Source: Eledone cirrhosa (Eukaryota). From it: DNA of 64,000 nucleotides. The DNA is taken from positions 314,898,001 through 314,962,000 of the forward strand of contig OZ024740.1 of the NCBI GenBank assembly GCA_964016885.1, written 5' to 3'. Made by a program: the position numbers and the translations under genes. This document shows, one piece after another, positions 1-64,000 of the stretch (positions are counted from its first letter, which is position 1; every line of letters begins with the position of its first letter). The notes under the pieces were generated by a model. It worked only from the letters and a program-made list of their open reading frames with translations. It made no database searches and had not been told where the DNA came from.

Positions 1-160
1 CCTCAGTCCCTATCATCTCATTTCTACAACTGAGTAAACTGGAGCAATGTGAAATAAAGTGTCTTGCTCAAGGAAACAACACATCAGCCGGTCCGAGAAT
101 TGAACTCACAACCTTTCGATTGCAAGGCCAATGCTCTAACCACTAAGCCATATGCCTCCA
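1..160 (-). mobile_element. tRNA-derived SINE family B (CORE-like body), partial
   Basis: Reverse complement reads GGAGGCATATGGCTTAGTGGTTAGAGC (A box)...GAGTTCAATTC (B box)...CCTTGAGCAAGACACTTTATTTCACATTGCTCCAG; near-identical to the copies at 1794 and 15776. Confidence 0.8.
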
Positions 161-321
161 TTAATATATATATATACATATAAATCTACATACATACATA
201 TATATATAAATCTACATACATACATTTATACATACATACATACATACATTTACGTATGTATATAGCTATGCATTTATACATTTGTATATATATACATGCA
301 TTTATATTTAAGTGTGTAAGG

Positions 322-361
<40 letters not shown>

Positions 362-377
362 ATAATATATATATTAT

Positions 378-411
<34 letters not shown>

Positions 412-701
412 GCAGTGTGACAAGAAGCTTGTTTCCCAACCACATATTTCCGGGTTCAGTCCCACTGCCCAAGCCGACCAAAGCCCTGTGAGTGGATTTG
501 ATAGATCGAAACTAAAAGAAGCCCGTCGTACATATGTATATATGTCTGTGTGTGTCTTTGCGTTTGTGTTTGCCCTCCCACCAATGCTTGTTGGTTTGTT
601 GACGTCCCCATAACTTACCAAGGTGATGCTCCAGCATGGGCATAGTCCAGAGACAGAAAAAAAGTAAAATATATGTGTGTGTGTGTGTGTGTGTGTAGAA
701 G

Positions 702-1101
702 AGGGGTCTCAAACTCAAGGACACAAAATGGCTAGTACGTCCTGGAGGAGAGGCACAGTGGGCCAAACGTGGTGGGTGAAAATTTTCACCAGTTATAATC
801 ATTTCTACTATAGGAACAAGGCATGAAATTTTGGGTTTAGGGTTCAGTCGATTGCATCGATCCTAGTACACAACTGGTACTTAATTCATCGACCCCAAAA
901 GGATGTAAGGCAAAGTTGAGATCGGCGGAATTTGAACTCAGAACATAAAAACGGAAGAAGTACCGTTAAGCATTTCGCCAGATGTGCTAACGATTCCACC
1001 AGCTCGCCGCCTTATTTTCACCAGTTATAATGCGATATGAAATATTGGTTCTACCACGGGCCACAGATAAGTAGTTCGCGGGCCGCATGTGTGAGCCCCC
1101 T
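702..1101. mobile_element. hAT (Charlie-type) MITE interrupted by a SINE
   Basis: Ends AGGGGTCTCAAACT and GGGCCGCATGTGTGAGCCCCCT are imperfect terminal inverted repeats of the Charlie MITE type. Confidence 0.6.
800..1013 (-). mobile_element. tRNA-derived SINE family A with 18-bp target-site duplication
   Basis: B box GAGTTCAAATTCC and central TTTGCCTTACATCCTTTTGGGGTCGATGAATTAAGTACCAG on the minus strand; flanked by ATTTTCACCAGTTATAAT at 782-799 and 1014-1031. Confidence 0.85.
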
Positions 1102-1120
1102 ATTTGGAGATAAATAGATA

Positions 1121-1676
1121 TATTTCTTTATTAGCCACAGGGGCACAAAAGAAGGGGACAAATACAAAGGGGGGAGTTTACATACAATAAAAACGTGTAA
1201 AATGTTATCACAGATGGAATTTAAAAGTTAGTCGATTTTCCCCAATAGAGGGAGACAGTTTATATGGGTAACACAGACCCCCGAAAAAAATGTGCAACCC
1301 TCATCTCCAGGAGTACGAAGAGCTTGTACTCCTTTCCTCTCCTCCTCCTTTTCCTCAACCTACAGGCTGATATAGAGAGAAGGCCCATTCACTCGGGCCA
1401 TTCTCGCCACTTTCACCCACCTTTCATAAAACTTGCTGGGGTACAGCACCTCTCTCTCCATCCTGATTCTTCTTCCAAAGTGGTATTTGAAAAAAAGAAT
1501 CAGTTGTTGGCCGGAGAGAAAGGTGTCTGACCTCAGCCCTTTCAACCTTGTCCACCATACAACCTCTTTCGCCATAGCTATCACACAAAGGAAAACCGCC
1601 TCTCCTTCGTTTTTGAAGGAGGGTGGCGGTTTGATCATGACAATGGACTCGGTGGTCAACTGGATTGGTCCCACCC
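1121..1676 (-). mobile_element. 5'-truncated L1/Tx1-like LINE (ORF2 C-terminus plus 3' UTR)
   Basis: ORF 1360-1755 (AKEVVWWTR...FFKYHFGRRIRMERE...FYERW) resembles an L1/Tx1 ORF2 end. AATAAA lies at the 3' end. A 15-bp direct repeat GGAGATAAATAGATA flanks it at 1106-1120 and 1677-1691. Confidence 0.65.
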
Positions 1677-1793
1677 GGAGATAAATAGATAGATAGATAG
1701 ATAGATAGACGTATACCAAACACACACACACATTTCTTACTCTCTCTTTCTCCATTTATATATATATATATATATAGATATATATATATAGAT

Positions 1794-2140
1794 GGAGGCA
1801 CATGTCTTAGTGGTTAGAGCATTGGCCTTGCAATCGAAAGGCTGTGAGTTCAATTCTCAGACCGGGTGATGTGTTGTTTCCTTGAGCAAGAGACTTTATT
1901 TCACAGTGCTCCAGTTTACTCAGCTGTAGAAATGAGATGATAGGGACTGGGGTCCATATCATTCCACTGCAAAGTGGTCGTGGAGGTGCCACGGCAAAAA
2001 AGCACCCAGCACTCACTGTAAATGAGGTTGCTGTTAGGAAGGGCATCCAGCTGTAGAAATCAAGCCAGAATCAGTTCCCGTCCCACCCTTGTAAGCAGGG
2101 AAAAAGCAGACGTAAAATGAAATGATGATGATGATGATAT
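1794..2140 (+). mobile_element. tRNA-derived SINE family B, near full length
   Basis: A/B-box head, CCTTGAGCAAGAGACTTTATTTCAC core, TAGGAAGGGCATCCAGCTGTAGAAA segment and (GAT)n tail. Confidence 0.85.
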
Positions 2141-3577
2141 AGATATATATATGTGTGTGTGTGGAGCGTTGTTATTTGGCATTGTTGAAAAGAGCTGTCG
2201 TCTTTGACCTGGCAATAAAAAACTAGACAAAATTCTTTCTGTACCAAGGCACACACACACACACAAGTTTGTGTGTGTGTATGTATATATACCCTTGCAA
2301 GCAGGGAAAAGCAGACGTAAAATGATGATGATGATGTGTGTGTGTCTATCTATGTTTATATATAAGGGATAAAAATATTGCTTTCTCAGTCACCAAGCTT
2401 CTCAATTCATTCCTTACTACTTATTTTGCTACGAGGTATATTATTTTGCAAGGTACTATTTTCCCCCTGAGTTTGTGATTTCAGAGAAAGGTAAAAAATT
2501 CTTCATATTTTGCATCTTTTGTATTTTGACTTTGCAGTTTCAATTGTAGAATTGTCTATCCACTCAAAATATTACAACAGCTAACAGTGAAATATAGAAT
2601 TTAAAAAAAAAAGAAGCTTTTTCGACTGAGATCAAATGTTTTTTTTTATTTCAAAAATATATAATTTGAAATAGCTTGCTTTTGTTTTGGACTGAAACTT
2701 TTTTGTATTTAATTTGTACGAGTATTTTTTAAAGAATCTAAGATAACTTAATTTGGCCCAGTAATCTACTGATATCAAAATCAGTAGTATATTGAAAAAT
2801 GGAAAAATAGGGTAGGGGGCGTTTCGTGATTTCGAGGGGCAAAAGGGGGGCGTTTGGCCAAAATGGGTTGAGAACCTTTGATATAGAGGAAGAATCGACT
2901 AATATACTAGGCTGGTACTTTTTTTTATCAACCTTGAAAAAATGAAAGACAAAGTTATCCTTGGTGGACAAAGAGAGGAGAATTTGTTACTTGTAGGAGG
3001 GTAGTAACTCCAGATAAGAACTGAACATAGTACAAATAATGCTTCTATCCTTATATGAAATGAAATAACTGCTTTAGTATTGGTGACATGATAAAATGCA
3101 CCAAGTACACTCTGAAAATGGTTAGTGATAGGAATGGCAGCCAGCTGTAGAAAATATTCCAAAAATGCAACCAGAAGTTACATATGCGATGTATGCTTCA
3201 CAAGTGGCACCTCAGTCAAGGAAGCAGTAACAGCTGAATTAGAATTAGTTCTCTTCCCATGGGACAACCCTTCTCATGGCATTGGAATCATATGCACCCA
3301 TTACACTCTGTAAATCGGTTGGTGATAGAAAGAACGTCTATCCATAGAAACCACGCTGCTCTCCTCATATGGGACAACCTCTTTTAGAGCTGGTGACTCG
3401 ACAAAATTCATCTAAGACATACTTAACACCATAGTTGATCTGTTTTTTCCTGGGTTGTGAGAGGATCCAGACTGGAAATACTGAAAGTAAAATGATGTTG
3501 ATGATAAATCATTTAATGTTTTTAATTCAAAAGAAATTTTACGCGGTGTGTACATAAAATTAATTTATTATGAATAA

Positions 3578-3753
3578 TTGTTTCTACTTTTGGCACAAGG
3601 CCAGCAATTACTCAGTACATTACTGGTACTTTATTTTATCGACCCCATAAGGATGAAAGGCAAAGTTAACCTCGGCGGGATTTGAACTCAGAATGGCAAG
3701 GGCCGTAACTCTATGCGTCAAAGCATGGCGTCCGACCCTCTACCGATACTGCC
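3578..3753 (-). mobile_element. SINE family A copy
   Basis: TGGCAGTATCGGTAGAG A box, GAGTTCAAATCC B box, conserved GCCTTTCATCCTTATGGGGTCGATAAAATAAAGTACCAG and tail CCTTGTGCCAAAAGTAGAAAC. Confidence 0.85.
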
Positions 3754-4299
3754 AATAATAACCTATTTTAAGTGCGGAAATGATGTTAGAGAAGGCATTA
3801 AATTATCTATTATCGGCGATAAAATATGACATGATCGTTTTAAATGTTTTGGATCAGCCATTGTTAGAAACCAAAGGGGAATAATTTTCTTTACTAGTGT
3901 TATTAAAAATAAGTGATATTGACGATATAACGCTTATTCTAAGAAAGTTACCTCCCTTTGTATTCTCACTGTCAAATATCTGCCCATTTATTTCTGAGCA
4001 GGTCATGGTGGGCAGATTCCTCAAAAACACCTAGCGGATTCTGTCAAGCAACTGTTTCCAACTGATTCGGCTGGATCCCCGATCGAGACCAGCTGAACTC
4101 AATGTCCGTCACTTAAAATATTACTTTATTGCGATGAAAATTTATAATTTAATTTTATGAATAGGAAAATCATCTTTTGTAAATAATTCTTTAAACTAGG
4201 AGACTGCCAAATGAGCTTAATCTTCATGTAAGCTCTCCCGTATTTTATAAGGATAAAATGACTTTTCCAAATTTCTAGTCGAATAATATTTAAATTAAA

Positions 4300-4939
4300 A
4301 TTTACTCGTATATTAAATAATTGTTTCTACTTTTGGCACAAGGCCAGCAATTATCCCAGTGTATTTCTGGTACTTTATTTTATCGACCCCGTAAGGATGA
4401 AAGGCAAAGTTAACCTCGGCAGGATTTGAACTCAGACCATAAAGGGACGTAACTGAGTTCAAATCCCGCCGAGGCTAACTTTGCTTTCATATACAGAGTG
4501 TTTATATTTATGTATGCATGTGTGTGTATGTGTGCGTGTAGCATTCAATTTAGACAGGTCCTAATTAGAATGTAATTAATGATCCAAGGGTCTGATCTTC
4601 ATTTCAGTACCCTTTAGTTGTTCATATTTCCAACTGTTCCATGATATACCACGGAATTTGGCAGACGATTTACGATGATATAATCCGTTAAGCATAGCCC
4701 GCCAACAATTTGTAAACCACCAACCACCATCCCATTGTGATGCACAATTCACACGAGAGTGTTTATCATTATCTCTGTTTATTAACATTTACTCGTATAT
4801 TAAATAATTGTTTCTACTTTTGGCACACGGCCATCAATTACCCCAGTGTATTACTGGTACTTTATTTTATTGACCCCATAAGGATAAAAGGCAAAGTTAA
4901 CCTTGGCGGGATTTGAACTCAAACCATAAAGGGCCGTAA
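4300..4939. repeat. 153-bp direct duplication (unique flank plus SINE A 3' part) bracketing a foreign insert
   Basis: 4300-4452 and 4787-4939 both start ATTTACTCGTATATTAAATAATTGTTTCTAC and end at CGTAA. Confidence 0.85.
4576..4774 (-). pseudogene. Orphan terminal exon of a fibrinogen-related domain (FReD) protein
   Basis: RDNDKHSRVNCASQWDGGWWFTNCWRAMLNGLY...GISWNSW...LKGTEMKIRP* is the canonical FReD C-terminus. An AG acceptor lies at 4776-4775. No upstream FReD exons were recognised, so pseudogene versus nested gene is unresolved. Confidence 0.75.
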
Positions 4940-4971
4940 TAATGAAGAATAATACATGACCAAACATAGTA

Positions 4972-5154
4972 CAGATAAAATTCCGATCAAACGAATACCA
5001 TTATAACGAATGTTTCAGTATAACAACATTTTTTTCAATCCACAAGGTAATAACAAACAAACGTTCGATTTGTTTCAGTCGATCTCGTTATAAAGAATTT
5101 TTCGTTACAACGAATTTGTTTTTAAAGTAGTAACGTTATAACGGAATTTCACTG
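4972..5154. mobile_element. pogo/Tigger-type MITE
   Basis: TA-CAGATAAAATTCCG...CGTTATAACGGAATTTCACTG-TA; imperfect TIRs, TA flanks and internal TATAACGAA motifs. Confidence 0.7.
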
Positions 5155-5257
5155 TATACTCAATAAGAAAATATAAAGTATCAAAAACTACCGATACTTT
5201 ATATTTCGGTGTAAGTTATTTTTAAGGTGACAAACCAACTCTTTGTTCTTATTCCAG

Positions 5258-5448
5258 GTTGTCATGATTGGTTGTTAAGTGACACAGTTGATATTTTACC
5301 ATATCTGCTGTTACCCCTAGCTGGCCCAGAAGAATTTGATGATGAAGATAATACTGGCTTACCACTAGACCTTCAGTACCTTTCAGCTGACAAAACTCGG
5401 GAAACTGATGCAGAAATTCGAAGAACATTGATTGATACAATCTTTCAG
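5258..5448 (+). CDS. HGH1: HGH1 homologue (FAM203-like eEF2 chaperone), penultimate coding exon
   Basis: HDWLLSDTVDILPYLLLPLAGPEEFDDEDNTGLPLDLQYLSADKTRETDAEIRRTLIDTIFQ matches the HGH1 motif DILPxLLLPLAGPE...LPxDLQYL..DK.RE.D..IR. Pyrimidine tract with CAG acceptor at 5255-5257; GT donor at 5449, phase 0. Confidence 0.93.
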
Positions 5449-5950
5449 GTATAACTTTATTGTTGATCTCTATTATTGTCTTCATTGCTGTCTTTGTCGG
5501 CCCTATGCACAATGATGCTTTAGGATCTCTGGCTTCAGATGACCCCGGCCTTGTTGAGCAAGAGCAAGAAGAGAAGATTGCTGTCTTTAATATGGTTGTA
5601 TTACTTGCCGTGATTAGCTTTGCCTTTCATCCTTAGAAGGTCGATAAAATAAAGTTCCAGTAATGCACTGGGGTCGATTTAATTGACTTTCTCCTCCTCC
5701 CACCAAATTTCTGGCCCTGTGCCTAAATTAGCAATCATTATTGTGGCTCAACTATATCTTTGTGAATGTCTAACTTCTGTCTCATGTGCTATATATTGAG
5801 ATTGTTAGTCATGGTAGTATGGTTGGCCCCTTCCCTAACAAACCAGCTCAATCAGGGCCTTTACTGTCAGACTGTCCACAATGAACAGCAGCAAAGGAGC
5901 TCCTGTATGGTCAGTCGACCTACTAGAAATAGCTGCCAAATCTCCTTTAA

Positions 5951-6142
5951 CCATTTAGCATTTAAACCGGCCAGAATCCTCTCACATCTTTTGTTCAAAC
6001 TGGCCGTAATTGGCCACTCAACTGATGTTAAGGTATTGCTCAAAATAAATAATATCAAAATCTCATAGATTCGATATTATGGGGTAAAGCCTTTACTACA
6101 AAAATACAATAATAAATATAGAGCAAGGTAAATGCTAAAGAG
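5951..6142. mobile_element. piggyBac-type MITE
   Basis: TTAA-CCATTTAGCATTTA...TAAATGCTAAAGAG-TTAA; same family as 8090-8284 and 15669-16320. Confidence 0.7.
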
Positions 6143-6559
6143 TTAAATTAAATCTCTCTATCTTCAAACAGAAAAGACATAGGTAGATAAAAAACAGGAT
6201 GGTCACGGCTGGCATGTCATAGATCAGTTTGATTAGGGATGAAGTAAGGCTAAACAACTTACAACAACAGCAACAACCACTATGTGTAAACATCTATTTG
6301 CAGAAAATCCAACTTATAGTTTGATGAAAAAGATGTTTGTTTTTCCCATCACTGGGTTTAGGTTGGCTATTGCAGTAGGTAACTCTGGCCATTCTCTGTG
6401 GTAACTTCTTTACCAATTTGTTTGTGGGGCACAGCTGAGGCACCACTTAGACTAGGGTGTAGTGTTTGTCCTTCTCCCTTCTCCCATTCTTTTGTTGCTT
6501 GATCTCTTTTTTTTTGTTCCTTTTAATAGTGTGTTTTGTGCTCAATGATTTTGGCAAAA

Positions 6560-7170
6560 TTGGTGGAGCGTCGGACATGCTTTATTGCATAGAGTTACGG
6601 CCCTTTGCGATCTCAGTTCATTATTATTTTGCTCTGAGTTTAAATCCCACAGAGACTGACAGACAGTACCAGTGTCAATAAAGCCACTATCAATACTATA
6701 CTCAATAAGTCCATGATTTTGTACCAATGTGAGAAATATTTATTGTTCGGCAGAATCGGTAGAACGTCGGACATGATTTTGGTTTAGAGTTACGGCCCTT
6801 TACAATTTGAGTTCAAATCCTGCTGAGGTTAGCTTTACCTTTCATCGTTATGGGGGGTCAATAAAATAAAGTACCAGTAATACACTGGGGTCTATTTAAA
6901 CGACTTTCCTCTTCCCCAAAATTGTTGGTCTTATGCCTAAATCAGAAACCATTATTTCTGTAAACTAAGGGTGGTGAGTTGGCAGAATCGGTAAAGCGTC
7001 GGACAACATGATTCATAGCTTAGAGCTGCGGCCCTTTACAATCTGTTCAAATCCTGCTGAGGTTAGCTTTGTATTTCATCCTTACAGGGTCGATAAAATA
7101 AAGTACCAGTAATGCACTTGGTAATCAACTTTCCCCTTCCTCAAATTGTTGACCTTATGCCTAAATGAGA
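6560..7170 (+). mobile_element. Three tandem SINE family A copies
   Basis: Repeated GGCAGAATCGGTAGA...GAGTTCAAATCC...TCGATAAAATAAAGTACCAG units at about 6560, 6748 and 6968. Confidence 0.8.
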
Positions 7171-7445
7171 TGTCAATGGTTTTTCATGACATCTATTTCT
7201 CAATAGTTAATTTGTTCTATTTTTCTAGATAGAACATTTTCATTTAAATATATTTATGCTTAATTTCATGCATCATATATTTTTGACATATATACAGACC
7301 TTAATCTTTAAAAAAATGTTTAATTTATTACGAAAAAAAAAAAGAAAAGAATAAAGGGGTAGTTTTTCAAAAACATTTTCAACAGTAGAAGGGAGATAAC
7401 TGGGTGAAATTATCGTAATTGTATATGTGGTATGGTAAATAAATA

Positions 7446-7547
7446 CAGGATGTCCCCCCAAAAGTGTATACACATTTCAACAGCATTCTATTAAATATTG
7501 CCTGTACAGGTAATCAGAGTGTGTATATATTTTTGGGGGACACCCTG
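7446..7547. mobile_element. Tc1/mariner-type MITE
   Basis: TA-CAGGATGTCCCCCCAAAA...TTTTGGGGGACACCCTG-TA. Confidence 0.75.
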
Positions 7548-7569
7548 TATATACATTTATATAAAGTCT

Positions 7570-7948
7570 GAACATAATGGAATCAAATTCCCATAGTCAC
7601 TGCCTCCGTCTCTCTTGCTCTCCCTCTCTTCCACTATTATAAGCAAATGGGGTCCCACGCACTGGCTGCCTCGCGGCCCTGGTGGACAAAATAGGTGAAG
7701 GATGGTGAGGGAGACGCATTGGAAGAGCCATTCCAGCTTGCAAGGCTCACATCTGTGGGTAACAAACTCAGTGTTGATGGTGGTGAGCAGGGAGGTGGCC
7801 CTAGGGCCAAGGACACCAGAAGTCTCCACTGCTATGGGCTTCACCACAAACTTGTTGGAGAGTGACTGATATTTGGAGAGTTTACCATCTTTGGCCTGAA
7901 GTGCAGCAGAGCCTAGGTTAGTCACAGACTGCACCAGGTTGCCACTGG
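7570..7948 (-). mobile_element. CRE-clade non-LTR retrotransposon 3' fragment
   Basis: ORF 7557-7934 (KLSKYQSLS..FVVKPIAVETSGVLGP...LFQCVSL) is the end of a restriction-like endonuclease; homologous to 28680-29330. Confidence 0.75.
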
Positions 7949-8089
7949 TAATTAATGTTCAGTTTGTCCACCATCCTCTTCCACCACCACCACCACCACC
8001 TTCACCATCTCCCCTACCTCCGTCTTCACCTCATACACTAGATAGAATGTTAGTCTCCCAAGCAATTTAACTTTCTCCACTTAGTTTAA

Positions 8090-8284
8090 CCACTTAACAT
8101 TTAACATTACTCTATATATACTATTATATTTTCACAGTGAAGGCTTTATCACATATCTCACATAATATGGAATCTATGAGATTTTGATATTATTTATTTT
8201 GAGAACAATACCTTAACATAAATATGAGTGGCCAGTTACAGCCGGTTTGAAAAAAAAGATATGGCCCGTTTAAATGCTAAAGGG
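8090..8284. mobile_element. piggyBac-type MITE
   Basis: TTAA-CCACTTAACATTT...AAATGCTAAAGGG-TTAG; inverted homologue of 5951-6142. Confidence 0.65.
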
Positions 8285-9389
8285 TTAGCTTAAAGCAGAT
8301 CAAGTGGAGTTCAGTCTCTTGCTTATAAATTTGCAGTGGATTTGTTGTGCTGGTGGTTGTTGTTTAGCATCTGATGATAAGACCTACAATCAAAGGTTGT
8401 TCCAGCCATGACCTTTCCATTTGGAATTCAGAACATAAAGGGCAGTAACTCCCTACTGCAAAGTATGTTCGATGCTCTACTGATACTGCCAATCCACCAC
8501 CCTAGCTTGGATAATACTGATTTCTGATTTAGGCACAAGGCCAACAATTTGGGGCGGAGCAGAAAGTTGATTAAATTGACCCCAGTGCGTTACTGGTACT
8601 TTATTTTATCAACCCTGTAAATATGAAATGTAAAGCTAACCTTGGCGGGATTTCCGCTCAGAACATAAAGGGTCATAAATCTTTACCACAAAGCGTTTTG
8701 TTCGATGCTCAACTGATCCTAGCTTGGATAATAGTACTAATTATGATGTAGTGTTTGAACAATCTAACTTGAGTATAATCAATCAGTTTTGGTTTGTGCG
8801 TATTGAACTTTGTTTCTATTTTAAAAACTATGTAATTCTATGAGATATCAAACTGGAAAAATTGGTTGAGCACTTGATAGAATGCCTTGTGATATTCATT
8901 CCAGCTCTTTGTACTCTAGAGTTCTTGTTGAGATTAACATTACATTTCATTATTTTGAAGTCGATAAAGTACCAGTCTTGTACTGGGGTTTGATTCTTCT
9001 TCTCTTTGAATATGTATGGCCACATAACTCCTGATAAAGTCATAAGGGAGCTGTATTGACATACAGCATTTCTTGGCCATTTTAAGCCTGGTGGAGCCCA
9101 TCCCTCCCCAGGCCTGAGTACATAAGGTTTCTTCCAGACAAAGATAGTAAGAGAGAGAGGAAGAATCCATGCCAGTATTGGACTAGTACCTTTTTATCGA
9201 GTTTGAAAGGATGAAAGGAAAAGTTGATCTCAGTGGGATTTGAACTCAAAGAGCAGACAGCCGGAATGAATACCATAAAGACCTCGGTCCAACATTCTAA
9301 TGACTCTCCCAATTCACTGCCTATCACTTTATCTGTTTCTATGTCAGTTGTAAATGACTGTTGATGTTCTCTCTCTTTCACTCACTACC

Positions 9390-9545
9390 CTCATCTCTCT
9401 CGTCCTCCCCATCTCTCACTATTATAAGCAAATGGGGGCCCACGAGCTGGCTGCCCACGGCACTGGCGGACAGAATAGAGAAGGCATTTCCCCAGAGGAT
9501 GGTGAGGGAGACACATTGGAAGAGCCATTTCAGCTCACCAGCCGT
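9390..9545 (-). mobile_element. CRE-clade retrotransposon short 3' fragment
   Basis: GGACAGAATAGAGAAGGCATTTCCCCAGAGGATGGTGAGGGAGAC...GGAAGAGCCATT is shared with the other CRE copies. Confidence 0.65.
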
Positions 9546-9790
9546 GCTATGTATCATGTCATGCTACATATACTCAGCTGCTTACATAAGAAGGTATTTA
9601 GCTAGTTGAATAATTAAATGTTCTTCGTAGTGAGCAGTGATGAATGCTCCATACACACTTTCTTTACAAGTTTATGGGCTTTATGCCAAACGTAAAAAAA
9701 AAGTCATTATTATTATTTGAAAAAAATTTATTATCAAACAAACCTTTGTTGTTTTAACTTTGGTGTTCCTGATGTGTATGTGTATAAATG

Positions 9791-9869
<79 letters not shown>

Positions 9870-11099
9870 TTATATTTATATATTTATATATGTATATATA
9901 TATCCACATGCATACACACACACATATATATATATATAGGTACATACATAGGTTGCAAGGGAGAGAGAATGTGTGTGTGTGTGTATAACTTTTGGCATTA
10001 AATGTAATATTTACTTTGAAATTATGTAAAAAATTTAGTTGGAAAATACCAAGAAAACAAAGTTGGCACTTCCCTTAGTGGGGAGAGAAGGTGCGAGAGA
10101 GAGAGTGGGGGAGGTAGAGCTTGTGGAAGTCTTTTACTCTAATTCTCTGTTAAGGAACAATTGCATTCTAACAGAAAAAAATATTTTAAAGAAAAATATT
10201 TAAGAAATATTTAAAAAGACAACTTTGTCAGTACAGTTTGGTTAATTAGGCTCTCAGAGATGGTTAACAGAAGAAGAGAGGAAGAAAAAACATTAAAACA
10301 AATAAAAACAGACAAAATATAATAATTAATAAATAAAAGTAAAAGATAAAAGTTAAAACCAAATTTTTCGGAGTTTTACTGTTGGCATGAATTAAATTAA
10401 AAAAGAAAAAAAAATTATATAGATGAATAAATGTATATATCATCATCATCATCATTATCACTGTTTAATGTCCATTTTTTATGCCTGCATGGGTTAGACG
10501 GGTCATCCACGTCATGACAAAAGTCTGGCCAGATTGGTCGCGCTGTACTTTGCTCAGATGGAACTGTAAATTTGGCTAGGATTTTTATAGCTGGCTGCCC
10601 TCCCTAACACCAACCATATTTACAGTGTATCATTATCATCGTTTTACGTCCGTTCTTCCATGCTAGCATGGGTTAGACGGGTTGTCCTGTTGCGGGCAGT
10701 GTCCTGTCGACTGACCTTGTCTTGCTCATACAGGAACTGATTCTGGCTTGATTTATACAGCTGGATGCCCTTCCTAACACTAACCTCATTTACAGTGAGT
10801 GCTGGGTGCTTTTTTCTGTGGTACCTACACGTCCACTTTACAGTGTGGGCTGGGTGCTTTTTTGCCATGGCACCTCCATGACCACTTTGCAGTGGGAGGG
10901 TGTGGGGGTATAATGTCTATATGCTTCAGCTTCGGCTTGTATATATATATATAATTTTAAAAATATATAAATAAGGATGATTTTAAAAATATCAAAAACT
11001 TAATAGAAGAAATTATAATAATGATGATGATGATGATGTTGGTGGTAATTATGATGACAAACATGATTGTAAAAGTTATGGGGATCATGATTTTAAGAA

Positions 11100-11592
11100 G
11101 ATATTGGTTGACTGACCATAAGGTCATGATTTCTAACTAAATAGTACCACTTTGGGGTACTATTATAGTTCCACTCATATGTTACCATACCCACAAAATT
11201 GTTAACCATCTTGCCAACAACAACCCTGAGTACTTTTTTGATTTCCATGTGTCTAACACACGTGGACATGCCCACAAAGTCAGAAAACAGCACAGTTCCC
11301 ATGACTTTCGGAAACATTTTTTCACGCTCAGAGTTGCTGAAGCATGGAACAAACTACCTGCATCAGTTGTTAGCTGCCGAGACACTGCACCCTTTAAAAC
11401 CTCCATGTTTCCTGAAATTTGTCAACACTGCACCTAATGTTCCCCCTCCATACACATACACACATGTATATCATGATTCATACACTATTCACTTCCCTGA
11501 CATTTGTATATTATTCTGTGTACTATACATGCACCTTTGATGAGTTGTAGTGCACCTGAGCACTTTACACAATAATTTCATTATTATTATTA
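11100..11592 (+). mobile_element. CR1-like LINE 3' end
   Basis: SNTRGHAHKVRKQHSSHDFRKHFFTLRVAEAWNKLPASVVSC..FK matches the CR1/L2-group ORF2 C-terminal TRGH...RKHFF..RV...WN.LP motif; (ATT)n tail. Confidence 0.8.
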
Positions 11593-11974
11593 TATTGTGG
11601 CTCTGAGTGAAGTCCATCACTTAGATTACCTGGCTGACAAACAGGTTCCATTCTCCTTGAATGGTTCAGTGATTAGCAATAGGAAAAAGGATACAGCTGT
11701 AAAAACAATCACTTCAACAATAGGAAAGGTATAAATTTACAAACAAAAACAACAAATGTACAACAAAAATAATCAGCAAGTCCTCTATCCCACTGGCTTA
11801 CATGGAACATGGTTGTAAAACTGTTATGAAAACAATAACAGCAATAAACATTTCTCACATTCGCTCAAAGTCATGGACTTATTGGGGAGTATAATATTGA
11901 TACTGGATTTATTGATACTTGAAGGATAAAAAGTAGTCAGCCTCTGTGGGATTTGTACTCAGAACAAAATAATG

Positions 11975-12405
11975 GTTTCTTATATAGGCACACGGCCAGC
12001 AATTTTTTTGGGGGGAGTGGAAAGTCGATTGAATTGACCTCAGTGCGTGACTGGTACTTTATTTTATCGACCCCATAAGGATGAAAGGTAAAGTTAACAT
12101 TGGCAGAATTTGAACTCAGATCATAAAGGGCCGTAACTCTATGCTGCAAAGCATGGCGTCTGACCCTCTACCAATACTGCCAATCCACCACCCTAACTCA
12201 GAACAAAATAATAATAATTGTTTCTACTTTTGGCACAAGGCCAGCAATTACCCAGTGCATTACTGGTACTTTATTTTATCGACCCCGTAAGGATGAAAGG
12301 CAAAGTTAACCTCGGCGGGATTTGAACTCAGATCATACAGGGAGGTAACTCTATGCTTCATAGCATGGCGTCCGACCCTCTACCGATACTGCCAATCCAC
12401 CGCCT
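11975..12405 (-). mobile_element. Two tandem full-length SINE family A copies
   Basis: Both run from a GGTGGATTGGCAGTAT head to a CCTTGTGCC...AGAAAC tail on the minus strand. Confidence 0.85.
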
Positions 12406-12467
12406 ATAATAATAATGTTTGCATCACATTAAAAATTAAGTTGGTTGCAAATTTTTACAACTATTTA

Positions 12468-12700
12468 TCTACTAGTAAAGATATTATAAACATTTGAATT
12501 AAACCTATTTTTAGATATATTTTACTTATAAAGATATTATAAACACTTGAATTAACAAGTTCACTTTTAGATATTTTCTACTAGTAAAGATACTATAAAC
12601 ATTTGAATTAACAATTTTTAGATATTTTTTACTTATAAAGATATTATAAACACTTGAATGAACAAGCTCACTTTTAGATATTTTCTACTTAAATATTACA
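12468..12700. repeat. AT-rich intronic minisatellite (about 52-58 bp units in an about 110-bp dimer)
   Basis: Repeating TAAAGATATTATAAACAYTTGAATTAA...TTTTAGATATTTT, about four copies. Confidence 0.7.
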
Positions 12701-12783
12701 AGACGTTAAGAGTTAATAGATCCTAGGCTTACAATCAAACCATGTTTAGACAATGTGAACAATTTTTTCTCTTCTTTTTTCAG

Positions 12784-13032
12784 TTGTGTGCTACTAAGGC
12801 TGGTCGGAGCTATATCAAAGAAAAGAACACTTACATTATCATGAGGGAACTACATAAATGGGAACCTAACAAAGCTAACGACTTTGCCATCCAGAACCTT
12901 ATAGATATTCTAATTGGAGATGAACCAGCACAAGAACATGAAGATCTCAGCAAAGTGGTTATTCCTGAACGTCTGAAGGAACAATTTCAGAAAGAAGATG
13001 AAGAAGACCTTAAATTGATATCTGATGACTAA
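12784..13032 (+). CDS. HGH1: HGH1 homologue, last coding exon
   Basis: LCATKAGRSYIKEKNTYIIMRELHKWE...IQNLIDILIGDEP...EDLSKVVIPE* matches the HGH1 C-terminus. Strong polypyrimidine tract with CAG at 12781-12783; in frame with exon 5258-5448; TAA stop at 13030-13032. Confidence 0.93.
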   Translation: MCATKAGRSYIKEKNTYIIMRELHKWEPNKANDFAIQNLIDILIGDEPAQEHEDLSKVVIPERLKEQFQKEDEEDLKLISDD

Positions 13033-13924
13033 TGATTGATATACACTGAAACTTTCGGATTATATTACTGTTAAGTACAGGGTTATGAATCTAAGGCTTA
13101 ATACTGCCAATGTGTTGCAACTGCCATCAATATAACACATTACTCTACCTGCTTCATTCTGTCTAACTGACACAATGGACACCTGCAACTTTAACAATTG
13201 AATCATCATCAGTTCTGTAATAGCAATGATGAGTGTTAACTGTGATGGCATTTGATTTAATTGTTCATATGTTTACATCCAGATGCCTTTCCTAAGACAA
13301 TCCCTTTTAATCACTTCATACAACAGGCAAGGATATGTCCCTAAATGCATCATTATATATATATCATCATCATCATCATCATTTAATGTCTGTCGGATAG
13401 GTAGGTCACTACAGGCCAAGTCATTACCGAATTGGAGCCATTGACCTCTCAGATGGGCTAAAAGCCTGCTTCTCATGTACAAATATTCCCTCATTCTACA
13501 AAGTGTACTGGTTACATTTTATCATGACATTAATGCTGGAGGTGTTTTATGTCTTTAACATTGCTAAAGACTCCATCCAACCCTTTGGCAAGTTTTCTGT
13601 GGTTGGATACCCTTCCTATCACTAACTACTATACAGAGTATACTGGGTGCGTTTATTGAGGTACCAGCACTAAAGAGGTTGCTGTGTCATGACTGGGTGG
13701 GGAGTCCTCTCAACCTTTTTTGACTTGGTTTCTACAGCTGGAAGCCTTTCCTATCACAACTACTTTACAGTTTGTACTGGGTATATTTTATCATGGTACC
13801 AACACTAGGTTTAGGATTTAAACGAGGTGGAGATGGTTCTGAGTATAGTGGGGTGTACAGTAAAGAGGAGGATAGTTATTATCAGTGGCAGGTAGGGGCA
13901 CGTGGGTGGGTCATGTCACATTTT

Positions 13925-14715
13925 TATGCTGGTATATGGGTCTTCTTCAGTACAGCATGTTGCCAATCCTCATGGTCCTTTGTCATCTCTGTTGTGAGGT
14001 CCAGATTCCTAAGGTTGACCCTAACTACTTCATCCCATGTCTTCTTTGGTCTACCTCTTCTACAGGTCCCATCCAGAGATTTCTCTGCACTTCTTTATAC
14101 AGCTATCATCTTTCAGGTCCATACTAATGTAGTCTTCTCTTTTGCGCACTACATTGGTTTTTTCGTATGCCTAGTCTTTCTCTCAGTTTATGTTGCACAT
14201 TCATGGACACTAACATTACACATCCACCAGAGCATATTAGCCTCATTTCATTCTTACCTTTTCAGATATTCTCTGGTCTAGGCTTATGTCTTATTGCCAT
14301 GTAGCATTGCATTGGCATGCAAGCAGCATACAGTCTACCGTTGATTCTGAGAGAGAAGCCTTTAGTTGTTTGCAGTGGCACTAACTTTTTGAATTTTTTC
14401 CATCTCATTCTTACTCTGGCAACTACACTTTCAGAGCAATCTCCTCTATTGCTAATTAGGTAATAAAATTCATCCACAATTTCTAGGGAGCCTCCTGGAC
14501 ACTAATGGACTCTATTTCACATGAGCTCTTAATGCTTATTTCTCTTTTACATCTGCCACATACAAAGTCTATCTTCTATCTTCTTTGTTAATTTTCCTGT
14601 AACTCCACTACATTTCTTGTTCGCCCATAGATTATACTATGTGCAACTTATGGAGTTCTTGCCCTCCCTTTTTTTCGACATATCAGATGAGTCCATTTTC
14701 CCTGATGATATCAGA
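13925..14715 (-). mobile_element. RTE-clade LINE 3' fragment, decayed
   Basis: VDEFYYL...CSESVVARVRMRWKKFKKLVP...INGRLY and RRGRPKKTWDEVV are RTE ORF C-terminal motifs; frameshifted. Confidence 0.8.
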
Positions 14716-14851
14716 GTTTGTGTATATACACACACATTGACATACACATACATATGTGGAAGGGCAGTAACACTGATTAGGTACTGACTGTTAAACTCTG
14801 CCAGCATGGAAAAGCAAACATTAAATGATGTTGATGATGATGATAATAGTG

Positions 14852-14890
<39 letters not shown>

Positions 14891-14893
<3 letters not shown>

Positions 14894-15078
14894 GGAAAAG
14901 AGTCAGGACCCTAATGGCTGAGCTCCGGCCGTTTCGACAGCTAGATCTAGCTGTCAAAATGGCCGGAACTCAGCCGTTGGGGTCCTGACTCTTTTCCTAT
15001 CACCCACTCTACTACCCTAAGTATCGAGTACTCTGGTGCGTTATGGTCCACCTGGTTTCTTACCACACTTTCTTTGTT
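14891..15078 (+). mobile_element. Fold-back Penelope-like element with partial hammerhead motif, copy 1
   Basis: 110-bp near-perfect palindrome 14891-15000 centred on CTAGATCTAG, plus an unpaired tail, flanked by (TA)n; homologous to 17235-17430. Confidence 0.6.
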
Positions 15079-15668
15079 ATATATATATATATACTTAATT
15101 TTATTCAGAAGCTGTTTTAACCATTGATGGCATTACAACTCTCAGTTCATCAGGTAACAATATTATTAGACTCAACATGTTTTACACAATAAATTGAATA
15201 ATGTTTGAAAATAAAAATAAAAAATTAAATTATTCCTTATGCTTTGTTACCAATTCTTTGTTTTTGTTCTAAACCTTCTTCTTGAGTCATCCCTCTTTTG
15301 AAATTGAAGCATTTGTTTTACTTTTTCTAATGGCTAGAATATATGTGGTTCGCCACACCTGTATAAACATCCATGCCACCGATGTCCAAGGGAAAAGCAA
15401 TGATTAATGCAGCTTGGCACCAGTGACGTCGCAACTCATTTCTACAGCTGAGTAAACTGGAACAACATGAAATAAAATGCCTTGCTCAAGGACACAACGC
15501 ATCACCTGCTTTGGGAATCAAAATCATAACCTCATGATTGCAAGCCCAATTCTCTAAACACTAAGCCATGTGCCTTCATAAACCTAAATATGTTTATTAT
15601 ATCTTGATTGCTAACAATACAGTTTGTTGACCAGTTACTGAATAGATGATTTAGTGGTCAACCATTAA

Positions 15669-16320
15669 CCCTTTAGCATTTACATTACTCTATATATTTA
15701 TACTATTATATTTTCACGGTAAAGGCTTTACCTCACATAATATTGAGTCTGAGATTTTGATATATATTTATATATGAAGGCGCATGGCTTAGTGGTTAGA
15801 GCATTGGGCTTGCAATCGAAAGGTTTGGAGTTCAATTCTCAGACCGGGTGATGTGTTGTTTCCTTGAGCAAGACACTTTATTTCACATTGCTCCCGTTTA
15901 CTCAGCTGTAGAAATGAGATGATAGGACTGGGGTCCCTATTATTCCACTGCAAAGTGGTCGTGGAGGTGCCATGGCAAAAAAGCACCCAGCACACACTGT
16001 AAAGTAGACATGTAGGCGCCACAGAAAAAAGCACCCAGTACTCACTGTAAATGGGGTTGGTGTTAGGAAGGGCATCCAGCTGTAGAAATCAAGCCAGAAT
16101 CAGTTCCCGAATGAGCAAGACAAAGTCAGCTGACCGGACACTGCCCACAACAGGACAACCCGTCTAACTCATGCTAGTGTGGAAGAACGGACGTAAGGCG
16201 GTGATGATGATGATGATGATATTTTGAGAACAATACCTTAACATCAGTATAAGAGGCCAGTTTGAACAGAAAGATGTGAGAGAAATCTTGCTCAATACGG
16301 CTGGTTTAAATGCTAAAGTG
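15669..16320. mobile_element. piggyBac-type MITE with nested SINE B (15776-16219)
   Basis: TTAA-CCCTTTAGCATT...AATGCTAAAGTG-TTAA. The MITE interior is split by a full SINE B (A/B boxes, (GAT)n tail). Confidence 0.75.
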
Positions 16321-16705
16321 TTAACTAAACCTCTCACTATTGAATGAAATGGACTTCCCGTAGTTTTGATGGTGAGTGTTCCAGTTGTTTGATCAATGGA
16401 ACAGCCTGCTCATAAAATTAGTGCATATTTGACTGATTATTCCACAGACACGTGTACCCTTAACAACGTTCACAGGGAGATTCAGCATGACGCAGAATAA
16501 GACCAGGCTGGTCCATTGATTTGCAGCTGCAACTCAATTTTGTCTGCTGAATGGACTGGAGCAACATGAAATAAAGTGTCTTGCTCAAGGATACAACATG
16601 CTATCAGGAATGGAACTCATGACTTTATGATTGTCAACTGAACACCCTAACCATTAAGCCATATGTCTTCATTATAGCTAACATGGCATTTCTATTACTA
16701 ACTGC

Positions 16706-17110
16706 TAGTGCTGGACTTACCTATAAGCTAAATAAACTATAGCTTAGGTCCACACACTGTCAGGGGCCTCATTTTAAAAAATATAAATAATAGATTGGAA
16801 ATGCATGAAACAGATTGGCTATTTTAATGACTTCATGTACGTGTATTTCAGAGACATAAGCCAGTTGAGGAAGAACACATCAATTGTTTGTTTATGTTTT
16901 GAACCATATCAGCTTCACATTTGAAAAGAGGGTAATAGCCCTGAAATATCATGTTGAAATATACTGGGTAAAACATTACTTTGTTTTGTTTTATTTGTTA
17001 TCCTTTGGCCTTTATATATTTCTACTGCATTGTGCCGGCTTCTGAAAAAATAATAATAATATTTTTTTAGAGAAGGTCCTTAAATTTCATATAGCTAAGA
17101 GCCTCATTAT
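16706..17110. mobile_element. Probable hAT-type MITE
   Basis: Starts TAGTGCTGGACTTACCTATAAGCT; the motif ATAGCTTAGG/ATAGCTAAGAGCCTC recurs near both ends; right TIR degraded. Confidence 0.35.
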
Positions 17111-17234
17111 ATTTCAATTACTAGTAATATATGTGCCCCTCTCTCTCTATATATATATTTGGGAGTATTACTTCAGTATGTGTTTGTAAACTACCGCATG
17201 TTTCTTCTTGGTCTTTCTCCCTATATATATATAT

Positions 17235-17430
17235 ATAGGAACGAGTAGGACCCGACGGCTGAGCTCAAGCCGTTTCGACGGCTAATTTTTAGTCCAGAAT
17301 TAGCCGTCGAAACGGCTTGAGCTCAGCCGTCAGGGTCCTACTCGTTCCTATTACCCACTCTACTACCCTAAGTATTGAGTACTTTGGTGCGTTATGGTCC
17401 ATCTGGTTCCTTACCACATTTCCTTCGTTA
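17235..17430 (+). mobile_element. Fold-back Penelope-like element with partial hammerhead motif, copy 2
   Basis: Palindrome 17235-17351 plus tail; the right arm contains GAAAC-GGCT-TGAGCTC-AGCC-GTC; flanked by (TA)n. Confidence 0.65.
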
Positions 17431-17439
17431 TATATATAT

Positions 17440-17880
17440 TTGTAAAGAGATTGTGTAGGTGTCATGACAAAAAGCACCCAGTCCACACTGTAAAGTGGTT
17501 GTGTTGGTGACATGACAAAAAGTACCCAGTCCACACTGTAAAGTGGTTGTGTTGGTGACATGACAAAAAGTACCCAGTCCACACTGTAAAGTGGTTGTGT
17601 AGGTGTCATGACAAAAAGCACCCAGTCCACACTGTAAAGTGGTTGTGTTGGTGACATGACAAAAAGTACCCAGTCCACACTGTAAAGTGGTTGTGTTGGT
17701 GTCATGACAAAAAGTACCCAGTCCACACTGTAAAGTGGTTGTGTTGGTGTCATGACAAAAAGCACCCAGTCCACACTGTAAAGTGGTTGTGTTGGTGTCA
17801 TGACAAAAAGCACCCAGTCCACACTGTAAAGTGGTTGTGTTGGTGACATGACAAAAAGCCCCCAGCACACACACTGTAAA
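17440..17880 (+). repeat. 48-bp minisatellite (about 9 units) amplified inside a SINE
   Basis: Unit GTCATGACAAAAAGCACCCAGTCCACACTGTAAAGTGGTTGTGTTGGT, running into GGCGTTAGGAAAAGCATCCGGCTGTAGAAA and a (GAT)n tail of SINE-B type. Confidence 0.85.
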
Positions 17881-18630
17881 TGTGGTTGGCGTTAGGAAAA
17901 GCATCCGGCTGTAGAAACCAAGTCCAAATCAGTTCTATGTGAGCAAAACGCGGTCCTCCGACCTGATCTCTCACAAAGCCTGTCCTACCCATGCTAGCGT
18001 GAAAAATGGATGTTAAACGATGATGGTGATGATCATCATATATATATATATATATTATGCAGTGTGTGTGTGTGTTACATATGTCAGTGATGTGTATGTA
18101 TGAGTAATGTTGTATGCATGGGTTCAAGGTTCAAGCAGGTGAAAGTCCAGCCCTGCTAACTAGACAGTATAGGGACAGATTGCTGACTTGACAATTTAAA
18201 GATCTGTTGCTAAGTCTCTTCTTTACCTTGGAACTGAACCTAACTTAAAAGACAACTTACTGGAAATAGAAGTGTAGTGTGCTATCTATGGGAGACTTCT
18301 AGTTGTGTATATATGTATGTGTGTGTCTGCATTTGAGTATGTGTGTGTGTCTGTATTTGAGTATGTGTGTGTGTCTGTATTTGTGTATGCATGTTTGTGT
18401 GTATATTTATTTGTGGATATGTGTATGTCTGTATTTATGGATGTGTGTGTGTGTGTCTATGTTTGTATGTCTGCATGGATGCATGTGTATGTGTATATGT
18501 ATGTCTGCATGTCAAATATTTCAATTACTAATGATATTTGTGCTTCTCTCTCTCTTCCCCCACTGTTTGGAAGTATTACTTCAGTATGTGTGTGTAAACT
18601 ACAACACATTTCTTCTTGCTCTCTCCATAT

Positions 18631-18662
<32 letters not shown>

Positions 18663-18821
18663 GTATATATATAATGTGTGTGTGACGTATATTAGTGATG
18701 TGTATGTATGTGTAATGTTGTATGCGTGGGTTCAAGAGTTAAAACCACCTTTGTCTCTCTCTTCTTCCATATGGGATCCATTTGTATTATTTTAGCTGTA
18801 CAGCAGTATTTTGGATTGTTG

Positions 18822-18889
<68 letters not shown>

Positions 18890-19199
18890 CCAAATATATG
18901 AAAGTATTTGCATTCACATACATATACTACACACCATACACTGATGCCATCCATACATCAACAATACCATTAACCACATTGAACTACACACATGCACACA
19001 TAAATACATCATATACACATGTCTAGACAAACTGCCTGTAACATCAGGAGCCATGAGAGTGTGCCTCTACAAGGACACCTGATCTGTTAGAAATAGATAC
19101 CAAATCTCCCACAAATTACACCCTATGTACATAATAAAGGGATCCTTTAGATAATGTGGGCTAGTGTGCATCTTACATAGGAAAACAAAGGAAAATCAC

Positions 19200-22100
19200 A
19201 TACAATATATGCACCACACACATATCACATTTAAGCACTATGTATGCACCATTCATACAATGTATGCACCACATACATATCATATTTAAGCACTATCTAT
19301 GCACCATTCATACAATATATGCACCACATACATATCATATTTAAGCACTATCTATGCACCATTCATACAATGTATGCACCACATACATATCATATTTAAG
19401 CACTATCTATACACCACATACATATCACATTTAAGCACTATCTTTGCACCACATATATATCACATTTAAACACTATCTATACACCACATACATATCATAT
19501 TTAGGCACTATCTATACACCACATACATATCACATTTAAGCACTATCTTTGCACCACATACATATCACATTTAGGCACTATCTATACACCACATACATAT
19601 CACATTTAAACACTATCTATACACCACATACATATCACATTTAAGCACTATCTTTGCACCACATACATATCACATTTAAGCACTATCTATACACCACATA
19701 CATATCACATTTAAACACTATCTATGCACCACATACATATCACATTTAAACACTATCTATACACCACATACATATCACATTTAAGCACTATCTATACACC
19801 ACATACATATCACATTTAGGCACTATCTATACACCACATACATATCACATTTAAGCACTATCTATACACCACATATATATCACATTTAAGCACTATCTAT
19901 ACACCACATACATATCACATTTAGGCACTATCTATACACCACATACATATCACATTTAAGCACTATCTATACACCACACATATCACATTTAAGCACTATC
20001 TATACACTACATACATATCACATTTAGGCACTATCTATGCACCACATACATATCACATTTAAGCACTATCTATACACCACATACATATCACATTTAAGCA
20101 CTATCTATACACCACATATCACATTTAAGCACTATCTATACACCACATACATATCACATTTAGGCACTATCTATACACCACATACATATCACATTTAAGC
20201 ACTATCTATACACCACATACATATCACATTTAAGCACTATCTATACACCACATACATATCACATTTAGGCACTATCTATACACCACATACATATCACATT
20301 TAAGCACTATCTATACACCACATACATATCACATTTAAGCACTATCTATACACCACATACATATCACATTTAGGCACTATCTATACACCACATACATATC
20401 ACATTTAAGCACTATCTATACACCACATACATATCACATTTAGGCACTATCTATACACCACATACATATCACATTTAAGCACTATCTATACACCACATAC
20501 ATATCACATTTAGGCACTATCTATACATCACATATCACACTTAAGCACTATCTATACACCACATACATATCACATTTAGGCACTATCTATACACCACATA
20601 CATATCACATTTAAGCACTATCTATACACCACATACATATCACATTTAGGCACTATCTATACACCACATACATATCACATTTAAGCACTATCTATACACC
20701 ACATACATATCACATTTAAACACTATCTATACACCACATACATATCACATTTAAGCACTATCTATACACCACATACATATCACATTTAGGCACTATCTAT
20801 ACACCACATACATATCACATTTAAGCACTATCTATACACCACATACATATCACATTTAGGCACTATCTATACACCACATACATATCACATTTAAGCACTA
20901 TCTATACACCACATACATATCACATTTAGGCACTATCTATACACCACATATCACACTTAAGCACTATCTATACACCACATACATATCACATTTAGGCACT
21001 ATCTATACACCACATACATATCACATTTAAACACTATCTATACACCACATACATATCACATTTAAGCACTATCTATGCACCACATACATATCACATTTAA
21101 GCACTATCTATACACCACATACATATCACATTTAGGCACTATCTATACACCACATACATATCACATTTAAACACTATCTATACACCACATACATATCACA
21201 TTTAAGCACTATCTATACACCACATACATATCACATTTAGGCACTATCTATACACCACATACATATCACACTTAAGCACTATCTATACACCACATACATA
21301 TCACATTTAGGCACTATCTATACACCACATACATATCACATTTAAACACTATCTATACACCACATACATATCACATTTAAACACTATCTATACACCACAT
21401 ACATATCACATTTAAGCACTATCTTTGCACCACATACATATCACATTTAGGCACTATCTATACACCACATACATATCACATTTAAACACTATACACCACA
21501 TAAATATCACATTTAAGCACTATCTATACACCACATACATATCACATTTAAGCACTATCTATACACCACATACATATCACATTTAAACACTATCTATACA
21601 CCACATACATATCATATTTAGGCACTATCTATACACCACATACATATCACATTTAAGCACTATCTATACACCACATACATATCACATTTAAACACTATCT
21701 ATACACCACATACATATCACATTTAAACACTATCTATACACCACATAAATATCACATTTAGGCACTATCTATACACTACATACATATCACATTTAAACAC
21801 TATCTATACACCACATACATATCACATTTAAGCACTATCTATACACCACATACATATCACATTTAAATACTATCTATACACCACATACATATCACATTTA
21901 GGCACTATCTATACACCACATACATATCACATTTAAGCACTATCTATACACCACATACATATCACATTTAAACACTATCTATACACCACATACATATCAC
22001 ATTTAGGCACTATCTATACACCGCATACATATCACATTTAAACACTATCTATACACCACATACATATCACATTTAGGCACTATCTATACACCACATACAT

Positions 22101-25100
22101 ATCACATTTAAGCACTATCTATACACCACATACATATCACATTTAAGCACTATCTATACACCACATACATATCACATTTAGGCACTATCTATACACCACA
22201 TACATATCACATTTAGGCACTATCTATACACCACATACATATCACATTTAAGCACTATCTATACACCACATACATATCACATTTAGGCACTATCTATACA
22301 CCACATACATATCACATTTAAATACTATCTATACACCACATACATATCACATTTAAGCACTATCTATACACCACATACATATCACATTTAGGCACTATCT
22401 ATACACCACATACATATCACATTTAAACACTATCTATACACCAGATACATATCACATTTAGGCACTATCTATACACCACATACATATCACATTTAGGCAC
22501 TATCTATACACCACATACATATAACATTTAGGCACTATCTATACACCACACATATCACATTTAAGCACTATCTATACACCACATACATATCACATTTAAG
22601 CACTATCTATACACCACATATATATCACATTTAAGCACTATCTATACACCACATATATATCACATTTAAACACTATCTATACACCACATACATATCACAT
22701 TTAAGCACTATCTATACACCACACATATCACATTTAAGCACTATCTATACACCACATACATATCACATTTAAGCACTATCTATACACCACATACATATCA
22801 CATTTAAACACTATCTATACACCACATACATATCACATTTAAGCACTATCTATACACCACACATATCACATTTAAGCACTATCTATACACCACATACATA
22901 TCACATTTAAACACTATCTATACACCACATACATATCACATTTAAACACTATCTATACACCACATACATATCACATTTAAGCACTATCTTTGCACCACAT
23001 ACATATCACATTTAGGCACTATCTATACACCACATACATATCACATTTAGGCACTATCTATACACCAGATACATATCACATTTAGGCACTATCTATACAC
23101 CACATACATATCATATTTAAACACTATCTATACACCACATACATATCACATTTAAACACTATCTATACACCATACATATCACATTTAAGCACTATCTATA
23201 CACCAGATACATATCACATTTAGGCACTATCTATACACCACATACATATCACATTTAAACACTATCTTTGCACCACATACATATCACATTTAGGCACTAT
23301 CTATACACCACACATATCACATTTAAGCACTATCTATACACCACATACATATCACATTTAGGCACTATCTATACACCACATACATATCACATTTAAACAC
23401 TATCTATACACCACATACATATCACATTTAGGCACTATCTATACACCACATACATATCACATTTAAGCACTATCTATACACCACATACATATCACATTTA
23501 GGCACTATCTATACACCACATACATATCACATTTAAGCACTATCTATACACCACATACATATCACATTTAGGCACTATCTATACACCACATACATATCAC
23601 ATTTAAATACTATCTATACACCACATACATATCACATTTAAGCACTATCTATACACCACATACATATCACATTTAGGCACTATCTATACACCACATACAT
23701 ATCACATTTAAATACTATCTATACACCACATACATATCACATTTAAGCACTATCTATACACCACATACATATCACATTTAGGCACTATCTATACACCACA
23801 TACATATCACATTTAAACACTATCTATACACCACATACATATCACATTTAGGCACTATCTATACACCACATACATATCACATTTAAGCACTATCTATACA
23901 CCACATACATATCACATTTAGGCACTATCTATACACCACATACATATCACATTTAAATACTATCTATACACCACATATATATCACATTTAAACACTATCT
24001 ATACACCACATACATATCACATTTAAGCACTATCTATACACCACATACATATCACATTTAAGCACTATCTATACACCACATACATATCACATTTAGGCAC
24101 TATCTATACACCACATACATATCACATTTAAATACTATCTATACACCACATACATATCACATTTAAGCACTATCTATACACCACATACATATCACATTTA
24201 GGCACTATCTATACACCACATACATATCACATTTAAGCACTATCTATACACCACATACATATCACATTTAAGCACTATCTATACACCACATACATATCAC
24301 ATTTAGGCACTATCTATACACCACATACATATCACATTTAGGCACTATCTATACACCACACATATCACATTTAAGCACTATCTATACACCACATACATAT
24401 CACATTTAAGCACTATCTATACACCACATATATATCACATTTAAGCACTATCTATACACCACATATATATCACATTTAAACACTATCTATACACCACATA
24501 CATATCACATTTAAGCACTATCTATACACCACACATATCACATTTAAGCACTATCTATACACCACATACATATCACATTTAAGCACTATCTATACACCAC
24601 ATACATATCACATTTAAACACTATCTATACACCACATACATATCACATTTAAGCACTATCTATACACCACACATATCACATTTAAGCACTATCTATACAC
24701 CACATACATATCACATTTAAACACTATCTATACACCACATACATATCACATTTAAGCACTATCTATACACCACATACATATCATATTTAAACACTATCTA
24801 TACACCACATACATATCACATTTAAACACTATCTATACACCATACATATCACATTTAAGCACTATCTATACACCAGATACATATCACATTTAGGCACTAT
24901 CTATACACCACATACATATCACATTTAAACACTATCTTTGCACCACATACATATCACATTTAGGCACTATCTATACACCACACATATCACATTTAAGCAC
25001 TATCTATACACCACATACATATCACATTTAGGCACTATCTATACACCACATACATATCACATTTAAACACTATCTATACACCACATACATATCACATTTA

Positions 25101-26120
25101 GGCACTATCTATACACCACATACATATCACATTTAAGCACTATCTATACACCACATACATATCACATTTAGGCACTATCTATACACCACATACATATCAC
25201 ATTTAAGCACTATCTATACACCACATACATATTACATTTAGGCACTATCTATACACCACATACATATCACATTTAAATACTATCTATACACCACATACAT
25301 ATCACATTTAAGCACTATCTATACACCACATACATATCACATTTAGGCACTATCTATACACCACATACATATCACATTTAAATACTATCTATACACCACA
25401 TACATATCACATTTAAGCACTATCTATACACCACATACATATCACATTTAGGCACTATCTATACACCACATACATATCACATTTAAACACTATCTATACA
25501 CCACATACATATCACATTTAGGCACTATCTATACACCACATACATATCACATTTAAGCACTATCTATACACCACATACATATCACATTTAGGCACTATCT
25601 ATACACCACATACATATCACATTTAAATACTATCTATACACCACATATATATCACATTTAAACACTATCTATACACCACATACATATCACATTTAAGCAC
25701 TATCTATACACCACATACATATCACATTTAAGCACTATCTATACACCACATATATATCACATTTAAACACTATCTATACACCACATACATATCACATTTA
25801 AGCACTATCTATACACCACACATATCACATTTAAGCACTATCTATACACCACATACATATCACATTTAAGCACTATCTATACACCACATACATATCACAT
25901 TTAAACACTATCTATACACCACATACATATCACATTTAAGCACTATCTATACACCACACATATCACATTTAAGCACTATCTATACACCACATACATATCA
26001 CATTTAAACACTATCTATACACCACATACATATCACATTTAAGCACTATCTATACACCACATACATATCACATTTAAGCACTATCTATACACCACACATA
26101 TCACATTTAAGCACTATCTA
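19200..26120. repeat. 35-bp tandem satellite, about 6.9 kb (about 200 units)
   Basis: Unit TTAAGCACTATCTATACACCACATACATATCACAT with AAG/AGG/AAA variants and occasional 4-bp deletions. Confidence 0.97.
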
Positions 26121-26560
26121 TGTATCATACAATATATATACACACACTATCTATACACCATTCATACAATACACACCCAAGTACTCTATATACACCATTC
26201 ATACAATATACACCCAAGACCTCTATATACACCATTCATACACCCACATACATCCAAAATATTTTCATTTCTAATTTTATCAATGAAATGTTATCATTTC
26301 ACCCACAACTATTAATACAAACATTTGAATCACATTTTTACACACACACACACACACGCTCCCCCCATACATACACCCACACTCGCACCCACACATACTC
26401 ACACATACACACAGTCACATACATGCACACACTCCCACTCCCACGCACACATGCCAACTGATCTTTGTCATACATATATGACAACTCCTTTCTCCACACT
26501 TTGCCACATGTTCTCTTTCACATGACCATCACCACCCAACATGACTAATACCATCCTCAA

Positions 26561-27040
26561 CAAGGGTCGGCTGAAAAGTTCATAGGCTCAATATGAAGGA
26601 GTGATGCTAGAGCTGTGAAGTCTTGCATGCATTAATGACAACTCTTCTTCTTAATAACTGCATTGTTTCTTTCCAGGAACTGAGTTGAAAAAGAAACCAC
26701 ATTTGGTCATTTCATGAGAATATTTTGGTCAGCCTATGAAGGAGTGATGCTAGAGCTGTGAAATCTTGCGTGCATTAATTTCGACTCTTCTTAATAACTG
26801 CATTGTTTCTTTCTAGGGACTGAGTTGAAAAATAAAACTCCTTTGGTAATTTCATGAGAGTATCTTGGTCAACCTATGAAGGAGTGATGCGAGAGCTGTG
26901 AAATCTTGCATGCATTAATTTAATTTCAACTCTTCTTAATAATAACTGCATTGTTTTTTTTCCAGGGACTATGTTGTAAAATAAACCACATTTGGTCATT
27001 CTATGAGAGTATCTTGGTCAGCCTATGAACCTTTCAGCAG
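26561..27040. mobile_element. mariner-type MITE with internal triplication
   Basis: TIRs GGCTGAAAAGTTCATAGGCT and AGCCTATGAACCTTTCAGC; internal unit of about 141 bp starting TATGAAGGAGTGATGC at about 26593, 26735 and 26875. Confidence 0.7.
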
Positions 27041-27677
27041 AAGGTGTCTTTACATGATCGTTCGACCTACTAGAAATAGCAGCCTTAAAAAGCTAACTAG
27101 ACATAATTATGTAGTGAGCAAAACACAGTATTAATTTCTAATATCAGTTTAATCTTTTCAGCAAGTATGGCAGACAAACTGTTTGCTAGTATTATCCTAC
27201 CCTTTACATTCTGAGTTCAAATCCCGCCGAGGTTAACTTTGTCTTTCATCCTTACGGGGTCGGTAAAATAAAGTACCAGTAATTTCTCATCCCTCCCCTT
27301 CAAATTGCTGGCCTTGTGTCTAAAGCAGAAACAATTACTCTATTCTTATTTACAAAGTATGGCTTGCCAAAGTAGGGATGAAAGAAGCTGAACAAGAAGG
27401 ATATCCTTCTCTGATGAGGTCAGATAAAACTAAAGCCTGTCCTGAGTTGTCTGCCGTACTTGCTGAACAATTTTAGAATAATGCTTGTTGTTTTTTGGGG
27501 TTTTTTTTTCAATGCCATAATAAAACACTGTCAGTACACTTTGTCAAGTGGTTGGTTTTAGGAAAGGCATCTGTTGTGTACGAGCAAGACATGGTTATCT
27601 GACCCATTTAAGAGGGTAACTTCAACTAAAATCTGTCACAAACTGTATTGACCCGTCCAACTCATGCCACAATAATA

Positions 27678-27870
27678 ATAATTGTTTCTACTTTTGGCAC
27701 AAGGCCAGCAATTATCCCAGTGCATTACTGGTACATTATTTTATCGACCCTGTAAGGATGAAAGGCAAAGTTAACCTCGGTGGGATTGGAACTCAAACCG
27801 TAAAGGGCCGTAACTCTATGCTGCAAAGTATGGCGTCCGACCCTCTACCGATACTGCCAATCCATCACCC
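27678..27870 (-). mobile_element. SINE family A copy
   Basis: Full head-to-tail match to the family; flanked by ATGCCACAATAATAAT and TTGCCACAATAATTAT direct repeats. Confidence 0.85.
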
Positions 27871-27926
27871 CTTGCCACAATAATTATAATGATGCATGCA
27901 ATCGTGGAAAAATGGACGTTAAACAG

Positions 27927-27961
<35 letters not shown>

Positions 27962-28012
27962 TTGATGATGTTGATCTTAATGTTCTCTGTATTAAATACG
28001 TTAACTCTGACT

Positions 28013-28300
28013 TACTGTATATACTCAAATATAACCCGATCCGAATATAAACCGACCACCCCCAATTTTATGTCAGAAATGGGCAAAATTCCTAACCCCG
28101 TTTAAAAGTCGAGACAGCTAATCAACACATTATGTTTAGATGGCGCGGTTTTGAAATTCTCATGAGTGTGAAATATATTTATGAAAATTTAATATTTTGA
28201 TGTTTAAAATGTGTCGTTTAGAATATAGTTTTGTTTCACATTCATTACGTAATGAGTTTTTAAACATTTTATCAGTTTTATGAAATTTCATTCAACAAGT
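28013..28300. mobile_element. Left end of a pogo/mariner-like DNA transposon
   Basis: TACTGTATATACTCAAATATAACCCGATCCGAATATAAACCGAC resembles CCGTATATACTCGAGTATAAGCCG-type TIRs; partner TIR not found. Confidence 0.35.
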
Positions 28301-28679
28301 TTCTCGAATTGTATCTTACTTCTGGCCACTCACCTGCTGCTGGCAGTACTTGGAAAGCAAGGCATCGAATAAGAAAACTTTGTATGGATTCATAGAGTAG
28401 AAGAGAGAGAGAGAGAGGGGGGGGGGGGGGGGGAGAAGCAGAGCAAGAATGAAAAGAGAGAGAGAGAAGCAGGGCAAGAATGGAAAGAGAGTGAGAGCAA
28501 TAAAACACAAGTCAGAAGTGAGATTTCAATCTTACGTAAGATTGAAAGAAAAAGTATTAAATCAGAGAAAAACATGTATGTGTGTGTGCACGTGTGCATG
28601 CGTGTATGAGTGCGTGCGTATGTGTATGGGATATAAATATATTAAAAAGTTTGGTTTATAAACATTTGTTTGAAATATT

Positions 28680-29330
28680 TTCAAGTGGATGCATAGATAA
28701 CGATAGTCTGCGCATCGGCGTTTCCTTGAGGCTTGGACTACAGATCTGTGAGCCACATAAATGTCGCTGTGGATCCACCGTGGACTCTTTCGGCCTCCAC
28801 TCGCTTTCTTGTCGCCACAGTGCCGGCCGCCTTCCACGTCATGCTGCCTTCAACGAGGTCATAAAGCTTGGCTTAGACGCTGCAGGCTTCCCCTCCCAGC
28901 TCGAGCCGGTGGGGCTGGACCGAGGGGACGGCAAAAGGCCAGACGGTATGACCATCTTCCCGTTCCGCGGTAGCAAACCCCTCGTCTGGGATGCCACTTG
29001 CAGCGACACTTTCTCCAGCCGCAACCTGGTGCAGTTTACGACTAACCCAGGTACCGCTGCACGTCGGGCTGAGAAGGCCAAACTCTCCAAGTACCGGTCA
29101 CTCTCCGACAGGTTCGCGGTCGTGCCCTTGGCAGTGGAGACTTCTGGTGTCCTTGACCCTAGGGCTACCTCCCTATTCACCACCATGGGCGCTGAGCTGG
29201 CCAGCCGATGGAATGGCTCTTCCAGCGCATCTCCCTTACCATCCTCCGGGGAAATGCCTTCTCCATCCTGTCCACCGGGGCTGTGAGGTGGCCAGCACAT
29301 GCGACCCCATTTGCTCACCATACGGATTAA
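28680..29330 (+). mobile_element. CRE-clade non-LTR retrotransposon: zinc knuckle, restriction-like endonuclease and 3' end
   Basis: LRLGLQICEPHKCRCG...HSLSC..RH...KRPDG...WDATC...KLSKY...PLAVETSG; GC-rich island in an AT-rich background; 5'-truncated. Confidence 0.85.
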
Positions 29331-29806
29331 CCACACGAGAATATCGTTTGTTTAATGAGAAAAGAGCAAAAGAAATAGAACACGTGAGAAAAAAAGATGA
29401 GAAGAGATGGCAACATGTGTGGAGCGATGAGAACAATTATACGCAAAGACAAAACCACGTTTATGGTATAAATGAAGTCGTAGAGTAATATTCTATTTAG
29501 GAAACCGAATGATTATCAGCTTTGGAGTTAAGAATAAATTTGTTGAACGAGAAAAAAAATATCACGTAATTATGCTATTGTTAGAGATAATACTAATGAC
29601 GATGTATTAAATGTAGAAAAACTGTTTCATTGTGAAATAAAGCCATGTCAGTAGAATGAGCCCCTCATTCTTGCTTTTGTGTTGGCATGTAAACAGAACT
29701 GCAGACACTAATGTTTCTAGGTATTACCCTTCATCAGTACAGTTCACTGTTCACCTGCCAACTGTCAGAGCTAATGAAAATATATTTTCTAAAATATACA
29801 GTGCCT

Positions 29807-29906
29807 GATCGTCCTGATTTGCATATTAGCAGACTGGCTGTTCAGTCAGATCTACATATTAGCAGATCCACTGATCAGCCAGATTTGCATATCGGCAGAC
29901 TGGCCA
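29807..29906 (+). repeat. 33-bp tandem triplication
   Basis: GATCGTCCTGATTTGCATATTAGCAGACTGGCT / GTTCAGTCAGATCTACATATTAGCAGATCCACT / GATCAGCCAGATTTGCATATCGGCAGACTGGCC. Confidence 0.75.
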
Positions 29907-30549
29907 GTTTACATGCCAACACAAGAGCAAGAATGAGGGACTCATTCTACTGACATGGCTTTAAAAAAGAGGCTGTTTGCATAATTGCAAACGAATCGAA
30001 TATTATTATTAATATTCGAAAAACTCAGATTACACACACACACACATATATATATATTAGGATGGTCCTTTTTTTTTCAACTTTCTAAAAGTTTAGCTCT
30101 CACCCCCCTACCTTGTTTCAACTAACAAACATCCAATCTATACAACTGCAAGGCGACCCTCAACGACTGTGAAAATTTGAAGCTTTCGCCTGGAAAGTGA
30201 TTTTTTCAGATAAACATTTTTTTATCTCTTATATAATTTTCTCTTAAATTAAAAACTTGTTCAGACTTATTCTTGGTATTAGCAGGATAAGTGACAGTAA
30301 ATATAATGGGAAGTCAACTTGTAAAGCTGGGGACCTATTTTTCGCTGTGGGAGAAGCAAAATTTTAACTTTCGGAAAATTACCTATGGCTAATATACATA
30401 TATCCGTGATGACGGCCGAGAGAAATGAGTACTCGGTATAGAGTAATATATATATGTATACATATATATGTATATATATATACTCTCCTTTCATATTTCT
30501 CCTTGCTCCCCTTTTCTCATTGTATTTGTATATAAACAAGTACATAGAT

Positions 30550-31450
30550 ACAAGGAGAAAAGGAGATTAAGGAGAAAAGGAGAGCAAGGAGAAAAGGAGT
30601 GCAAGAAGAAAAGGAGAGCAAGGAGAAAGGCTGAGCAATGAGAAAAGGAGAGCAATGAGAAAAGGAGAGCAAGGAGAGCAATGAGAAAAAGAGAGCAATG
30701 AGAAAAGGAGAGCAAGAAGAAAAGGAGAGCAATGAGAAAAGGAGAGCAAGTACAGCGATGAGAAAAGGAGAGCAAGGAGAGCAATGAGGAAAGGAGTGCA
30801 AGGAGAGTAATGAAAACATGAGAGCAATGAGAGCAAGGGGTAACAAGGATAAAAGGAGAGCAAAGAGAGCAAGGAGAAAAGGACAACAAGGAGAGAAAGG
30901 AGAACAAGGAGGAAGGGAGAGCAAGGAGAAAAGGAGAGCAATGAGAAAAGGGGATCAATGAGAAAAGGGGAGTAATGAGAAAAGGAGAACAATGAGAAAA
31001 GGAGAACAATGAGAAAAGGAGAACAATGAGAAAAGGAGAACAATGAGAAAAGGAGAACAATGAGAAAAGGAGAACAATGAGAAAAGGAGAACAATGAGAA
31101 AAGGAGAGCAATGAGAAAAGAAGAGCAAGGAGAGCAATGAGAGCAAGGATAAAAGGAGAGCAAAGACAGCATTAGAAAATGAGAGCAAGGAGAGCAATGA
31201 GAAAAGGAGAGCAAGAAGAGCAATGAGAAAAGGAGAGCAAGGATAACAGGAGAGCAATGAGAGCAAGGAGAGCAATGAAAGCAAGGATAAAAGGAGAGTA
31301 AGGACAGCAGGAGAAAAAGAGAGCAAGGAGAGCAGGGAGGGCAATGAGAAAAGGAGAGCAACGAGAAAAGGAGAGCAAGAAGAGCAAGTATAAAAGGAGA
31401 GTAAGGAGCGCAATGAGAAAAGAAAAGCAAGGTGAGCAAGGAGCGTTAAG
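30550..31450. repeat. Purine-rich 17-bp minisatellite
   Basis: Unit GAACAATGAGAAAAGGA or GAGCAATGAGAAAAGGA, homogeneous at about 30975-31110 and degenerate outside. Confidence 0.9.
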
Positions 31451-31862
31451 GCAAATATTGCTCAAGTTATGCTGGAAGCAGACAAAGGTGAAGAAGAGGA
31501 AGAAGAAAAAAAAATCAACTGAAGAGGTATATTCTGCACCAAAATGACTTTTCTTCCTTTACAAACATCGAGTGTTCGTCTTTTGTAACTCCTGGTACAA
31601 AACTTTCTTCACGAGATTTTCTATCAGCACCGACTTCCTCGACAAAGACCCTTCAACATGGAAGGATGATCCTGGTTACAAAAGTGGACCTGAAAAACTT
31701 GAGAAGGCAGTTGTTGTGAATGATGTTGCAGAAAGTGGTGTCAAACTCATTCAGGATTACAATCTCACAAAAGATGAAACTGAGAAACAATTTGTTTTAC
31801 AGATCGTTACCGAAAACCGTAAAACATACACAATTGCCACTAAATCCACTCTTATGCAAAAA

Positions 31863-32174
31863 TAATTGTTTCTTCTTTTGGCACAAGGTCAACAATTATC
31901 CCAGTGTATTATTGGTACTTTATTTTATCGACCCCGTAAGGATGAAAGGCAAAGTTAACCTCAGCGGGATTTGAACTCAGACCATATGCAAAAATAATTG
32001 TTTCTACTTTAGGCACAAGGCCAGCAATTACCCAGTGCATTACTGGTACTTTATTGTATCGACCCCGTAAGGATGAAAGGCAAAGTCAACCTCGGCGGGA
32101 TTTGAACTCAGATCGTAAAGGGATGTAACTATGCTGGAAAGCATGGCGTCCGACCCTCTACCGATACTGCCAAT
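31863..32174 (-). mobile_element. Two SINE family A copies inserted at the same site
   Basis: TATGCAAAAATAAT occurs three times, around and between the copies. Confidence 0.8.
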
Positions 32175-32633
32175 ATGCAAAAATAATGTTCAATATTCAG
32201 TGTTCAGTGTTCACATTATGATTTTGATTCTATAGAAGTCATTGTAAATAAAAATGCGTTGCTTTTATAGAAGTTGTGTGCTTTATTAAGAAAACCTAAT
32301 ATTTCTTAAGTTTTTCATGTTATTCAAATTAACTATTGGTAAATTTGATTCAGAATGTTTTTAAACATTTGCTGGGGTTGCCTGGATGTGTCTACATAAA
32401 TTTCTCTAAGAAGAAAAAAGAAAATGGTCGAGATAGGGAACAGTATACCGCTTCTGAACAGAATTAATCGTTGCGTATACAATGTTCCCGCTTCAAGGCG
32501 TTTGAGGGTCGCTTAACAGTTATCCGATTGAGCTGATATTTTGCACACCCCGCGGTTTTGTTGATCGAAACAGGATTAGGGGTGGGAGCAGCAACATTTT
32601 AACTTTCGGAAAATAACTATTGCTAGTATATAT

Positions 32634-32665
<32 letters not shown>

Positions 32666-32670
<5 letters not shown>

Positions 32671-33248
32671 GTTATACTTTGGGAGGGTCATGTTGCCAAT
32701 AAGAAACACACGCACCAGTTGCTTTCACTTCAATTTATTATAATAAATTTATATATTTAGGAATTTATAAATTTCTGGTTGGTTGGTTCCACAACCAGAT
32801 GGTTGTTTATATATTGTCAAAGTTCTTTCGTCACACATTCTGTGACCTCTTCAGTGACTGGGGATTCTTTTCTTTGTTTTTGTGCCTCTCCTTTGTTCTG
32901 TCCTACACCATCTTGTTTCAAGAAACAATTTTGGAATGTTTTACATATTTTTATGGACAGAACAAAGGAGAGGTACAAAAACAAAGAAAAGAATCCCCAG
33001 TCACTGAAGAGGTCACAGAATGTGTGACGAAAGAACTTTGACAATATATAAACAACCATCTGGTTGTGGAACCAACCAACCAACCGGAAATTTATAAATT
33101 CCTAAATATATAAATTTATTATAATAAATTGAAGTGAAAGAAACTGGTGCGTGTGTTTCTTATTGGCAACATGACCCTCCCAAAGTATAACAATATCGGT
33201 TTCAACACACGTTTTCAGATAAAGAATCTTGCTACAAATTCAGAAACG

Positions 33249-33251
<3 letters not shown>
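32666..33251 (+). mobile_element. Long fold-back (Penelope pseudo-LTR-like) element with hammerhead motif
   Basis: Arms 32666-32903 and 32955-33196 are near-perfect inverted copies with a 51-bp spacer and an unpaired tail; (TA)n on both sides. Confidence 0.7.
33000..33042 (+). ncRNA. Minimal type I hammerhead ribozyme motif (mirror copy on - strand in left arm)
   Basis: Stem I GTCA/TGAC; core CTGAAGA(G); stem II GTCACA-GAATG-TGTGAC; GAAA; minimal stem III G-AA-C; predicted CUU cleavage triplet. Confidence 0.55.
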
Positions 33252-33334
<83 letters not shown>

Positions 33335-33509
33335 GTGAACAACACAGTATATACCTACTCCATTACCAAAGGTTTCAAGATCCTAGACAATATTAACATA
33401 CGTCTAGTTCGCTATATATTGTGTTGTTGTGTTGTTCACTTTTTAGTTAAATAGCTCTGTATTATACATAGAACACGCTTTTTTCCTTGGCTTTTTCTTC
33501 GGAAATACT

Positions 33510-33577
<68 letters not shown>

Positions 33578-33609
33578 GTAAGTATGTATATATGTATGTA
33601 TATATGTAT

Positions 33610-34371
33610 GTTCTTCTAGTTTTATAATTTCACAAATGTTTACCAATAGAGAGAGAAAGAGAGTCGGTTTCTAACATAGACACAAGGCTCTCTCATTGGA
33701 ATTTACACAACATCAACTAGGTAGATATGTATGCATGTCTGCATGCATGTGTGTGCAGGTATGGATGTTATTGTAATTGTCGAGATGTATGTTTTGAGTT
33801 ATATGCATGTGCATATGCTTTGTAACTTGTACATGTGTACATGGAGTTAGTTGCAGAATTTTGGAATGTTTTACATATTTTTACTGTTCCATTAATGGAT
33901 TGTACTTGTAATTTCCCAACTAGTCATGTTCTTTTTGTGAATCAGGTATTTAGTGTTGATTTCCTGTTCTTGGATTGCAAAAGCGTATCCTTCAAAGTGG
34001 GAGCCAATATAGCGGTTGTTGGTCCAAGATAGACTACTTTGCTTATCTATATTACTCTCACTCTGGAGCTTCCTGGCAACATGTCCTTGCATGTCCTTTT
34101 GCTGATAAGCATGCAGTTTTTCATCCATGGATTCGCTGCGTTATTGCTGGACAATTTCCCTGGGCGTGAACTTGTGATTATCATGCAAGGAGTATCTTTC
34201 AAGGAGTTCCTTCCCAACTCTCATGATCTTATCTGTCTCATGCAGATAGACTTGCTCGATAGATGGGCTCCTACGTTTGGTGGTTCGTAAATGTTGTGGG
34301 AGGGATATGATGGGACATTCAAATGCTGTCTGTACTGATGTTAGCCCTCTGCCTCCCTGCTTACCTTTCAA
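33610..34371 (-). mobile_element. R4/Dong-clade LINE, internally deleted 3' part
   Basis: GGRGLTSV, SLSW...FEGYAFAIQEQEINTK and terminal GTVKICKTFQN motifs, followed by a 3' UTR; embedded in (TATG)n. Confidence 0.7.
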
Positions 34372-34512
34372 GTATGTATGTATGTATGTATGTATGTATG
34401 TATGTATGTATGTATGTATGTATGTATGTATGTATGTATGTATGTATATATTTATGTATGTATATATATATGTGTGTGCATGTGTGTGTATATATATATA
34501 AAAATAAATAAA

Positions 34513-34548
<36 letters not shown>

Positions 34549-34550
34549 AT

Positions 34551-34849
34551 TTTTTATTTTATAGAAGGAGCTTCTACAGGACTAGTACTGTTTCATTCAG
34601 ATGCAATCTTCAGGAAGCTGGGTGTCATATTAAGTTCTGGTATTTATACATTTAGGTAGTGGTAAGGGAGGAGTGGTGGCTGCAGGTGGGGGGGATTTTT
34701 AATATGACACCCAGCTTCCTGAAGATTTCATCTGAATGAAACAGTACTAGTCCTGTAGAAGCTCCTTCTATAAAATAAAAAAATTTTACTCTGCCATGTA
34801 TTGAGTACCTTACTTACTGTGGTTATCCCCGACTCAACCCGGGACCTAC

Positions 34850-34851
<2 letters not shown>
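34551..34851 (+). mobile_element. Fold-back Penelope pseudo-LTR-like element
   Basis: Inverted arms 34551-34633 and 34699-34781; the spacer has TATAAATA on the minus strand; unpaired tail; flanked by (TA)n. Confidence 0.7.
34713..34763 (+). ncRNA. Type I hammerhead ribozyme motif (mirror copy on - strand in left arm)
   Basis: Stem I AGCTTC/GAAGCT; core CTGAAGA; weak stem II; GAAA; stem III CAG/CTG with a palindromic ACTAGT loop; GUA triplet ending at 34757. Confidence 0.65.
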
Positions 34852-34892
<41 letters not shown>

Positions 34893-35072
34893 TATATTAG
34901 TCTTCTGCTATATATAGTCAGTCATACAGTGTTTTAAAAAGAAAACATAGTATCCTATTAAAATATTTGTCTTTATTCCCTTTGTGGCGGAAAAATATTA
35001 ATTACTATTATCAAGATCGGCTGCAACAGCCAACATCCACAACTATGTAAATATACCCCCCCCCCCCCCCCC

Positions 35073-35092
35073 ACACACACACATACACACAC

Positions 35093-35170
<78 letters not shown>

Positions 35171-35264
35171 ACACACACACATTCTTTCTCTCACATACAC
35201 CCACTCTCACACGCACACACACACACACACACACACGCATACGCATACACGCACACGCACACGC

Positions 35265-35295
<31 letters not shown>

Positions 35296-35395
35296 TTCTC
35301 TCTCTCACACACACACACTCTCACACGCACACACACACACACATTTACATACACACATACACACACACATACACACACACACACACTCACTTACA
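35073..35395. repeat. (CA)n-rich microsatellite block
   Basis: Direct inspection. Confidence 0.9.
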
Positions 35396-35661
35396 CTCAC
35401 ACATACATGCACATACATATACACGTACACATATACACACGCATACACATATAATCACACAAACTCACACACATATACACCTACACACGTACAGACACAT
35501 GCATACACACACATAAACACATCCTCACACATGAACTTGTCATAATTATATTGATATACAAGCATACACACACGCATGCATACACACAATATGCATACAC
35601 ACATGCATACACCATGCATACACACACATGCATACACGCATATGCAAACACACACACATAG

Positions 35662-35703
<42 letters not shown>

Positions 35704-36504
35704 GACGTCCTCTTAATTATATTCATATAAAACATTCAAAAGTATACATAGACATAAAACCTCACACACACTTTAATATATAAGCTACACTGATGCACAC
35801 ATACGTACATACACGCACATACACACACAGATGCACACATACACATATATGAAGTATATATAAAATTAATTCCTCGCACATAAACTTATATAAAAGATAC
35901 ACGTACACACACATAGATATTTAGACATATCAGATATACATTCACTCACACACATAGACATACTGTACTCTCGTATATACACATACACACACACAGACAT
36001 TTAAATAAGTCAGATATACATTCTCACACACACATATATATACACGCATGCACACACACATATACACACACATATTTAGAGAAGTCTGACATGCAATCTC
36101 TCACACACACATATAGGTACTCTCACACACACATACACATACATATTTAGAGAAGTCTGAAATGCATACTCACACACACACACATATACACACATATTTA
36201 GAGAAGTCTCACATATTCTCTCTCACACACACAGACATACATAGTCACATACACACACAGACATACATAGTCACACACACACACATATGCACACATATTT
36301 AGAGAAGTCTGACATACATTCTCTTTCTCACACACACACATATACACACACATATTTAGAGAAGTCTGACATGCATTCTCACACACACACATATAGGTAC
36401 TGTCACACACACATATACACATACATATTTAGAGAAGTCTGATATGCATACTCACACACACACACATATACACACATACTTAGAGAAGTCTGACATATTC
36501 TCTC

Positions 36505-39016
36505 TCACACACACAGACATACATAGTCACACACACATACATACATAGTCACACACACACACAGACATACATAGTCACACACACACACAGACATACATAG
36601 TCACACACACACAGACATACATAGTCACACACACAGACATACATAGTCACACACACACACATACATAGTCACACACACACACAGACATACATAGTCACAC
36701 ACACACACAGACATACATAGTCACACACACACACAAACATACATAGTCACACACACACACAGACATACATAGTCACACACACACACAGACATACATAGTC
36801 ACACACACAGACATACATAGTCACACACACACATACATACATAGTCACATACACACACAGACATACATAGTCTCACACACACAGACAGACATAGTCACAC
36901 ACACACACATACATAGTCACATACACACACACAGACATACATAGTCACACACACACACAGACATACATAGTCACACACACACACACAGACATACATAGTC
37001 ACACACACACAGACATACATAGTCACACACACACACAGACATACATAGTCACACACACATACATAGTCACACAAACAGACATACATAGTCACACACACAC
37101 ACATACATAGTCACACACACACACACAGACATACATAGTCACACACACACACATACATAGTCACACACACACACACACACACACAGACATACATAGTCAC
37201 ACACACACACATACATAGTCACACACACAGACATACATAGTCACACACACAGACATACATAGTCACACACACACACACGGACATACATAGTCACACACAC
37301 ACACACACAGACATACATAGTCACACACACACACAGCCATACATAGTCACACACACAGACATACATAGTCACACACACACACACAGACATACATAGTCAC
37401 ACACACACACACACACAGACATACATAGTCACACACACACACACATACAGCCATACATAGTCACACACAGAGACATACATAGTCACACACACACACACAC
37501 ACACAGACATACATAGTCACACACACACACACACAGACATACATAGTCACACACACACACAGCCATACATAGTCACACACACAGACATACATAGTCACAC
37601 ACACACACACAGACATACATAGTCACACACTCACACACAGACATACATAGTCACACACACACACATAGACATACATAGTCACACACACACACACACAGAC
37701 ATGCATAGTCACACACACAGACATACATAGTCACACACATACACACAGACATACATAGTCACACACACAGACATACATAGTCACACACACACACAGACAT
37801 ACATAGTCACACACACACACACAGACATACATAGTCACACACACACACACAGACATACATAGTCACACACACACACACAGACATACATAGTCACACACAC
37901 ACACACAGACATACATAGTCACACACACACACACAGACATACATAGTCACACACACACACACACAGACATACATAGTCACACACACACACAGAGACATAC
38001 ATAGTCACACACACACACACACAGACATACATAGTCACACACACACACACACAGACATACATAGTCACACACACACACAGACATACATAGTCACACACAC
38101 ACACAGACATACATAGTCACACACACACACAGACATACATAGTCACATTCACACACACAGACATACATAGTCACACACACACACACACAGACATACATAG
38201 TCACACACACACACACACAGACATACATAGTCACACACACACACACACACACAGACATACATAGTCACACACACACACAGACATACATAGTCACACACAC
38301 ACACAGACATACATAGTCACACACACACACACAGACATAGTCACACACACACACAGACATAGTCACACACACAGACATACATAGTCACACACACACACAC
38401 ACAGACACACATAGTCACACACACAGACATACATAGTGACACACACACACACACATACACACACACAGACATACATAGTCACACACACACACACAGACAT
38501 ACATAGTCACACACACACACACACACACAGATACATAGTCACACACACAGACATACATAGTGACACACACACACACACAGACATACATAGTCACACACAC
38601 ACACATACAGACATACATAGTCACACACACACACATACATAGTCACACACACACACAGACATACATAGTCACACACACATACATACATAGTCACACACAC
38701 AGACATACATAGTCACACACACACACATACATAGTCACACACACACAGACATACATAGTCACACACACAGACATACATAGTCACACACACACACACACAC
38801 AGACATACATAGTCACATACACAGACATACATAGTCACACACACACACACAGACATACATAGTCACACACACACAGACAGACATACATAGTCACACACAC
38901 ACACACACATACATAGTCACACACACACACACACAGACATACATAGTCACATACACAGACATACATACATAGTCACACACACAGACATACATAGTCACAC
39001 ACACAGACATACACAG

Positions 39017-39049
<33 letters not shown>

Positions 39050-39254
39050 GACATACATACATAGTCACACACACACACACACACACACAGACATACATAG
39101 TCACACACACACACACAGACATACATAGTCACACACACACACACAGACATACATTGTCACACACACACACACAGACATACATAGTCACACACACACACAG
39201 ACATACATAGTCACACACACAGACATACATAGTCACACACACAGACATACACAG

Positions 39255-39287
<33 letters not shown>

Positions 39288-39968
39288 GACATACATACAT
39301 AGTCACACACACACACACACACACAGACATACATAGTCACACACACACACACAGACATACATAGTCACACACACACACACAGACATACATTGTCACACAC
39401 ACACACAGACATACATAGTCACACACACACACAGACATACATAGTCACACACACACACACAGACATACATAGTCACACACACAGACATACATAGTGACAC
39501 ACACACACACACAGACATACATAGTCACACACACACACACAGACATACATAGTCACACACACACACACAGACATACATAGTCACACACACACACACAGAC
39601 ATACATAGTCACACACACACACACAGAGATACATAGTCACACACACAGACATACATAGTGACACACACACACACACAGACATACATAGTCACACACACAC
39701 ACACAGACATACATAGTCACACACACACACACAGACATACATAGTCACACACAGACACACAGACATACATAGTCACACACACACACACAGACATACATAG
39801 TCACACACACAGACATACATAGTCACACACACACACAGACATACATAGTCACACACACACACACAGACATACATAGTCACACACACAGACATACATAGTC
39901 ACACACACACACAGACATACATAGTCACACACACAGACATACATAGTCACACACACAGACATACACAG

Positions 39969-40009
<41 letters not shown>

Positions 40010-40726
40010 GACATACATACATAGTCACACACACACACACACACACAGACATACATAGTCACACACACACACACAGACATACATAGTCACACACACACAC
40101 ACAGACATACATTGTCACACACACACACAGACATACATAGTCACACACACACACAGACATACATAGTCACACACACACACACAGACATACATAGTCACAC
40201 ACACAGACATACATAGTGACACACACACACACACAGACATACATAGTCACACACACACACACAGACATACATAGTCACACACACACACACAGACATACAT
40301 AGTCACACACACACACACAGACATACATAGTCACACACACACACACAGAGATACATAGTCACACACACAGACATACATAGTGACACACACACACACACAG
40401 ACATACATAGTCACACACACACACACAGACATACATAGTCACACACACACACACAGACATACATAGTCACACACAGACACACAGACATACATAGTCACAC
40501 ACACACACACAGACATACATAGTCACACACACAGACATACATAGTCACACACACACACAGACATACATAGTCACACACACACACACAGACATACATAGTC
40601 ACACACACAGACATACATAGTCACACACACACACAGACATACATAGTCACACACACACACAGACATACATAGTCACACACACACACACACAGACATACAT
40701 AGTCACACACACAGACATACACAGTG

Positions 40727-40759
<33 letters not shown>

Positions 40760-42086
40760 TACATAGTCACACACACACAGACATACATAGTCACACACAC
40801 ACACACAGACATACATAGTCACACACACACACACAGACATACATAGTCACACACACACACACAGACATACATAGTCACACACACACACACAGACATACAT
40901 AGTCACACACACACACACACAGACATACATAGTCACACACACACACACACAGACATACATAGTCACACACACACAGACATACATAGTCACACACACACAC
41001 AGCCATACATAGTCACACACACACACACAGACATGCATAGTCACACACACACAGACATACATAGTCACACACACACACACACAGACATACATAGTCACAC
41101 ACACACACACACAGACATACATAGTCACACACACACACACAGACATACATAGTCACACACACACACACAGACATAGTCACACACAGACATAGTCACACAC
41201 ACAGACATACATAGTCACACACACACACACACACACACAGACACACATAGTCACACACACAGACATACATAGTGACACACACACACACACAGACATACAT
41301 AGTCACACACACACACACAGACATACATAGTCACACATACACACAGACATACATAGTCACACACACACACACAGACATACATAGTCACACACACACAGAG
41401 ATACATAGTCACACACACAGACATACATAGTGACACACACACACACACAGACATACATAGTCACACACACACACATACAGACATACATAGTCACACACAC
41501 ACACATACATAGTCACACACACACACAGACATACATAGTCACACACACATACATACATAGTCACACACACACACAGACATACATAGTCACACACACACAC
41601 ATACATAGTCACACACACACATACATACAAAGTCACACACACAGACATACATAGTCACACACACACACACACACATACATAGTCACACACACACACAGAC
41701 ATACATAGTCACACACACATACATACATAGTCACACACACACACATACATACATAGTCACACACACACACATACATAGTCACACACACACATACATACAA
41801 AGTCACACACACAGACATACATAGTCACACACACACACACACACAGACATACATAGTCACATACACAGACATACATAGTCACACACACAGACATACATAG
41901 TCACACACACACACACAGACAGACATACATAGTCACACACACACACAGACATACATAGTCACACACACACACACACAGACATACATAGTCACATACACAG
42001 ACATACATACATAGTCACACACACACACACAGACATACATAGTCACACACACAGACATACATAGTCACACACACAGACATACACAG

Positions 42087-42119
<33 letters not shown>

Positions 42120-42602
42120 GACATACATACATAGTCACACACACACACACACACACACACAGACATACATAGTCACACACACACACACACAGACATACAT
42201 AGTCACACACACACACACAGACATACATTGTCACACACACACAGACATACATAGTCACACACACAGACATACATAGTCACACACACACACAGACATACAT
42301 AGTCACACACACACATACAGACATACATAGTCACACACACAGACATACATAGTGACACACACACACACACAGACATACATAGTCACACACACACACAGAC
42401 ATACATAGTCACACACACACACACAGACATACATAGTCACACACACACACACACAGATACATAGTCACACACACAGGCATACATAGTGACACACACACAC
42501 ACACAGACATACATAGTCACACACACACACACAGACATACATAGTCACACACACACACACACAGACATACATAGTCACACACAGACACACAGACATACAT
42601 AG

Positions 42603-42641
<39 letters not shown>

Positions 42642-43645
42642 TACATAGTCACACACACACACACAGACATATTTAGTCACACACACACACACAGACATAC
42701 ATGGTCACACACACACACAGACATACATAGTCACACACACACACACAGACATACATAGTCACACACACACACACAGACATACATAGTCACACACACACAC
42801 AGACATACATAGTCACACACACACAGACATACATAGTCACACACACAGACATACATAGTCACACACACACACAGACATACATAGTCACACACACACACAG
42901 ACATACATAGTCACACACACACACACAGACATACATAGTCACACACACAGACATACATAGTGGCACACACGCACACACACACAGACATACATAGTCACAC
43001 ACACACACACAGACATACACAGTCACACACACACACAGACATACATAGTCACACACACACACACAGACATACATAGTCACACACACACACACAGACATAC
43101 ATAGTCACACACACACACACAGACATACATAGTCACACACACACACACACACACAGACATACATAGTCACACACACACACACACAGACATACATAGTCAC
43201 ACACACACACAGACATACATAGTCACACACACACACACACAGACATACATAGTCACACACACACGCACACAGCCATACATAGTCACACACACACACACAC
43301 AGACATACATAGTCACACACACACAGACATACATAGTCACACACACACACACACAGACATACCTAGTCACACACACACACACAGACATACATAGTCACAC
43401 ACACACACACAGACATACATAGTCACACACACACACAGACATACATAGTCACACACACACACACACAGACATACATAGTCACATACCCAGACATACATAC
43501 ATAGTCACACACACACACACAGACATAGTCACACACACACACATACATAGTCACACACACAGACATACATAGTCACACACACACACACACAGACACACAT
43601 TGTCACACATACACACACACACACAGACACACATAGTCACACACA
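36505..43645. repeat. Compound satellite GACATACATAGT-(CA)n, about 7.1 kb
   Basis: A near-constant 12-bp core alternates with CA runs of variable length over hundreds of units. Confidence 0.97.
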
Positions 43646-43801
43646 TCAATCTATTATTAACTTCTGAAGATATTTGTACTTGGAGTTAAATTGCCTCGAG
43701 AGAGATTCAATATTTTAGGGCATCCGCCCATATTAGAAACACACACACACAGATACCCACACATACACAACACACCCACACACATACATACACACACACA
43801 C

Positions 43802-43832
<31 letters not shown>

Positions 43833-43834
43833 CG

Positions 43835-43866
<32 letters not shown>

Positions 43867-45079
43867 CACTCACAAACATATATATACAGACACATACATA
43901 CTCTTACAGGGACACATACAGATACACACACACACACATACACACACACACATAGACACACATAGGCACACACACACAGAGAAACACACCTACACACACA
44001 GGAACGCACACACACATGCATACATACACAAACAGACAGACAGACAGACACACACACATATGCACACACACGCATACACATACAAATACACATATACACA
44101 AACACATACACACAAACTCAAAATCACATACGCACACAGACATTAATACACACACAAACACACACAAACACACACACACATAGATTTCTAAATATAATGG
44201 ACACTAGTTATTAGTAACAGAGTTCACATTTGAAAATATCTCAGATTCTCAGAATCTTCAGATTCTCATATTCTGGTAAGTTGTCAGACTCCCTAATTGA
44301 ATCGTTACTGTCATTGGGCATGACACAGACTGAGGTGAGTAAAGTCATGCATGGTTTGTATTTGATTACTATGTCAGGTTACTTTCCGAATATCTTGTCG
44401 GCATGAATCTCTATACTCTAGAGAATCGTCATTTCATGGTTTATCCCATACTATTTCTATGTTACTTATTATTTAAGGTGGAGATCTTGTGTAGTACTAA
44501 CAAATTTATCAGTGTAAATAACCTACTCTCGGGTCTCGAATATTCCCCCCCACCGCCGAAATTACCCCCTTTCCCTCACTCTTAGCCTCACCCCTGTTCT
44601 TACCCCCCCTCCCCGCTTATTAAATGTTGCTAGTCTATCTCCGGCGAAATTTTATTTTAAGTGTTAACATTCCTGCGACAATTAATTTTCTTTATACCTT
44701 AAAAACGACATTATACATGACAAAAAACAAGTACATTACTAGAAATCCCACTCATTATAAAATAAATAGAATGGGTTGGGGGTCTCAATATGTAAACTAA
44801 ACGACTAATTCTGGTTTTTATAAAAATCAACGGAGATAACCTATAAAAATTACCGATTTTCCACGCCCACGCCTTTTTGAAGACAGTAAAAGACATGATT
44901 TGAGAGAAATTTGGTTGGTAGTTCTAGCAAATGTTGTGATTACATCTAGGCTCGTCTATGGACTTGTTTAGAAACTTGTTTTTATTGATGTTGTTTAACC
45001 CTCTACTAGCGCTGATTCAAAGCCTATGATTGAAGGTGTACAAGCCGTGAATATTTATTTTTCTTCTTTTCAAATGAAG

Positions 45080-45660
45080 TTTATTTCAACAAAGCTTTAA
45101 AAAAAACATTCTATTCCAGTAACCGTGCCCTTCATACGAATTAAATAAAATCCCACAAAATTCAATAAATTGCTCCAAAACTGTAAATTGAGCAGCGTCT
45201 CTCAAATATGTGTTCTCATTAAATACAATTGAAAAAAAAAAGTTAGACTTCGCTGCAAGTATCCCTTGAACAGTTTTCAACACCAGCCGACATCTTCAAT
45301 TCGTCGTACCATTATATTTTTCAGACAAACTGATAAACACTCTACATGTACGAAGCGTTAATTTTTTTTTTTTCAATACGATTTTAGACTTCGTAGTTGG
45401 TAGGAAATTTATTGTTTTATTTTCACTATTTTTCCTGGACAAAATAAGAAAAATGATGTTAATCTTCTAAAATTAGTCTTCAATCGTTCAGCTTCATTTT
45501 TCCTTGCCTATAAAGTAAACCTGTTAAAAATATCACTATGGTGGGTTTCGTAATGTCGCCCGATATTTGTCACCGTCTTTACAGCAACATTTTTTAGGCA
45601 AATGAGACAAAATGGTTTCCCATTGTAGTCATTGAAAAGTAATCTAGTGTCCAAATATAT
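45080..45660 (-). mobile_element. Decayed hAT transposase (SPIN/GTF2IRD2-like)
   Basis: Minus strand gives GKPFCLICL..VAVKTVTNIGRHYETHH (zinc-finger region), MVRRIED and FSIVFNENTYLRDAAQF (cf. FSLALDESTDIRDTAQL). Confidence 0.7.
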
Positions 45661-45799
45661 TGAAAATTTCGGTACTCAGTCTCTATTTTCCTGCGTTTTG
45701 TATTGGTTGTCACACGCACACACACACATATATATATGTATTGTTCACTGGATCATCAAGCAAGAATCTCTCTCACTCTTTATATATATATATATATAA

Positions 45800-45830
<31 letters not shown>

Positions 45831-46090
45831 AATATATATATATGTATGTGTATAAATATATATGTATGTATATATATATATATATGTATGTATGTAGGTA
45901 TATGTATATATATGCACACACATACTCACATATATATACATGTGTTAAGTATATATCTGTGTATATGTATGGACCCGATGTGTGTTAGCCTGAGTCTGCT
46001 TTGTGTGTGAATATCTGTGTGTTTTTGTAAGTGTACATGTAAAAATGTTAGTGTGCGTACATGAACGCTTGTGTGCACAGTAGTATGAGT

Positions 46091-46134
<44 letters not shown>

Positions 46135-46561
46135 GCGGGTGAATACTTGTGTTAGTGTGAGTGTGTGTGTTATATTTAGAAGTAAAACGACACGGAAATA
46201 TTTAAACATTTATTGAAATAAAAACCCTGTAATTATATGGACTTCAAAAGAAACACCTTATCTACACATTTTTGGCTATTTTATGCACAATTTGAACTTC
46301 ATTTTAAAACAGTACTTTCCTTACCTTACAAACAAACCAATATCACCAGAGATTGTGTTTTTACTTTTAACACTTTCAATGCTAAGTAAGGCTAAAGCCA
46401 TAAGTCTTTCGTGACTCATTGGAGCTCTGAAAATATATATGTATGAACTTGTAATGAGATACGACGTTTATTGGACATTTAAATCCTGGCGGAGCCCACC
46501 CATCTTCAAGTCTGAACACAGATTTCTTCTAGAGAATGTGTGTATGTGTGTGTGTGTGTGT

Positions 46562-46596
<35 letters not shown>

Positions 46597-46859
46597 TAAG
46601 AGAGAGAGAGAGATCTTAATACAGGACTGGCATCATTCTATCGTCATCGAAAGGATGAAAGATCAAGTTGACCTCGATAGGTTTTGAACTCAGAGCAAAG
46701 CATTCTATCCGACTTTTCAACGACTCTGCCAATTCACCGCCAATCTTTCAAATATACTAAGATCAATTTTAACTTGTTGAAAGTTCGCTCACAGCTGTCA
46801 ATGGACATTGTAATAGTAAGTTCAATTGAATAGCTGCTCAAAATTTTTTGTTAAAAAAT

Positions 46860-46990
46860 AAAGCGGTTTTATCTCCATACTGGGCAATACATTTAATTGT
46901 TTCGCAGTTTTAGAAATATGAACGTTTGGATGACTTTCCAGAGGTATTTTACAATCCAAGAGTAAGAGTTCTTCTTCATTAAACTCAAAC

Positions 46991-47028
<38 letters not shown>

Positions 47029-48000
47029 TTGAATTCCGCTAAATTCAACTCTCCTTTTAATCTTTTTGGGATTGTTAAATGAAATACCAGTCCAGGAGCG
47101 GTGGATTATATGAATGGTGAAGAGTCCGACAGAATGCTTTGCAATATCTGACTCGGCTCTGTGTGTTCTGAGTTCAAATCCCACCTCATTCATTTGTGAC
47201 CGGCAGATAACACCAGCTTGAAATAGGAATGATGATTTATTGCAGTAAATGTAGTAATTAGAAAAAAGTTTTAATAAATTTAAGACTTCATCATGGCTTC
47301 ACTTTCCCAAGGGGATTGGATAATACACAACATCGACGAAAATTATGCAAGGTTCTTACAACGCTTCCTTAAAATATCAACTTTATAAATACTGTTGTTT
47401 TCAGGTGAGTCGAACAATAATTTTCTACCATTCTAAGAGAAATCCAAATTTCCAATCAAAGTCATGAGCATTGTAAAATATTTCTTCCGCTCCATTGTGG
47501 AGAAGATAAATAGCTTCACTACTTTCATTTATTCTTTCATAGAACCTTACATCCTTGATCCTACCCAGGCATTTATGTCTTCGTTCTGGGGCGTTTTTCT
47601 ATTTGAAAATCGTATAGTTTTAATCCAGTTTTAAGTAATTCAAAGGTCAATAGGTTTCAACTGCTTAAAAAATAATTTTTAAAGGCCTTTAAATGACAAA
47701 ACAGCATCGTGAAATTTCATAGTATGATCTTGGAATCGTTTATACATACAATCAAACCGAATAAGAATTTCATTCAAAAATTCGAGCAAAACCAAGAGAT
47801 TAAATGTAAAATATAGAATCTAGCCTCTTCCTTGCCCCGGCTCTTGTATTAGCACTTGCATTTTGATAATCAACTATGCGTTACAAACGTTTCACTATAA
47901 TATCAATGTATTCATGAACTGGATTCACAATTTCTGTTTTAGAATTCCATAGAGTTTCAGATTCAAATCTGATAATTATTGGGATGCCATATTTTAGCTT
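46860..48000 (-). mobile_element. Possible highly decayed MULE-like transposase, interrupted by a SINE A
   Basis: Only weak minus-strand fragments (LFIFST, FSNYYI, HPNV) in MULE-like order. Confidence 0.22.
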
Positions 48001-49032
48001 TTGTCTATGGAGAGTTGAACAGAAAAAGAATGAATAAGCGACTAAATATCACTGGAAAATGTTATCAATATATCATGCACGTACGCACTTCAACAAAATT
48101 GAGAGATTGGTTATCGCAGTTTACAAAAATAGCTTTGCAATTTTGTTTTCATTAATCCACTGTTGACCGCCAGTTTTATAACCAGTCATAAATGCAGTAT
48201 TGTCATAGCTGTCATTGAATTGACAGACTTTTAATAGAAATTTTCTATTACAAGTTGTTCCAAAATTACTTCCACCCCGTTTTCAACATTCTTTCGTTTC
48301 AGTTGGATAAGCCAAAAACTACTCTTATATAACAAAAAATATTTTCTCCTTAACAATTAATATCAACGTAGCAAACTATCATATCTAACAGTTGATCTGA
48401 AGTAGAATCAAACATGAGGCCAAAGCACTTATGAACCTTATGCTGGTGTTTAGCCCAGGTCAGCGCTGATCGAACAGAAGTATAACCCGAGGCATTCCAG
48501 CCGTCTTTTTACTATATGCAAGGGATCTAGGATCACACTATTCAACATATCTTTTTTAAATACAGTAGTGTGTGATTGGAGAGAGATTTGGCTGTTATTA
48601 CTAGTAGCAATTTCTGGCAAATAATATAAACCATTAGTTGAACATATTATTTCTACCTTAACAGAGACAAATATATTTTTCCCGGGTTCTTTTATACATT
48701 ACTGAGATTTTTTCATAACAGGATCAAAGTTTTATTAGTTTCGGATTATTAACAATTTACCACTGTTATAATAAAGTAAGAGTAAAAATGAACATTTTTC
48801 ATATCTTACCCACACAGAAAAAAAAATGAAATAATCAGTTCCACAGCAATTTAAACTTCATAGGCCCAAGAAAATTTCTGCTGTATCGAAACACGTGTTA
48901 GAAGTATTAATAATCATTAACAAATGATCTACTGAATATTGTCGGACGTAAGAATGTCAGGGTTGTGCAAAATTTAGGATTTCAAAGATAAAACACAGTA
49001 CTATCATTTGAAGATGGATGAAACTGATATAG

Positions 49033-49875
49033 GTGGACAGAAAAAAGAATACATGGACAATCCATAGAGATGTTGAGGATAGGACAGACAGAGAAAAAAA
49101 GTTGTTATGGATGGCTAAATGTGATTTAAAACTGGAAACAGAAGCCTTAATCTGTGCTGCTCAAGAACAAGCACTAAGAACTGATTACATCAAACACAGA
49201 GTAGACCACACACCAGAAAATGATAAATACAGATATTGTGGTGTGAATGGAGAAACTGTATGAAATATTACCAGTCAATGTACACCACTAGCTCAGAAAG
49301 AATATAAGAGACGTCACGACAACATAGCAGGGATAGTCCATTGGGCACTTTGCTGTAAGAGCAGAAAAGTGGTATGAACATAAACCCGAAGGTGTTATCG
49401 AAAATGATAATGCAAAGATCCTGTTGGACATTTTGATACATTGTGACCATGAGATGGAGCATAGGACACCAGATATTGTGATAACTGGAAAGGAAAGTAA
49501 ACAGTGTTAGATCATAGATTAGCATGTCCAGCTGATAATAGGGTATTCGATAAAGAAGGAAAATTGTCAATAGACATGACAGGTTAGCATGGGAGGTTAA
49601 GCAGTAGTGGTCAATGAAAAAGCTGGTAGAAATATCAATAATAGCTGGAGCCTCAGGAACATAAGTAAAAATCCTAAGAGGTACATTGCACAAATAGGGG
49701 TTACAATATAGGTGGAGCATATGCAGAAAACAGCGCTGCCTAGAACCACTCGAATACTCCGTAGGGTGCTTGAAAAATAAGGGGTGTCACCTTCGTTCAC
49801 TAGCAGTGAACAGCTGACACTGTAATACATCTCCAGCGTTAGAGGTTGAGCAAAGAAAACTTAATAGTAATAATA
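49033..49875 (+). mobile_element. R4/Dong-clade LINE 3' part (zinc knuckle plus restriction-like endonuclease)
   Basis: LKLETEALICAAQEQALRT, ETV..ITSQC..LAQKEYKRRHD, KWYEHKPEGVIEND..KIL and RTPDIV motifs with stops and frameshifts; ends in TAA-rich repeats. Confidence 0.85.
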
Positions 49876-49879
49876 TATT

Positions 49880-50420
49880 TTTCTAACATTTGCACAAGGC
49901 CAGTAATTTTGGCGTTGGGAAGGGGAAGCAGATTAAATCAACCCTAGTAGTTGAATGATATTTATTTTATCGATTTAGGAAGGCCGAAAGGCAAAGATGA
50001 CCTTGGTGTAATTTGAACTCCGAAGATAAAGAGCCATAAGTAAATACTACGAACCATTTTATCCGACGCTCAAACTGTATAAGGCCAGCAATTTCGGCGG
50101 ACAGAATAGAGAAAGCGTTTCCTCGGAAGACGGTAAAGGAGACGCGTTGGAAGAGCCTTTTTAGCTCGCGAGGCTCACACCTGTGGGTAGCCAACTCTGT
50201 CCCGATGGTGGTGAGAAAGGAAGTGGTCCTAGGGCCAAAGACACCAAAAAGTCGATTAAATCGACCCAGTACGTTACTGGTACTTTATTTTATCAACCCC
50301 GTAAGGATGAAAGGCAAAGCTACCCACCAGAAGGATTTGAACTTAGAACGTAAAGTGATGTAACTCTATGTCATGAAGCATGGTGTCCGACGCTCTACCG
50401 ATACTGCCAATCCACCGCCC
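49880..50420 (-). mobile_element. Two SINE A copies, the second containing a CRE fragment (50096-50247)
   Basis: SINE tail AAGGCCAGCAATTT, then CRE sequence, then AGTCGATTAAATCGACCC resumes the SINE. Confidence 0.75.
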
Positions 50421-51034
50421 TTGATGATTATAATGATAACAAAAAAGAAAATAATAACAACAGCAACAACAACCAGAAATATTTTAGGTGTATGGAATGT
50501 ATCTGAAGACAGTACAGAGCCAAGAGTAAACGAGGGAAGAGGAAGTGTGGAGAAGAAAGAGTAGGATATAATGAGATGGTGGTGGTGGTGGGGGTGTAAG
50601 AGCGTATGGTTAAAAGACTCCATCGATATGACTACAATGTAGTAGAAACAACAGAACATTAAAGTGTGAGAAAGTGTGTTTTTATTTTTATCCTATTTGA
50701 TAATGGTTTCTGATTTAAGCACAAGGCCGGCAAATTTTTTTTGAGGACGGAAACATCGATTTAATCGACCCCAGTGCGTTAGTGGTGCTTTATTTTATCG
50801 ATACCGTAAGGATGAAAGGCAAAGTTAACCTCGGCGGCATTTGAACTCAGACCCGCCGAGGTTAGCGTTATATAATTTAGGTATATAGGCTGCACAGTCC
50901 ATCTTTTATCTTTTTATTAACTAAAGCCTCTATTCGTATTTTATCTATTTTCATATTACTACCATTGTAATGTCTTTACTTGTTTATCGTTCATTAAATA
51001 GTTAATTTGGTGTGGTAAATAAATATATACATAT

Positions 51035-51348
51035 TTACCAGGTACGAACACAATGGGACCAAACTCCCACTGCCACTGCCTCCGTCTCTTCCGCTCTCCC
51101 CATCGCTCACTATTGTGACCAAATAGGGGCCCACGCGTTGGTCGCCCAGCAGCCCTGACGGACAGAATAGAGAAAGAGTTTCCGAGGAGGGGGGTAAGGG
51201 AGATGCGTTGGAAGAGCCTTTTCAGCTCGCGAGACTCACACCTGTGGGTAGTCAACACTGTGCCGATGGTGGTGAAAAGGAGGTTGTCTTAGGGCCAGGG
51301 ACACCAGAAGTCTCCACTGCTACGGGCTCGACTGCAAACCTGTCGGAT
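51035..51348 (-). mobile_element. CRE-clade retrotransposon 3' fragment
   Basis: PVAVETSGVPGP...LFQRISL...GNSFSIL plus a 3' UTR shared with 7570-7680. Confidence 0.75.
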
Positions 51349-51610
51349 AAAATTGCTTGTTTACATAATTATTATCAATCAATTTATATAATATTCATTA
51401 ATACCAACGAATAGAAAGGATTATTATGTATCTAGTTTTCTATCATCTGACTATAAGATTTCTTAAATAAAATCCTGTAACTAGAAATTAATGTTTCTAG
51501 AATATGTTAGAAATAGAAAATATTTAACGTTGCTGGCAATAAATCATAAACAAATCTATAATCTATAATGTGGAAAGTGTATATATATATATATATATAT
51601 ATACACTTTC

Positions 51611-51659
<49 letters not shown>

Positions 51660-51837
51660 CTAATAATAATTGTTGTAGTTTGCTTGAAGCATTGTATATA
51701 ATATATAATGTGGAAAGTGTTATATGTAAGAAGGCTAAACACAATGCAAAATGGACGGTAAGATGAAGGAAACGAAAAAGTTAGTTACCTTGTAATCTTT
51801 GCTTTCTATTTTATTTTTTTCTGTTATTGTTTCTTTT

Positions 51838-51878
51838 GTCCTAATATTTCGGGACTTAAAATCCCTTCTTCGGAGTAC
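51838..51878 (-). ncRNA. Degenerate hammerhead motif in a probable Penelope-like relic
   Basis: Minus strand GTACT-CCGAAGA-A-GGGAT-TTTAA-GTCCC-GAAA-TATT-AGGAC; core U-to-C change and one stem I mismatch. Confidence 0.4.
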
Positions 51879-53823
51879 AAGGAATTCAAATAACAACAAC
51901 ACTACAGATATTTAACAACGGATAAGGAAGGGAAAGGCGACGGTTCTAGTGTCATAATTGTAGTGTTTTTTTTTTGTTTATTGAAAATAGTATATTGGGT
52001 GTGGTAGATTAATAATGGTGTGATAAAGATAACAAAATGAAAAGGAAAAAATCAAAGAATTGGTGGAATGTTGATGCATTTAGAAATAGTGGAATCATAG
52101 TTTGAATAATGAAAAGAATTTCATAAATTAGTGGAACGTATTTATAAAGAATTGATAAAAGGATAAGAAATAGGAAATTAAAATGTAAGGAAATAAAATA
52201 TTGGGGTTCCTGGATTAAATTATAACCAACACAGATTTTAATGAAATATGGAACTTAGTAGGAAACGATGGATGAATAGAAATATTTCTATGGCTATGAA
52301 CTATTGATGAAGGACAAGGGATTGTTTATTACTGGTATAAGTGTATAAAAAGGAGATTGGGATAACGAAGGCACTGTTAACAATCGTAAGAAATTGGGAA
52401 TATCTTGGTGTAGATATAATATGGCCAAAATGCAATATAATCATACCATAAAATAATTAGAATAACAGTAAGGTAAAATAATTGTATAAAAACGACAAGG
52501 ATTACAATGATGTTATGGTGGAGCAATGGTAGAAATATAAGAAAATTACAAGGAAGGAATATGGACATGGAGAAGTTAAAAGCTTGTCACAAGCTCGGGT
52601 CTTCATCAGGTCGGTGCTTATTCCAATTTCGTTGGCGTTAAGCGACTGAAAGAACAAGATTGCCCATTGGACAAGGCACTAGTCCACCGCAGGGTTAATC
52701 ATCATCTGTTGCTAGTATTCATTTTCAGCTGAGTAACGTGGAATAACGTGGAATGAAGTGTTTTGCTCAAGAGTAAAACGTGCCACCCGGTCCAAGAATC
52801 GAACTCACGACATTACGAACGTATGTCCAACACCCTAATCACAAAGCTAAATGTCTCACGGAGAAGTACGTGAAAAAAAAATCAAATAAACAGAAAATGA
52901 GTCAATGAAAGAATGTTTCTAGTGCTGGCTCATTGACCAGATATAACGGAGAATTGGCAGAATCGCTAGAACGTTGGATAGAGTGTTTTGTGATATTCGT
53001 TCCGGCTCTTTGCTCTCTGAGTTCAAAACCCGCCCAGGTCAACTCTGCTTTTCATCTTTTCGAAGTCTATAAAAATGTACCAGTCAAGTATAGAGGCTTA
53101 TTCTTCATCCAGATCTCTTTCTAACTTACCTGCTCTCTAATACTTTCTATCTTTCTCTGGAAGAAATCTGCTGCGTTCAGACCCGGTAAGAGATTGGCTC
53201 CACCAGGTTTAAAAATGCTCCAAGACATACTGTTTGTCAATATGGCGCCCCTACGACTCCACCAAAAGTTACGAGTCCATACCATACTATAGACCAGATA
53301 CCAGTGGTTAAATCTCACTCAAATCACACCATGCTGTATTAAAAGATAAATAACACATTGGATAAAATAGACAGATGCACAAAAATACAAGAAGGCCGTA
53401 AATGTTCTAGATTTGATCATAGCAAACTTGGAGCTAAACAAAACCCACCACTACTGCAACCATCAGTATTAGATTCGCCTATTAACTGAAGAGTATGTAT
53501 GATAATGTTGTTCATAGTCTTGAGAATGATATTACTATCACATTCTGCTATTCTCGAGCCCGTGCACAAAAGAGTCAGAGAGACAGTCAGTCTGATTTGG
53601 TGTGTTACCCGATGACAAGTATAGGGAATTAATGGCGAATATATGACTCATACTATTAATAAATGTTCCGAGATTTTCGGACAACGTCCAACTACTTTCT
53701 AGATGAAAAATGATGTAAAAATTACACAGCTCATTTTTATTTAACCTATAGACCGACATACTGTATGTTACATAAAATGTTTAATACTCCATATCTATCT
53801 ATCTATCTATCTATCTATCTAGG

Positions 53824-53872
<49 letters not shown>

Positions 53873-53929
53873 GTCTGCCTGTCTGTCTCTCTCTCTCTCT
53901 CTCTCCCGCTCTCTCTCCCTATCTCCCCC

Positions 53930-53994
<65 letters not shown>

Positions 53995-54574
53995 GTGCAC
54001 ATGTGTATATTATGATGCTTGAATATCTATAACAGATACCCCCACACACACATACACACACACACACACACATATATATATACATATATGCACACACACA
54101 CATCTGCGAATATAGTATTGCCTTCCGTGTTATTTCTTCCTGGCAGATGATATCTCTTGGCAGAAGACAAAGAAAGATGCCGACCTCATCTAACTGACGG
54201 CGTGTATTTGCTGCAATAACCACCGTCAATTGTACTTAACACCAGAAAACCACATCTGCTCTCCCTATTTAACCACATGTCACGAAAAGTCTCCACAGAC
54301 ACATTTCATGGCCAACGCCCGCTTTCCTTCTTCTACTCTGCTTCCCTCTCAGCCAATGCTCACACATCATTAAGTGTTTCTGTTTATTTTGCCTACACGA
54401 ACCATATTAATGCACTGACAACAACACGAGTAAATAGATTCGCAGGCATATTTCTTGAACATACCTTCCCGTCATCGAGTTATAACGCTAGACTTACTGA
54501 ATACCTCGTACCTACACTTTTGTAACTATGTAATTGTGATGAACGTAATTACGTAAGTCCGTATGTACGCATAC

Positions 54575-54626
<52 letters not shown>

Positions 54627-54642
54627 CTCTCTCTCTCACCCA

Positions 54643-54680
<38 letters not shown>

Positions 54681-54694
54681 ATATATATGCATAA

Positions 54695-54725
<31 letters not shown>

Positions 54726-54769
54726 TGTATGTATGTATGTATGTATGTATGTATGTATGTATGTATGTA

Positions 54770-54803
<34 letters not shown>

Positions 54804-54825
54804 CATACACATACATACATACATG

Positions 54826-54897
<72 letters not shown>

Positions 54898-55784
54898 TAA
54901 TGTCTATTTTATATATATATATATATGTGTGTGTGTGTATGTGTGTGTGTATCTTTATTATATCATATATACATATACATGCAGCATATATATATATATG
55001 AGCGTATGTCTGTGTATGTCTGTGTATGTCTGTGTATGTCTGTGTATGTCTGTGTATGTCTGTGTATGTCTGTACATATGTGTGAAAATTATAATCACAA
55101 ACACGTTATTTTATATGAATACCATAATAAAGAGTATATAAACTCTCAGACAGAATACGCTGCACACAATACAGGAGGGACTTAAGTCACATGCCGACGG
55201 CAACGAAACAGCGCCATTACTTATTACTCACACAAACTACCGTACTTAGCCAGAAATTATTGGATACAGAGGCTAAGAAAAATATATATTCTCTCTGACA
55301 GATATAAACAGTACTTTGTATGGAAGTAATTAGAAGAAATGTCAGTTTTTTAATTTTGTTTTTATCAATGGCGTATGTCTGGCTATCTTGTGTTGACACA
55401 GGTGTAACTAATCTTCACCAATTTCTCCACCTCTTTATGGCGATAACATTGCTTGCTAATTTATGATCTTACATTATGGCGGATTGTCACTCGAATTGTT
55501 TTTATATCCTGATAACTGACCGTCTGTATTATTAAAATGACGACGTCATACTTTAGGTCATATGTCTCTAATTGAGGGGCCATATTTCTTTATTTCTTTC
55601 TTTATTTGTTTATTTATATATTTTCTGTTATTTTATTAACTGATTGTAAATTCTGATAAATTTTAGAATGCGGTTTCTCTTTTGAGAGTTCTTTAGTTCC
55701 TCTTCTGAATTATATTTGTTTGTTTTCCATCCAGCCATCCGTCTCTCCTTCCACCCGTTCATTCGTCCATCCGCGCGTGCATTC

Positions 55785-55834
<50 letters not shown>

Positions 55835-55850
55835 ATGTATGTATGTATGT

Positions 55851-56030
55851 ATTGCAAAATGTAATGAATGTGGCAAAGAATGTCGATCTGTAGCAGGACT
55901 GAAGCGGCATGTGAAGGTTCACAAGCAACCTGATGCAAGACCTAGGGAGATCCATAGTTGTCGTCAATGTGCCACGGAGTGCAAGTCTCTAGCAGGCTTG
56001 AAAAGCCATATCCGAGCGTCGCACATATGA
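55851..56030 (+). other. Isolated pair of C2H2 zinc fingers, probably a retroelement ORF terminus
   Basis: CNECGKECRSVAGLKRHVKVH and CRQCATECKSLAGLKSHIRASH*; no TGEKP linker; the C..C...C.S..GL..H pattern is typical of RTE-type LINE ORF ends. Confidence 0.55.
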
Positions 56031-56078
56031 ATTTGACAAGTAATTGCAATACTCTTAGCGTGAGTTTTCAGCTACCAA

Positions 56079-56109
<31 letters not shown>

Positions 56110-56121
56110 TGTATGTATGTA

Positions 56122-56205
<84 letters not shown>

Positions 56206-56340
56206 TGTGTATGTACGTATGTATGCATAGGGGTCTTTAATTAAGAGGTGGGACAGAGGGATTGATTTGCCAGAAATTTTACAGATAAATACGTCAATAC
56301 CAATTTCTAATACAAAGTCTGCCAGGAGTTGCGACCGGTA

Positions 56341-57873
56341 GATAGTATCAGCAATGAAAAGACCAATGGAAACATTGTTTTTCTTTTATCCGATCTGACG
56401 AGTTCCACTCCACTCGGTAAATAAATGAAGTCTGGGAACTTGTCGATCGATCTACATTACAGTACTATACAAATTCTTTTCATCCATCGACGATACACAG
56501 TTGGTACAAATCATACAACAAAGAAATTCAAGGAAATATTATTTTCTACCTTTCTTAGCTGCAGAAAATCTATAATATTAATATGTTTGTGTACATACGT
56601 ATGTTACAGGGTTGGAGAAAAAGCAGAAAAAAGTGAACGCGGTTATGCAGTAGGAGAAAGAGGAAAATCAAATAAGAGAGAGAAGAATGTTTGTCAGAGG
56701 TAAAGTGGTGACAGTGAACGTCAGAAGAAAGAGAACGCCATTTATAAACATAGTTGGAAGAAGAGACAAAAAGAAAAGAAGAATATTTTGCGGAAGGAAT
56801 GAGGTAGTAGTGAGGACCAAAACGCTATTTATTAACAGTACGAGTATGTTACACGGTTTGAGGGAGAGGGGGAAAGATAGAAAAGGAACGCTATTTACAG
56901 ATATATAATCACCTGTCAGTATATGCAAACACATGCATACACATTTGGTATATACTGAGAACTGTAGTCGCTGTGATAGTGGTAAAGCATGCGCTTTAGT
57001 GAGATTAACTATCGTCTGTTCAACTGAAACTTTGATATATATTTTTACTTTATGAAATCTAAACAGTGGTAAACGACATAAGCTAACAAAAGAAAAAGTA
57101 TGAGAAGGTGCAGGGAACGACTTAGACATGAACAGAAGATCAAAGTACGGGAGTAGAGAAGACACAGAAAACTCCGATCTTTATGTAATAAATGGAATTG
57201 CTAGAGAATAGAACTATCAAAACTCCGAAGAGAATTTAAGGACATAAAAGATTAATAGTTAATTCCTATTGATTAAGCATCTATGACACCTACTTTTGCT
57301 ATTCATGTCATCGGTAAACGCCCTCAAAATATTACTGGTATCACTAGCAGTTTTAGAGGAAAGATCGCCATATTGAGAAAAATGTTATATATATTCTTCT
57401 ACGAAGAACACAGTCTGTTATTATTGACATATACCTCAATCAATCTATGGAAGATGGCAGTATTTTAGACAATATTGCTTAACGTAAAATACGAGAGACA
57501 CAGAAGAACATAAGGACCTTAAAATTGGTTCTGTTTAGAAATAGAACCACTCCAACTATGCCGGGATTTATATCCGATGATAGTCAAGTACCCTTCTCTT
57601 CATGTATTGAAAATTCTTTAGTAACTTCTATTTTTAGCGAAGCATCTAAAGATAATTTCCTCCAAGAACTCTGACTTGCTTTCTTTAAATGAGGAGATAT
57701 TAAAACTACTACCAGGAAAAGTTCGAACATATTTTAGTAAAGATTCAATAGTGATCGACCTGTCGATCGATCGATAAAGTCCGATCTTATTCGCTTATTA
57801 AGTCGGGGTGGAGCTCGTCAAATCTGACCAAGGAAACAATGTTTTCATTGGTCTTTCCAATGCAGATACTATC
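56341..57873. repeat. Inverted pair of an about 115-bp repeat (56341-56455 and 57757-57873)
   Basis: GATAGTATCAGCAATGAAAAGACCAATGGAAACATTGTTT versus the reverse complement GATAGTATCTGCATTGGAAAGACCAATGAAAACATTGTTT. Confidence 0.75.
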
Positions 57874-58470
57874 CAACTGGCAGAAGGAGCAACATGCAAT
57901 AATGTATCTTGCTCAAAGACATAATACATCGTCCAGTTCAGGAATTGAACCCGCTAACTCACGATTTGCGAATCCAATTCTCTAACCACTAAGCTACGCA
58001 CATTTACTCTAACAGTGATAATCAAGTACATAATGAATGTTACACAATATAATTACTCAATTCATTTACCCCATCTAGAATGATAGAGCATAGTTTGAAT
58101 TTAAACATAGGATCTGTTGTAATGTTATAACGTAATATATCAATTCAACAAGAGCTTTGTAATGGAACAAGACTAGAAATTGTTAAGTTGCATCATAATT
58201 GCATTGAAGGTTTGTTAATAAGCTTTGGTAGATAGGTGAGCGCTAATGTATAGAGTTAAACTGACATCCAGGGATTCAAATTTACGTTTTACTTTACAAA
58301 GAATTAAGAGTTTCCTGTTTGATTAGCTTATTTAATGACAATCAATATAGTACAGGGTCAAATGTTGAATAAGATAGGGTTCAACTTACCACAACCAATA
58401 TTTAGTCATGGGATTCTCTAGAGCTAGAAATATTAGATAAATAGATAGATGGATGGATAGATAGATAAAT

Positions 58471-58544
<74 letters not shown>

Positions 58545-58664
58545 TATATAGTGTAGGTAGTACGGTGAAATACTGGCGTTGGTACCAAATCAAGCACTCT
58601 ATGTACAGGCAGAGTGTACGCAATCATTTTTTTTCATGTGTAAACGAAACTTTCTCGTTGTTTC

Positions 58665-58715
<51 letters not shown>

Positions 58716-59478
58716 TAGATAGATGATTTAACAGATCAAATGATAATGGTCTCTGATTTAGGCACAAGATCTACAAATTAGTCGATAGAATCGATCCCAG
58801 TGTGTTACTTGTGCTTTATTTTATCAACCTTGTAAGGAGGAAATGCAAACCTAACTTTGGCAGGATTTGAACTTAGAACGTAAAGGAACGTAACTATATG
58901 TATGCCACAGAACACATTGTCCGATGCTCTACCAATACTGCCAATCCACCACTCTAGAGCTAGGAATAATGGTTTCTGATTTAGGCACAAGGCCAACAAT
59001 TTTGGAGGGAGGGAAAGTTGATTAAATCAACCCAAGTTCGTTACTGGTACTTTATTTTATCGAGCCCGTAAGAATGAAAGGAAAAGCTAACCTCGGCGAG
59101 ATTTAAACTCAGAAGGTAAAGGGCCGTAACTATATGCCACAAAGCACATTGTCCGGTACTGATACTGCCAATCTCACGTTCTTCTAGAGCTAGGAATAAT
59201 ATTTGATGTTTCTGTTAGAGTAGTTAATACCAACAAGCAATGAAAATAGAGGCGAATCTATCACTAGAACATTATATATAAGGAATGCACTGGATAATTG
59301 CTGGCCTTGTGCCTAAAGTAGAACATTATATATAAGGAAATATTAAATTAATCAAGTTGCGGATAGAATTTTCACAAAAAAAATTGTAATAAAAGAAATG
59401 ATCAAATTAAAAACTTGTTTTTGTACCTTTTTTTATATATGAAATACGACAATTAGCCGTCATTTTTTATGGAACTAG
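56456..59478 (+). mobile_element. Helitron 3' half: decayed PIF1-like helicase and CTAG terminus
   Basis: ID*ASM (57271), FRGKI, LNEEILKLLPGKVRTYFSKDSI, LCNGTRL (58155), MTINIVQGQ, IFSHG (58401), SRARN, NIIYKEILN*, then CTAG-T at 59475-59479; several SINE and microsatellite insertions. Confidence 0.8.
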
Positions 59479-60838
59479 TGATAATGATAATTACAATGAT
59501 TTCTACAATAGGCACAAGGAAAGCAATTTGGGGGAGGAGAAAGTCGATTAAATCGACCCAGTGCATTACTAGTACTTTTTTTTATCGACCTCGTAAGGAT
59601 GAAAGGCAAAGCTAAACTCGGTAAGATTTTAACTCATAACGTAAAAGGCCGTAACTCTATGCTGCAAAGCAGGGTGTCCGGTGCTATACCGATACTGCCA
59701 ATCCATCTAACATTCCAGTGGTTTCTTACTTAGTATTTTGATATTAATGCAATGATGTAATAATTATATTGATATAACAGTGTAATGCTTGTAATGTTAT
59801 TAATTATTCGGTGTTGAAGTAAAATAAAATATTTCCACCTTCCGTCTAATCAACCAATATGATAAACGACTTAGTATATTTTTACAATTACACATAATGT
59901 TGTTGAAGTAATTCATAATCTATAGATTGATGATGGACGAGAAGAAATTGTTTTATTTTGTACCAACAGCTATTAATTGTCTCGATCACGTTGAGCTTCT
60001 GTTGTTTGAAGAGCTTGTTCTCTAGAAGATGAATGACATGTCTATAAACTGTGTGAGAAATGTTATGCTTGGGCTTTGCTGGAGAGCTAAGTACGAGATT
60101 GTTAATAAAGGTATTTTTCTTTTTGTTGGGGTCTACACAAGGAAGATATAGCAGAGGTCGACAAGTGAAGACGTATATAATACAGATTTATGTCGACATA
60201 AACTGCAATCCCTCTGACCTGCTGAATATGATGAACTATAGAATTGGATGGCAACAGAGAGTCACGAGGATCTATGTAAGCAGTGCAACCTATCGATTGA
60301 TTGGCTGAGAATGAACGTAGTGTTGCCGAATGGTTAAGAAGTTTGTCTCGCAATCATAAGGTCCTAGGTTCGACACCATTGCATGACATTCTAGGTAAAT
60401 ATCATTTACTATAACTCCGGGTTCACCCAAGCCATTTGAGTGAAATTGGGTAGATGGAAATTACGTTAAGGGTACACATGCCTGTAGACTGCTCAACCCA
60501 TTAAACGTTAATTTCATAAACAGGCTGTTCCGTTGATCAAACAACAGGAACGCTCATCGTCGATACCGACAGAATAAGATAACCTCCATATGGCTTGAGG
60601 AGGTGAGACAATAGGTAGGATAGGTAGGATTTAATGTCGTAACGTCCAAGTAGCTGATTTTGCTGTTCATTGTTTATTTCAATGGAAGGACACTCATGAC
60701 ATTTCCAGATATATTAATACATACATACAGCATTAAATACTTTTCACAGATAAACAGACTTCCACATTTATATGTGCATGACATTTCTTCAACAGGAAAA
60801 CATTGTAAGACATAAAAGAAAAAGAGAGGTTATATGTC

Positions 60839-61307
60839 TTAATCCGTATGGTGAGCAAATGGGGTCCCACGTGCTGGCCTCCCCACAGCTCCGGCGGACA
60901 GAATGGAAAAGGCATTTCCCCGGAGGATGGTAAGGGAGATGCGCTGGAAGAGCCATTCCAACTTGCGAGGTTAACACCTGCGGCTGGCCAGCTCAGCGCT
61001 TATGGTGGTGAATAGGGAGGTAGCCATAGGGCCAAGGACACCAGAAATCTCCACTGCCAAGGGCACGACCGCAAACCTGTCGGAGAGCGACCGGTACTTG
61101 GAGAGGTTGGTTTTCTCAGCCTGACGTGCAGCAGTACCTGGGTTAGTCGCAGACTGCACCAGGTTGCGGCTGGAGAAAGTGTCGCTGCAAGTGGCATCCC
61201 AGACGCTGGGTTTTCCACCGCGGAACGGGAAGATGGTCATACCGTCTGGCCTTTTGCCATCCCTTCGGTCCAGCCCCTTCGGCTCGAGCTGGGAGGGGAA
61301 GCCTGCA
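60839..61307 (-). mobile_element. CRE-clade retrotransposon 3' fragment inserted in the Helitron
   Basis: GFPSQLEP..KRPDGMTIFPFRGGKPSVWDATCSDTF; highly similar to 28880-29330 with the same 3' end CACCATACGGATTAA. Confidence 0.85.
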
Positions 61308-62086
61308 ACATTGTCACTGTTTATGAAATGGTGTCTAAATTGTACTCTAATTCCATTATTACGCCGTCGCTATTTTGAGTAAACGTTTACATTAACCAAT
61401 GTCTTTCTTGGAAGCTTTTTGGAAGGGTTTTTCGTGCACATGTTCCATTTTCCAAAGAAAGAGAAACGGGATTATTAAAACCACATGGACCATGTATCAT
61501 ATTTTTTTAACGTGATTCTGCAATGGAATGTCTTCATTTGGTAATTTCTGCAGATACTAATCAATCAATGTCATCTGAAATTCTATTTTTGTCTTCTCGA
61601 AGAATAATCAACGTATCAGTGAGTAAAGCTTCTTTTCTGTAATTCAATAACATACACATGAGCTACTGGCTCGCCAAGTATGTATATCACCTTAATTTTA
61701 AAACAACATTAAAAAAACTGTCCATTAATTGCCCTTGCAATTAAATCTGGGCGACTTTCCATCGTTTCATTCTGCCGCAAACCATTCATGATTTTTAGGG
61801 GTTTTCGGATTACGTGTAAGCCAAAAAATGTCTGGTTTATAATATTTCGCTATTATTTCCATAGCATCTTCAAAATACGGTGGATGTTCCGTGGACTTTC
61901 TTGAAATAAAGAAGGCAGTATAGTCTGTCACCCTCTCCCATTCCCCCTTTCTTTCATTGTTTATTAACCCTTGCCCTTTTCCCTCCCTTTCCTCTCATAT
62001 TCTTTAACAATGCTACTTTATTTTTCTTTGATTGATTTCTATTGATTTGTTTCTTTTGATTAGTTCATATTCATTATATATATATC

Positions 62087-62300
62087 TGTGGATTAGCAAT
62101 ATTGGTAGAGCGCCGGGCAACATGCTTCGTGACATAGAGTTATGGCTCTTTACGTTCGGAGTTCAAATACCGTCGAGGTTAACTTTGCCTTTCATCCTTA
62201 CGGGGTCGATAAAATAAAGTACCAGTAATGCACTGGGTCGATTTATTCGACGTTCCCCTCCCCTTCAAATTGCTGGCCTTGTGTCTAAAGTAGAAACAAC
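62087..62300 (+). mobile_element. SINE family A copy (further copies near 8420-9320, 27200, 46620, 47020, 50703, 52950, 58745, 58970, 59497)
   Basis: A/B boxes, GCCTTTCATCCTTACGGGGTCGATAAAATAAAGTACCAG and tail GGCCTTGTGTCTAAAGTAGAAAC. Confidence 0.85.
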
Positions 62301-62316
62301 TATATATGTATAAATG

Positions 62317-62399
<83 letters not shown>

Positions 62400-63646
62400 C
62401 AAAAATTGTGTTTATATGTACAAAATGGAATAAATAAAAGGCTCATTCTAGTAAAAAATAAAGAAATATATTTCTGTATTGAAAAAAAATTAGAACTATT
62501 GGTTCAAAATTTCTTCTTTTCATTTAGATGGTCCAATTAGTTCATTACACTATTCGACTCAGAGCTGAAACTAATTATTTCTAATGAACTGCAAAATAAC
62601 ATCCTTCAACCTTTCCGCAGACATTTACTAAATATTTGTTGAAAATGTTTCTTGTTCAATAGATAATATTCAATCCATTCCTAACTTGAAAATTCTAAAA
62701 TTGTAACAGTTGCCCAAGTACGAATACGTGTCATGTGAGGTTGATAATGTTAGATTTCATCATGTCATCCAAAAGCCCCGCGAGGAAACCGAAGTTTATA
62801 ACACATTGGATGTAGATGACATGATAATTAGGAAACTCCTTTGGGGTTGGGGGTGGGGGCACATTTCTTGGATAAATTACAACATCCCTAATCTTTGGAA
62901 GAGCTCCAGTTTTCAGTAATAAATACAATAATTATACTGCCTGATATTGGAACTTCGTATGTTTTAATTAACTTAACATATAATTATAACGAGGAATATC
63001 GTTTCAAATGATATCGATTACGTTAAGTAAATATTGAACATTTTAATGAACTTCCATCCAGTCTTACAGTGTTTCATTAGTTATATATAACTGATCATAC
63101 TGTGGACTTCCATTTTCAGGCCAAAGAAGTTGTATGTTAAGTTTCTCCATAAACTTGGAAACAATAAAACAATGTTGCTCTCATCCTTCAGATGAAGCAA
63201 AGAAGAGAGAACAATTATAACTGCTAATATCTTCAGTGGTATTTCCATTAAAATAACTCTCAATTCTTCTGGATACGGTCGTAGTTGAGAAGTTATAACG
63301 TATCCATTCTGACAGCAATTCACAGCTTCATTTATAGATCCACAGGCTTCACAATAGCTACAAAGAATATTCATATCATCAATGTTGTAAGATTCAACAA
63401 TCTTATTCCAGTATTCATGTCCTTCTCTATCATCCATAGCTTCTCTTCTATACTGGTGCTGTCCCCGTGCTCGTTCTGGCGATTCGATACTCTGCTCCTG
63501 TCTAAGCCTTTCCTTGTACCTTCTTATTCCTTCTCCTGTTAGCTCACTGAAACTTTTATGTCTTTACTTATAAAGTAAAGACAAAAGTTTCAGTTCAGCA
63601 GATGATGTTAATTGCACTACAGCGCATGTGTTAAATAATTGACGAT

Positions 63647-63682
<36 letters not shown>

Positions 63683-63899
63683 CATTTTAGTTCAATAAAA
63701 AATACACCCCAAAACTACATTCTTCACGTTCCTCCTGCTTACAACACCCCCAACCACGACTGCCACCTCAATTAAGTTCCCAGTCGTAGTCATTTACTTA
63801 TATTAACGAACGACTTTACGAAAGACCTAAATATCACGTAATCACACCCCTTAATTCCATAAATTTAAGAATGTGTACGTCTCAAATTGTTCAAGCTGT

Positions 63900-64000
<101 letters not shown>

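What the first reader, a model, noticed from the sequence alone, without database searches (positions are those of the whole stretch)
14891..17430. Hairpin element family whose palindrome centre is hammerhead stem II
Seen: two diverged copies (14891-15078, 17235-17430), each a palindrome of about 110 bp plus a shared single-copy tail of about 78 bp, both in (TA)n. The right arm of copy 2 has the 3' half of a hammerhead: TAGCCGTC, GAAAC, stem III GGCT/AGCC, GUC triplet, then AGGGTCC. The CUGANGA half is missing and replaced by an inverted copy. Both fold-backs are centred on GACRGCTA/TAGCYGTC, where stem II would lie, with different loops. Known: Penelope-like elements carry type I hammerheads in pseudo-LTRs and often leave inverted 5'-truncated ends. 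Inference: the ribozyme's stem II hairpin self-primes second-strand synthesis and reproducibly generates palindromic mini-elements.
Basis: partly seen in the sequence, partly recalled or inferred. Interest (0 to 1): 0.75.

Follow-up and report, generated by a model that had tools for sequence, protein, structure and literature searches.

The report
Penelope stubs stop at RNA start
These two DNA hairpins are short, mirror-image stubs of a very abundant Penelope-type jumping gene; both arms stop at the same spot inside its ribozyme, likely the capped start of the element's RNA, so each hairpin was likely made by two separate copying events and not by the ribozyme folding back on itself.

Summary
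In detail: two palindromes with a one-sided 80-bp tail in (TA)n, carrying the 3' half of a type I hammerhead. They are pseudo-LTR stubs of two subfamilies of a Hydra-clade Penelope-like element (27,065 exact tail matches; intact 717-aa ORFs in tandem arrays). Inverted stub plus tail is a published PLE layout, and this scan noted that class before on other DNA.

The stem II fold-back junction has 0 matches genome-wide, either arm can be the longer, and the parent core is UUGANAA or CUGANAA, not CUGANGA.

What seems new: both arms pile up at one base in loop II, the A of a TTAGT initiator-like motif kept in both subfamilies. A non-native G often precedes it (6,390 against 1,068 for A), on either arm and sometimes on both.

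Best reading (0.6): transcription starts inside the ribozyme. Both cut target strands prime near the capped 5' end, 61 and 141 nt in, run off and are joined. No RNA data were available, so the start site is inferred.

The parts
14891..14947 (-). Copy 1 (subfamily 2): inverted, tail-less arm; runs from start site A (+63 in this subfamily) back to +6
   Evidence: position 0 = A of the TTAGT motif in loop II
14944..14947 (.). Copy 1 junction: 4-nt self-complementary overlap (GATC) shared by both arms
   Evidence: sequence against subfamily-2 parents
14944..15000 (+). Copy 1 direct arm: stem II 3' strand, decayed GAAA, stem III, decayed GUC, helix I 3' strand
15001..15080 (+). Copy 1 one-sided tail between sites A and B, ending in (TA)n
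17235..17287 (-). Copy 2 (subfamily 1): inverted, tail-less arm from site A (+61) back to +7
17288..17292 (+). Copy 2: start of the direct arm at -3; 17291 is position 0, the inferred transcription start in loop II
   Evidence: start site inferred
17301..17337 (+). Copy 2: 3' half of the type I hammerhead (stem II 3' strand, GAAA 17309-17312, stem III, GUC 17329-17331, predicted cut after 17331)
17352..17431 (+). Copy 2 tail between site A (17351) and site B (17431); in full-length elements it runs on into the 5' UTR
14857..14890 (.). (TA)n target on the left of copy 1; (TA)n also flanks the other three ends

Best explanation
Each hairpin is two head-to-head pieces of the pseudo-LTR of a Hydra-clade Penelope-like element, likely made in one insertion when both cut strands of a (TA)n target primed reverse transcription near the likely capped 5' end of the element's RNA, ran off that end and were joined. 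SHOWN: parentage; fixed outer ends at sites A (+61) and B (+141); a shared inner wall at position 0 in hammerhead loop II; a non-native G before position 0 on either arm; no stem II junctions. INFERRED: position 0 is a Pol II start site; the G is the copied cap; both primers use one sense RNA, the B primer displacing the A cDNA; the join is made by host end-joining or by an RT jump onto the other cDNA's 3' end. It would follow that the mRNA carries only half a ribozyme at its 5' end, and that long copies need read-through RNA from tandem arrays.
For: Parent: the same pLTR sits at both ends of an RT/GIY-YIG ORF (L052); intact 717-aa ORFs in 3.5-kb tandem arrays. Wall: in the first 92 tail matches in genome order, 51 of 64 measurable tailed arms and 50 of 54 inverted arms end at -5..+8, and 10 tailed arms are long (hand-corrected). 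G: 6,390 matches with G against 1,068 with A before position 0; native is T or C in 50 of 50 long copies. Control at +3: G 14, A 40 of 100 rows (hand count). In 30 G contexts none has the native loop upstream, 15 are tail-less and 15 tailed arms, in 15 the partner arm does not supply the G, and 3 insertions have it on both arms. A fold-back cannot copy its own last base. Symmetry: tailed arm longer 17, inverted longer 18, equal 7 of 42 (15/17/10 by hand), plus 9 copies whose inverted arm reaches about 0 while the tailed arm starts at +18 or later. TTAGT keeps its place in both subfamilies though loop II differs, and subfamily 2 stops there too. One RNA: 25 of about 75 long insertions are long on both sides, against about 8% expected from independent templates. 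Precedent: start site and Inr inside the pLTR (PMC2377424); both strands extended and two internal RT starts bounding the tail (PMC11167929); 5' G as a cap mark in L1 (PMC9341517).
Against: No RNA evidence for the start site or the cap. The G count is partly confounded by junction sequence: in 15 of 30 subfamily-1 contexts and at least 6 of 11 subfamily-2 contexts the partner arm could supply the G. In subfamily 2 the commonest non-native base is C (54 of 100; G 38, A 8), often the partner arm's own C (8 of 16 viewed). Many arms end at -1 to -5 or carry T runs, so the wall is not one base sharp. The +3 control has its own junction bias. Measuring needed an intact +10..+24 seed, so 28 tailed and 38 inverted arms of the 92 were not scored. 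Later centre deletion of a palindrome could blur arm lengths. Arm-to-arm subfamily concordance was judged by eye only.
Confidence: 0.6

Rival explanations
1. Two cDNAs as above, but position 0 is an internal stop (a protein- or structure-defined template boundary, as in telomerase) or an uncapped processed end, and the G is plain non-templated C addition.
For: PLE RTs are telomerase relatives (PMC8557442). The wall lies at a fixed distance from stem II in both subfamilies. T runs at the junction suggest slippage.
Against: Long arms read through position 0 and come in pairs, which points to a different RNA and not to a leaky block. The motif at 0 fits the Inr consensus (recalled) and is kept while the loop diverges. 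L150 shows a 257-bp unit that restarts at about -3.
Confidence: 0.17
2. One cDNA primed at site B runs off at position 0, turns back on itself, copies itself to site A and is captured by the other target end; later centre deletions make the arms uneven.
For: The arms share subfamily variants (by eye). Long arms pair with long arms. Self-priming was proposed for PLE inversions (PMC3846280).
Against: G on the tail-less arm in 15 of 30 contexts and on both arms in 3 insertions; palindromes with a one-base centre (8 of 30), too tight for a priming loop; full tail-less arms joined to partners that end inside the tail (L182, L185).
Confidence: 0.12
3. One reading: the stem II hairpin self-primes second-strand synthesis.
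For: Stem II is real, with 3 two-sided changes between subfamilies, and the centres lie next to its 3' strand.
Against: 0 genome-wide matches to the required junction; the inverted arms carry inverted loop II sequence; most arms never reach the 5' strand of stem II.
Confidence: 0.02
4. TTAG is a 3' splice site and the stubs are copies of a spliced RNA, or the template is an antisense transcript that self-primes.
For: D. virilis Penelope has a 5' UTR intron in the pLTR (PMC2377424). A pyrimidine run and a CTAAT lie upstream of the AG in several copies. Antisense self-priming was hypothesised in PMC3846280.
Against: The arms keep the AG, and no shared exon sequence lies upstream in 30 of 30 G contexts. 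An antisense template gives no reason for a G at this place on both arms.
Confidence: 0.05
5. A MITE-like DNA transposon that moves as a palindromic unit.
For: Fixed outer ends, TA context, tens of thousands of copies.
Against: Junctions vary among copies and the same junction recurs in different subfamilies; the tail is one-sided; the sequence is continuous with a retroelement ORF.
Confidence: 0.02

Closest known systems
Hydra clade of C-terminal EN+ PLEs, e.g. Hydra-1_Obim, Penelope-13_HM (PMC8557442; section 11, passages and supplement parts read)
   Same: RW[K/R], DKT and CxCX5C motifs, single ORF of about 700 aa, (TA)n targets, hammerhead in the pLTR, inverted 5'-truncated copy.
   Different: A distinct family: unit about 3.5 kb with a 3' UTR of about 1.1 kb; core UUGANAA or CUGANAA with a loop II of 35-40 nt, where the listed Hydra ribozymes have CUGANGA and short loops; tail 80 bp against 30-40 bp.
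PLE inverted pLTR plus one-sided tail (PMC3846280 passages; PMC8557442 Fig. 2 legend)
   Same: The same layout.
   Different: Those authors proposed self-priming on an antisense template and left the question open. Here the junctions point to two cDNAs from a sense RNA that stop at one site.
Poseidon_Ac in vitro TPRT (PMC11167929; parts 1-2 of 4 read)
   Same: Both strands cut and extended, two internal RT starts that bound the tail, AT-rich targets, ribozyme dispensable.
   Different: No account of inverted copies or of run-off at a capped end in the parts read; there the ORF starts at stem II, here at +231.
U3-A8 hammerhead variant of Cercyon PLEs (PMC4209133; parts 1-2 of 4 read)
   Same: U3-A8 core, long helix II, palindromic loop III.
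   Different: 36 of the first 100 long copies here have a C3-A8 mismatch (hand count), likely impaired, yet that subfamily is abundant and young.
L1 twin priming and LTR strong-stop DNA (recalled; the twin-priming paper was seen only as a reference-list entry)
   Same: Second-strand nick primes on the RNA; a short cDNA runs off the capped 5' end.
   Different: In L1 the inverted piece does not overlap the direct piece, and strong-stop DNA is tRNA-primed and transferred. Here both arms copy the same stretch and are integrated.

Membership tests
EN+ Penelope-like element | Single ORF with RT and C-terminal GIY-YIG endonuclease | tested here: met
   717-aa ORFs with YRDD and a VIY..YIG stretch; atlas neighbours at 0.96-0.99 carry HTH_animal, GIY-YIG or RVT_1. 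Pfam and PDB gave no hit.
EN+ Penelope-like element | Pseudo-LTRs from partial tandems | tested here: met
   L052 has a 261-bp direct repeat at both ends; tandem units of about 3.54 kb.
EN+ Penelope-like element | Inverted 5'-truncated copy and one-sided tail | tested here: met
   13 of 13 inverted partners of tail-less arms carry the tail.
Hydra clade | RWK motif, DKT, CxCX5C linker | tested here: met
   RWR, SDKT and CNC-x5-C; definition; motif-by-motif likeness to Hydra-1_Obim by eye.
Hydra clade | No CCHH motif in the endonuclease | tested here: inconclusive
   CxxC and CxH are seen around the conserved E and N, as described for Hydra; no alignment to CCHH-bearing elements was made.
Hydra clade | Placement in the RT phylogeny | not tested
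   Reference proteins were not held as files; no tree was built.
Hydra clade | Canonical CUGANGA hammerhead | tested here: not met
   0 of the first 100 of 3,433 matches have G8; subfamily 2 has UUGAUAA in most of 25 loci. A variant core, not an absent ribozyme.
Type I hammerhead ribozyme | Three helices round the conserved core | tested here: met
   2 of 4 parents fold to the hammerhead topology as MFE, z-scores not significant; 93.8% of cells paired and 3 two-sided changes in stem II across subfamilies; no two-sided change within subfamily 1.
Type I hammerhead ribozyme | Self-cleavage at GUC | not testable with these tools
   3-4 of 92 tailed arms start at +41/+42: too few to tell.
MITE | Uniform unit with terminal inverted repeats at both ends, moved as DNA | tested here: not met
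   Variable junctions, one-sided tail, continuity with an RT ORF.
Non-LTR retrozyme | Tandem non-coding units, each with a complete hammerhead | tested here: not met
   The stubs are head-to-head and hold half a ribozyme; definition from bioRxiv 10.64898/2026.07.22.740005, part 1.

The most novel reading that the evidence does not exclude
This PLE starts its capped RNA inside loop II of its own hammerhead, so only the downstream copy can cleave. Its RT dimer primes twice on that one RNA just behind the cap and closes the insertion by jumping, through the cap-derived C, onto the other cDNA. The tens of thousands of hairpins are then integrated 'strong-stop' products and a genome-wide record of how PLE inverted repeats form.
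Probability: 0.4. Interest if true: 0.7.

Novelty: new variant of a known kind. Interest (0 to 1): 0.5.

Why it matters
How Penelope-like elements make their inverted ends is unsettled: one paper proposed antisense self-priming (PMC3846280), another named it as a task for in vitro work (PMC8557442), and the one in vitro study read here did not treat it in the parts seen (PMC11167929). If the wall and the G are a capped start site, genome sequence alone fixes the template strand, the number of priming events and the RNA's 5' end. The family also offers intact ORFs and a defined short template for a direct test. It would explain why stubs far outnumber long copies, and it supplies tens of thousands of 55-60 bp perfect hairpins that could form dsRNA when transcribed (not tested).

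Tried and rejected
Rfam scan: no hammerhead model hit. Pfam and PDB: nothing for the ORF. A first automated local-alignment map of arm ends was too noisy (TA repeats, gaps) and served only for hand reading. I first took L211 for a compact-ribozyme parent of subfamily 2; two searches showed it is a deletion copy (24 other loci carry the long loop). Sequencing runs: no RNA holder listed. Contigs of 4 runs of unknown kind gave loose ends into (TA)n at sites A and B and a roughly 20-fold depth fall across position 0 in run X1; contig depth is no copy number and loop II divergence inflates the fall, so I do not lean on it. Ends at the ribozyme cut site: 3-4 of 92, inconclusive. Search of this scan by sequence: nothing; by cap and initiator words: nothing. 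Paper searches for the cap or run-off reading showed no PLE paper that states it, judged from listings and the passages read; subscription papers are not covered, so absence from print is not shown. PMC5625713 and PMC13282606 (passages) did not describe this family. A strict recount of arm ends and a numeric arm-to-arm concordance test were not done.

Full report
Coordinates. Position 0 is the A of the TTAGT (or TCAGT) motif in hammerhead loop II, 10 nt before the 3' strand of stem II (window 17291 in copy 2). Site A is the end of the tail-less arm (+61), site B the end of the tail (+141).

Observation. Both palindromes, their shared tail and the (TA)n flanks are as reported. The arms are about 91% complementary and the copies 79% alike. 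The window lies at G000:C1:314898001-314962000 in a 3.0-Gb animal genome. The host was not determined; a cephalopod is my guess from recalled repeats and from the likeness to Hydra-1_Obim.

Family size and parent. A 32-nt tail pattern has 27,065 exact matches and its reversed control 0. The best 40 of 590 candidates for copy 2 are 99-100% alike. Following three loci with longer right arms led to elements with an RT/GIY-YIG ORF. L052 has the pLTR at both ends, and its 5' copy runs through the tail into the 5' UTR. That junction has 352 exact matches, some in tandem arrays of about 3.54 kb, where 4 ORFs of 717 aa or slightly more from the ATG at +231 are intact. The protein has RWR, DKT and CxCX5C, the Hydra-clade marks in PMC8557442, and follows Hydra-1_Obim motif by motif by eye, though its ribozyme differs. 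Pfam and PDB gave nothing; atlas neighbours are PLE-like.

The ribozyme. Long copies carry the 5' half. The pattern allowed G or A at position 8, and all of the first 100 of 3,433 matches have A: 64 UUGANAA and 36 CUGANAA by hand count. U3-A8 is a published PLE variant (PMC4209133). C3-A8 is a mismatch and likely impairs cleavage (inference); cleavage was dispensable in vitro for Poseidon_Ac. Two of 4 parents fold into the hammerhead topology, without significant z-scores. Within subfamily 1 no pair changes on both sides. Across subfamilies 3 stem II pairs do, which reflects one split between two groups and not many events. Copy 1 belongs to subfamily 2, whose loop II is a different sequence.

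Test of the stem II model. Fold-back at stem II must join the inverted arm to the native loop II through the stem. An exact degenerate pattern for that junction in subfamily 1 has 0 matches. In real copies the inverted arm continues into an inverted copy of the 3' part of the loop.

Where the arms stop. I took the first 92 tail matches in genome order. could score 64 tailed and 54 inverted arms; the rest lack an intact seed or an inverted arm. After correcting by hand about a dozen calls where the walk's mismatch tolerance misfired (against; part was cut from view), 51 of 64 and 50 of 54 end at -5..+8. Ten tailed arms are long and only three ends fall between -6 and -60. Among 42 insertions scored on both sides the tailed arm is longer in 17, the inverted arm in 18, and 7 are equal (15, 17, 10 by hand). 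In 9 more the inverted arm reaches about 0 while the tailed arm starts at +18 to +67. A strict recount was not done, so these figures are approximate.

The extra G. The base before position 0 is T or C in 50 of 50 long copies. Genome-wide, G stands there 6,390 times and A 1,068 times. At +3 the first 100 of 3,091 matches give G 14 and A 40, the remainder being joins at +4. In 30 G contexts none is a long copy, 15 are tail-less and 15 tailed arms, and L180/181, L186/187 and L193 have the G on both arms. In 15 of the 30 the partner arm or a templated insert could supply the G; in the other 15 it cannot. Subfamily 2 stops at the same motif, with G 38, A 8 and C 54 in the first 100 of 1,674 matches. 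There the C is often the partner arm's own base in a palindrome with a one-base centre (8 of 16 viewed), and at least 6 of 11 G cases coincide with a partner G. So subfamily 2 supports the wall well and the G only weakly. An untemplated 5' G is read as a copied cap in L1 work (PMC9341517, passages). TTAGT fits the Inr consensus (recalled), and D. virilis Penelope and a Chlamys element start inside the pLTR.

One RNA or two. Of 100 long-arm matches, 50 form 25 head-to-head pairs, about a third of insertions, against about 8% if templates were drawn independently at a long fraction near 16%. The arms share subfamily variants by eye. All 13 inverted partners of tail-less arms carry the tail; tail on both sides occurs in a minority.

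Mechanism. The endonuclease cuts both strands of (TA)n, and both ends are extended from two internal RNA sites; this was shown in vitro for another PLE and is inferred here. Sites A and B both end in TAT, so pairing with the target may help (inference). On an RNA that begins at 0 both cDNAs run off after 61 and 141 nt, often adding C, and are joined bluntly, through 1-6 nt overlaps or with short templated inserts. Copy 1 has a 4-nt overlap at +6..+9; copy 2 joins +7 to -3 in a T run. On read-through RNA from tandem arrays the same reaction gives long inverted arms and full elements. L149, L150 and L153 show stubs of this form that continue past B into the 5' UTR.

What is known. The layout is published, and this scan noted it before, including a two-primer reading; I had written my reading before seeing those notes. 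I found no statement of the start-site wall or the G in the searches. Supplements were read only for PMC8557442; those of PMC11167929 (Figs S1, S2) could bear on RT start sites and were not seen.

Verdict. A real feature and an ordinary class of insertion. The proposed stem II mechanism is not supported. The junction record gives a specific, testable account of how PLE inverted ends form. Interest 0.5.

Noticed in passing
L023, L073, L117 and others (junction at position 0): Runs of 4-15 T directly before position 0, longer than the native three; possibly slippage on a U run at the RNA's 5' end.
   Followed up: no
L064, L113, L118, L119 (+17 to +40): Recurrent internal deletions between the two copies of an 8-nt direct repeat that flank stem III.
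   Followed up: no
L150:1255-1770 (G000:C1:27.009 Mb): A 257-bp head-to-tail unit from about -3 to about +255, as if the RT jumped from one RNA's 5' end to another RNA.
   Followed up: partly
L263, L264 (G000:C1:91.476-91.488 Mb; 437.200-437.211 Mb): Four-unit tandem arrays of near-identical elements; the units fetched whole have intact ORFs. Candidate active sources.
   Followed up: partly
window 17398-17431 and full-length 5' UTR (+107 to +148): A 13-codon upstream ORF starts in the tail and stops just after site B.
   Followed up: no
window 17424-17431 against Hydra-2_Amil: The eight bases at site B recur downstream of the ribozyme in a coral Hydra element, which suggests a conserved RT start signal; seen by eye.
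   Followed up: no
L046/L047 (G000:C3:142.38 Mb): A different PLE with a CxxC linker and GIY-YIG domain lies between two arms of this family.
   Followed up: no
window 15432-15591 and 15762-15921: Inverted pair of a tRNA-derived SINE-like repeat (82% complementary; tRNA hit at 15785-15842).
   Followed up: no
window 17441-17870: A 48-bp tandem array of about 9 copies inside another repeat, starting just after copy 2.
   Followed up: no
window 20000-26000 and 35000-44000: Long tracts of extreme GC skew (-0.6 to -0.8), probably simple or tandem repeats.
   Followed up: no
L005:196-545 and L012 upstream of the right arm: Unrelated palindromic inserts directly upstream of this family's arms.
   Followed up: no
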